From Mobula birostris (taxonomy: Eukaryota), in assembly GCF_030028105.1 (NCBI RefSeq), contig NC_092371.1, positions 14,157,884 to 14,221,883 on the forward strand: 64,000 nt of DNA, read 5' to 3'. The notes below the pieces were generated by a model that did no database searches, was not told where the DNA came from, and saw only the letters and a program-made list of their open reading frames with translations. The position numbers and the translations under genes are program-made. Positions 1-64,000 of the stretch are shown piece after piece (position 1 is the stretch's first letter; every line of letters begins with the position of its first letter).

Positions 1-1700
1 CCCCTCATCCTTCTGAATTCCAGCAAGTACAGACCCAGAGCCTTCCACGTATGATAACCCTTTCATTCCTGGAATCATCATTGTGAACCTCCTGTGGATC
101 GTCTCCAATGACAGCACATCCTTTCTGAGATGAAGGGCCCGCGCTCTTGTATTCTAGACCGCTTGAAATAAATGCCAACGTAGCATTTGCCTTCCTCATC
201 ACCGACTCAAACTGAAAGTAAACTTCAGAATGTTCTGCTCAGGGACTTCCAAGTCCCTCTGCATCTCAGGTTCTTCGATTTTCCCACCGTTTAGAAAATA
301 GACCGCACGTTTATTTCTACTACCCAAAGAGCATGACAATGCATTTTGCAGTATTGTATTTCATTTGCTACTTTCTTGCCCATTCTCCTAACCTGACTAA
401 GTCCTTTTCTCAACACTACCTGTCCCTACACCAATCTTCTTACCATTTGCAAAATTGGCGACAAAGCCATCTATTCCATCAACTAAGTCACTTATGTACA
501 GCATAAAACGAAGTGTTCCCAACACCGACCCCTGCGGAACACCACTAGTCACTGGCAGCCAACCAGAAAAGGATTATTGTATTCCTACTCGCTGCCTCCG
601 ACAAATCAGCCAATGTTCTAACCATGTTACTAACTTTCCTGTAATACCATGGGCTCTTAACTTGGTTAGCAGCCTCATGTGTGGCACCTTGTTAAGGGTC
701 TTCTGAAAGTCCAAATATACAACATCTATTGCATCCCCTTTATCCTACTGGCAATCTCAAAGAATTCCAAGAGGTTCGTCAGGCAGGATTTTCCCTGAAG
801 GAACGGATACTGATTTTGTCCTATGTTGTCCTATGTCACCAAGTAGTCCATCACCTCATCCTTAACAATTGACTCTGACATCTTCTCAAACACTAAGGTC
901 AAGTTAACTAGTCTATAATTTCATTTCTGCTGCCTTCCTCCTTTCTTAAAGAGTGGAGTAAGATTTGAAATTTAACAGTCGTCTGGTACCATGTCAGAGT
1001 CCAATTATTTTTGAAAGATCATATTTCATGCCACCATAAACTCTAACACTTACCTGTTTCAGAACACTAGGGTGCAATTCCTCTGGTTCGGGTGACTGAT
1101 GTATATTTGGCACCTTCTCTCTTCCTTTACACACTACAACATCACTTACACTGCTTGCTTACTTGCTAGCTTGCTTTCATAATTCATCTTTTCCCTTCTA
1201 ATAATTCTTTTACGTTTCTCTCTGTAGGATTTTTAAAACTTTCCAATCCTTTATCTTCCCACTAATTTTTGCATTGTTGTATGCCCTTCCTTTTCTTTTT
1301 ACAATAGCTTTGGCTTTCCTTCTCAGCCATGCTTGCACTATTTTATCATTTGAGTATTTCTTCATTTTTGGAATACAAATGTCCTGCACCTTCTTCATTT
1401 CCCCCCAGAAACACATGTTATTGCTGGTCTCCCTGTTCCCCTCTCTATTGAGTTCCCTATCACTACCGCGCCTTTCTTCTCTCTCTTTTTCCCTTCGGCA
1501 CCACGGACCCATGCGAGGTGCCCGCAACCCGGTCGCTGTGGCATTCTTTCGGGTGGTCATCCTCCACAAAAGTATCCAAAGCGGTATACGTGTTTTTGAG
1601 GGCTATGGCTACAGGTGGCTCTGCTCTAACTGCCCATTTCCATTTCTCCTAACAGTCACACAGCTACTCGCCTCCTGCAACTTCGGGATGACTACTTCCC
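1..1700 (-). mobile_element. CR1-clade LINE remnant (RT C-terminus, inter-domain and ORF1 pieces)
   Basis: Minus-strand frames give CR1 motifs (GVPQGSVL-like, KFADDT-like, AWLRRKAK..IVKRK). Shared with 43480-46520. Confidence 0.8.
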
Positions 1701-2916
1701 TGTGACTTTGATCAATTATATCCCCGGTCTCTTCACATTAAGGAAGTGCCAGCTGATCATCCGGGAAACAGGGTTAGAAAACGTGATCGGCAAATCTCTT
1801 GGTTGAGCTCTTGGAAATCGTGTCATAACTTACGGAATGGATCGATTCGCAATCAGCGGACATGGTGCATGTTGATTATCAGCAGGCCGCCTGTGAAGTG
1901 AATCTCAAGAGTTGGCTTTAAAAAGAAATGCAGCTGTTCACAGTGTACATCCAAACAAATGGACAAGGGAACAAATTGTAATATTGCCATGTTTGTTGGT
2001 TATCAGGGTTATCAGGACTGTGCAGAGTGACTGAGTTGATGTTCACAGATCAGAACAGGCAGGGATACGAAATACCGAATAAAATGTGGAAAACTTGAGG
2101 TGATGTGCAGAAAAAATGTTCTAAATTGGAGTCTCTTTCAATGGCGAAAGGGTGAGGTCATGTGTGCAAGTTCATGTTGAAGTTTATTGCCAATTAACCA
2201 TACACATGTACACAAACGAAACACCTTTCCTCTGAGGCCAAGGTGAAAAACACAGTAGATAAAGCCATACACATTAGATACAGTAACGATCCAACACATG
2301 GAGTTAGAAAATAGACATTTGCTCAAGTGCCTGAGTGACATGGCCTGAAGATCGACCAGTTGACATAAAGTGTGAAGTGAATGTTCATGTAAGGCAAAAT
2401 AACGTTCATTTATCTATCTATTTATGCATGTATGTATTTATTTGTTTGTTTGTATTAAACAGTTTGACTTATTTGGCACATTGGCTGTTTGTTCGTCTTA
2501 GTATTTAGCTTTTCAGTGCTGCCATTGTATTCCTGATATGTACTTTGAATGCCCGCAAGTCAATGAAGCTTTGGCTTGTGTATGATGACTTACCTCACTT
2601 TGATAGTAAATTTAATTTGAAGTTTGAATTTTAAAATCCCAAGCCTGTGAACACGGACTAATTTAGATGTCTCGATTTAATCAATCCAGTGGTTTCTGAT
2701 CAGTGCCCCCCGCTCCCCACCCCCGGATGTCGATGGCGTAGTAAGGTCATGGAATGTCATGGGCTGGTGGTCAGATCCTTTCCTGTTGACAGAGCCCATT
2801 GCTGGAACTAATATAGTCAGACTGAAGTTTGCTCCTACCAGCCTTGTATGACTGTTTTCAGAGTCTTGTTCCATGCCTGAATATCTCACTGTCGGAAAAT
2901 TACATGAATGGGGTTT

Positions 2917-3030
2917 CAGATGAACGTTTTCGGACGTAAACGGCGACCGTCCATTGCCCTGCATAGATGCTGCCTGACTCGTTCAGTCCATCCAGCTCTT
3001 TCTGAGTTGCTCCAGATTCCAGCATCTGCA
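2917..3030 (+). mobile_element. Penelope-derived short repeat with decayed hammerhead motif (shared with 47700-47810)
   Basis: Contains GATGCTGCCTGAC...TCCAGC...GATTCCAGCATC, the same repeat body as at the Penelope element end at 35530-35630. Confidence 0.6.
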
Positions 3031-3686
3031 TCCGTTTGCATCACCGGTGCAATTATTGCTAAACATCCCTAATTCCGACCTAATGTTACCCGGAATGTTC
3101 ACTGCCGATTGGAGCACTCCTGATGCACTGCTGCGTTGATTGCGTTCCACTGCAACCCCTTTGCACAATGACTGACCCCAATGTCTGACGTTGAATGAAG
3201 TTCTGTCCAGGCCCGCTTTAGAGGCCACAGAGAAAAACACTTGTCGGTTGAGCGTTACGCATTTTAGCGACAAACTTTATGTTCCCATAAGCAGAGTGGC
3301 GACATGCTTTCTACAGGAATGATATAGGCAGATTGGAACCAATGCATTGTCAAGGCATTTTTGAGGTGGCACAGAGACCTTGTAGAAATTTGATGTGACC
3401 TTGAAATGCTTTGTTCTCATTAGCCATTCTGATCAGAGACGAGGGGTCGGGAGCCAACACCACCCACACCTATTGTTCCAGGGGGAAGCAGCCGAAACAA
3501 TGTCTGAAATAAGTTTAGCCTGAGCATTCTCCAAGGCTCTACCGGCCTGAATATGTGCTACAACTGAAGATAAAACATTTGAAATTCGGGGTTAAAGTTT
3601 TAAAAATCAGCAAGGTGGCCATTCAAAATTTCCGAAGGTCAGTTTGTCTATCTCCGCCCACATTCTTTCTCTGGCACCGAATACTC

Positions 3687-3707
3687 ATTTACATTCCAAT
3701 TAATAAA
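3687..3707 (+). promoter_or_regulatory. V promoter of cluster 1: variant octamer ATTTACAT + 5 nt + TTAATAAA, GC box upstream
   Basis: ATTTACAT at 3687-3694 is one mismatch from the Ig octamer ATTTGCAT. The arrangement is identical in copy 2 (49186-49206), and CTCCGCCCAC lies upstream in both. Confidence 0.55.
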
Positions 3708-3825
3708 CGGACCCGAAGACCCCAGTTTGTTGGCTCTGAAAGCGGACGGGTTCCCGAAGTGTGCAGAACAACGCATGGTTCGGTCGGAATTTTTGGGCGC
3801 TCGCTGTCTGCACCTGTTCGGGGGA

Positions 3826-3874
3826 ATGTCCCCAGCGCTGCACCTCCTGTGGGTTCTGCTGATTCATTTACCAG
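3826..3874 (+). pseudogene. Leader exon, cluster 1 (MSPALHLLWVLLIHLP, phase-1 donor)
   Basis: ATG at 3826, hydrophobic signal peptide, CCAG|GTGAGA donor. An in-frame upstream ATG lies at 3775. Confidence 0.9.
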
Positions 3875-3981
3875 GTGAGAGTCGGATCGGTTTACGCACG
3901 GATTATCCGTTAAAATTGGGATTACTGCTGATTTTTATTTTGCTCCAAGTCACCCAGTGGTTTTATTGTGTTTTATTTTAG

Positions 3982-4335
3982 ATATCCACGCGGCCCCAGT
4001 GCTCAGTCAGACCTCAATGTCTGGACCTGTTTCCGCGGGACAAACCGTCCGTTTAGAGTGTCGGATTCAGAACGGTAATGTTGCAAGTTACGAGATGTAC
4101 TGGTTACGATAGCGTCCCGGGGAGAGACCGGAGAAGCTGGTAGAACATCAGACGGATAATGATATATACCGAGGACCAGGGATCACAAACCGTTTTCAAC
4201 CGTCCAGAGACTCCTCCAGCAACAGTCACATCCTAACCATCAGCAGTTTGGAACCCCGGGATTCCGCCGTCTATTACTGTGGAGCGTGGGATAATGGAGT
4301 TATCTTCGGTCCAGGCACCATCCTGGATATTAAGA
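3982..4335 (+). pseudogene. Fused VJ exon, cluster 1
   Basis: TTTTAG acceptor. Translation DIHAAPVLSQ...LEC...MYWLR*RPG...DSAVYYCGAWDNGVIFGPGTILDIK has Cys23, Trp41, YYC and FGxG in one frame, with no heptamer/nonamer between V and J. Confidence 0.93.
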
Positions 4336-6026
4336 ATAAGTGGATTCCTCATTCTGTTACAAACAATTCCTACTGCAGCCACTCTCATGCCCCACAGCTG
4401 GATAAAGTCCCGGCCAAGGGGGGCAGGTAGCATCTGTCTCAGTCTGGCATAAGGGCCGTTCAGCCCATCGAGTCAGCCCCAACAATCAAATTAATGACAG
4501 CTTGACTTGTGAACAAATTTTTTGTTGGACACTTTTGATCTACTTCAGTCGGTGTAGCAGAATTCAATACTTTCCGACATCCCTTCTCTTTAACACAATA
4601 GGCTCCGTGCATTGCATTATTAGTATTGGTTTACTTTTGCTACTTTTCACAAAATACAATGAAAAATTTGTTTTGCATACTGTCCGTAAAGATCACGTGA
4701 TGACGGTGCATTGAGTTAAGCACAGCTTAATGCAGAATAAAAGTTAACAGCCACAGAGGAAGTGCAGTGCAGGCAGATAAGTTGCAAGATCATAAGGAGG
4801 TAGATTGTGAGGTCAATCGTCCATTTTATCGTACCAGAGAACCATTTAATAGTCTTATTACAGCGGCCCCTCTATGATGTCAACTTAAACCAATCCCTGC
4901 TGTCTACAGATACTCCATATCCCTCGATTCTCAACACACTCATGTCTCCGTCTAACAGCTTCTTAAACGTCCCTGTCGTATCTGCCTCCTCCAGCTCATG
5001 CAACCATCACTCTGTATAGAAAGTAAAAAATCACCGAACTTCTTTAATTTTTTCTCTTCTCGGCTTAGCTTTCTGCCCGGGGGGAAAAATCTTGACTGTC
5101 GATCCTATCGCTATCTCACATACTGTCTTGACTGATGTTCACACCTAATTTTGTGTCCCTACCACAAGCATGACATTTACCCTTCCCTCTTCATTCACCA
5201 TCTCTGAACATGTTTGTCGCGAATATTTCATAATTTTTCTGGGTGCTGTAAATCCTGGACCAAAGGACAGGATATTGACCGCTTCAAGTTAACGCAATTC
5301 TTAGTTTCTGATTAAGATCCGCGTCATTATGATTGTAGAAAACACAGGAGAAAAACGTTAGACTTAAAATAACACACACAAGGGGAAGGTGCTGGGCAGA
5401 CAACAGACTGGTCACAGAGTGGAGAGGCAATAGGCGGGTTAGTACCGATTCGGAATTAAATGTGGATCTGAAAGAGTCGTTTCGCCTTTTCCCGCTTCTC
5501 TCCGCTTCACAGACCAGCTCTTTTTCCCATCATTTCCTCTTCAGCCACTGGGTACCGAGTCTTGGATATCCACTGAGCTGTCCCGACCTCTTGGCATCCC
5601 AAAGAGCCTTCTTTCTATCATTATCTGAAAGTGTAATATTCTCAGTTATTGTCCTAAGGGTTCAAGATTTGTGGAGTTATTGGAGAAGAACAAGGAACTG
5701 GTGTCACAAGAGGGACCAATCATATGGGCAATGTGTGGGCAATTAGAGAAGAGATTGTGTACTGTTGAAGTTCTCTTTTAACACAATGCAGTACCGAGAG
5801 CAGAGTGGATTCAAAAACATCTCTCTTAAATAAATGATGTCACGTCGTAGCCGCGCAAGGCTGCGAATAATCTGGGCAACTCTTCATTCAAAGCTTTGTA
5901 CCCGAGGGGTCAAATGCGCCGTTTACTGTGTCCCAACGACTGTGTTAATTTCGGCCCTGGCGTTTCTATCTTTGAATAGTCCATGAAATAATGTTTCTAT
6001 TCCCCTTCGTCTCCTCTCTCACACAG

Positions 6027-6350
6027 GTAGCGATTCCCGGGAGCCCTCAGTTCTTCTGCTCTCTCCCTCTCGGGAGGAGATCGGCACGGGTTCGGCCACT
6101 CTGTCCTGTCTGGTGAGTGGTTTTAAGCCGGGCTTGGTAGCGCTGCGCTGGACCGTGGATGGAGTCGAGACGAAGAGCGGGGTGACGACAGGTGCCGTAG
6201 CCCTGGACACCGACCAGACCTACAGGCTGAGCAGTTACCTGCGAGTAACCACCGCTGCCTGGAACAAGGAATTATTCCTGCAGCGTGAGCCACAGCTCGC
6301 TGAGCTCGCCACTGCGCAACACCATCTCTTCGTCCGCCTGTGCGCAGTGA
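6027..6350 (+). pseudogene. C exon (C1-set Ig domain), cluster 1, frameshifted
   Basis: CACAG acceptor. Reads SDSREPSVLLL...ATLSCLVSGFKPG...W...SSYLRV...WNK, then shifts frame at 6269-6272. The homologous TGA is at 6348-6350. Length 324 nt versus 329 nt in copy 2. Confidence 0.92.
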
Positions 6351-6640
6351 GAGTGTGTTGGTTGGCAGCAGACGCGGATTTTTTTTTCTTGTTTAATGGA
6401 GTGAAGCAATCATTGGGTCTGTGCAGCAGCCCATTGCAATGTACTTGTGTAGTAATGTTCGGTTATGGAAACAATCGGGATGTTTAAAAATTTCAGAACA
6501 GTTGGCAACAATAATCCATCTATCGCGAAGAATAATTTTGTGTAGAATTGTCCCCACTGTGCTGTGTCTGAACTACTGCACTGTCTAGATTCAGGAGCGA
6601 TCTCCCCTGCTGTGATTGGAATTTGTGTAACACATCTCAA

Positions 6641-6646
6641 AATAAA
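6641..6646 (+). terminator. Polyadenylation signal AATAAA, cluster 1
   Basis: About 290 nt after the C stop position, at the homologous position to copy 2 (51923-51928). Confidence 0.65.
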
Positions 6647-6941
6647 AGTGGAAACAATGGTAGATTTATCGTGTCTTGCATATACTGGGCAGCTGGAAGT
6701 ATGTTGTCATGAATGGTCGTGGACAACATGCCGTATAGGAGCCTCAATCAGAATTACAGTTCAATGGACTCCGACATCTTAATCCGCTTACTTCTCTCTG
6801 TGTCCTGAGCATTCTTTGTCCGTCGCACTCACCCCCGCATTCACCGGAACCTTCTATTCCTCGTCGTCCTGCACTTACAACCATCCCTGTGGGAGGGAGA
6901 GCAACATTCTCCCAGTCTTTTGGCCAATGTCTTACCATCAT

Positions 6942-7020
6942 TGGGAGTGTTACACTGTAGGGATGATTCCCCGTGACGTGACCATTCTCTCCATCGATTC
7001 CGTTAGTTCCTGAATGAAGG
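6942..7020 (+). promoter_or_regulatory. Conserved non-coding island 3' of C (kB-like + CRE-like), candidate 3' enhancer
   Basis: 77/79 nt identical to 52227-52305 while the adjacent upstream flank is about 80% identical. Contains GGGATGATTCCCC followed directly by GTGACGTGAC. Confidence 0.4.
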
Positions 7021-8159
7021 CCATCGGCCTCACTTCCCGCCCTGACACCACCGTCACCACCCGCCACACCCGCACACTAGCTTCTGTAACTCATAGCTAT
7101 CTTCAAAGTTTAAAGTAAATTTGTTGTCAAAGTTTGTATACGTCTTCATATGCGATCCTGAGTTTCATGTTCTTACAGATATTCACAGTAGACTAAAAAG
7201 GTAGAATAGATGGAATGAAAAACTACACGCAAAGACTGCAAAGCACAAAGACAAATAATCGTAAATAAATAAATAGATAGATTGAAAGAGAGATGGATAA
7301 ATAAATAAATAAATAAATAAATATAACACATGAATAGATAAACCAATTAAGCTCAATCAATCATAAATAGATAAACAAACGTATAAAGGTATAATGGATA
7401 AATACATAAAGAATACTGAGGACATGAGGTTGAAAGTGAGTCTATAGATCGTGAAATCAGTTCAGAGATGTGGTGATTAAAGTCATCCACTTTGGTTCAG
7501 GGGTTGATGGTTGAACTCTTCCTGAAACTTGTCGTGCTGGATCTAAGACTGTAATTGCAGATGGGAGAGAGTTGCTGCAGCGCAAAACATGTGTAAGATG
7601 ACTTTAGAGACCCGTTACCTTTAAGTTATACCTTGCTTGACCAATAACGTGGTCTTTCTGGAGGGTGCGACTGATAAGACAACTGCGAGTTTTAGTTCCT
7701 TATACACACAACGAATTCAGTAACAATTCAAACAAGTTATTTACTGTTGCCTGACCTGCTGATTTCTTCTAGAATTTGGTGTAGAAATCTGACGTCTTGA
7801 TTAGTGAGTTTTTTTTATGTTGGTTGGCTGGTGCCAACCTGTGCCTGGACTTCCACTGACCAATTATGACCATACTAATCACTCTATTTATGGACAATAC
7901 AGAGCAACATGAGCTACAATAGAGGAAATAAATCCTGTCCACAAGATAGATATCCAATGAGCAATCGGGCAGTTGAAGCCTGCTCTTGGTTTACTGGAAC
8001 AATTAACATTTTTAACGTTTTAAAATATCTTTGAAAATACAGGGACTGTCAATCGCATTATAAGACACTAAAAAGAGAAAAAAATCAATTGACGTAAAGA
8101 TAACACATTAAATATTACAAAATTAGCTTTATTTGTCATACATAGAAAGAAACATACAG

Positions 8160-9010
8160 CGCTGTGTGGCACCTTATCAAACGCCTTCTGTAAATTCAAG
8201 TAAATGACGTCCACTGCCTCTCTTTTGTCCACACTGTTCGTTACTTCCTCGAAGAACTAAAAGAGCAGTGCAAGATTTCCTTTTGTGGAAACTATGCTGA
8301 TTTTAACTTAGTTTATCATTAGTCTCCAAGTATCCCGAAACCTCATCCTTACTAATAGACTCCAACAATGCCGAAACACTGAGGTTAGGCTAACGGGCAT
8401 GCAATTTCATTTCCGAAAGAGTGAAGTAAATCAGTAATTTTGTAGTCCTCCGTGACCATGCCAAAATGTAGTGATTCTTGATAAATCATGACCAATGCGT
8501 CCGTTAGCTCTTCAGTAACCTCACTCAGCCACCTTAAGACCCTTCAGTTGGCTAGCACTTTTTGCTTTGTCATAGCCGTAACGTTCACTCCTGCTGCCTA
8601 ACACTCGCAGACCTTTGGCATACTGCTAGTGTCATCCACTGTGCAGACAAATGCAATGTACCCATTAAGATCATCTGCCAGTTCTTTATCCCCCCATTAC
8701 TAAGTCACCATCATTATTTTCCAGTGGTCCAATATCAACTCTCACCTCCCTTTCACTATGCATGTAACTGCTGATTATTCCTTATCACGTTATGCCTCTC
8801 TAAATTTTCATAAACCCTGCCTTTCCGGATCTTGTCCATCAACTTAACGACCGCTGAAGTAAGACTTACTGGTCCATAATTTCCTGGGCTATCTCTACTC
8901 CGTTTCTTGAATAATGGAATAACATCCGCAACCCTCCAATCCTCCAGAACCTCTCCCGTCCCCATTGATGATGCAAAGATCACCGCCAAAAGGTCAGCAA
9001 TCTCTATGCA
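8160..9010 (-). mobile_element. CR1 RT fragments
   Basis: Minus ORF 8756-8989 reads EDWRVADVIPLFKK...PGNYGPVSLTS. Confidence 0.75.
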
Positions 9011-9149
9011 TCCATTCTGAAAATGTTGGAAACGATGCGATGAGACGGTCTTGCATTTCCATAGCTCCTTTCATGCTCTGGATGCTGCCCAGAGACTTTT
9101 CCTTCCCAATGCGTTTTCTGAGAAGTGCCAGTCAATGGCAAGATTATGA

Positions 9150-9620
9150 CTGAGTGACTGTTAGGAGAAAGATAAATGTGAATAGACAGTTAGCACAGAG
9201 CACCCCTTTGTTAATTCCCCTAACAATAAGTATACCGATTAGAATACTGTTGTGGAGATCACCTCCCAGGAGAACCACGGAGACCGGGCTATTGGCATTG
9301 AGCATGCATCCATGGTCCAGAAGGGAAAGAGGAAGAGGAGGGGATCGGAAGTGGCAGGGGACTCAATGGTCAGAGGAAAAGACAGGAGATTCAGTGGACG
9401 TGAATGGGACACCCGCATGGTATGTTGCGTCTCAGGTGCCAGAGTCAGGGACGTGTCAAATCGCGCCTACAAAAATTTTGGAGATGAAGGGAGAGCAGCC
9501 AGTCGTCTTGGTACATATGGTACGAATGACATAGGAAAGAAAAGCGGAGAGGTTCTGAGAATTAAGTAAGAGAATTTAGAGAGAGGGGCCTAATTTCTGG
9601 ATTGCTGCCTGTGCATCTGG
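9150..9620 (+). mobile_element. CR1 ORF1 (esterase-like domain) fragment
   Basis: GDSMVRGKDRRF...RMVCC..GARV..GTNDIG motif, typical of fish CR1 ORF1. Confidence 0.7.
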
Positions 9621-9689
9621 AGGAGGAGGTATGACCTGTTCAGAATAATAATGCGAGCTGGCTTAATGAATAGCGCCCGGTAGCACTTA

Positions 9690-10764
9690 CATCTACAGTG
9701 ATGAAATACTTGAACAGCTTGGCCATGACTAGCCTGAACTCCTGCCTCAGCAAGGACCTGAACCCATTGCAATTGGCCGATAGCTGCAACAGCTCAACTG
9801 CAGATGCAATCTCAATGGCTCTTCACGAAGTTTTAGACTATCTGGCCAGCATCCTCTGTACTTCCCTCTGCAATTAGATCCCCGACATCCTAACCGGAAG
9901 ACAATGATCATTGCAAATTGATGATGGCATCATCTCTTCGCTGACGATCAACACTGGTGCACCTCAGGGGTGTGTACTAACCTCACCGCTCTACTCTCTA
10001 TATGCCCATGGTCGTGTGGCTATGCATAGCTGAACTAACATTTGCTGATGATACAACCACTGTTGGCAGAATCTCAGCTGGTGAAGTGAGGGCAGACAGG
10101 AGTGAGATATGCCAACCAGTGGAGAGGTGTCGGAGCAAAAACCTGGCATTGAACGTCAGTAAGACGAAAGAGCTAATTGTGGACTTCCGGAAGGGTAAGG
10201 CGATGAAACACATACCAATCCTCACAGAGGGATCAGAAGTGGAGAGAATGAGCAGTTTCAAGTTCCTGGGTGTCAAGATTTCTGAGGACCGAACCTGGTC
10301 CCAACATATTATTGTAGCTATTAATATTAAAGAAGGCAAGACAGAGGTTATGCTTCATTGTGAGTTTAAAGAGATTTGGTATGCCAACAAATACCCTCAA
10401 AAACTTCGATAGATGTACCCTGGACATGCACTTTGCTCACTGTTACCCTCGGATAGGAGATACAAAAGCCTGAAGGCGTACACTCAGCAATTCAAAACAT
10501 CTTCTTCCCCTCTGCCATCCCATTCTTAAATGGACATTGATCCCTTGGACACTACCTGAAATATTAATATATACTATTTCTGTTCCTTTGCACTATTTTT
10601 AATCTATTCAACACAGGAATACTGTAATTGATTTAGCTATTATTATGGTTATTTTATTCTTATTAGTTTTTCCAATATTATGTATTGCATTGAACTGCTG
10701 TAGCTAAGTTAAAAATTTTCACATCACATACCGGTGATAATAATTCTGATTCTGATTCTGACTC
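9690..10764 (+). mobile_element. Rex1/Babar-type LINE 3' fragment
   Basis: TGAPQGCVL, FADDTT.VGRIS and NLALNVSKTKELIVDFRK motifs. Ends in an (ATTCTG)n tail at about 10742-10764. Confidence 0.75.
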
Positions 10765-10895
10765 AAAAGTGATGGGTTGCACGTCAACACAAGGGGGACC
10801 AATATTCTCGCCAGCAGATTTGTTAGAGTGCTGGTGGGGGGGGGGTTGTTGTTGAGAGGGGAGGGGAAGGTGGCAATCGAAGTGAAGGGACCCAG

Positions 10896-11561
10896 TGTCA
10901 CAGTGGGGGTCGTTGCGAACGGATCCAAATGCAAGACACAGATACTGAAGTACAAGGAACAGGACTTGACCAGAGTAGGGACGTGTCGGGATACAGACAA
11001 GGAGCAGGGACAAGAACACAGACTTGGGCTAGGACATGGAATAGACAGGGAACCGGACTAGGAACCATGAACTAGGAACCTGGGATTGGGAAAGTGGGAC
11101 CAGGACTAAGAACCATGAACTAGGAGCCAGGGCTTGGGCTCGGAGCCAGAGACTGGACAAGGACCCAGAACCTGGGTCTTGCCTCGGGCTCGGGCCATAG
11201 AACCTGGCAAAGACATGACATGACTATAGGACAAGAGGCTGGGGTCTTGAGGCCTGAGCTTGGAGACAGGCTGGTGTCTTGAAGCTTGAGTTTGGAGACA
11301 GGCTGGGGTCTTGAGGCTTGAGCTGGGAGACAGGGTGGGGTCTTGAGGCTTGAGCTTGGAGACAGGCTGGTGTCTTGAGGCTTGAGTTTGGAGACTGGCT
11401 GGGGTCTTGAGGCTTGAGCTGGGAGACAGGCTGGGGTCTTGAGGTTTGAGCTGGGAGACAGGCTGGGGTCTTGAGGTTTGAGCTTGGAGAACGGCTGGGG
11501 TCTTTAGTCCACGGACCGGACTGTGAACCGGAATGCAGACTTCACGGACCGGACCATGACA
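10896..11561 (-). mobile_element. Solo LTR (666 bp) with internal 32-bp minisatellite
   Basis: TGTCAC...ATGACA termini with 5-bp TSD CCCAG (10891-10895 and 11562-11566). Reverse complement of the family at 22254-23640. Confidence 0.88.
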
Positions 11562-11569
11562 CCCAGGTT

Positions 11570-12560
11570 TGGATGAATGGTGAAAAAGCAAATATAGAGT
11601 GCAGTCAGCGTTCAAGAAAGGCAGGCAGATGATAGGACAAAATTATAGACAGCAGGGTGTGTATCAGTGCATTAGGGATGCAGAATCAAATAGAATAACA
11701 AATACATTACTCAAACTGTTACATCTCCATGCACAGAGTTGGAGAAATAAGGTAGATGATCTTGTTGCACTATTACAGATTGTCAGGTATGAGGTTGTGG
11801 CCATCTCTGAATCGTGGCTGAAGGATGGTTGCAGTCGAGAGATGAATGCCCTAGGCTGTATCGAAGGGATAGGAAGGTAGGAACAGGGGTAGCATGTTTC
11901 CGCTGGTAAAGAATGGCATCCAAAAAGTAGAAAGTTATAATATAGCATCGGAAGTTGTTGAATCCTTGTGGGTTTAGTTAAGAAACTGCAAGCTAAAAGG
12001 ACCCTGATAGCAAACAACAGGAATTCTGTAGATGCTGGAAATTCAAGCAACACACATCAAAGTTGCTGGTGAACGCAGCAGGCCAGGCAGCATCTGTAGG
12101 AAGAGGTGCAGTCGACGTTTCAGGCCGAGACCCTTCGTCGGGACTAACTGAAGGAAGAGTGAACCATGATAGCGGTTATATACAGGCCGCTCAACAGTAG
12201 CTGGCATGTGGAACACAGATTACAACTACAAATAGAAACCGCGTGTCAAAAAGGCGAAGTTATGGTCGTCATGGTAGATTTCAACATGCAGGTCGATTGG
12301 GAAAGTCAGGTTGGAAATGGATCTCAGGATACCGAGGTTGTTGAATGCCTCCGGGATGGCTTTTCACAGCAGTTTGTCGTTGAACATACTAGGGGATCAG
12401 CTATACTGAATTGGATATGAACAGCATATGATTAGCGAGCTTAAGGTAAAAGAACCCTTAGGAGTCAGTTATCATAATATGATTGAGTTCAATTTGAACC
12501 TTAATAGGAAAAAAATTAAAGTCTGACGTAGCAGTATTTCAGTGGAGTAAAGGAAATTTA
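11570..12560 (+). mobile_element. CR1 ORF1-end/endonuclease fragment, interrupted by a short Penelope-derived repeat
   Basis: Frames read NKVDDL.A.LQI.RYEVVAISESWL and IAVIYRP.NS...DFNMQVDW. Confidence 0.75.
12010..12165 (-). mobile_element. Penelope-derived short repeat with hammerhead-like motif (12109-12145)
   Basis: Reverse complement reads AGTC CCGACGA AGGG TCTCGG CCT GAAAC GTC GACTG. Confidence 0.7.
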
Positions 12561-13324
12561 ATCAATGAGCTTTCATTGAACTGCAGTTGAGTGAGGGTTG
12601 GCTTCTCTTATGCTATCACTCCTCATTGAATGAAACCCATATCCCACTTATGAAATATCGTGCTGTGCCTGACTGATAATTTTTTTTTTCAGTAGGAATG
12701 GAGGGCTGGGCTGATAGGCTATTTCACCAACGGAGGCTGAGTAGACGGGCTAAAGTAGGAGACAGTGCAGAATGAGTTCAGTGAAAAGTGAGCAGCCCGA
12801 AAGACAGTCACCAGAGAGACCGGCAATGTCTGGGTGCTTCTGATTAGCGTCACCACAGCCATTCTGAAATAATAAGAACGATGTCTTTATTTGGGAAAGG
12901 CCTCGAAACTCTATATTTTCTTGTCCCACGAGTATATGTGTTGGTTGATTGGCACCCATCTGTCTCGAAGGACAATGGGTAATGATGATGATCATCAGAA
13001 GCCTAGGCGGAAGGTATGGAGATTCTGAGATCCCAGTCGTTCAAGATCACCCTCTCGCCTTTCCAGAAGAAAACTTAAGAAACAATACGTTTGGCACCAG
13101 TTCGGCAGCAGGAGCTTCCGGAATTATGTTCAATGACCTCCAGCCACCTTAGGGGCACCCTCCGGAGTTGGTAAATATACATTATATAAGAAGGGGCCTG
13201 CTGTCTTACTCACAGAAAGGGAATCGGACGATATGGAAAGCGCTTAAGGAATGAGGATTGCAGACGGTGGTCTTATTATTGTGGTCCAGAGTCGAGAGAA
13301 CGAGTTATGTACTCCGGCTCTTCC

Positions 13325-13800
13325 ATACCTTTTTACCAGAGAGATCGAATCGGGAGTAAGGGTGTGTGTGTCGGTGTTGAGTTGTGGGAGTTTGGATTTG
13401 AGAGCTGTAAAACAGTTTGTTAATAATCTCGGACATTACCCTTCCCAATCAAACCCACCCCACCATCAGATTAATCCAACCAGTTAATCCACCCTAGATG
13501 GTGGTTCATAGGGTTTAACAGCCAGGTGTCAGTTGTGTCCATACGTGGTGCTGATGCAGCTGCGGACCTCGTCATTTCTCAGTTGGGACCAACTGGGACA
13601 GCCTTTATACAGCTACAGTCACGTAAATTGCTGCTGTGATTTATCTTCTTTGTGAAGCGGTGCAGATGGTGCGGTCACCGGGTCCCGGGGAGGAGGAACC
13701 GGGAGTGGATGATGGTGCAATAGGGGGAGGGGGACGGGTGACCGTTATGTAGAGTACTGCAGTCTTCTTTCATTGAGGAAGTACAATTGCTGGAAGACGC
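13325..13800 (-). promoter_or_regulatory. Promoter/first-exon-like cassette, copy A
   Basis: On the minus strand: CATCTG 13663-13668, TATAAA 13604-13609, ATG 13573-13575, CAGCTG 13557-13562 and CTCTG|GTAAA donor at 13336. Has an insertion of roughly 130-150 bp relative to copy B. Confidence 0.4.
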
Positions 13801-14299
13801 TGCCTCACATCACCTGATCCTGCACCTTCCTTACTTTACTTAATTAGTTGTAGTTTTGGTGACTTTTATTCAACTACGGAAAAAGCTATACCCGTCACTC
13901 AGCTGTGACCCCTCACCGAAGCCTCTTGTGCCAAAGTCGGAAAACTCCGCTCCCTCCGCCGGTAAACTATACCGCGAAGCGACTCTTACTCCCATTTTGT
14001 TAGGCCTACCTCCCCACCATCATTCGAATGATCGGTTCGCCATTTTTACATTGAAAAGTACAGCAAGCTCCTCTAATACCGCTGGGGCTAGAGAACCGCT
14101 CACGCAAAGGCGAAAAAACCCGGCCATCAAAACAAGCGGTAGGCAGGAAAAAATTTGAAAGAAGTTATATGAGCGGCCGCGTCAAAATTTAAAAATAGAT
14201 CAAAAGAATGCGACAGCCCAAACCAACCAAATTTCTTTCTCACACTCTCTCAAACAGCGCGCAAAGCCGGTCTGAAGTCTGCTACCCAGCACTAGCCCA

Positions 14300-15290
14300 A
14301 CCCAGAAACCCAGGTACTGTAGCCATTAATGAGACTTGGTTGCAGGAGGAACTCAGTGTGCAGGGGTTCCGTTGTCTTAGACGTGAGAAAGCGGGAAAGA
14401 TTAAGAGAGATGGTGTGGATGATAATGTGGTAAACCGGATTAGCACATTTGCCGATAACTGGGGGTATACTGGACAGTTTGGAAGTCTATCAAAGCTTGG
14501 GGTCTGGACCAGCGGGAAATATGGGCTGAAGAATGAAAGAAGGAATTAAATGCAGTGAATTGTGATGTGCTGCACTTTATTTCGACCAACCAGCTCTTAC
14601 ACGCTGAGCAGTAGGGCACTGAGGAGTTCAGCAGAAGAGCGGGAACTGGGAACACGGATGAAAACATCGCCACAGGCCGATAGGTTAGTGAAGAATACAT
14701 TTCGCAGACTGGTCTTCATAAATAAATGTATTGATTAGAAGAGTTGGAATGTGGGTTGAAATTATATAAGATGTTGGTGAGTCCTAAGTTGGAGCATTGT
14801 GCGTAGTTTTGGCCACTTACCTGCAGGAAGGATGCTAATAAGATTGAAAGAGTGCAGGGAAAATGTACAAGAGTATTGCCTGGAATAGTTCAATAGTTGG
14901 GTCTTTATTGCCTTATCCGTAGAAGATTGGGAGGTGATTTGATAAAGGTATATAAAATTATGAGGGGTAAATGCAAGAGTTTTTTTCATACGGAGGTTGG
15001 CTGAGACTACAAATACAGGCCATGGGATAAGGTTGAAAGATAGAAGGATTAAGCGGAACATCAGGAGGAACTTTTTCACTCAGACGGCAACCAGAGTGTC
15101 GAACGAGTTGCCAGCTGAAGCAGTGGATGTGGGTTCAACTTCAACATTTACGGAGAAAATGGAGAGTTTTGTGGATGGGAGAGGTGAGGAGGGCGATGCT
15201 CCGGGTGCAGTTTGATGGGACGAGGCAGCTTAATATTTCGGCACAGACTAAATGTTGCAAATGCCTGCTTCTGCGCTGAAATGTCCTATG
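14300..15290 (+). mobile_element. Degraded CR1 (endonuclease piece, RT C-terminus, 3' UTR)
   Basis: INETWLQ, FAD, and RNIRRNFFTQ..WNELP-like motifs. Confidence 0.7.
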
Positions 15291-17169
15291 ACCCAATAAA
15301 TCTCTTGTTGAATCCCCAAATTAGGAATGCATTGAAGTCAGCGGTATTGACAGGTTAGTGGAGGATAACAGTGCAAGGGGTTTGGCAAATTGCATTGGCG
15401 GAGTAGGTGCATTTTTGTACTTGCACTGCTAGGCCGTACAAGCATCTCAAACCTAATCTGCCTAAAGCATATTTGTTTAAATAATCCCACGTTCGAACAA
15501 TACTGATTCCTTCCCAGTGTATAGAGGTGACGACAGTCACCAAAACAACTGGAGAAATTTGCTGACACAGTCTGTTTATTTGACTACTCTGTTCCATTCA
15601 TTGGAAGACAACACACAAACTAAGACGTTTATTGATTTTTCACTCTTATTGGAATGTCAGCAATTGTGACAGGCGATACGGAAATGAAAGCTCATTATTT
15701 GTCAGCTTATCATGTCTCGCCTGAGACACTTCCTTAGTGTTCTCTGCTACCGCTGCATGGTCACTCGTGGAACTTCCATCAGTGGCTTTTCCCGCTTCTA
15801 TGCCCCTTACGCACCGCCGGCCAGGCCTGTGCCTATCTCCTGACCAATACATTTTAATTTATACAGCTGACAAACCAATTGGTTTCAGAATTTGCTGGGT
15901 ATTCTTGGAAATAGTGCTTTACAATACTCTGACGTGCTGAAACATCATACGCATTCTGCGCATAATGTTGTTCATATATTGCCAAAATTCAATTTCACCG
16001 ATGCAATGATTCATTGCTTGAAAAGAAACAAATCAACTCCACACAGTATCCAGAAGCGCATGCAAATTCGGCTTAATAATACTTCAGAAAAATTATGAAG
16101 ACTCCTATCACATTCTTTTCCAGAGAACTTAAACCCGCAGGTTTCTTCAGTCGATTTATTTGTGCTTCTGGCCTTAATGTCATGTGTCAGCGGAATTTCA
16201 GCCTTTGCACCTACTTAGGTCGTGAGTTTTCGGCTGCCTATTTGCCGCACGAAAACCAGCAATGTGGAAGTTTCATAGCATAGGTTTAACATCCCTGTGA
16301 GTTTGAAGTTTCAGCGCTGATTTTAATGTGGAAATTAAGGTGATCTGAAATGCGGTTCTGATGACTGGTTAGAAAGAAGGCGAAAACTATTGCTGCTGTT
16401 CTTGGTGACGGTTGAGGTGAGTTATGGGAAAGCTCAGAATGAGGCAGAAAACCTTGAAAACAAAGACAGACTGTTCAGCAGTGGCCCCATACAGAACCTT
16501 TTCCCAATTTCACAGACTTCAATGCGAACCAAGTTAGAGGGAAAAGAATACAATAAACTCTAGGCCAAACAGGACCGTCAAATAAAACTCTCAAATAGAA
16601 AACGAAGCCTACACTGCGGCTGAAAGGAATAACTAAATATAAAACCAATACTGCCAGTCTTCAGAGCTAGTTGACTGGACAGTCCGATTTCTTAGGCAAG
16701 GCCGAAGGTAAGCAGGCAGCTAAGCGTTGCTGTGCTGGGTTCCAATCTCAACACTCACCATGATGGAACGAGTGGAGTCAAATACTATCACGATGAGATA
16801 ATAATTAGCTGACACGTGCATATCCACAAGCGCAATTGCGCTGCTGAATCCATGGTTATGAAACCAGTTGTATATGTCAGCGTAGAAATTGCTTAAGTGC
16901 TCCAAGGTAAAGACATTTGGATCAAATTGCAAAGTTCAAGGTAATTTTATTATCAAAGTACACATATGTCACCAAATATAAAGCTATGATTCGTTTCCTT
17001 GCGGGCATAGTCAATAAGTCCGCGAACCACAACAGAATCAATGAAAGACCACACCCAATAGAATAGAAATACACTCTGTGAGCAAAAGATAACAAACTGT
17101 GTAAATACAAAATTAAAATAAGTAAATAATAATAAATAAATAATAATAAAAAATAAATAACCGATACAT

Positions 17170-19050
17170 AGAGAACATGAGCAAAGAGAGTATGGTCTGT
17201 GTGGTAGTGTACTCGATGATTGATGTTGGTTTCCGGGGACAGCCCCTCCTTCCGGATGTCTCAAATTGTGGGAAGGGATTGACCGTGATGGACTGGACGT
17301 CATCCGCTACTTTCTATAGGATTTTCCGTGCAGGGGCATTGGTGCGTATCCATGCCAGGCCGCGATGCAAACAGTCAATACACCCTCCAGTACACATCTC
17401 TGGACGTTTGTGAAAGTTTTAGATATCATGCCGATGGTCTGTAAGCTTTTAAGGAAGTAGAGACAGCACCGTGCTTTCGTTGTAACTGCACTTCCGTGCA
17501 GAGCCCAGGACAGATTCTTGAAACAAAAACACCGAGGATTTAAAAATTGCTGACCCTCTCCACCCCTGATCGTCGAAGTAGGACTGGTTCTTGGACCTCC
17601 AGCTTCCTCCTCCTTCCTCAGTTCCTTCTTTGCTTACCTTGAGTGAAAGGATGTTGTTGTGGCACCACTTAGCCAGATTTTCAATCTTCCTCCTTTCTGT
17701 TGATTCGTCTCTAGCTTCGATTGGGACAACAACAATGGTGTTGTTAGCAAACTTATATATGGCTTGTAACTGTGCTTAGCCTCACCTTCATAAGTGTACA
17801 GCGAGTAAAATAGTGGTCTAACTACACGTCCTTTTTGTGCAGACATGCTGATGAAAATTGTGTAAGAATTACTTTTGCTAGTCCAAACGGGCTGGGGTCT
17901 GGAATTGAGGAAATCGAGGATCTAATTGCACAAGGAGGCATTAAGGCCCAGCTCTTGAAGCTTATTGGTTTAGATTTCAGAGGTGATGGTGCTGAATGCC
18001 GAACTGTCGTTGATACAGACCAACACGCTGTATGCATTCTTGCTGTCCAGATGCTCCAGGAGTGAGTGAGAAGGCAATGAAAAAGTGCTTGCTGCGCTTC
18101 TGTTACGCCAATTGGGAAATTGGAGACTATCCAGGGCGATTCTCAGGCAGCTGTTGATAAGTTTTCATCACCAGCATCTCAAAGCGCTTAATCTCGGTGG
18201 ATCTAGTAAGTGCTACTGAACGAGAGTCACTGAGGAAGATTCCCACCATCTTCGAAGGCACTGGTATAATTGAAGCCTGCTTGAAGAAGTGGAGTACATC
18301 ACACTTCTAAAGCATGAGGTTAAAGATATTGGTGAACACTCCAGCCAGTTGATTAGCACAGGATTTTCATACTCGGCTAGGTACTCCATTTGGGCCCGAT
18401 GCTTTCCGTGGGTTCACTCGTCTGAAGGATGCTGACACTTCAAACTCAAGACTGAGATCACAGGGCCATCATGGGCTGTAGAAGTTCCTGAACGTTCCTC
18501 CACGTTTTGATGGTCAAATCGACTTTAGAATGCATTGAGCTCATCTGGCTCCGATGTCCTGCTGTTGCCTATGTCGTTTAGTTTCAGTTGGTAAGAGGTA
18601 ATGACATTCAAGCCTTCCCACAGCTGTCGAGCATCCTCCAGTGACTGAAGATTAGTGCGGAATTGCTACATCGCCCGTGAGATGGCTTTCCGGAGATCGT
18701 ACCTGGACGTCTTGCATCTTACTTTCATGCCAGATCTGAAATCCAGTGATCTAGCTCTCTTCAGATTGCGGATCTCATAGTTCAACCAGGGTCCCTGGTG
18801 GGGAAAGATTCTGAATGATTTTCGGAGTACTCAGTCGTGTGCAGCTCTTTTTAGATACTCCGTGACAATCGATTTGTGTTCATTCTGATACTCAGATTCG
18901 TCCTTGAACGCGGTCCAGTCCACCGACTAGAAGCAGTCACGTAGCCCATCCCCCGCTTTCTGCGACCGTTCCTTTGTTGTCCCTTTGTTGGGCACGAGGC
19001 GAGAAAACCCATCCTGCAAAAACCCAGAGCCAGAGCGTGGATCGGCATTT
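17170..19050 (-). mobile_element. Rex1/Babar-type LINE fragment
   Basis: Degenerate LDPLQFAY, SSAFNTI and PLFYSLYT motifs on the minus strand. Confidence 0.7.
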
Positions 19051-19880
19051 AGATAGATAGACAGATAGATAGATATACTTTATTAAACCTGAGGGAAAGT
19101 TGGTTTCGTTACAGCCGCACCAACCAAGAATAGAGCGTAAATATAGCAATACAAAAACCACAAACAATCAAACAACAAAACGCAAAACTATGCCAGATGG
19201 AAAATAAGTCCAGGACCAGTCTATTGGCTCAGGGTGTCTGACCCTCCACGGGAGGAGCTGCACGTTCAATGTCCACAGGCAGAAACGACCTCCCGTGCCG
19301 CTAAGTGTTGTATCACGGTGGAATGTGGCCGAAGTTCAACAGTAAAAAGTTCAATATCCAGTCTGCAAACACGTTCCTCGATCGTAATATACCCCGGATT
19401 GCACCATCCGTTGTTAGCCAGATCAGCAAGCACCCCAATCCTTCACGCCGCTTACCGCTCTCGCTGCACTTCCGGTCAGCCGGAACGGTATTACCCACCG
19501 AACTCCTCTTCTCCAAGAGTCTCTGTTGTCTCGACCCGGTCCTCTTTCCTCGGCTTTGTGATCCACCTCTGTGTGTTTTCCTCCGGATTTCAGCAGGGGT
19601 GTCTGCCGCTCTGTTCGCTAAGCCGGCCGGTATTTGCTGGTCCGTGGAATACACAATACGACGTTGCTTCTGTCCCGCGTGTAGGGATGTAACCATTTCC
19701 AGCGCTAAAGAAAACCCAAATAAAACTCTCTCTACCAGCATGCTAGAGAGGGTGCAGCTTCGACATGTTACCATGAGAAAAAATACAAAAAATAACGTAA
19801 ATTAAAAGTAAGAAGAAGAAAGTAAGAGAATAGATCGGAACGGCTGTATCAGGCTGCATGCACGACCGGCGCATGCGCAC
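19050..19880 (-). mobile_element. Internally deleted Rex1-family derivative (5' UTR + ORF start joined to 3' end)
   Basis: 19050-19330 is similar to the 3' end of the Rex1 at 25131-25390. 19313-19774 encodes an N-terminal Rex1-like peptide (IVYSTDQ..RRKTHRG). There is a (TAGA)n tail and no RT. Confidence 0.55.
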
Positions 19881-19889
19881 TAGGTTTGG

Positions 19890-22800
19890 CGCTATGATAT
19901 TGCGTCCATCACAGAGACTTGGATGGTGCAGGGGCAGGAATGGCTACTTCAATTGCCAGGCTTTAAATGTTTCAGAAAGCATAGGGAGGGAGGTAAAAGA
20001 GGTGGGAGCGTGATCAGAGACAGTGCCACTGCTGCAGAAAAGGAGGAAGTCGTGGAGGGGTTGTATACGGAATCCCTGTGGGTGGAATTTAGGAATAGGA
20101 ATGGGTCAATAACTCTACTGGGTGTTTTTTATAGACCACCCAATAGTAACAGGGCCATCGAGGAGCAGATAGGGAGACGTTTCTGGAAAGGGGTAATAAT
20201 AACAGGGTTGTTGTGGTGGGAGATTTTAATTTCCCAAATATTGATTGGTATCTGCCTAGAGTGAGGGGTTTAGATGGGGTAGGGTTTTTTTTTTAGGTGT
20301 GTCCAGAAAGGTTTCTGAACAGAATATGTAGATAAGCCTACAAGAGGAGAGGCTGTTATTGGGAAATGAACCTGGTCAGCTGTCAGGTCTCTCAGCGGGA
20401 GAGCATTTTGGAGATAGTAATCACAATTCTATCTACTTTACCAGAGCACTGGGGAGGGATAGCAACAGATTAGTTAGGAAACCGTTTAATTGGCGTAAGG
20501 GGAAATATGAAGCTATCAGGCCAGGAACTTGGAAGCATAAATTTGGAACAGATGTTCTCAGGGAGATATATGGAAGAAATGTGGAAAATGTTCAGGGGAT
20601 ATTTGCGTGGAGAACTGCATCGGTACGTTCCAATGAGACAGTGCAAGGATGGTAGGGTACACGAACCGTGGTTTACAAACGCTGTTGTAAATCTAGTCAA
20701 GAAGAAAAGAAGAGCTTATGAAAGGTTGAAAGAACAAGGTAACGATAGAGATCTAGAAGATTATAAGGCTAGCAGGAAGGAGTTTAAGAAAGAAATTAGG
20801 AGAGATAGAAGGGACTATGAGAAAGTCTTGGTGGACAGGATTAAGGAAAATCCAAGGCATTCTACAAGTATGTGAAGAGCAAGAGGATAAGATGTAAGAG
20901 AATAGGACCAATCAAGTGTGACAGTGGAAAAGTGTGTATGGAACCAGAGGAGATGGCAGAGGTACTTAATGAATAATTTGCTTCAGTATTTACTACGGAA
21001 AAGGATCTTGACGATTGTAAGGATAACTTGCAGCGGACTGAAAAGCTTGAGTATGCAGATATTAAGGAAGTGGATGTGCTGGTGCTTTTGGAAAGCATCG
21101 AGTTGGATAATTCACCGGAACCGTACGGGATGTATCCCAGGCTACTGTGGGAAGAGAGGGACGAGTTTGCTGAGCCTCACGCGACGATTTTTGCATCATC
21201 AATGAGGACGGGAGAGTTTCTGGAGGATTGGAGGGTTGTCGATATTATTCACTTATTCAAGAAAGTGAGCAGGGGTAGCCCAGGAAATTATAGACTAGTG
21301 AGGCTTACTTCAATGGTTGGTAAGTTGATGGAGAAGATCATGAGACGCAGGATTTATGAAAATTTGGAGAAGCATAATATGATTAGGAATAGTCAGCATG
21401 GCTTTGTCAAAAGTACGTCGTACCTTACAAATCCGATTGAATATTTTGAGAATGTGACTAAACACATTGATGAACGTAGAGCCGCAGATGTAGCGTATAT
21501 GGACTTTCAGCAAGGCATTTGAGAAGGTACTCTAGGCAAGGCTTATTGAGAAATTAAGGGGGCATGGGACGAAGGGGACAATGCGTTCTGGATCCAGAAC
21601 AGGTTTGTCCACAGTAGGCAAAGAGCGGATGTAGACGGGTCATATTCTGCATGGAGTCCGGTGACCAGGGATCTGTTCAGGGACACCTACTCTTTGTGAT
21701 TTTTATAAATTCCCTGGATGAGGGATAGTTTAGCAAATTTGCTGCTGACACAAAGGTTGGGGGTGTTATGGATAGTGTGGAGGGTTATCAGATATTACGC
21801 GGGACACTGACAGGATGCAAAGCTGGGCTGAGAAGTAGCAGATGGAATTCAACCCAGATAAGTCTTAGGTGGTTCACTTTGGTAGGTAAAATATGAAGGC
21901 AGAATATAGCATGAATGGCAAGGCTTTTGGCAGTGTGGAGGAGCAGAGGGATCTTGCTGTCCGAGTCCATAGGACACTCAGAGCTGCTACGCAGGTTGAG
22001 TCTGTGGTTAAGAAGGCATACGGTTCATTGGTCTTCATCAATCGTGGGTCTGTTTAAGAACAGAGAAGTACTGTTGCAGCTCTATAGGACCCTGATTAGA
22101 TCCCACTTGGAGTACTGTGCTCAGTTCTGGTCGCCTCACTACAGGAAGGGCGTGGAAAGCATAGAGAGGAGATTTACGAGGATGTTGCCTGGATTGGGGA
22201 GATGCCTTAAGAGAATAGGTTGAGTGAACTCGGCCTCTGCTCCTAGGAGCGACTGTCATGGCCCGGTCCGTGAAGTCCGCTTTCCGGTTCACGGTCTGGT
22301 CCATGGACTCAGGACTCCGGGTCTTCCAGCTGTCCGTTGGTTTGGTTGAGTTAATCATAGGCACCTGATTCCCAACTTGAGGCTTGGAATATAAGTAGCC
22401 TTGGGGACGACTGTGGGCTGCTGGTTTGTCTTGTCAAGATCCCCTGGGAGCAACCTGCTGCTGCAAGGCTAGAGCGGCCGCTTACCATCTTTAGGCCCCG
22501 TTAGGGAACCATCCCCTCATAGAGCTTTGCTGTCAGTAGTCGTAGCTGTCTTTGCGGTATGGATTGGGACGTTTCCCGGGCCAGCTGATTGGCCGTCAGA
22601 CACTCAGAGCTAGGTAGGGTTCCGGCTGTTTCCGTAGCCAGCCGAGGTCGACTGGCGACTCGGAGCAACCCCGAAGCAGAGATGGTACTGTCTGTCGTTC
22701 TTCGATGTTTGTCTCTTCTTGTCCTCGCCTCCGTGGGGTGAGTCAGGCCGTTCTGCCGTTGCCCTGTAGGGAGATCTGTCTTGTCTTGTCCTTGCCTCCA

Positions 22801-24030
22801 TGGAGTAGGTCACACCGTTCTGCCGTTTCCCGACGGAGGGACCTTTCCCACCTTTGTGTGGAGATAAAGTTGAGTCCCGGCTTGTCAAAGTATAAGTCCC
22901 GGCTCTATGTCTATGTTCTGTCCAGTCTCATGTTGGTGTCGTGCCAAAGATGAGTCCCGGCTTTTCGAAGGGTAGGTCCCGGCTCTACGTTAATGTACAG
23001 TTCCCAGACTGTCTCCGAGCTCCAGTCTCCGCGTTATCAGCCTCCGCATTCCAAGATCCTAGCTCCCAGGCTGCAGCCTGTCTCCAAGCGCAAGCCTCAA
23101 GACCCCAGCCTGTCTTCAAGCTCAAGCTCCAAGACCCCAGCCCAGCTTCAAGCCTCAAGACTAAGACCCCAGCCTCAAGGCTCAAGACCAAGACCCCAGC
23201 CTCAAGCCTCAAGCCCCAAGACCCCAGCCCAGCTTCAAGCCTCAAGACCAAGACCCCAGCCTCAAGGCTCAAGACCAAGACCCCAGCCTCAAGCCTCAAG
23301 ACCCAAGACACCAGCCTGCAGCCCTAAACCTCTAGAACCCAGCCAATTCCTCTCCTGCAGTCATGTCATGTCTTTGCCTGGTTCTGGGGGCCGAGCCCGA
23401 GGCAAGACCCTGGTTTTGGGTCCTTGACCAGTCTCTGGCTCAGAGCCCAAGCCGAGGTTCCCAGTGTAGAGTTCCTTGTCAGGGTTCCCTGTCTTGTCCA
23501 TGTCCTAGCCCTAGTCTGCGTTCTTGTCCCTGTTCCTTGTCTGTACCCTGACACGTCCCTACGCTAGTCAAGTCCTGTTCCTAGTACTTCAGTGTCTGTG
23601 TCTTGCATTTGGGTCCGCTACCAACGCTCCCATTGTGACAGCGACAGAGGATGAGGGGTGACCTGATAGAGGTGTACAAGATGATGAGAGGCATTGATCG
23701 TGTGGCTAGTCAGAGGCTTTTTCCCGCGGCTGAAATGGCTAGCATAGGAGGACATAGTCTTAAGGTGCTTGGAAGTCTTTATAGAGGAGATATCAGTGGT
23801 AGGTTTCTTACGCAGAGTGGTGAGTGCTCGGAATGGGCTGCCGGCGGACATGTTGGAGGCTTAAACCATAGGGACTTTAAAAAGAATCCTGGATAGATAC
23901 ATGGAGTTTAGGAAAATAGAGGGCTATTGGTGAGCATAGGCAGTTATGAGGTAAGGACACGTTCAGCAAAGCTTTGTGGGCCGAAGCCCCTGTATTGCGC
24001 TGTCGGTTTTCTGTGTTTCTATGTTTCTAG
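19890..24030 (+). mobile_element. CR1 LINE (endonuclease to 3' UTR), split by a solo LTR
   Basis: Fragmented ORF2 frames (YRPPNS, EDWRVV.I..LFKK, SQHGF, LEYCAQFWSPHY). The YSLERRRMRGDLIEVYK motif is joined across the LTR TSD. Ends in a (TTTCTATG)n-like tail. Confidence 0.85.
22254..23640 (+). mobile_element. Solo LTR (1387 bp) with minisatellite array
   Basis: TGTCAT...GTGACA termini with 5-bp TSD GCGAC (22249-22253 and 23641-23645). TATAAG at about 22388. Tandem array at about 23090-23320. Confidence 0.9.
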
Positions 24031-24149
24031 TGAAAATGAAACAGAAGCTCCAAAGACCGCATCCTTGGGCTGGGAAAATCAAGAAATCCGAGAGATTGAG
24101 ACAGCTTCCTGACCGAAAAGACTGTTTGTGTGTAGAAAAAAAGAAAAGC

Positions 24150-24420
24150 GCATCCGTTAGTCTTGCGAAACCATGGATCTGCGCCTGCCTGGGCAAGTTT
24201 GTACGGAAGACCAGCAGTTGCCCATGCTACAAGTCTCCCCTCTCCAGGACACCAATGTTGTCCAAGGGAAGGGCATTAAGACCCGTACAGCTTGGCACCA
24301 GTGTCGTCGCAGAGCAATGTGTGATTAAGTGCCTTGCTCCAGGACACAACACATGTTGCCTCGGCTGGGGCTCGAATTCACGACCTTCAGGTCGCTAGTC
24401 CAATGCCTTGGCCACGTGCC
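24150..24420 (-). mobile_element. tRNA-derived SINE
   Basis: Reverse complement has a tRNA-like head (TGGCCAAGG...GAATTCGAGCC, A/B-box-like) and GTGTCCTGGAGCAAGGCACTTAA, a core seen in fish SINEs. Confidence 0.6.
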
Positions 24421-25130
24421 CACACGTTTGTGCGTATGCTGTATAATTTGCAACCCTGTAACAACTCAGTGCAAAGAAACAACAGGCAACACGCTGCATA
24501 CGATTAAAGGAAATATATTTATGAATCTTAACTAAAGGATTAGTAAAGAAAAGAAAGAGAAAACAAAAAGAGCTTATTATAATTAAAGAGTGAAATGTGC
24601 ACTGTTGGAGCACAATACGTCGATCCTCAGTCGATCTCGCTTCTGCCTCCTTCTAATCACAATTTCCCCACCAGATCGTGTCCTATGACCGGTTCTACCC
24701 AGCGTCTACTCTCTTCATCTCACGCCGAACGATGGACCCAGCTCACATTCCAAAGCATCCTTTATCTCTAACCAGAACCCAAACACTGCTTCTAAAGGAA
24801 GGCCATTACGTTAGCAGTGAAACCTTTCGCAGTGTTACAAGCCTTGAGATCCAATGGTCATTCCATTCACGTGATTATTCATGGAGAAAGCATAGAGAAA
24901 CTGAAACTTGTGCTTCACACAGGAAACGTTGAGGAGAGACGTTCAAAGTGAACGAAATATGGACGTGCTTGCGTGGGCGAAATAAGTGAATCTATCTCAA
25001 TTCAAAGAACAGGAGGAGAGTTTCAACGTGATGGATTAATGTAAAATGATGGTTTTTGCATTCAAGATAAAGCGTGATGATAATCTGAGACAGTTTTAAA
25101 GTTTATTGTTGCGTATCCAACTCAGTTTTA

Positions 25131-27650
25131 ATCATAGTCATAGTCATACTTTATTGATCCCGGGGAAACTGGTTTTCGTTACAGTTGCATCATAAATAAT
25201 AAATAGTAATAGAACCATAAATAGTTAAATAGTAATATGTAAATTATACCAGTAAATTATGAAATAAGTCCAGCACAAGCCTATTGGCTCAGGGTGTCTG
25301 ACCCTCCAAGGGAGGAGTTGTAAAGCTTGATGGCCACAGGCAGGAATGACTTCCAATGGTGTTCTGTGCTGCATCTCGATGGAATGAGTCTCTGGCTGAA
25401 TGTACTCCTGTGCCCACCCAGAACATTATGTAGTGGATGGGAAACATTGACCAGGATGGCATGCAACTTAGACAGCATCCTCTTTTCAGACACCACCGTC
25501 AGAGAGTCCAGTTCCATCCCCACAACATCACTGGCCTTACGGATGAGTTTTATGATTCTGTTGGTGTCTACTACCCTCAGCCTGCTGCCCCCGCACACAA
25601 CAGCATACATGATAGCACTGGCCACCACAGACTCGTAGAACATCCTCAGCAACGTCCGGCAGACGTTAAAGGACCTCAGTCTCCTCAGGGAATAGAGACG
25701 GCTCTGACCCTTCTTGTAGACAGCCTCAGTGTTCTTTCACCAGTCCAGTTTATTGTCAGTTCGTATCCCCCGGTATTTGTAATCCTCCACCATGTCCACA
25801 CTGACTCCCTGAATGGAAATAGGTATCACCGGTACCTTAGCTCTCCTCAGGTCTACCACCAGCTCCTTAGTCTTTTTCACATTAAGCTGCAGATAATTCT
25901 GCTCACACTATGTAACAAAGTTTCCTACCGTAGCCCTGTACTCAGCCTCATTACCCTTGCTGATGCATCCAACTACGGCAGAGTCATCCGAAAACTTCTG
26001 AAGATGACAAGACTGTGTGCAGTAGTTGACGTCCAAGGTGTAAATGGTGAAGAGAAAGGGAGACAAGACAGTTCCCTGTGGAGCCCCAGTGCTGCTGATC
26101 ACTCTGTCGGACACACAGTGTTGCAAGCACACGTACTGTGGTCTGCCAGTCAGGTAATCAAGAATTCATGATACCAGGGAAGCATCCAACTGCATCGCTA
26201 TCAGCTTCTCCCCCAGCAGAGCAGGGTGGATGGTGTTGAACGCACTGGAGAAGTCAAAAAATATGGCGCTCACAGTGCTCGCTGGCTTGTCCAGGTAGGC
26301 GTAAACACGGTTCAGCAGGTAGACGATGGCATCCTCAACTCCTAGTCGGGGCTGGTAGGCGAACTGGAGAGGATCAAAGTGTGGCCTGACCATAGGCCGA
26401 AGCAGCTGCAGAACAAGTGTCTCCAGGGTCTTCAAGATGTGGGAGGTCAATGCCACCGGCCAGTAGTCATTGAGGCCGCTGGGGCGCGGCGACTTCGGCA
26501 CAGGGACGAGGCAGGACGTCTTCCACAGTACAGGAACCCTCCGGAGCCTCAGGCTCAGGTTGAATACATGGCGAAGTACTCCACATAGCTGAGGGGCACA
26601 GGCTTTGAGCACCCTGGTACTGACACCATCCGGTCCTGCAGCCTTGCTTGGGTTGAGACGTTTCAGCTGTCTTCTCACCTGTTTAGCTGTGAAGCCTACC
26701 GTGGTGGTTTCGTGTGGGGGAGGGGTATAGTCATGAGAGCAGGGTGGGGGGACTGTGAGGAGAAGTAGGCGGGGAGAGTGGAATATGTTTTGGTTGGGGG
26801 CCGACAACAGATAGCTCATGTGTGGGATGGGCAGGGTCCACAATGTCAAATCTGTTAAAGAACAGGTTAAGTTCATTGCCCCTGTCCACACTGCCATCTG
26901 CTGCTCTGTTGCAAGTTTGCCGGAACCCAGATATGGTCCTCATCCCCGTCCAGACCTCTCTCATGTTGTTCTGCTGGAGTTTCCACTCAAGCTTCCTCCT
27001 GTACCTGTCTTTAGCCTCCCTGATCCTGGCTTTCAGGTCCCTCTGTATTGCCCTCAGCTCCTCCCTATTTCCATCTCTAAACGCCCTCTTTTTAGCGTTC
27101 AGGATGTCCTTAATGTCCTTTGTCACCCATGGCTTGTTATTTGAATAACAAAGGGCAGTTCTTGTCGGACCAATGCAGTCCACACAGAAGTTGATGTAAT
27201 CAGTGACGCACTCTGTGAGCCCATCAATATCCTCTCCATGTGGCTCACAGAGTGCCTGCCAGTCTGTCACCTCAAAACAACCCTGGAGCGCCTCATAAGC
27301 CTCCTCCGACCATTTTCTCACTGTCCTCGAGGTTGCAGGTTTACTCTTCACCAGAGGCACGTAGCAGGGTTTTAGATGCACTAGGTTGTGATCTGACCTT
27401 CCCAGTGGGGGGAAGGGAGAGGAGCTGTATGCATCCTTAACGTTAGCGTACATCAAATCCAGAGTCCCCTCCTCTCTGGTTGTACAGCTCACATACTGCG
27501 TGAAGTTGAGCAGTGTTCTAGCCATGGTAACCTGGTTGAAGTTACCCGAGATGGCAATGAGGGCACTCGGGTGCTGGGTTTCTAATCTGGCTATGACAGT
27601 GTAAATGATGTTACATGCCGACGTCGGGTTGGCAGAGGGAGGGATTTATT
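25131..27650 (-). mobile_element. Rex1 non-LTR retrotransposon, 5'-truncated, ORF broken into 4 frames
   Basis: Endonuclease PPLGRSDHNLV; RT LQFAYQP, FFDFSSAFNTI, GAPQGTVLSPFLF and QKFSDDS; C-terminus FYESVVAS..HPLH. (TATGAC)n tail. Confidence 0.88.
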
Positions 27651-28420
27651 GAGGTCTCTGTTCATTATTCCGCATATCACTCTGGTAGCGCATGATTATT
27701 TCAGTTGCTGTCGCTTTTCTGTCAGCTTGCGTCAGTATAGTCATGTTCCTCTGACCTCTCTCATTAACAAGGCGTTTTCGTCCACAGAGCTGTCGCACAC
27801 TGGCTTTTTTGTTCATTTTTCGCACATTCTCTGCATTCTTTAGAGAATTTTGTGTCAGAAAAATCCAGGAGATACGTAGTTTCCGAGATACCCAAAAAAC
27901 TCAGGCTAGTACCCACAATCACGTCAGATTCAATGACACTTTGATCACCTTTCTTCCTCATTTTGATGTTCGGTGTCAACAATAAACGAAGCTCTTCATC
28001 ATGTCTGAATTCTTCTATGGATTGAGTTGCTGCCACATGAATTGTTGATTAGAAATTTGCATTAACGTTCGGCAATACCCAATAAAGTGCGCACTGAGTG
28101 TGTAGATTAGTTGTGGGTATGATATACTGACGTCCAAAGCATTACGACATTTGAGAGCTACTTCGGACTATGGTGGTTGTTCACACAAACATTGTATTTC
28201 AATGTATGTATATGTGACAAATATCACTGATCATATCCTTGCCTTTGTTCTTGGAATGAGACGATATATTATGAAAGCTAGACTAAATAGTTTGCTCCCA
28301 TGCGCATACAATTAAATCCCGAAATTGCGTTTAGTTATAAGAAGCTGAGGTATTGCTCTTGATATCGCTCTTTATACTCCGCACATTCCGGAGCAATATC
28401 CATTTGTGCAACTCAGGACT

Positions 28421-28528
28421 GATTTGCATGAGAGGAATGACGTGACAAGTGAAAGGTACCGTATAAATATACTTGTAATCATCGCACCATCTTTCGGGGA
28501 AGGATGGCGCAACAGCATCTCAGTGAGT
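28421..28528 (+). promoter_or_regulatory. Orphan B-cell-type promoter with ATG and splice donor
   Basis: Decamer TGATTTGCAT (octamer 28422-28429), GAGGAA 28432-28437, TGACGT 28438-28443, AAGTGAAA 28447-28454, TATAAAT 28462-28468, aggATGG at 28504, and A|GTGAGT at 28523. Confidence 0.6.
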
Positions 28529-28789
28529 GCCCTTTTATTGCCTGCTTCACCTTTTCTGGGTTCGCACTAAGAAAGTCGTAAAGCAGTTAAATGCATGACG
28601 AATGAAAACACATCAGTTTGACACCGTTCCTGGATGTCCAATGACATATTTATTTTCCGAATCAGTACAGCAGATTTATTTCTCGTAACACTAAATTAAC
28701 CGTGTCAGCTGCAATGCCAATATCTTCTTTGTCTGAAGCTCATCAACCCCACTGGAATTTAGAACGCCGACAGATACTTCCTCTCCCAT

Positions 28790-28920
28790 GGATAGGGTCT
28801 TTGGATCTTCTCATGGCGTTTCTGTAGCTCTGGGGTTTACAAGTTGGGGTTGTTAGCCCAAGGCCCAACCCTCCTCCTTTCGCAGCCGGTCTTGGGACAA
28901 ACCACGGCGGAGTTACAACG
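28790..28920 (-). mobile_element. RTE-type LINE 5' fragment
   Basis: GGGTTGTTAGCCC...CCCAACCCTCCTCCTTTCGCAGCCGG resembles RTE 5' regions. Recognised from memory only. Confidence 0.4.
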
Positions 28921-29913
28921 ACAATATTCTGTCTAAGTATATTATTGCTGAATCGTAAGTCATACTGGGCATAAACGTTTAAAATGCCAGTGGGAGGGTG
29001 ATTTTGTCCAAGTAACATCTGCCGTGTGGTAGTGGAAGAAGGCAGCCATACACGGGATTATAATCGGCAAACCAATTTCAATGGCGAAGATACATGAGAT
29101 TCACTTTCCCATAGTTCTTATCACCACTTCAGCCTGGGAAGCAAGTTAATAATAAGGAAAGACATGATATGGCGTACTCGCAATTGACATGTATGACACA
29201 GAGTAATAATGGCAGAAGGGCATTGCTAAATCTGAAAAAGAGAGAAGTCCCTTTACTTCCTCAAGAGCGGTCGTGGGATTGATGTCCAATCTATTTGGAA
29301 ACATAAGGTGAATATTGAATGCAGGTCTTTCACCGTTACGCACTGCATTAGTCATACGCTCCGCAAGTGTCCTTTCCGAATTCCCGTTGGATTGCTGATA
29401 TCACATAAGTTACCATTTATTTTGCTGATGTCTATAAACTCATAATGAGCTGTTCGGAGTCCAGCCGTAAATTCCAGAAAGTTAAGGGAGATCCTCAGTC
29501 AATACCTTGCCTACAGGAGAGACTATTCATTCCATAGACCCTGTGACGTGGCAGCAGAAGAAGGCCGTTCGACCCTACAGGTCTCACAAGTGAAGAGCAG
29601 AAGCGGGTCAGAACTTCCAGAATCTGCATCCCTTCAATCACGCTCCGCCTGTCCAGTACCTTAACTCATTTTCACTGATAACCTTACTCCCTTATGAAGC
29701 CACAACTGATAATGTGACATTTCCCGTCCTCGAGATACGCTAAATTGCGTTAAGACGTGATAAAACACACACACGGCTCTGCATAAATGAAAATAAAACA
29801 ACTATCACCGAGCGATGAATCAGGGATTCAAATCACTGCGACAGAGAGTCCGACTCCATAGAACATTTTGTATTTCACAACACAGGCTTCTGGACTGTGA
29901 TAACATTAGAAGC

Positions 29914-30400
29914 ACAAGAATTCTGAAGATGCTGGAGATCCAGAGCAAAAACACACATGCACCTACACATTCGCACACACACAATGCCTGGGAAGTTTAG
30001 CGGGTCAGGCAACAACAATGAAAAAAATTGAGTCAACGTTTTGGGTCGAGTCCCTTCATCAGGATAGGTGATGCATCTTTGCCCTAAACGACGATTCTAT
30101 TCCTTTCCATAGATGCTGCTTGACCTGCTGAGTTCCTTCAGCAGTTTTAGTGTGTCGCCGCAGTTTCAAATTAACTGGGGTAATATATTAACTGGAAAAG
30201 AAGAATAGGTAAACGCAGGGAGCAAAGATTAAAAATTCCTGTGAAACTTCATTGTAAGTTTGGTCCTGAAAGAAGGGTCTCGGCACGAAACGTCGACTGT
30301 TTATTCATTTCCACAGATGTTGCCTGGCCTGCTGCGTTCCTCCAGCATCTTGTTTGTGTTGCTTTGGATTCCCAGCATCTACAGAACTTATTGTGTTTAG
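29914..30400. mobile_element. Cluster of Penelope-derived short repeats (head-to-head pair plus a third copy) with hammerhead-like motifs
   Basis: Minus arm 29914-30064 (motif 30031-30064), plus arm 30080-30160, and a further plus copy 30261-30400 (motif 30261-30299). Confidence 0.7.
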
Positions 30401-30654
30401 AATTTTGGTGCTGCATAACCTCTGATTTGTCCTCAGCTCTTTATGTTCCATTTTAATATCAGGCACATTCTCAGGGGTGATGTATCAAATATAATATAGC
30501 CAAAGTTGCTGACTATAGAAAACCGGGCAACAACGTGATTGGGAAATTGAATTATCCATAAAAATGATATCAAGAGGAGAATTAGGTATCATATGGACAA
30601 CTATAAGATTGTTGACTGCATAATTCAGACGCACAACAGGCCTTTCGGGTAGAT

Positions 30655-31736
30655 GATGTCTCTTTCGTGGCCCTGCGTGTTTGTACACCTGCATTTGTTA
30701 ATACGTTTCGTATCTAGTGTCGTTAACCCTTGTGCTTTCTGTTTCATCTTGGCAAGTTTATTTTGATTCGAAAGGATGTTATGTGTACTGATATTATTTA
30801 AGGCGGACTCCTCATTAGCACGTATGGTGGGGTCCTGATCTTTCGAGAAAGTTTCATCTCGCTGTGGTGCTCGGACAATCCATCAATGTTCTGTGGAATT
30901 GCTATGAATAAACTCTTGTTTCTGTCTCTACATCGGACCCTGTCGTTCCTCAGCACCTGGGTTCAGTCGTTTGTCAGCGCACACAGTGGCAGTAGGATCT
31001 TGAGCCACAAATGAACCTGGCGGAGTTTGAACATCCGCTTGGACAACGGTTAGCTGAAGACAAGCGTCCCTTATATTCTCAGTGCTGGTGTCGAGGTTCT
31101 GTTGCGAGTTTTCTTGTGCTTCCCACTGACCTATAGGTTTCCTTGGAATAGTCCATGTTCCTGAGTTATATGCCATGTTATCGATTTTACCAGCCCTGCT
31201 TCGAGAGCATCAGGTCTGTTTTGAGTTTACCTGTTAGGTCCTGAGAAATCAGGTCTGCCTCGAGTTTACCGGTCCTGTCTCCAGTGTATCAGGTCTATCT
31301 CGATTTTACCAGCACTTTCTCGATAAAATCATGTCTTTCTCGAATTCACAATCCCTGTCTCGAGTAATCTAGGGCTCATTGAGATGTCAGTTGCCGGCCT
31401 TAGGGAATGAGGTACTGTCATGAGCCATATGGGGCTATGGCCCTATCTTTGTTAATTGTTGTTTTATCTGGAGTCATTCAGCCATTTTGCATTCTGTTTT
31501 ATCTTGTCAAGTTTATTTTGACTGAAACGGGTTATCCGTGTATTACGATTTCTTAAAGTAGATTCCCCACTGGTACTTCTTGTGGTGTCCTGGTGTTTCG
31601 GGAAAGATTCGATTCGCTGTTGCTCAGTGAAGCCACTGATGTTCTTGTTGGAATTCTTACTTAAAACTGTCTCGATATGGGAGTCTGTGGTTCGTAAGCA
31701 CCTGAGTTTAGTCGTTTGTCAGCGCACATCGTGACC
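30655..31736 (+). mobile_element. Old miniature non-autonomous LTR element (TRIM-like)
   Basis: Diverged direct repeats at about 30655-30985 and 31416-31736. PBS-like TGGCAGTAGGAT follows the 5' repeat, a purine tract AGGGAATGAGG precedes the TGTCAT start of the 3' repeat, and the 430-bp interior is non-coding. Confidence 0.55.
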
Positions 31737-32539
31737 GTCTCATAGCTAGGGCTCCTTGTTTAATGAGGGTTGGGTGGTGGGGATAACGAGTGGAAGTGAT
31801 TGAATCTTCATACGGGTCTGGAACTCTGTTACCGAAAGACCCTTGGTGCTGAAACTCTTTATAAGATTCAGCGCTCAGTTTTCTCTTTCCAGAATTGAAT
31901 TATTCCATCAACATGACCAAATGCTCGCAAAATAAAAGCGGATTTATGTTCGGAGTTTTTAGGGTATATTTCAAAATGACAAATTGCTTCACATTTCTCA
32001 GTAAAAGGGTAATAATAAACGGGGGTGGGGCGCTGGTTGAGTATTGAGAACTCCGGGTGCTCGAAGCTCCGCTAGTGAACATGTGGTGGCGGTAGAGAAC
32101 CATCCAGGATCGGAGTCGGTCCTCATCTGCCAACATTTCGAAGGCTCCTAGCAGAATTTCAGCAGTTTAATAATATATTAAGCAGGGCATCATGTGCATA
32201 TCCGGAAGATCTATTTTGTTAAAGTTTTTGTGATATCGCTGTTAACACTGGCCACAATGCTCCACTTTTGTTCAGGGTTGAGTACAATTTAATGATTTAG
32301 GAATGAACTTCTTCCAACTTACAGAAATTCACCCAGAGACCACTTATTATGTACATCGATATACCCGATCATTAGTGTAAATATCTAATCAGTCAATCAA
32401 GTGGCAACAACTCAGTGTATAAAAATCCGCATAGGTGGTCGAGAGGTTCAGTTGTTGTTTGGATCACACAACTGAATGGAGCAGAAAAGTGCTCTAAATG
32501 AATTTGACTGGAATGATTGTTTTGCCAGATGGAGCGGTT

Positions 32540-32880
32540 CGAGTATCTCAGAGTCCACTGCTGTCCTGGAATTTTCACGCACAATTGTTACTGGGGTTTA
32601 CAGAGAATGATGCGAAAAACAAACAATTAAACAATTAAAGAAAAACATCCAGTGAGCAGCAGTTCCATGGGCTAAAACGCCTTGTTAATGAGGGAGGTCA
32701 GAGGAGAATAGTCGGACTGGATCAAGCTGACAGCAAGGCGACGGTAACTCGATTGTATTAACACAGTTGTGCACACCAGGGGATTCAACAGTGATGAAGA
32801 AAACATCTCTGATCGCAGAATATGTCGAACAGCAACAGAAGGTTATGAACATACAGGAGGTACCCGATAAAGTGTTAGGA
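32540..32880 (+). mobile_element. Tc1-like DNA transposon remnant (related end fragment at ~28040-28100)
   Basis: CGCCTTGTTAATGAGGGAGGTCAGAGGAGAAT...CAAGCTGACAG..AGGCGAC and AATAAAGTG..CACTGAGTGT resemble fish Tc1 remnants. Confidence 0.5.
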
Positions 32881-33589
32881 GTACAGATTATTATTATATT
32901 TCCTCCACTGCCTCTTCCCAATCCGCCTATTTACTTCTGCCATCTAATAATTCGTTGATTCGGTTAAATCTTGGATAGGCTGGTGGGAGGATATTCATGC
33001 CTGAACAGCTCACGTGAGACAAGTGAAAGAGGATACCAAGAACTGATCCACAGGTGTCGAAAAGTAACATGGGGAGAGCTGGAAGCCATTCAGAAACATA
33101 CGAGCTGACATAAACCAGTCACCAACGCCGGTAATGGAGTTCCTTGAGCCAGATTCATGCACAGTTGAGTTGTACAACACACAGGACCTGTTACATGGGG
33201 AAGAGCAGAGAGATTTGGCCACTTCAGCCTGCAATGGAGGAAAAGACGGAGGCTTTCTGTTCTTCAAGTCCAGTGTGGAGAGGAAATATTTGAGCCTCTT
33301 CCATCACCAGCTCATTACTGGGGAATAGCAGAAGGGGCGTTTTCCATCATGTGCATCAAAATTAAATGTGGAATTCATTGCCACAGACAGCTGTGAAAGC
33401 TTCTGCACTGGGTATATTCAAAGCGGAGGTTAAGGGATTGCTGATTAGTAAGGCCGTGAAAGATTCCATCGAGAAAGTAGGGAATAGTGTTGGGAGGGAT
33501 AATAAATCAGCCATGATGGAATGGCGGGTGAAGCGTGATGGGCTGATTCGCCTAATACAGCTCCTATGTTTCAAACTTGAAGATTAAGA

Positions 33590-34870
33590 AGTATATAACC
33601 ATATAATCATATAACAATTACAGCACGGAAAAAGGCCATCTCGGCCCTTCTAGTCCGTGCCGAACTTATACTCTCACCTAGTCCCACCGACCTGCACTCA
33701 GTCCATAACCCTCCATCCCTTTCCTATCCATATAGATGTCCAATTTAACTTTAAACGACAACATCGACCTGCCTCAACCACTTCCGCTGGAAGCTTGATC
33801 CACACAGCTACCACTCTCTGAGTAAAGAAGTTCCCTCTCATGTTACCCCTAAACTTTTGCCCTTTAACTCTTAACTCATGACCTCTTGTTTGAATGTCCC
33901 CATTCTCAATGAAAAAAGCCTATCGACGTCAACTCTATCTATCCCCCCCATAATTTTAAATACCTCTATCAAGTACCCCTCAACCTCCTACGCTCCAAAG
34001 AATAAAGACCTAACTTGTTCAACCTTTCTCTATAACTTAGGAGATGAAACCCCGGAAACATTTTAGTAAATCTCCTCTGCACTCTCTCAATTTTATTGAC
34101 ATCGTTCCTATAATTTGGTGACCAGAGCTGTACACAATACTTCAAATTTGGTCTCACCAATGCCTTATACAATTTCAACATTACATCCCAACTCCTATAC
34201 TCAATCCTCTCATTTATAAAGGCTAGCATACCAAAAGCTTTCTTCACCACCCTATCCACATGAGATTCCATCTTCAGGGAACTATGCACCAATATTCTTA
34301 GATCCCTCTGTTGCACTGCATTCTTTAATGCCCTACCATTTACCACGTATGTCGTATTTTGATTATTCCTACCAAAATGTAACACCTCACATTTATCAGC
34401 ATTAAACTCCACTGCCATCTTTCAGCCCACTCTTCCAACTGGCCTAAATCTCTCTGCAAGCTTTGAAAACCTACTTCATTATCCACAACGCCACCTCTCT
34501 TAGTATCATCTGCATACTTACTAATCCAATTTACCACCCCATCATCCAGATCATTGATATATATGACAAACAAAATTGGATCCAGTACGGATCCCTGAGG
34601 CACACCGCTACACACCGTCCTCCAATCTGACACACAGTTATCCACCACTACTCTCTGGCGTCTCCCATCCAGCCGCTGCTGAATCCATTTTACTACTTCG
34701 ATATTAATGCCTAACGATTGAACCTTCCTAACTAACATTTCGTGTGGGACCTTGTCAAAGGACTTACTGAATTCCATATAGACAACATCCACTGCTTTAC
34801 CCTCGTCAACTTTCGTGGTAACCTCATCAAAAAACTCAATAAGATTTGTCAAACATGACCTTCCACGCAC
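33590..34870 (-). mobile_element. CR1 RT and 3' end
   Basis: ORFs 34340-35065 and 33969-34418 contain [25 protein letters not shown] and YSLERRRLRG. Confidence 0.88.
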
Positions 34871-34879
34871 AAGTAAACA

Positions 34880-35420
34880 GAGAAACATAGAAATTGGTGC
34901 AGGTAGGCCATTCGGCCCTTCGAGCCTGCACCGCCATTCAGTATGATCATGGCTGATCATCCAATCAGAACCCTGTACCAGCCTTCCCTCCATACCCCCT
35001 GATCCCCGTAGCCACAAGGGCCATATCTCACTCCCTCTTAAATATAGCCAATGAACTGGCCTCAACTGTTTCCTGTGGCAGAGAATTCCACATATTCACC
35101 ACTCTCTGTGTGAAGAAATTTTTCCTCATCTCGGTCCTAAAAGGCTTCCCCTTTATCCTCAAACTGTGACCCCTCGTTCTGGACTTCCCCAACATCGGGA
35201 ACAATTTTCCTGCATCTAACCTGTCCAATCCCTTTGGGATTTTATATGTTTCAATAAGATCCCCCTCAATCTTCTAAATTCCAACGAGTCTAAGCCTAGT
35301 CGATCCAGTCTTTCATCATATGAAAGTCCTGCCATCCCAGGAATCAGTCTGGTGAACCTTCTTTGTACTCCCTCTATGGCAAAGATGTCTTTCCTCAGAT
35401 TAGGGGACCAAAACTGCACA
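34880..35420 (-). mobile_element. CR1 3' fragment, same subfamily as 40525-43292
   Basis: Near-identical reverse complement of about 42740-43290. Confidence 0.85.
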
Positions 35421-35529
35421 CACACAAAAAAATGTACTTCTGAATTGTCTCAGAACGCACTTGCACTGTCAACCCCATCTGCTTAAAATAATACCTATTT
35501 CGATAAACCATCAGGCACGAAAGAAAGAA

Positions 35530-36720
35530 GCAGCAAAAGACACAAAATGCTGGAGGAACTCAGCAGGCCAGCAGCATCTGTGGAAAAAAGCACAGTCGAC
35601 GTTTTGGGCCGAGATCCTTTATCAGGGCTAGAGAAAAGGTTGAGAATTGGTTGAGGTAGGTGTGGCAGGGTGGGAGGGGAGGTAGAAACACAACGTGATG
35701 GGTGATTCCGGGGGGTGGGGGTGGGAGAGGGCGAGGGATGTGTAATAAAGAGCTGGAAAGTTGATTGGTGAAGGAGATACAGAGCTGGAAAAGGGTTAAT
35801 CTGATAGGAGAGGACAGAAGGCCACGGAGGAAAGAACAGGTGGAAGAGCACCAGAGGGAGGTGATGGACAGGTAAGGAGATAAGGTGAGAGATTGGAATG
35901 GAAAGTGGAATTAAAATGCGTGGATATTGGGAGATCCCGCCTTTCCTGGCGTAGGTGCTCGGTGAAGTGGTCTCCGAATGTAAGTCGGGTTTCACCGATA
36001 TGCAGGAGGCTACACTGGTAGCACCGGATACAGTCGATTACCCCAACAGAATCACAGGTAAAGCATCGTCCCATCGAGAAAGGCTGTTTGGGTACCTGAA
36101 TGGCAGTGAGGGAGGAAGTGTAGGGGCAGACATAGCACTTGTTCCGTTTGCAAGGGTAAGTTCCAAAAAGGAATCAATGGGAAGTGACGAATAGTCAAGG
36201 AAGTCGCATAGGGCGCGAGGGAAAGGTGCTTGGTGTTGGGATTCCGTAGGAGATGGCGGAAGTTACGGAGAAACGTGCTGGACGCGAAGGCGGGGTGGTT
36301 GGTAGGTGAGGACAAGAGGAAATCTATCCCTGGTAGGGTGGCGGGAGAATGGGGTGAGGGCCGACGTGCTCGGAATGGAAGTGATGCGGTTGACGGCAGC
36401 GTTGATGGTGGAGGACGGGAACCCTTGTGTTTGAAGAAGGAGGACATCTTCGTTCACATCCTAAGAACAGATGTTGCGGAGACGGACGAATCGAGAGAAG
36501 GCGATGACAGTTTTACAAGTTTCTGGGTGAGAAGAGGTATTGTCCTGGTAGTTGTGAGAGTCAGTGGGTTTGTAATAGATATCAGTAGATAAGCTTGTCT
36601 CCAAAGATTGAGACAGAGAAATCGAGAAAGGAGAAAGAGTTGTTGGAAATAGACCATGTAAATTTGAGGGAAGCGTGGAAGTTGGAGGCAAAATTGATGA
36701 AGTCGACGTGCTCCCAATCA
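35530..36720 (-). mobile_element. Penelope-like retroelement 3' portion (RT thumb + GIY-YIG endonuclease + terminal repeat)
   Basis: LSTDIYYKPTDSHNY..TSSHP..CK..I.FS.F.RLR.ICS and FTC.S.GVI.CIRC..C.LLHIGET....GDHF.EHLR motifs. Terminal hammerhead-like motif at 35593-35629. Confidence 0.85.
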
Positions 36721-37369
36721 CGAAGTATGCCTTGAATAGGAGAAGATGACAAAAGTGTGATAAACCTTCAGACAGGAAAGAAATAAACAGTCAATGAATG
36801 GCTGAAGGAATGTATCGAAAGGAAGGATGGCACCAGTCTAGAGTATGGCCCTTTTGGTAAATTCGGATTTTGTAATGAACATCTTGGTGTTTACGTGGAC
36901 TTTAGAAGGATTTTTGTCAAAGATCCGCATGGTAAGCTGGTTCGGAAGATTGGACAACATCAGACAAGGATTGAGGGAGCCAATTACCTGAAAAAAGTTG
37001 GTGTGGCATTGGATTGAGAGCGTTAGTGAAGCATCCTTTTACACACTGGAGGACTGTTATCAATGGCGTACAACAGGGACATGTGTTGGCTCTACAATTG
37101 CTCGACTATAATAAACATTTGGAGGAGAAAGTGGTTGACATGCTTGGCATGTTGTACTTTGTGATGATAAACTCAATAACTCCCGCGTCAAATTGCAAGA
37201 ACCTGAGGAGTGTTGTAGAACAGAGATACCGAGGGACACCACAGGCAATATGAATGATGCTGAATCATGTTATGTCCAAACATATATCAATTCCAGCCTG
37301 GAATCTGGCCAGGCTATTAGAGAGTGAATTTCATCAGTTGTCAGTTGCTGACTGAACTGGGTGATATCA

Positions 37370-37780
37370 CAGTTTCTCATCCTGTCCACCATCGCTTAAC
37401 ACCCACGCCACCTCCCCCACGCCAACAGACAGGACTTTACCCGTGATAGTCTCGGCTTTAGCCAGTACTTCTTGTAGGTCTTTCCATTCAAGGTTACTGG
37501 TGTTTCCATAGCAGGCAGTGATACAAGCCGTCAATAGAGACTCAATCGTGCATCTATAGAAGTTTGTAAGAGCTTTAGATATCATGCCAAGCTTGACAGA
37601 CTTCAAAGAAATCAGTGGCCCTGCCGTGCGTTTTTGTAATGGCGATTGTGGGTTGGACCCTGGACAGAAATGATAACATCTCTGATATCCTGATAAGGAC
37701 TGGCTGAAGGATCTCCGACTTCCTCCCCCTGTAGTCAATAAACTGTTCTTTGGTTTTGCTGACATTCAGTGAGACATTGT
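37370..37780 (-). mobile_element. Rex1/Babar C-terminal fragment
   Basis: LTNFYRCTIESLLTACITACYGN motif. Confidence 0.65.
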
Positions 37781-38469
37781 TGATGTGGCACTATTCAGCC
37801 AGATTAGGACATTTCTTTGAGTCAGTCCTCTCCCCCAGGGAATCAAAGGTTACACGACCGACACGGAAACTTAGATCCGAAGACCAGTGGTAGATATCTT
37901 TCACAATCTGCCAGAGGTAGTGGTAAAGGGAAGTAAAATTGTGCAGTTTATAAGACATCCGGGCAGTTAGACCGATATTAAAATTTTACGGTGATATTAG
38001 TCAAACACATACAAATGGGATGAGCACAGTTAGGCAACTTGGCCGGCACGGACAAGTTAGGCAGAAGGAACCATTTCTGTGCTTTATATCTCTGTAAGTA
38101 TAAATATCGCTGCTCTCAGGGATAGGGAACTAGTGTCATAGTCGGTTGTCACTGAGGCTCAATAAGAACCACTCCTAGGGCTTCTAATAAATATCATCGC
38201 TGCGAATATCGTCTGGGCAGTGCTGGGGATATGACCATTTCATATCTTGGATAACAGTGAAGCAGTTGCGCGAGGTCCATGCGTGAGCCTATATATTCCC
38301 TTGTGTGTCTAGCGTTGAAATATTTATCCGGTCTTCAGATTGTGCTGAGGGTTGGTTCAGAGTTTAGGTGACTTACCGAGCCCATGATAACCCTCTGGAC
38401 TAGTCACAAATCCTCATGTTCGTCAAGTGAGTTTTCTGTTCGTTGCTTTCAGAGTTATACGTTTATCAG

Positions 38470-38519
38470 ACACGGAGCTGAGAGAGACATCATCTCCTCC
38501 ACCCCTCCTCTTTCTCTTT

Positions 38520-38550
<31 letters not shown>

Positions 38551-38870
38551 CCTACCCCTCGCTGCTCGCGCTCTCCCCCTCTCCCTCTTCTCTCTCCCTT
38601 TCTCTGCCTCTGTGTCTGTGTGTCCCTTCCTTCCGCCACTCTCATCTGTCTCTCCCCATCTCTCACACACATTTTCTCCGCTCACTTTCTTTTCTAACTC
38701 ATTCTGCCTCACCTCTCACTGTTCCTTCTTTCACCCCATCTCTCTGCCTCCCCGCTCTCACCGTCTCACCGTTCACCCTCTGTCTCTCCTGTTTCCCATA
38801 ACTCATTCTACCTCTCTCACTCTGCCCCCTCTCCTTCCTTGTCCCAATTCTGTCCCCCATTCATCGCTTG
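38470..38870 (+). repeat. (CA)n plus CT-rich low-complexity tract
   Basis: Visible dinucleotide and pyrimidine-rich composition. Confidence 0.85.
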
Positions 38871-38914
38871 TCACAAGAAATTCCAATTGTGTAAGCTTTG
38901 TTTTTTAAGATTTA

Positions 38915-39210
38915 GTTTCAGAATGCGCCTCTTCATATTATTGCAGCTTCTCAGAATGAGAGAATTGAAAAACCGTTGTATGTCATCAACGCCCCCACCT
39001 TCCCGGCACCTCGCGATCGCGCCACCTGCACCACTTCACAAACAGGACAGAAACAGCAGCAATTTGTGTAACTGTCGCTAAATAAAGGCTGTACAAACCC
39101 CGTCCCGGTCCCGTGGGGAGATGACGCGGTCCGCAGCTGCATCAGTGCCGCTCACAACACGGACAGTCCGACCCTATCCATCCATCCGTCCCATCCTTGA
39201 CTCTGGTAAG
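38915..39210 (+). promoter_or_regulatory. Promoter/first-exon-like cassette, copy B (inverted homolog at 13325-13800)
   Basis: CACCTG 39023-39028, TAAATAAA 39079-39086, ATG 39121, CAGCTG 39134-39139, and CTCTG|GTAAG donor at 39206. Confidence 0.4.
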
Positions 39211-40524
39211 CGACTAAAAAAACAAAGGGGTCCTGGGTGAGAAAATTGAAAGCCCCTGACTGAATGAGGGAGAGGTGAACTGGACTGACCAGTGTACTAC
39301 GGTCAGGAACAGTTTGAGGGAGATTGACTATATCCTAGGTTATGAACGACACGTATTCGAAATTTTAATCACCATCTCTAATTATCCAATAAGAGTAAAT
39401 CGATAGAACAAGCCTTACTTAAGCCAGACTGCAGGATATTAAGCAATAGCATTTCACAAATAAAAACAAGCCAATGTTTCACAGTGCAGTTATTAGGTAA
39501 ACATTGATACCGTGTCACTTAAGTCGAACATTTAATTGGATGAAATTTTTTCTCATCTGTTACACAGTATCCAACAAATCGTGACAGAAGGAAGGCTGGG
39601 TGATGATGAACTAAATCATGGACAAGAGAAGGGAGATTTGATGTCCCACACGTGGCTCGCTGTTAATAACGTCCCTCACTACAGTGAGGATCAGCATCAG
39701 AATCAGGTATAATATCACATTCATATGTCGTGAAATGTGTTGTTTGTACCCCAGAGTGCTGAGGACCCGATTAAAATAAACATGGGATGTCATAACGTAA
39801 TAGAGTAGCACAACACCGAATCAGACCTTTCGGTCCATCTAGCCTGTTCCGAAATATTAATATGGTTAGTGCCTTCATTCTGCAGCCAGACCATAGGCCT
39901 CCATACCCCTCCCTCCATCCAAATTTCTCTTAAATGTTGAAATTGACCCGAATCCATCACAACCGCTGGTAACACTTTCTACACTCCCACCATCCTTAGA
40001 GTGAAGAAGTTTTCTCCGATGTTCCCTTTAAATATTCCATCCTTTAACCTTATGCCACGATCTCTAGTCATTGCCTGACCCAATATCAGTAGAAAAATGG
40101 CCTACTAATATTTTACCCTTGCTATATCCCGCGGTAGTGGCGTAGTAGGAGACATGAAGACCCACCAGAACTCCCACAAAAAGTATGTAAGAAGAAATTT
40201 AAAATAGAAAGTCATTTTTTCGATCGGATAGGGTCTTTTAAGAGACTCCTGGAATGGTACATGGAGCTTAGAAAAACAGAGGGCTGTGGGTAATCTTAGG
40301 TAATTTCAAAGGTAACGACATGCTCGACACAGTTTTGTGACGGAAAGGCCTGTATTGTGCTATAGGGTTTCTTTGTTTCTATGTTTCTATGAAAGGTTAA
40401 CGTGGATCAATTTCACACAGAGAATGTTAATACTAGTAAGTACATAAATAAAGCGTCGGTGAAATCATACACATGTATGAAAAATCAGAGGACGCCTTCC
40501 GGAAATATATTGGAATGACAGGCT

Positions 40525-43292
40525 AACGTGTCACTTCAATATTCAGGAGGAATAGACATGAAGGAAAAGGAGGTGGCGTGGCGTTGCTGGTTAAAGATGA
40601 GATTAACGCAATAGAAAGGAAGGACATAAGCCGGGAAGATGTGGAATCGATATGGGTAGAGCTGCATAACACTAAGGGGCAGAAAACGCTGCTGGGAGTT
40701 GTGTACAGGCCACCTAACAGTAATAGTGAGGTCGGAGATGATATTAAACGGGAAATTAGAAATGTGTGCAATAAAGGAACAGCAGTTATAATGGGTGACT
40801 TCAATCTACATGTAGATTGGGTGAACCAAATTGGTAAAGGTGCTGAGGAAGAGGATTTCTTGGAATGTATGCGGGATGGTTTTTTGAACCAACATGTCGA
40901 GGAACCGACTAGAGAGCAGGCTATTCTGGACTGGGTATTGAGCAATGAGGAAGGGTTAATTAGCAATCTTGTCGTGAGAGGCCCCTTGGGTAAGAGTGAC
41001 CATAATATGGTGGAATTCTTCATTAAGATAGAGAGTGACATAGTTAATTCAGAAACAAAGGTTCTGAACTTAAAGAGGGGTAACTTTGAAGGTATGAGAA
41101 GTGAATTAGCTAAGATAGACTGGCAAATGACACTTAAAGGATTGACGGTGGATATGCAATGGAAGCATTTAAGGATTGCATGGATGAGCTACAACAATTG
41201 TTCATCCCAGTTTGGCAAAAGAATAAATCAAGGAAGGTAGTGCACCCGTGGCTGACAAGAGAAATTAGGGATAGTATCAATTCCAAAGAAGAAACATACA
41301 AATTAGCCAGAAAAAGTGGCTCACCTGAGGACTGGGATAAATTCAGAGTTCAGCAGCGGAGGACAAAGGGCTTAATTAGGAAGGGGAAAAAGATTATGAG
41401 AGAAAACTGGCAGGAAACATAAAAACGGACTGTAAAAGCTTTTATAGATATGTGAAAAGAAAAAGATTGGTTAAGACAAATGTAGGTCCCCTGCAGACAG
41501 AAACAGGTGAATTGATTATGGGGAGCAAGGACATGGCAGACGAATTGAATAACTACTTTGGTTCTGTCTTCACTAAGGAGGACATAAATAATCTTCCAGA
41601 AATAGTAGGGGACAGAGGATCCAGTGAGATGGAGGAACTGAGGGAAATACATGTTAATAGGGAAGTGGTGTTGGGTAAATTGAAGGGATTAAAGGCAGAT
41701 AAATCCCCAGGGCCAGATGGTCCGCATCCCAGAGTGCTTAAGGAAGTAGCCCAAGAAATAGTGGATGCATTAGTGATAATTTTTCAAAACTCGTTAGATT
41801 CTGGACTAGTTCCTGAGGATTGGAGGGTGGCTAATGTAACCCCACTTTTTAAAAAAGGAGGGAGAGAGAAACCGGGGAATTATAGACCGGTTAGCCTAAC
41901 GTTGGTGGTGGGGAAACTGCTGGAGTCAGTTATCAAAGATGTTGATAACAGCACATTTGGAAAGCGGTGAAATCATCGGACAAAGTCAGCATGGATTTGT
42001 GAAAGGAAAATCATGTCTGACGAATCTCATAGAATTTTTTGAGGATGTAACTAGTAGAGTGGATAGGGGAGAACCAGTGGATGTGGTATATTTAGATTTT
42101 CAAAAGGCTTTTGACAAAGGTCCCACACAGGAGATTAGTGTGCAAACTTAAAGCACACGGTATTGAGGGTAAGGTATTGATATGGATAGAGAGTTGGTTA
42201 GCAGACAGGAAGCAAAGAGTGGGAATAAACGGGACCTTTTCAGAATGGCAGGCAGTGACTAGTGGGGTACCGCAAGGCTCAGTGCTGGGACCCCAGTTGT
42301 TTACAATATATATTAATGACTTGGATGAGGGAATTACTGCAGCATCTCCAAGTTTGCGGATGACACGAAGCTGGGCGGCAGTGTTAGCTGTGAGGAGGAT
42401 GCTAAGAGGATGCAGGGTGACTTGGATAAGTTGGTTGAGTGGGCAAATTCATGGCAGATGCAATTTAATGGGGGTAAATGTGAAGTTATCCATTTTGGTG
42501 GCAAAAATAGGAAAACAGATTATTATCTGAATGGTGGCCGATTAGGAAAAAGGGAGGTGCAACGAGACCTGGGTGTCATTATACACCAGTCATTGAAAGT
42601 GGGCATGCAAGTACAGCAGGCGGTGAAAAAGGCGAATGGTATACTGGCATTTACAGCAAGAGGATTCGAGTACAGGAGCAGGGAGGTACTACTGCAGTTG
42701 TACAAGGCCTTGGTGAGACCACACCTAGAGTATTGTGTGCAGTTTTGGTCCCCTAATCTGAGGAAAGACATACTTGCCATAGAGGGAGTACAAAGAAGGT
42801 TCACCAGATTGATTCCTGGGATGGCAGGACTTTCATATGAAGAACGACTGGATGAACTGGGCTTGTACTCGTTGGAATTTAGAAGATTGAGGGGGGATCT
42901 GATTGAAACGTATAAAATCCTAAAAGAATTGGACAGGCTAGATGCAGGAAGATTGTTCCCGATGTTGGGGAAGTCCAGAACGAGGGGTCACAGTTTGAGG
43001 ATAAAGGGGAAGCTTTTTAGGACCGAGATTAGGAAAAACTTCTTCATACAGAGAGTGGTGAATCTGTGGAATTCTCTGCCACAGGAAACAGTTGAGGCCA
43101 GTTCATTGGCTATATTTAAGAGGGAGTTAGATATGGCTCTTGTAGCTACGGGGATCAGGGGGTATGGAGGGAAGGCTGGTGCAGGGTTCTGAGTTGGATG
43201 ATCAACCTGATCATAATAAATGGCGGTGCAGGCTCGAAGGGCCGAATGGCCTACTCCTGCAGCTATCTTCTATGTTTCTGTGTTTCTATGTA
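40525..43292 (+). mobile_element. CR1 LINE, nearly complete ORF2 (APE endonuclease + RT) broken by frameshifts
   Basis: Six overlapping frames from 40578 to 43192 cover [51 protein letters not shown] and LEYCVQFWSP. Ends in a (TTCTATGT)n tail. Confidence 0.93.
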
Positions 43293-43335
43293 TGCAGGCG
43301 GCATATAGACACGTATAATCATACATATATTAAGA

Positions 43336-43377
<42 letters not shown>

Positions 43378-43479
43378 TAGTGTGGAGAGAGAGCGAGCAG
43401 AGGGGTAGACAACATGTTTTTAGCATCTTCCTCATGGAGGGATGGTGGAACGTATTATTAAGACTATAAGACCATAAGA

Positions 43480-46400
43480 CATAGGAGCAGCATTCGGCCA
43501 TCTGGACGATCGAGTCTGCTGCGCCATTCAATCATGACTGATCCTTTTTTCATCTCCTCCCTAACGCCAGTTCCCGTCCTTCTCCCCGTAACATTTGATG
43601 TCATGTCCAATCAAAAACCTACTAATCTCTGTCTTAAATTCTGACCCGGCCTCCACAGCTGCAAGTGGCAATAAATTCCACAAGTTCAATACCGTTTGGC
43701 TGAAGAAAATACTCCTCATCTTTGACTTCAAACGGCGCCCCTCTATCATGAGGCTGTGCCCTCTTGGCTTTCACTTTCCTACCATGAGAAACATCTTTTC
43801 CACATCTGCTCTGTGTTGGACACTTAACATTCCAAGGATTTCAATGACCCCCCCCCCGCCCCGCCTGATCCTTCTGAATTCCAGCGAGTACAGACCCAGA
43901 GCCATTAAACTTCTCTCGTATGATAACCCTTTCATTCCTGGAATCATCATTGTGAACCTCCGCTGGACTCTGACCAATGCCAGCACATCCTTTCTAAGAT
44001 GAGGGCCGAAACTTTTGACAATACACAAAGTGAGGCCTCACCAGAGCTTTATAAAGCCTCAGCATCATATCCTTGCTCTTGTACGCTAGACCTCTTGAAA
44101 TAAATGCTAAAGTGGCATTTGCCTTCCTCATCGCCGACTCAGACTTCAAGTTCACCTTCAGGGTATTCTGCTAGGCATTCCCAAACCCCTCTGCATTTCA
44201 GATTTCTTGATTTTCTCCCCGTTGAGAAAATAGGCCGTACATTTATTTCTACTATCCAAAGTGCGTAACCATGCATTTCCCAACATTGTATTTAATTTGC
44301 CACTTTCTAGCCCATTCTCCTATCCCGTCTAAGTCCTTTGCTCAACACTACCTGTCCCTCCACCAATCTTCGTATCATCTGCAAACTTGGCAACAAAGCC
44401 ATCTGTTCCATCATCTAAATCATTTATATACAGCAGAAAAAGAAGTGGACGGAACACCGACCCCTGTGGAACACAACGAGTCAATGGCAGCCAACCAGAA
44501 AAGGATGCTCTTATTTCTCCACGCTGCCTACTACCAATCAACCAATACTCTAGGAATGTTGGTAACATTCCTGTAATACCACTGGATCTTAAGTTGGTAA
44601 GCAGCCTCATGTGTGGCACCTTATCAAAGGCCTTCTGAAAATCCAAATATACAAGATCTACTGAACTCCCTTTATTCTACTTGAAATCTCAAAAAATTTG
44701 AACAGGTTCGTCAGGTAGTATTTTCCCTGAAGGAAGACATGCTGATTATATACTATGTTGTCCTGTGTCACCAAGTTGTCTATCACATCGTCCTTAACAA
44801 TTGACTCTAACATCTTCCCTAAAACTGAGGTCAGGCTAACTTGTCTATAATTTCCTTTCAGCTGCCTTCCTCCCTTCTTAAAGAGAGGAGTATCTTTTGG
44901 AAATTTTCAGTCTTCTGGTAATACGCCAGAGTCCAATTTTTATTGAAAGATCATTTCTCATGCCACCATAACCTCTGACGCTACCTCTTTCAGAACAGTA
45001 GGGTGCAGTTCCTCTGGTCCGGGTGACTTATGTACCTTTTGCTTTTTCAGCACCTTCTCTCATGGTTCTTTTTCCTTAAGCTCCCTAATCACCTCCGGTT
45101 GGTTACTAACACCGAATCCAGTATAACTGATCCGCTTGTAGGCACATCGACAAACTGCTCTAAAAAGCTATCTCCAAGGCATTCAACAAACTCACGCTCT
45201 TGAGGTCGATTACTAACTTTATTTTCCCAACCGACCTGCATGTTAAAGTCTTCCGTAACTACATTGCTCGTTTGAATCGCCTTCTATATTTCCTGTTGTA
45301 ACGTGTGGTCCACCTCTCAGCCACTGTTGCGAGGCTTGTATATAACTGCAATCAATGTCCTCTTACCCTTGCAGTTTCCCAACTCAACCCACAAGGATTC
45401 AACTTCTTCCAATCCTATGTCACATCTTTCTATTGACCTGATCCCATTTTTACCAGTAGAGCCACACCAGTCCCTCTGCCTACCTTCATATTCCCCCGAC
45501 ATAACGTGTAACGTTGGATATTCTGCTCCCAACTACAACCATCCTTCAGCCACGATTTAGTGATGGCCACAGCATCATACCTGCCAATCTGTAATATTGC
45601 AACAAGATCATCCACCTTATTTCTTGTACTACGGGCATTTAGATACAACACCTTTGGTACTGTATTTACTATCCTTTCTGACCTCGCATCCCTATTGTTC
45701 TGATAATCAACCTGATGGCTGCAACTAAGTTCCATCATTGCGTGTCCTTCCGGATAATCTGACTGCACGCTATCTTCACTTTTTACCATCCGTCCTATCC
45801 TGAATCCCTTCACTCCGGTTCCCACCAACTTGCCAAGTTAGCTTAACCCCTCCCCAACAGCTCTAACAAACCCGTCCGCGAGAATATTAGACACCCTCGA
45901 GTTCAGGTGCAACCCACCACTTTTGAACAGGTCATACCTCCCCCAGAAGAAATCCCAATTATGCAATAACCTGACACCCTGATTCTCAGCCATGCATTTA
46001 TCTGCAATTTATCTGCATTTATTCTACCCTCGCTGGACTGTGGCTCAGGCAGCAATCCAGAAATTACTACTCGGGATGTCCTGCGTCTTAGCTTTCTACC
46101 TTGATCTCTAAATTCTCTTTTCAGGATCTCATTTCTTTTCCTTCCTATGATTGGTACCAATATGTACCAAGAAGTCTGGCTGCTCCCCTGACCCTGGCAC
46201 CTGGGAGGCAACATACCATTCGGGTGTCTCGTTCACGCCTCCAGAATCTCCTGTCTATTTCCCTCTCTATCGAGTCCTCTATCAATGCCGCTCCTTTCCT
46301 CTCTCACTTTCCCTTTTACTCTACTGCCCCATGCTCGGTGCCTGTAACCCGGTCGCGGTGGCATTCTCCCGGGTGGTCATCCTCCACAAAATTATCCAAA

Positions 46401-46520
46401 GCGGTATACTTCTTTTTGAGGGGAATAGCCAGAGGGGTGCTCTGTTCTAACTGCCCATTTCCATTTCTCCTGACAGTCCTCGCCTCCTGCAACTTCGGGG
46501 TGACTATTTCCGTGTAACTT
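43480..46520 (-). mobile_element. CR1 remnant shared with the cluster 1 flank
   Basis: RT C-terminus, endonuclease and ORF1 pieces. Same 5' truncation junction as at about 1700. Confidence 0.85.
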
Positions 46521-48040
46521 TGATCACTGTATCTCCGCTCTCCTCACATTAAGGAAGTTCCTGCAGATCATCCGGGAAACAGGGTTAGAAAACGTGATCG
46601 GCAAATCTCTTGGTGATCTCTTGGTAATCGTGTCATAACTTACGCAGTAGAAAGATTGGCAATAAGCGGTCGCAGTGAATGTTGATTATCAGAAGGCCGC
46701 CCGTAAAGTGATTCGCAAGAGCTTGCTGAAGAAAAAAATCCAGCTGTTCACAGTGTATATGTAAACACTTGGACAAGGGAATGAAGTGTAATAGTGCCAT
46801 GTTTGTTGATTGTCAAGGTTATCAGGGCAGTGCAGAATGACTGAGATGATGTTCATAGATTAAGAAAACAGGCAGGAATGCAAAATACTGAATAAAATGT
46901 GGAAAACTTGAGGTGATGTGCAGAAAAACGTTTTAAATTGGAGTCTCTTTCAATGGCGAAATGGCGAGGTCGTGTGTGCAAGTTCATGTTGAAGTTTACT
47001 GCCAATTAACCATACACATGTACACAAAAGAACCTCCCTTACTCTGAGGCCAAGGTGAAAAGCAATACATATTAGATATAGTGACGATCCAACACACGCA
47101 GTCAGAAAATGGATATTAGTATGGATGTCTGAGTGGCATGGCCTGAAGATCGACAGGTTGACATGAAGTGGAAGTGAATGTTTATGTAAGGCAGAATAAG
47201 GTTTATTAATCCATCTATTTGTGAATGTATTTATTTGTTTGTTGTATTTGCACAGTTTGTATTATTTTGCACATTGGTTGTTTGACCGTCTTAGTATTTA
47301 GCTTTTCCTTGATTCTACTGTATTCCTTAATATCTACTGCGAATGCCCGCAAGTTAATGAAACTCAGGGAAGTATGTTATGTCTTACCGCACTTTGATAG
47401 TAAATTTATATTCAACTTTGAATTTTATGATCCCAAGCCTGTGACCACGGTCTAATTTATAAGCCTCAATTAATCAAACCAGTGGTTTCTGTTCAGTGGT
47501 TTCCCCGGATGTTGATGGCGAAGTAAGGTCATGGAACGTCACGGGCTGGTGGTCAGGTCCTTTCCTGTTGACAGGGGCCATTGCTGGGAACTAATGTAAA
47601 CAGACTGATGTTTACTCCTACCAGCCTTCCCTGACCATTTTTGGAGTCTTGTTCCATGCCTCAATATCTCACTGTCGGAAAATTACATGACTGGGATTTC
47701 AGGTGAACGTTCTCGGACGTAAACGGCGACCGTCTATTTCCCTGCTGAGATGCTGCCTGACCCGTTCAGTCCTTCCAGCTCTTTCTGAGTTGCTCCAGAT
47801 TCCAGCATCGGTGCAATTATTGCTGAAATTCCCATCTAATGATATGCGTAAGAATCACTGCGGAGAGGAGCACTCCTACTGCCCAGCTGCGTTGATTGCG
47901 TTTCATTGCAACCTCTTTGCACAATGAATGACCCTAATGTCCGTCGTTAAATGGAATTCTGCCCAAGTCTGCTTTAGAGACGATAGAGAAAAACACTTGT
48001 CCGTTGGGAGTTAACCATTTTTGCGACAAAATTTATTTTC

Positions 48041-48780
48041 TAAATTGGATGAATTGGGTATAGAACTGACAGAGGAGGTCTAGGATGGGTGTTTAAAGAG
48101 TATACATGATTGTTCGGTCAACGTCAAACATAGACTTAGACAGTTTATAACAATAAATATTCTTTATTACTCCAAAGAAAAGTTGCACAGTTTCTACCCT
48201 GATGCTTCACGAGTTTGTAATAGATATAAATCTGTGAACAGTAACTTGACACATTTACTCTGGTCATGTGGTAAGATTGATGCATACTGGAAAAGTAGTT
48301 TTCACTGTTTCTCTGAGGCTTATGGGATGCCATGGGAACCAGACCCGCTTATAGCCATCCTTGGAGTAACAAGCTGCCTATCTTCAGCCAATAAGTATGA
48401 AAAAAAGGCTGTATTGTTTGGCATGGTGATCGCTAAGAAGTAAATCCTGCAAATGTGGAAAATGGACTCTGTGCCTACGTACGATCTGTGGCTGAGCGAG
48501 CTGGCAAATACGTTACATTTGGAGAGACTGAGACTATGTACTGAGGACAGAGAGAACATCTTTGAAAGGATATGGAGCCTTGTTTTGGACTTACGGCGTG
48601 AGGACTGAGGTTTTTTGGTGGGGGACACCTCTGCTGTGTACGTTTACTTTTCCCTTTATATTTTTCTCCCTTTTGCCGCTCAATATTTAATTAGATATTG
48701 TTAAGGTCGTAGCTTTTGAAGATGTGCTATTTTATTTTTGTTTGTAATAAAAATAAAAAGAATATAAAAAAATATTCTAT
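48041..48780 (+). mobile_element. 5'-truncated L1 (ORF2 C-terminal Cys-rich domain, 3' UTR, A-rich tail), present only in unit B
   Basis: Reads ELGIELTEE...RVCNRYK...LTHLLWSC...AVLFGMVIAKK and ends in AATAAAAATAAAAAGAATATAAAAAAA. The empty site in unit A is at about 3283-3286. Confidence 0.8.
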
Positions 48781-49185
48781 CATAAGAAAAGCGGCGACAT
48801 GCTTTCTGCAGGAATGACATATTCTCAGATAGGAACCGATGAGTTGTCCAGGTAGTTTTGGGAATGCATAGAGACCTTGTAGAAATTTGACGTGACCTTG
48901 AAAAATTCTGTTCTCATTAGCCATTCTGAGCAGAGACGAGGGGCCGAGTGCCAACACCACCCACACCCACTATTCTAGAGGGAAGTAGACGAAAAAATGT
49001 CTAAAGTATGTTTAGACTGAGTATTCTCCAAAGTTCTCCACGCCTAGATATGTGATACAACTGAAGACGGAACAATCTTGAAATTCGAAGTTAAGGTTTT
49101 AAACATCAACAAGGTGGCCATTCAAAGTTTCCGAAGGTCAACAAGTTAATCTCCGCCCACATTTTTTCCCTGGCGCCGCCCACTA

Positions 49186-49206
49186 ATTTACATCGCAGTT
49201 AATAAA
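49186..49206 (+). promoter_or_regulatory. V promoter of cluster 2: ATTTACAT + 5 nt + TTAATAAA
   Basis: Conserved with copy 1. Two GC boxes (CCGCCC) lie immediately upstream. Confidence 0.55.
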
Positions 49207-49325
49207 CGGGCACAGAGACCCCAGTTTGTTGGCTCTGAAATTTGAGCAGTCTCCCGAAGTTTGCAGAGCAACGCATGGTTCGGTCGGAATTTTTGGGTGC
49301 TCGCTGTCTGCACCTGTCCGGAGGA

Positions 49326-49374
49326 ATGTCCCCAGCGCTGCATCTCCTGTGGGTTCTGCTGGTTCATTTACCAG
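49326..49374 (+). CDS. Leader exon, cluster 2 (MSPALHLLWVLLVHLP)
   Basis: ATG at 49326 and CCAG|GTGAGA donor. An alternative in-frame ATG lies at 49275. Confidence 0.9.
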
Positions 49375-51635
49375 GTGAGAGTCGGATTGGTTTACGCACG
49401 GATTATCCGTTAATATTGGGATTACTCTTGATTTTTATTTTGCTCCAAGTCACCCAGTGGCTTTATTGTTTTTTTTAATTGCAGATATCCATGCGGCCCC
49501 AGTGCTCAATCAGACCCCAATGTCCGGACCTGTTTCCGCGGGACAAACCGTCCGCTTAGAGTGTCGGATACAGAACGGTAATGTTGGAAGTTACTACATG
49601 AACTGGTACCGACAGCCTCCCGGGGAGAGACCGAAGTGGGTGTTAATACATACCACAGGCAATAGCATATACCGAGGTACAGGAATCACAGACCGTTTTC
49701 AGCCGGCCAGAGACACCTCCAGGAACAGTCACATCCTGACCATCAGCAGTTTGGAGCCCCGGGATTCCGCCGTCTATTACTGTGCAACGTGGGATAATGG
49801 AGTTATCCTCGGTCCAGGCACCATCCTGGATATTAAGAGTAAGTGACTCCCTCATTATGTTGCAAGCAATTCCTATTACAGCCAATCTCATTCCCCACAA
49901 CTGGATAAAACACGCTCATATTTCTGCATTGTGGGAGGTTCCATTTGCCTCAGTCCGGCAGAGAGGCCGTTCAGCTATTCTTGCATACTGTCCATAACGA
50001 TCACGTGATGGCAGTGCATTGAGTTGAACACAGCTTAATGCAGAATAAAATGGACCAGCCACACAGGAAATGTAGTGCAGGTAGATAAATTGCAAGATCA
50101 TAAGGAAGGAGATTGCGAGGTCAATCGTCCATCTTATTGTACGAGAAAACCATTTAATTGTCTCATTACAGCGGCCCCTCTTTGATGTCAAATTAAACCC
50201 ATTCCTGCTGTCTACACATACTCCATATCCCTCCATTCTCAGCACACTCTTGTGTTCGTCCAACAGCTGTTTTAAACATTCGTATCTGACTCCTCCACCT
50301 CATGCACCCATCACTCTCTATTAAAAGTAAACATTCACCGAATTTCTCCTTTAAATTTTCCTCCTCTCGGTTTAGATTTCTACCCTCGGGGAAAAAAATC
50401 TTGACTGTCGATCCTATCGCTATCTCCCGTAGGTCTTAAATAATGTTCACACATATTTGGGGAAATAATCGCTACCACAAGCATGACATATTCCCTTTCC
50501 TCTTCATTCACCACCTCTGAGCGAATATTCCATAATTTTTCTTGGGGTAAATCCTGCACCACAGAGCAAGATGTTCACCACTTCAAGTTAACGCAGTTGA
50601 CAGTGTGTTGTTAAGAACCGTGTCATCGTCTATGTAGAAAACACAGGAGAAGAACATCCTACTTTAAAAATAATACACACTAGGGGAAGGTGCTGGGTGG
50701 AAAACAGGCTGGTCACAGAGTCGAGCGGTAATAAACCGGGTTACTAGGGGTTCGGAATGCAATGTGGGTCTGAATGAGTAGTTTCGCCTCTTCCCGCTTC
50801 TCACCGGTTCACAGACCTGCTCTTTTTTCCGCCATTTCCTCCTCAGTCACTGGGTACTGAGTCTTAGATATCGATTGAGCTTCCCGAACTCGGGACATCC
50901 CAACTGAAGGTGTAATATTTTCAGTTATTGTCCTAAGAGTTGAAGATTTGGGGAGTTATTGGAGAACAACAAGGAACTGATCTCACTAGAAGGACCAATC
51001 ATATGGGCACGGTGTGGGCAGTCAGCAAAGAGATTGAGTAGTGTTGAAGTTATCTTTTAACACAATGCAGTGCCGGGAGCAGAGTGGATTCAAAAACATT
51101 TTTTTAAAGAAAAGATGTCACTTCGTAGCCGCGCAAGGCTACGAATAATCTGGGCAACTCTTCACTCAAAGCTTTATACCCGAGGGGTCAAATGTGCCGT
51201 TTACTGTGTCCCAATGACTGTGTTAATTTCGGCGCTGGTGTTTCTATCTTTGAACATCTATGAAATAATATTGTTTCTACTCCCCTTCGTCTCCTCTCTC
51301 ACACAGGTAGCGATTCCCGGGAGCCCTCAGTTCTTCTGCTCCCTCCCTCCCCGGAGGAGACCGGCACGGGTTCGGCCACTCTCTCCTGTCTGGTGAGTGG
51401 TTTTAAGCCGGGCTTGGTAGCACTGCGCTGGACCGTGGATGGAGTCGAGACGGAGAGCGGGGTGACAACAGGCGCCGTGGCCCTGGACACCGACCAGACC
51501 TACAGGCTGAGCAGTTACCTGCGGGTAACCACCGCTGCCTGGAACAAGGGCTCGAGCTATTCCTGCAGCGTGAGCCACAGCTCACTGAGCTCATCGCTGC
51601 GCAACACCATCTCTTCGTCCGCCTGTGCGCAGTGA
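49326..51635 (+). CDS. Ig light chain cluster 2, sigma-cart (type I/NS5) isotype, germline-joined VJ; join(49326..49374,49485..49838,51307..51635), 243 aa
   Basis: 49+354+329 = 732 nt, open to TGA with canonical GT-AG introns. V begins APVLNQTP and C ends WNKGSSYSCSVSHSSLSSSLRNTISSSACAQ, matching my recollection of shark NS5/type I light chains. Confidence 0.93.
49485..49838 (+). CDS. Fused VJ exon, cluster 2
   Basis: TTGCAG acceptor. Reads DIHAAPVLNQTPMSGPVSAGQTVRLECRIQNGNVGSYYMNWYRQPPG...DSAVYYCATWDNGVILGPGTILDIK, followed by donor A|GTAAGT at 49839. Confidence 0.95.
51307..51635 (+). CDS. C exon (C1-set), cluster 2, intact
   Basis: Polypyrimidine tract and CACAG acceptor. Both domain cysteines, the Trp and the C-terminal interchain Cys (SACAQ*) are present. 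Confidence 0.95.
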
Positions 51636-51922
51636 GAGTGTGCCGGCTGGCAGCACATGTGGATTGTTTGTTTTTGTTTAATGCAGTGAAGCAATCATTG
51701 TGTCTGTGCAGCAGCCCATTGCAATGTACTTGTGTAGTCATGTTCGCTTATGGAAACAATCAGAATGTTTAAAAATTTCAGAACAGTTGGCAATAATAAT
51801 CCATCTTTTGCGACGGATAATTCTGTGTAGAATTGCCCCCACTGTGCTGTGTCTGAACTACCGCTCTGTGTGGTCTCAGGAGCGATCTCCCGTGCTGGTT
51901 TGAACTTGTGTACACAACTCTG

Positions 51923-51928
51923 AATAAA
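51923..51928 (+). terminator. Polyadenylation signal AATAAA, cluster 2
   Basis: About 290 nt after the stop codon, conserved with copy 1. Confidence 0.65.
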
Positions 51929-52226
51929 AGAGGAAACAGCGGTAGATTTATCATGTCTTGTCTTTACTCGGCTGCTGGCAGTACGTTGGGTGGAATGGTC
52001 GCGGATAACGTGCCGTATCGCACCCTCAATCAGAATTGCAGTTAAATCCAGTCACACAACTTATTCCGATTCTCTCCTCTCTGTGTCCTGAGCGTGCTTC
52101 GTCCGTCGGCACTCATCACCGGAGCTTTGTATTCCTCGTCGTCCTGCACTTCTGCTCTTCATTTATAACCATCCCTGTAGGAGGGAGATCAACATTCTCA
52201 CTGTCTTTCGGCCAACGTCTTACCAC

Positions 52227-52305
52227 TGGGAGTGTTACACTGTAGGGATGTTTCCCCGTGACGTGACCATTCTCTCCATCGATTCCATTAGTTCCTGAAT
52301 GAAGG
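52227..52305 (+). promoter_or_regulatory. Conserved non-coding island 3' of C, copy 2
   Basis: GGGATGTTTCCCC at 52245-52257 and GTGACGTGAC at 52258-52267. 77/79 identical to 6942-7020. Confidence 0.4.
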
Positions 52306-53955
52306 CGATCGACCTCCATTCCCGCCCTGACACCACCGTCACCACTTGCCACATCCGCACACTAGCTTCTCTAACTCATAGTTATCTTCAAAGTTTAAGG
52401 TAAATTTGTTATCAAAGGCTGTATACGTCTTCATATGCGACCCTGAGTTTCATGTTCTTACTGACATTCACAGTAGAATAAAGAAGTACAATGGATGCAA
52501 TGAAAAACTACACACAAAGTCTGAGACGCACAAAGACCAATAACAGCTAAGAAATAAATGGATAGATAGAAAAATAGACCAATAATTAAACAAAGCACCC
52601 ATAAATACATAAATCAATTATATTCAATCATAAATAATTAAACAAACGAACGGATAAAAGGATAATGGATAAATACATAAACAATACTGAGGACATGAGT
52701 TTGAAAGTGAGTCCATGATAGTTGAACTCTTCCTGAAACTTGTAATGAGGGATCTAAGACTGTAATTGTCAGATGGGAGAGAGTTGCTGAAGAGCGAAAC
52801 AAGTGTGAGATGACTACAGAGACCCGATTAATTATGTTAAACTTATATCTTGTCTGACCAATAACGTGGTATTTATAGAGGGTGTGACTGATAAGACGAC
52901 TGCGAGTGTTAGCTCCACGCACACACAAGAAATTCACTACATTTCACACAAGTTACTTACGGTTGCCTGACCTGCTGCTTTTTGTTTCAAGAATTTGGTG
53001 TAGAAATCTCACTTCGCATTAATGGGGTTTTTATGTTGGTTGGGTGGTGTCAACCTGTCCCTGGACCGTGATAATCACTCTATTTGTGGACTATATAGAG
53101 CAACGTGCGCGACATCAGAGAAAATAAATCCTGTCCATAAGATGGATATCCGTTGAACAATCAGGCAAATGACGCCCACACTTGGTTTACTGGAATAATT
53201 AACATTTTTAACGTTTTAAAACTGCGTTGAAAATACTGGGACAGTCAAGCACATTATAAAACACTGAAAGCAGAAAAATCAATGTACATAAATAGAATAC
53301 ATTAAATATTATAAAACATTAGCTTTATTTGGCATACGTTGAAACAAACATACAGCGCAGTTTGCGTCAAATCAAATCAATAAGGATTGTGCTGGGGACA
53401 GACCGTAAATGTCGCCACGATTTCGGCGACAACATGTATTTATTTGATATTTATGCATTTACTTATCTATCTCTCTTTATATCTTTTTATCTGACTTTCT
53501 GTCTATCTGTGTATCTATCTATCTATTTATTTATTTATTCCTTCATTCATTCATAGATACAGTGCGTAACAGGCCCTTTATGCCATCCAACAACCCACTG
53601 TTTTGACCCACAGCGTCTCTCTCTCTCTCTCTCTCTCTCTGTCTGTGTGCGTGTGCGATGTTGGCGGGACGATGTCTTTTTCATGCCTTTACAAGGCGCG
53701 AACGGAGAGAGAGAGACTGTGTGGCGCGCCACTCCGCACGCCTGCACACGGACATTTCGCACTATTTTTTCCTTTATTACGATCTTGACACTCAACTCGG
53801 CACGGATGGAAAGCTCACTCGGGATGCGACCCGGCGCTGATGTCATTGCGCCACCAGCCGGCCCCAAAGGACAATTTACAATAACCAGCTAACCTACTAA
53901 CCGGTACTTCTTTTGACTGTGGAACAAAACCAGAGAACCTGGAAGATGATGCGCT

Positions 53956-54476
53956 TGTCAGTACCTCCAGCAGAACTTTGTCTTTTTGTGTATTTTCCCC
54001 CTTTCCCTCAGTCTGTAGTTTGGTATTACCAAGTGCTCTTGTTTGTTTTCATTCCCCACGTGCCGCTGTCCCCGCTCCTGCTCTACTTTGGCCCTTGTAT
54101 TGCTGAAGTCTCCGCCTCTCACCTGTTTCTGATTATTACCTGTTTTGCTGCCACCTGCGTCTCATTGTGCTCCACCTCTCATCTGCCTCTCTGTTTATTG
54201 CTGAGTGCATTTTAGTACTGTGTTTTCACCTGTTTGTTGTGAGATTGCCCCTGTGAATTTTCCTGAGCCTTTCCAGCATTCGTAATGTATTCTGTACGTC
54301 TGAAAATCGACTCTGTCTGTTTTCCGATTCTGGTTTTTGGATTTCTCTGGATTATTTGATCTCTGCCTGAACTTTGACGCCGACTTTGTTTGCACCTTGG
54401 GATTTGTTACTCAATTAATATCACTGTGTGCACAGTACTGGGTCTGCGATTGAATCCCTGCGCCAGCGTCCTGACA
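53956..54476. mobile_element. Probable solo LTR (521 bp), second family
   Basis: TGTCAG...CTGACA termini. The TSD is imperfect (GCGCT / GCCCC). Confidence 0.5.
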
Positions 54477-55349
54477 GCCCCTTAAACTCTATAACTGGCA
54501 TGTGGGTATTGTAGATAACTGGAAAATTTCATGAAAATTTTCATAGCCTTTATTGAAAAGCACCTGAAATAGTCACGCACATTTGCAATAAACATTTAAA
54601 CATTGTGGTTTACTGAATTATAAATACTACTTGGTATAAAACCTTAAGAGTGCCCACTGGAATGGTGAGCACTAATAATATGGTGGGGATCGGAGCCAGC
54701 CATACACCGGCATGCAGTCTGTAACCAGGTTCAACAACGAAAAAAATGGTGAGATGCGCTTTCCGACAACGCCCCTTTGACCACCCTCCTCCCCTATAAG
54801 ACAGGAAGTACCAGAGCATTAGGACAAGGTCTATTTGGATGGGGAATAACTTCTTCCTTCAGGACATAAGACTGCTGAACTCCCTGCGACCACACAGGTC
54901 TCATCACCTCTGGAGGATCAATAGTGTTACGCAGCTCACTTTCCGACTTGTGTCGTAAATGCACCTTATGATGAATATTAATCTTCTGGAATGTATGTCA
55001 TTATGTGTTAAGTTAATGGTGGTATTACTTTCTGTGTTGTTTATGAATTCTGCGCACCTATTGTGTACTTTGGCTAGGTGGAACTATAGTTCGTTTGATT
55101 GAATGACTATGAACCTGAACTTGAACTTCAAGGCGTAAGTGAAGGTAAATATATTTAAGCCAATAAGGGTTATAAAGTGCTGTAATCAGTCTTCTAGATG
55201 GCCTCAGAGGCCGAACTTGTAGTCATTTTAGAAATTACCTAGGGTTACCCGGAACCTTCTATTTTTCTAAGCTCCATGTACCTTTCCAGGAGTCTCTTAA
55301 AAGACCCTATCATATCCGCCTCCACCACAGTCGCCGGCAGTTCATTCCA

Positions 55350-56600
55350 TAAGACCATAAGACCATAAGACAAAGGAGCAGAAGTAGGTCATTCGGCCCA
55401 TCGAGTCTGCTCCGCCATTTTATCATGAGCTGATCCATTTTATCCTATTTAGTCCCACTTCCCCTGCCTTCTCACCATAAACTTTGATGCCCTGGCTACT
55501 CAGATATCTATCAATCTCTGCCTTAAATACACCCAATGACTTGGCCTCCACTGCTGCCCGTGGCAACAAATTCCATAGATTCACCACCCTCTGATTAAAA
55601 AAAATTTTTTCGCATTTCTTTTCTGAAAAGGCGCCCTTCAATCCTGAAGTCATGCCCTCTCGTACTAGAATCCCCCATCCTGGGAAGCAACTTTGCACAC
55701 ATCCACTCTGTCCATGCCTTTTAACATTCGAAATGTTTCTATGAGGTCTCCCCTCATTCTTCTAAACTCCAAGGAATACAGTCCAAGAGCGGACAAACGT
55801 TCCTCATATGTTAACCCTCTCATTCCCGGAATCATTCTAGTGAATCTTCTCTGTACCCTCTCCAACGTTAGCACATCCTTTCTTAAATAAGGAGACCAAA
55901 ACTGCCCACAGTACTCCAAGTGAGGTCTCACCAGCGCCTTATAGAGCCTCAGCATCACATCCCTGCTCCTATACTCTATTCCTCTAGAAATGAATGCCAA
56001 CATTGCATTCGCCTTCTTCACTACCGACTCAACCTGGAGGTTAACTTTAAGGGAATCCTGTACGAGGACTCCCAAGTCCCGTTGCATATCAGAACTTTGG
56101 ATTCTTTCCCCATTTAAATAATAGTCTGCCCGTTTATTTTTTCTGCCAAAGTGCATAACCATACACTTTCCAACATTGTACTTCATTTGCCACTTCTCTG
56201 CCCATTCTTCCAAACTGTCCAAGTCTCTCTGCAGACTCTCCGTTTCCTCAGCACTACCGGCCCCTCCACCTATCTTCGTATCGTCAGCAAATTTAGCCAC
56301 AAAGCCATCTATTCCATAATCCAAATCGTTGATGTACAATGTAAAAAGAAGCGGCCCCAACACTGATCCCTGTGGAACACCACTGGTAACCGGCAGCCAA
56401 CCAGAATAGGATCCCTTTATTCCCACTCTCTGTTTCCTGCCAATCAGCCAACGCTCTATCCACGTATGTAACTTTCCTGTAATTCCATGGGATTTATCTT
56501 GTTAAGCAGCCTCATGTGTGGCACCTTGTCAAAGGTCTTCTGAAAGTCCAAATATACAACGTCCACTGCATCTCCCTTGTCTAGCCTACTGGTAATTTCC
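55350..56600 (-). mobile_element. CR1 RT/3' fragment
   Basis: ORF 55665-56426 contains [17 protein letters not shown] and LEYCGQFWSP. Confidence 0.88.
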
Positions 56601-56619
56601 TCAAAAATTGTAATTCCAT

Positions 56620-58345
56620 GACCTCACCACCCTATAAGTAGAAAAAAAATGCCCTGACATCTCTTTTGTACCAACTTCCAAACACTTTAAGGCTGTGTCC
56701 TCTCGTGTTAGCCATCTCAGCCCTGGGAAAAAGCCTTAGGCTCTCCAAACGATCAATGCCTCTCATTATCTTATACAACTCCATAAGGCACCTCTCATCC
56801 TCCGTCGGTCCAAGGAGAAAAGGGCTAGTTCGCTCAAGCAATTCTCATAGGCCATGCTCCCCAATCAAGACAACATCCTTGTAAATCTCCTCTGCACACA
56901 TTCAATAGTTTCCACATACTTCCTGTAGTGACGTGACCAGAACTGAGCACAGTACTCCAAGTAGGGTCTGATCAGGGTCCTACAATGCTGTAACATGACC
57001 TCACGACTCTTAAACTTAATCCCATGGTTGATGAAGTCCAATGCACCGTATGCCTTCTGGACCACACAGTCAACCTGCGCAGCACCCTTGAGTGTCCTAT
57101 GGACTCGGACCCCAAGATCCCTCTGATCCTCCACACAGCCAAGAGTCTTACCATTAATACTCTATTCTGCCATCATATTTGACATACCAAAATGAACCAC
57201 ATCACACAATCTGGGTTGAACTCCATCTGCCACTTCCCAGCCCAGTTTTGCATCCTATCGATGTCCCGCTGTCACCTCTGACAGACCCCCACACTATCCA
57301 CTACACCCTCAACCTTTGTATCATCACCACATTGACTGACCCATCCCTCCCCTTCCTTATCCAGCTCATTTATAAAATCACAAAGAGGAGGGGTCCCAGG
57401 ACAGATCCTTGAGGCACACCACTGGTCACCGACCTCCATGCAGAATGTGAACAATCTACAACTACTCTTTGCCTTCTGTGAACAAGCCGATTCTGGATCC
57501 ACAAAGCAACGTTCGTTTAGATCCCATGCCTCCTTACTTTTTTAATAAGCCCTGCATGTCTTATCAAATGTCTTGCTGAAATCCGTATGCACTACGTCTA
57601 CTGCTCTACGTTCATCAATGAGTTTAATCAGATCCTCAAAATATTCAATTAGACTCGCAAGGCACGACCTGCCTTTGACAAAGCAATGCTGACTATTCCC
57701 GATCACATTATGCCTCTCCAAATGTTCGTAAATCCTGCCTCTCACGATCTTCTCCACCAATTTACCAACCGCTGAAGTAAGGGTCACCAGTCTATGATTT
57801 CCTGGGCTTTCTCTACTCATTTTCCTGAATAAGGTGAAAAACATCTGCAATCATCGAATCCTGCGGATCCTCTCCCGCACCTACTCATGATGTAAAGATC
57901 ATTGCCAGAGGATTAGCAATCTCTTCCCTTGTCTCCCAGATTAGCCTGGGGTAAACCTCGTCTGGTCCCGGTGACTTATCCAACTTGATGCTCTCCAAAA
58001 GGTCCGACACATCCTCTTTCTTAATGTCCATATGCTCAGGCTTTTCATTCCGTTGTAAGTCATCCCTGCAATCTCCAAGAACCTTTTCTGTAGTGAGTAC
58101 TGGGGCCAAGTATTAATTAAGCACCTCCGCTATCTCCTCCGGTTCCATAAACACTTTTCCATTATCACACTTGATTGGTCGTATTCTCTCACAGCTTATC
58201 CTCTTGCGCTTAACATAGTTGTAGAATGCCTTGGGGTTTCCTTAATCCTGCTCGCCAAAACCGTCCTAATTTCATTCTTCAACTCCTTCCTGCTGGCCTT
58301 ATAATCTAGATCTCTATCATTACCTGGTTTTTTAACCTTTAATAA
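56620..58345 (-). mobile_element. CR1 fragment, host of the L1 insertion; continues as ORF1 at ~60215-60860
   Basis: KSPGPDEVYPR, SQHCFVKG and LEYCAQFWS motifs. The host ORF1 reading EQPE..VHI is split at the ATGTAC TSD. Confidence 0.8.
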
Positions 58346-58352
58346 TATGTAC

Positions 58353-60208
58353 CAGTCCCTTGGCATCTATCACACATTGGCGAGACAGAAGGGTAAGTCC
58401 CGTCCAATCTAAATTTAGGGTAATGGAGACGATGGACAACTTTAAACTGGATCAGTTGATGCCTGCTTTTAACAGAGCAAGCCTGTATAATTGACAAACA
58501 CTTATCCCAGGCAGTTTCAGATAATTCAATGCCCAACTCCTCTCTCCAGGCGTCTCTAATCTTCACAGTAGATGCAACAGTGCAATTAGCAAACAAACGT
58601 ACAGAGTTAGAAACGAGGCGCCTGGAGTCAGGAGGGTTCTTTAAAATATCAAAAAGCATACGTTTCCCTGGAAAGATTTCAAAATTACAAATCTTAGATG
58701 GAATGTACAGTCTAATTTGTAAGTAACGAAAGAAGTGCGAATGAGGCAGCTCAAATTTCTCTTTCAGCAGACTAGATGTTGCAATCCGTCCCTCTATGTA
58801 CAGGTCTTCAACAGAAACTAGACCCTTCTCCCTCCAAGCATGGTAGGCTTTATCTGACCAAGAGGGTAGAAAGAAGTGATTGAAACAGATTGTTGTTTGC
58901 ACAGAGGTCTCTGGTAAATTCAGAACGCTCCTAATCTGATTTAGAATTCTGATGGAATTTTTTAAAACAGAACTCAAACTTTTTGAAGTCCCAGGCTTCT
59001 CTAACTTAGAGAACAGCATGGCTGGTAAGGAGGAATTGACAACAAAGTTAACTCCATACATAGCCACAAGGGAGCCCCAGGGGCAAGGTTACCCTGAGTC
59101 CCCTGTTGCTAAAACATTAAAGCCCTAGCATTGACATGCCAATAATAGTGTCTAAATACAGGTACTCCCAGTCCTCCTTCAGACTTAGGGTTTTGTAAAT
59201 GAATTTTCGAAATCTTGTGATAATTATAATTCCAAATATAAGACAATATTATGGAGTCCAATTTATTAACGAAAGCTGGTGTAGGAAGAACGGGGAGATT
59301 TTGACAAAGATAAAGAAACCTTGGAATGGAAACCATTTGAATTGAATTTATACGACCAATCATGGACAGAGGTAGGGTTTTCCAACTTTCAATATTCTGT
59401 TTAAGTTTTGAAATAATCTTCGCGAAGTTTAATTTGAATATTAATTTAGGATCTTTGGGGATTGTCAAGCCAAGATAAGCAAAGTGATCTTTAACTACTT
59501 TGAACAAAAAAACCCCGCGTGTAGTCGTTGTAGAGGGGCACAAATATTTACGCTTCTGTGTCGCCTATGTGTGACAGATGCCAAGGAACGGAAGCCACGT
59601 TGTCAGACACCTTTTGTTTTTGCCCATTACTGACTGGATTTTGGTCCAAAATATTCCACTTGTACTCAAAGGCCTATATAAGATCCTTTCCCTGGAAGCT
59701 GGTCTCGCTATATTTGGCTGCTCGCAATCTACCATTTGTTTCCCTGCAGCCATACAACAGTCTCTGATGCTGGGGATGATTGTTGCCAAAAGATTATCTT
59801 GAGGGAATTGAAATCACCTTCTCCCGCTTCCTTTCGGAGATGGATGGCTGATATGATCTCAGTCATACAGATGGAGAAACTTAGGTTCTTGAGAACAAAT
59901 TGAAATAAAAAAAATCGACAACAGGGATCCGTTTCTTGCCTACCTGGACGAGTCCGGTGGCGGATGAGCAATTTCCCTCCAGCTGATTTCTCACGGACCT
60001 CATTTGAGATTTAATCTTTAGTATTTTTGAGCACTTTATATAATAGGCATCCCTCTAATGTTATGTCTCTTTCTTTCTTTTTTTTTACTTATTTCATTTT
60101 TATACATGTCTGAGTTGGTATGTTCTTGTTGATTGCATTGTTTTTTTTTGAAACTTTTGAAAATGAAGTATAAAAAAGTAAATAAATACCTTAATGCAGA
60201 GAAAAAAA
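58353..60208. mobile_element. L1 insertion with 5' inversion (inverted part 58353-~59545 minus; sense part ~59550-60208 plus)
   Basis: Minus frames encode L1 ORF2 from YLG...LPLSMIGRIN to SVSPMCDRCQG, and the plus frame restarts at SVSPMCDRCQG. A-rich tail and TSD core ATGTAC at 58347-58352 and 60209-60214. Confidence 0.8.
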
Positions 60209-62269
60209 ATGTACACGTAATTCTGGTTGCTCGCACTCGCTTTTCAGGATATTACAGATACGTCCAGAATCACCTTCGACCCTCGCACCAGCGAGGCAAG
60301 CCACCATCCATGTTTCATTTTTGCGTCTCAGTATTGCCTATCTGTCCTCCTGACCATGGAGTCCCGTATTACTGTTGCCATCCTCTTCGGTTACCTACCC
60401 TTCTGAGCCACGGGTCCACACACGGTGCCAGAGGCATGACCACTGTTGTTTCTCCCAGGTAGGCCGTCCCCCCGTCAACAGTGTTCAAAATGGAGTACGT
60501 ATTATATATTGGGACTGCCACAGGGGTGCTGTCCTCTATCTGACATTCTTCCTTCCCCCTTGTGACAATCACTCATTTATCTTTCTCCTGAAGCCTTGGG
60601 GTAACTACCTCCCCGTAGCTTCAGTCGACCACTGCTTCAATTTTACTAGCAAGCAAAAGGTGCAGCTCCAGTTCCATAACACCGTCTCTAAGGAGCTACA
60701 TCTCGATGAACCTGGGACAGATGGGGCCATCGGGGAGACTGGAAGTTTCGTGAAAATTTCGAACATATTCCAGTTGAATAACAAATCACTTTTCATCCTA
60801 AACACCATGCTATGTTGTACTGAACCATCAAGCATTCACCATTTCCACCGCCTATTTGCACGCAGGTTGCGTTTTCTTCAAAACTTGCTAACCTACTTAT
60901 TTCAGGTTGGATCAGCCGTGAGTGGAGCAGTGAACACAAGCACGGAGCCGAGGGGCCGAAGAGTGTCTGAACTTTTGCTGCCAGCAACATCTTTCCCTGT
61001 TGCCATGTTTGGCTCCAACGCGTAACAAATTGGGGAGGAAATAGATCTTGTTAGTCATATGGAACGTGCTAGGAGACAGTCCGTGGTTCAGCTCTGTGGG
61101 TTACGGAAGCCGCTCACCATGCAATCCTCTCGGAAAATCTGCAGACGTGGATGGGGTGGCAGCGCAGAGAACAAACGGTTAAAGCGGCTCAAAAATTCCC
61201 CAGCTCCTCGCACCGGGAATCTTTAAAGCCCCACTCCCTACAGATCAGGAAACGCTACGATATGAGATCGGCTAATTTATGCACAGGATGCCACAGATAG
61301 AAAAGTGCCTGCTTAGTGTTGTCGTGGTGACTGAAGGATAAATATTGTGCTCAATCATATCCCTAGAACAGGTCGATGGGAGGTTGATTAGAAAATTATT
61401 CAAAACATCACAAGTTCCATAGCGCAGCATTCTTTACTCTCTGCAACCATATTGTGCCCTTCCCTCAGCACCTCCCCTCCCACGGCGTGGCCTTCCCCCA
61501 ATACAACTTAAACCCAATAGTTCAAGGCTGAGACTTAAACTCCCAGAATTGAACGAACTAACGCCCGTCAGAATGAAGGCTGGTCAGTGGGGCGTGGCAG
61601 ACACAGAACAATGGAATATGCCCAGGATTAATAATTATTTGTGGTGATCGATTTCTCTCTTTTGTTTTTTTTTGTTATTCACAACTAAAGTGAATCCCAG
61701 AAATGTCTGTTGCATGTATGTGATTGTATGCAAACATGCTTTGAAGTCAAAGAGCACATAACAGGCCCTGCAGCCCACAACGTATATGCTGATCATACAG
61801 AACCCATCTACTGTCGTCCTATTTGTTAGTACTTGACCTTTCGCCTTCCCTCCTTTACAGATTGTAGTCCTTAGCTTGATCTACTTGATTTCACGTATTG
61901 ATATCAGTGTGTGAGGTAACTCCCTGTGTACAGGATACTTAGAGAAGATACCAGTTTCCTTGCACTTACACTGGGAACTTGGTGATTGGTTAATAGGTGG
62001 GGCAACTTGACAGTTAACAGCTTGGAGAATCTGTGTTCATACACGGAGCCTGTGCAAGATGATCACCGTGGTTGTCGGATGTCTCATCTCATCTCATCTT
62101 GCTCGGGTCCAGAAGTTACCTGCGGGATTCACAACAGAGATGGGTTAGCACAAAGAACCAGACCGTGAAGTGCCAAACGGTAAAACAGGTGTAACCACAC
62201 ACATAACAGTATATCCAACAACGGTCATGGAGCAGGATCAGGAGATGGCATTAATCAGCATAGGATCTC

Positions 62270-62560
62270 GGGACATAGTGAGAGGAGAGGTAGAGTGAGG
62301 CGAGAGAAAGGGAGAGAAAGATAGGAGAAATGGGTGAGAGAGGGAGACGGGTAGAGGCAGACGCAGACACAGAATGGATGGGTAGACGGAAAGGGGGATG
62401 GTGAGAAGGAGAGAGAGATAATGACATACAGGCAGTCATACAGCAGACGGGAAGACACAGCCACAGATATAGAGTGAGATAGAGAAACAGACAAAAGCAG
62501 GGGTTTACAGAGGGACAGAGAGGGATATAGACAAGCTCTCAAACACAGATGTAGTATAGA
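62270..62560 (+). repeat. GA-rich low-complexity tract
   Basis: Purine-rich degenerate (GA)n. Confidence 0.8.
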
Positions 62561-63625
62561 GGGGAACTGCGGATTGCAGTCGACGTTGTTGACCTCCAGA
62601 ATGGTGTTGCCTATTTTGGAGGAAAAAATATCTGAAATGAAGAACGACGCCACCAGAAGGCCGAGTAGATTTGGTGGGCTAATATGATAAAATTAAGATA
62701 TAAATGTCTGTATCGCTGTTTTAATTAAATTTATTACATGTCAGGGAAATATATCGAAACCTAACAAATGGGTGAGTACAAGCCAATAGCCATCAAACAC
62801 TCATCATTCTCCCGGATTTAGCTATTAGCCCCTCGAGGCGGATCAATAGACCAAGATCTGGGCCTCTACACCTCCTTGTGCAACAGGATCCTGGATTTCC
62901 TTACTGGCAGAACCCAGTCAGTACGCATTGACAGCAACATCTCTTCCACAATCACCATCAGCACAAAATTGTTTCTTGATCCTAAACTGATTAGGGTGTT
63001 TTTCGAAAATAAACCATAGGATCATAAGATAGAGGAGCAGAGTCAGGCCATTCTGCCCATCGGTCCTGCTCCACTATTCCGTCATGGTTGATTTATTATC
63101 CATCTCAACCCCATTCTCCTGTAATCTTTGAAGTCCTCACTAGTCAAGTACAGACCAATCTCTGCTCTAAATATACCCAACGAGTTGACTTACGCAGACG
63201 TCTGTGGCAATGAATTCCACAGATTCACCACCCTCTGGCTAAATTGTCTATTCCTAGACTCCCTCAGCAGGGTCCTGCACATGTCTTTATCTGTGCATAT
63301 GATAAGCTTTTCAACCAAAACAATGGATCCGATAGGACAGGGGAATTGTTTCTGGAGCCCGAGTCGCAGTTACCAAATATTCAAAACAGGGAACAAAGAA
63401 GATTTTTTTGCAGGAGGTTGTGATCAGGAACTAAAGACCAAATGCTCTGGAATATTTTCAATAAGCAGTACGTTGAACAATACAGCACAGGAACATGCCC
63501 TTCGGCCCACAATGTGTCCGCCAAACACAGTGGCAAAATAAACTAATTGTCGACTGCCTGAACGTGATCCGTGTACATTATATTAATGTTTTTGTCCAAC
63601 AGACTCCTAAACGCCGCTGTCATAA

Positions 63626-63797
63626 ACGCAGGAGGTTCTGGAGATACTGGAAAACCTGAGTAAAATACACAAAATGCTGGATGAAATCAGTAGGCCAGGC
63701 AGCAACTGTGGAATGAAATAATTAAACGTTGACTGATCATTCCCCTCCATACATGCTACCTGACCTTCTCAGTTCCTCCAGCATTTTGTGTGTGTGT
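63626..63797. mobile_element. Inverted pair of Penelope-derived repeat arms with collapsed hammerhead core
   Basis: Left arm (minus) 63626-63722, right arm (plus) 63724-63797. Only AAACGTTGACTG of the core remains. Confidence 0.6.
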
Positions 63798-64000
63798 TAT
63801 TCTTAAACATCACTATCGTATCTGCGTCGATTATCTCCTCCGACAGCCCGTACAAGGCACCCCTCACTCTATGTGTAAAAAGCCTGCCCTACATATCTCA
63901 TTTAAACTTCCTTCAATCTCATCTTAAATCCCCTAGCATTAGGCAATCTCATTCTGCGTTCTATTAAGTCTCGGCCTCTCACTATCTTTCAAGTTTTGAG

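Follow-up and report, generated by a model that had tools for sequence, protein, structure and literature searches.

The locus and its features

The stretch analysed here (the window, 64,000 nucleotides) is chromosome 3 (C3) 14157884-14221883 of Mobula birostris and contains two light-chain clusters, both on the plus strand. Cluster 2 has a proximal promoter and leader exon, a germline-joined VJ exon and a C exon (Table 1). Its protein matches come from light chains of rays and skates, among them the type I (sigma-cart) chain of skate, so the sequence-only reading, in which these genes were called sigma-cart, had the isotype right. That reading also described the real sigma-cart genes as carrying only a variant octamer, and the octamer of cluster 2 is indeed ATTTACAT. 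This variant and the TATA-like box are kept in five of five aligned copies, and the leader, encoding MSPALHLLWVLLVHLP, is 97% identical. The V protein of cluster 1 is 80% identical to that of cluster 2, and its C exon is partial, with residues 1-78 of 105 aligned at 95% identity. Cluster 1 is possibly truncated or pseudogenised.

The start codon of the light chain has two candidates. An in-frame ATG lies 50 nt 5' of the leader ATG (49277-49326) and adds 17 residues, MVRSEFLGARCLHLSGG; public models of 260 aa from M. birostris and M. hypostoma begin there. Annotated light-chain proteins begin with MSPALHLL or MVRSEF. Because 49277-49326 is conserved in the aligned copies, the true start codon is ambiguous.

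Far upstream of cluster 2, the spacer holds a cluster of promoter-like motifs (hereafter the element). Every motif that the sequence-only reading listed is present on direct inspection, the decamer beginning at 28420 instead of 28421. The geometry is promoter-like as claimed: 40 nt separate the first A of the octamer (28422) from the first T of TATAAAT (28462), which places the TATA box about 33 nt beyond the octamer. The element thus has the layout of a V-gene promoter, with an octamer at most about 100 bp 5' of the start site and then a TATA box.

Table 1. Features of the window, numbered from its first nucleotide
Feature	Position	Strand	Remarks
Cluster 1, V exon	3981-4334	+	
Cluster 1, partial C exon	6035-6268	+	
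Dispersed repeat directly 5' of the element	27668-28101	.	3461 first-look candidates genome-wide, 73-77%
Locus-specific spacer block bearing the motif cluster	28289-28700	+	Homology unit common to 6 close and 4 distant paralogues
Block of 8 CpGs	28366-28509	.	Retained in 43/48 paralogue comparisons; decayed CpGs flank both sides
Decamer TGATTTGCAT	28420-28429	+	Direct reading; octamer ATTTGCAT at 28422-28429
GAGGAA (PU.1-type)	28432-28437	+	Direct reading
TGACGT (CRE half-site)	28438-28443	+	Direct reading
AAGTGAAA (IRF-like core)	28447-28454	+	Direct reading
TATAAAT	28462-28468	+	Direct reading
Putative 19-nt coding start (MAQQHL plus 1 nt, phase 1)	28504-28522	+	ATG 28504-28506, context aggATGg
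GTGAGT donor-like hexamer, phase 1	28523-28528	+	Direct reading
CpG-rich island	39014-39154	+	Strongly conserved, 5' of every close cluster (query 38950-39260)
Cluster 2, proximal promoter and leader exon	49186-49375	+	ATTTACAT 49186-49193, TTAATAAA ~49200, ATG 49327, donor after 49375
Cluster 2, germline-joined VJ exon, type I (sigma-cart)	49484-49839	+	Matches to skate type I light chain and manta/ray models
Cluster 2, C exon	51309-51632	+	Start approximate

The arrangement of octamer and TATA box is unusual in one window and is expected many times genome-wide. The window has a single case of ATTTGCAT with TATAAA 20-45 nt behind it, where 0.04 would be expected, and 4 of 100 dinucleotide shuffles yield one or more. 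The octamer ATTTGCAT itself occurs three times, a second forward-strand copy lying at 28055, inside the dispersed repeat. GAGGAA, TGACGT and AAGTGAAA are short, common motifs that were selected post hoc; the first two have 69 and 21 sites in the whole window. A C/EBP-like TTGTGCAAC, a GAS-like TTCGGGGAA and a Pol III-type T-run past the donor were set aside as post hoc pattern matching. The sole Rfam match, twister-P1, is at chance level, its 24.3 bits falling short of the gathering score (67.2).

The element belongs to a family of spacer copies

The element, previously described as an orphan, sits in a spacer block that exists as seven close and four distant copies; the block runs colinear with the rest of the light-chain cluster unit as far as V and C. 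Searching the whole genome with 28300-28700 found 11 places, all within C3 14.08-15.14 Mb. The close family comprises the window copy and six full-length paralogues (P02-P07) at 79-84%. The four distant copies (L008-L011) are partial; they gave 69-80% in the whole-genome search and 63-68% identity over 170-440 bp when realigned with sensitive blastn, their overall range being 63-72%, and their wider surroundings were taken from coordinate maps only. Homology to the distant copies begins abruptly at 28304 (28252 in L011). The P03 and P04 units show an inversion breakpoint at 28289, and the 640 bp immediately 5' of their element lie inverted.

When 30-kb paralogous regions were compared by BLAST, a colinear block emerged from about 27645 to past 49000 at 78-86%, broken by LINE and other insertions. 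According to maps of C exons and of promoter/leader sequences, every intact close copy has a germline-joined V-C cluster on its own strand, with the leader 13-22.5 kb further 3'. A truncated inverted unit is headed by the seventh close copy (C3 14749597, minus strand). The check for paralogues that had been proposed from the sequence returned ten, all in the same array; for the intact close copies the V-C clusters lie 13-22 kb away. No copy was found by the whole-genome search at the other light-chain loci (C3 96-97 Mb, C30 and C12).

The array is built of long and short units. Spacer adjacent to the element (28960-29950) was found only in element-bearing units and one inverted fragment, and proximal spacer (36400-37400) is present in all 11 close clusters; this distribution defines the two kinds of unit. 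Across C3 14.08-14.78 Mb, the type I array contains long units with the distal block (27.6-33.6 kb), short units without it and one inverted, truncated unit. The element lies upstream of 6 of the 11 close clusters. Of the five without it, four have no distal block at all, and in one a rearrangement removed the element. V and C exons persist in all five (one C partial, one C with a TAG), and three have uninterrupted C exons (14138670, 14301386 and 14761673). Light-chain clusters do not need the element.

The element appears to drift with its spacer

Judged on an alignment of the seven close copies, on a k-mer comparison and on the four distant copies, overall conservation of the element appears ordinary for the spacer and consistent with near-neutral drift. 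Scored over 100 bp at a time, the paralogues match the window copy of the element at 0.853-0.887, which falls in the 62nd-88th percentile of the 643 spacer windows scored (mean 0.838); the same measure gives 0.97 for the leader and 0.93-0.95 for the V exon. Outside CpGs, invariance is 0.705 for the element and 0.677 for the opening 180 bp of the putative intron, and in the distant copies this "intron" aligns at 70-74% versus 64-68% for the motif part. The element contains three of the four longest invariant stretches, which are 9 bp each, and the runs TTTCGGGGA and GGCGCAACA lie within the putative 5' UTR/exon.

The decamer is the only motif kept somewhat better than typical k-mers, ranking in the top 6% of alignment 10-mers. 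It is intact in six of seven close copies, P02 having TGATTTTCAT, and degenerate in all four distant ones (TGCATTGGAT, TGCATTGGGT, TGCATTGCAC and TGCATTGCGT). TGCATTG replaces TGATTTG in both older lineages. With three deep lineages and no octamer in the two older ones, parsimony makes the perfect octamer a derived feature, probably gained in the close family instead of being anciently conserved.

The remaining promoter motifs are not conserved among the paralogous clusters. GAGGAA and TGACGT each occur in one copy of seven and are single-base novelties private to the window; the family consensus at 28432-28443 is TAGGAATCACGTGAC (GATAGGAATCACGTGAC), which holds the E-box CACGTG. AAGTGAAA is intact in four of seven copies and is unremarkable. 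TATAAAT is exact in three, altered to TATAAAA in P06 and TATACAA in P07, and lost in P03 (GTGGAAAT) and P05 (GGAATAA); a 9-bp insertion sits just 3' of the TATA site in P05, P06 and P07. Five of seven have the ATG, which reads AGG in P06 and GTG in P07; the distant copies do not conserve it. The donor GT is present in all seven close copies, as GTGAGT in five, GTAAGC in P05 and a weak GTCAGG in P02; GTGAGT also occurs in L010 and L011. Octamer, TATA box, ATG and donor are retained together only in the window copy and P04.

CpG retention is a local exception

The sole hint of function in the element is the retention of its CpGs, a pattern that would fit a site unmethylated in the germ line better than base-by-base selection. 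Eight CpGs between 28366 and 28508 are kept in 43 of 48 comparisons, versus a rate of 0.58 for the spacer, which ranks second of 377 eight-CpG runs. A version restricted to ancestral CpGs, found in at least two lineages and independent of the window copy, gave 0.855 versus 0.66 and ranked second of 95. The empirical p is about 0.005-0.02, a signal that rests on 8-10 sites only. Decayed CpGs lie upstream (28070-28303) and just beyond the donor (28563-28701), so that the protected block stops at the donor. The CpG observed/expected ratio is 0.83 in the element versus 0.57 in the spacer.

Only one other stretch of spacer, 31599-31730, has equally high CpG retention (0.90). It lies inside an internally repeated segment in which 30715-30993 resembles 31482-31728.

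Contigs give no support for transcription from the element

Expression was assessed in small, contig-only runs of this species whose RNA status was guessed, with X1 flagged as "probably DNA". The share of 49200-51700 represented is 0.78 in X2, 0.58 in X4, 0.38 in X5 and 0.31 in X1. Since exons make up about 0.33 of this interval, all four are probably transcriptomes. None of 28250-29250 is covered by the contigs of X1 and X2. Across 27900-33500, contigs of the four runs have zero depth over 28087-28647; the shortest aligned pieces are about 50 nt, so that a first exon of about 35 nt would go unseen. The MAQQHL start is absent from the annotated manta light chains, all of which use the proximal leader or the in-frame upstream ATG. 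The absence of contigs is no support for transcription and is not proof of silence.

No V or C remnant between the element and cluster 2

The exon-like sequence behind the motifs does not resemble the start of an immunoglobulin gene. A V leader exon codes for some 15-17 hydrophobic residues and stops in phase 1. MAQQHL shares only the phase: its six polar residues, in place of most of a hydrophobic signal peptide, are by their composition and length too polar and too few to be a leader. No V exon or remnant was found in the few hundred base pairs past the donor, and tblastn of V and C domains against 27600-49000 yielded no V or C remnant (best E 0.45). The interval between the element and V yielded no conserved coding island. 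A hidden gene in that interval was considered and dropped, as its ORFs of at least 50-70 aa are LINE/RT debris. Alignments of the element to the genuine V promoter/leader and to the 39-kb island showed no similarity, with scores within those of shuffles, and the idea that the element is a diverged copy of either was rejected on that ground.

A conserved island lies closer to the V gene

A CpG-rich island at 39 kb resembles an enhancer or upstream promoter of the clusters and, on its conservation, makes a much stronger regulatory candidate than the octamer motifs. One island copy lies 5.5-10.2 kb upstream of each of the 11 close clusters, whereas the element is present at 6 of 11. It is 95-96% identical among close paralogues and contains the E-boxes CACCTG and CAGCTG and a near-invariant 55-bp core (39038-39095). 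In divergent clusters, the core is kept at 80-85% versus only 71-75% for the V promoter/leader. An ATG (39121) and GTAAGC donor within the island are not conserved as an exon, because other copies have GTCAGC.

Conservation of the spacer increases toward the V gene. Proximal spacer at 36750-38300 and 45875-47575 is about 89-93% identical among paralogues, versus a spacer mean of 84%, and has no ORFs. Either regulatory sequence or gene conversion in more recent times may account for this high identity.

Origin and possible function of the element

We consider the motif cluster to be an inert promoter look-alike in a co-duplicated spacer block that drifts near-neutrally, a reading to which we assign a probability of about 0.55. 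The block would have been copied passively as type I (sigma-cart) light-chain clusters duplicated in tandem. Octamer, TATA box, ATG and GT would already have been present in the common ancestor of the close copies, and the copies would afterwards have drifted near the neutral rate of the spacer. We infer that the element is transcriptionally inert. It is neither promoter nor leader to the neighbouring light-chain gene, whose own conserved proximal promoter and leader lie 20.9 kb 3' of the element. The case carries a caution, in that a perfect order of octamer, TATA box, ATG and donor can sit in spacer that drifts neutrally, and duplication of the clusters can multiply it.

Two other origins for the element are much harder to sustain. 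The first of three options in the sequence-only reading traced it to a lost immunoglobulin gene, perhaps of another isotype: promoter and exon 1 would have survived after V and C decayed or were deleted. The V-light-type octamer-TATA geometry, the phase-1 donor at 28523 and the location within a light-chain array all suit this idea, and we nevertheless hold it to be very unlikely: 27.6-49 kb has no V- or C-like remnant, six polar residues stand where a hydrophobic leader of 15-17 is expected, the ATG is lost in two of seven close copies and in the older ones, and there is no likeness to the genuine sigma-cart promoter/leader. The other light-chain loci (C3 96-97 Mb, C30, C12) have no copies, the perfect octamer is missing from older copies and so looks gained, not inherited, and under neutral decay a promoter would not outlast its own exons. 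Derivation from a transposable element, as a fragment or a solo LTR with its own promoter, would account for the promoter-like TATA box and for the sharp 5' boundary of homology at 28289-28304, close to a dispersed repeat. It can be given hardly any credence, because the genome has only 11 copies, all at one locus, and because repeat-derived contigs, drawn in thousands by the flanking repeats and present at 27900-28086, are missing from 28087-28647. The upstream repeat itself ends at about 28101. Membership of a transposon consensus had been named beforehand as an outcome that would undo the promoter proposal; with every copy confined to C3 14.08-15.14 Mb, it does not apply. A Tc1/mariner label for the ORF at 27764-28036 was dropped when Pfam gave no match, and the flank is still a dispersed repeat.

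A working but dispensable cis-regulatory module in about half of the clusters is a more serious alternative, possible though less than probable. The element would then be a small unmethylated promoter bound through its octamer and E-box, with a very short non-coding first exon and a sterile upstream transcript, or an enhancer-like site. CpG-specific protection confined to 28366-28508 and the raised CpG observed/expected ratio (0.83 vs 0.57) point this way, as do the decamer in six of seven copies, the GT donor in all close copies, the invariant TTTCGGGGA and GGCGCAACA in the putative 5' UTR/exon, an orientation shared with V-C in every intact unit, and an exon ending in phase 1 as Ig leader exons do. 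Set against this, the four runs that contain the V-C gene have no contig over the element and annotated models bypass it; the TATA box is lost in two copies and altered in two more, and the octamer is missing from P02 and from all older copies. Conservation outside CpGs is at background, five of 11 clusters lack the element, and the CpG result concerns 8-10 sites, with 31599-31730 scoring equally high.

We think a more specific version of regulatory function improbable. It holds that a germ-line-unmethylated distal promoter with octamer and E-box arose in one subfamily of ray type I clusters and drives a sterile transcript with a short first exon through the germline-joined V-C cluster 13-22 kb 3', or acts on that cluster as an enhancer. 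If true, such a distal-promoter layer would be a regulatory level not yet described for cartilaginous-fish Ig clusters, and a distal promoter or enhancer would bear on how the many independent clusters of these animals are activated and excluded. To our knowledge, regulatory elements of these clusters beyond the proximal octamer are hardly known, and our literature search found no paper on distal elements of such clusters.

Comparison with known systems

The element resembles mammalian V-kappa and V-lambda promoters in layout. Those promoters carry the decamer TNATTTGCAT about 70 bp 5' of the start site and a TATA box, and depend on Oct-1, Oct-2 and OCA-B. The element likewise has a forward decamer, a TATA box about 33 nt further on, an ATG in good context and a phase-1 donor. 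Unlike them, it has no signal-peptide leader or V exon behind it, the nearest V being 20.9 kb away; its motifs are unconserved among paralogues and no transcript was seen in the contigs.

Promoters of mammalian sterile Ig transcripts offer a second parallel. I-mu lies in the intronic enhancer, and kappa germline promoters lie upstream of J-kappa. The likeness consists of an octamer promoter 5' of coding segments and a putative short non-coding exon with a donor. Unlike the mammalian loci, the cluster here is VJ-joined in the germ line, with no rearrangement to make accessible, and the element is missing from half of the clusters.

Local CpG protection without general sequence constraint also recalls the non-methylated islands and low-methylated regions of vertebrates, a likeness read from sequence alone. 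The element differs from them in its small extent, about 150 bp, and in having only 8-10 CpGs and a GC content of 45%.

The closest counterparts are the proximal promoters of cartilaginous-fish light-chain clusters, where an octamer stands just 5' of a split leader, as in nurse-shark NS4 (PMC2193156). Unlike the element, the genuine promoter of the cluster lies at 49.19 kb and keeps its variant ATTTACAT in five of five copies, and the two have no similarity in sequence. What the element shares with these proximal promoters is the kind of locus and the class of motif.
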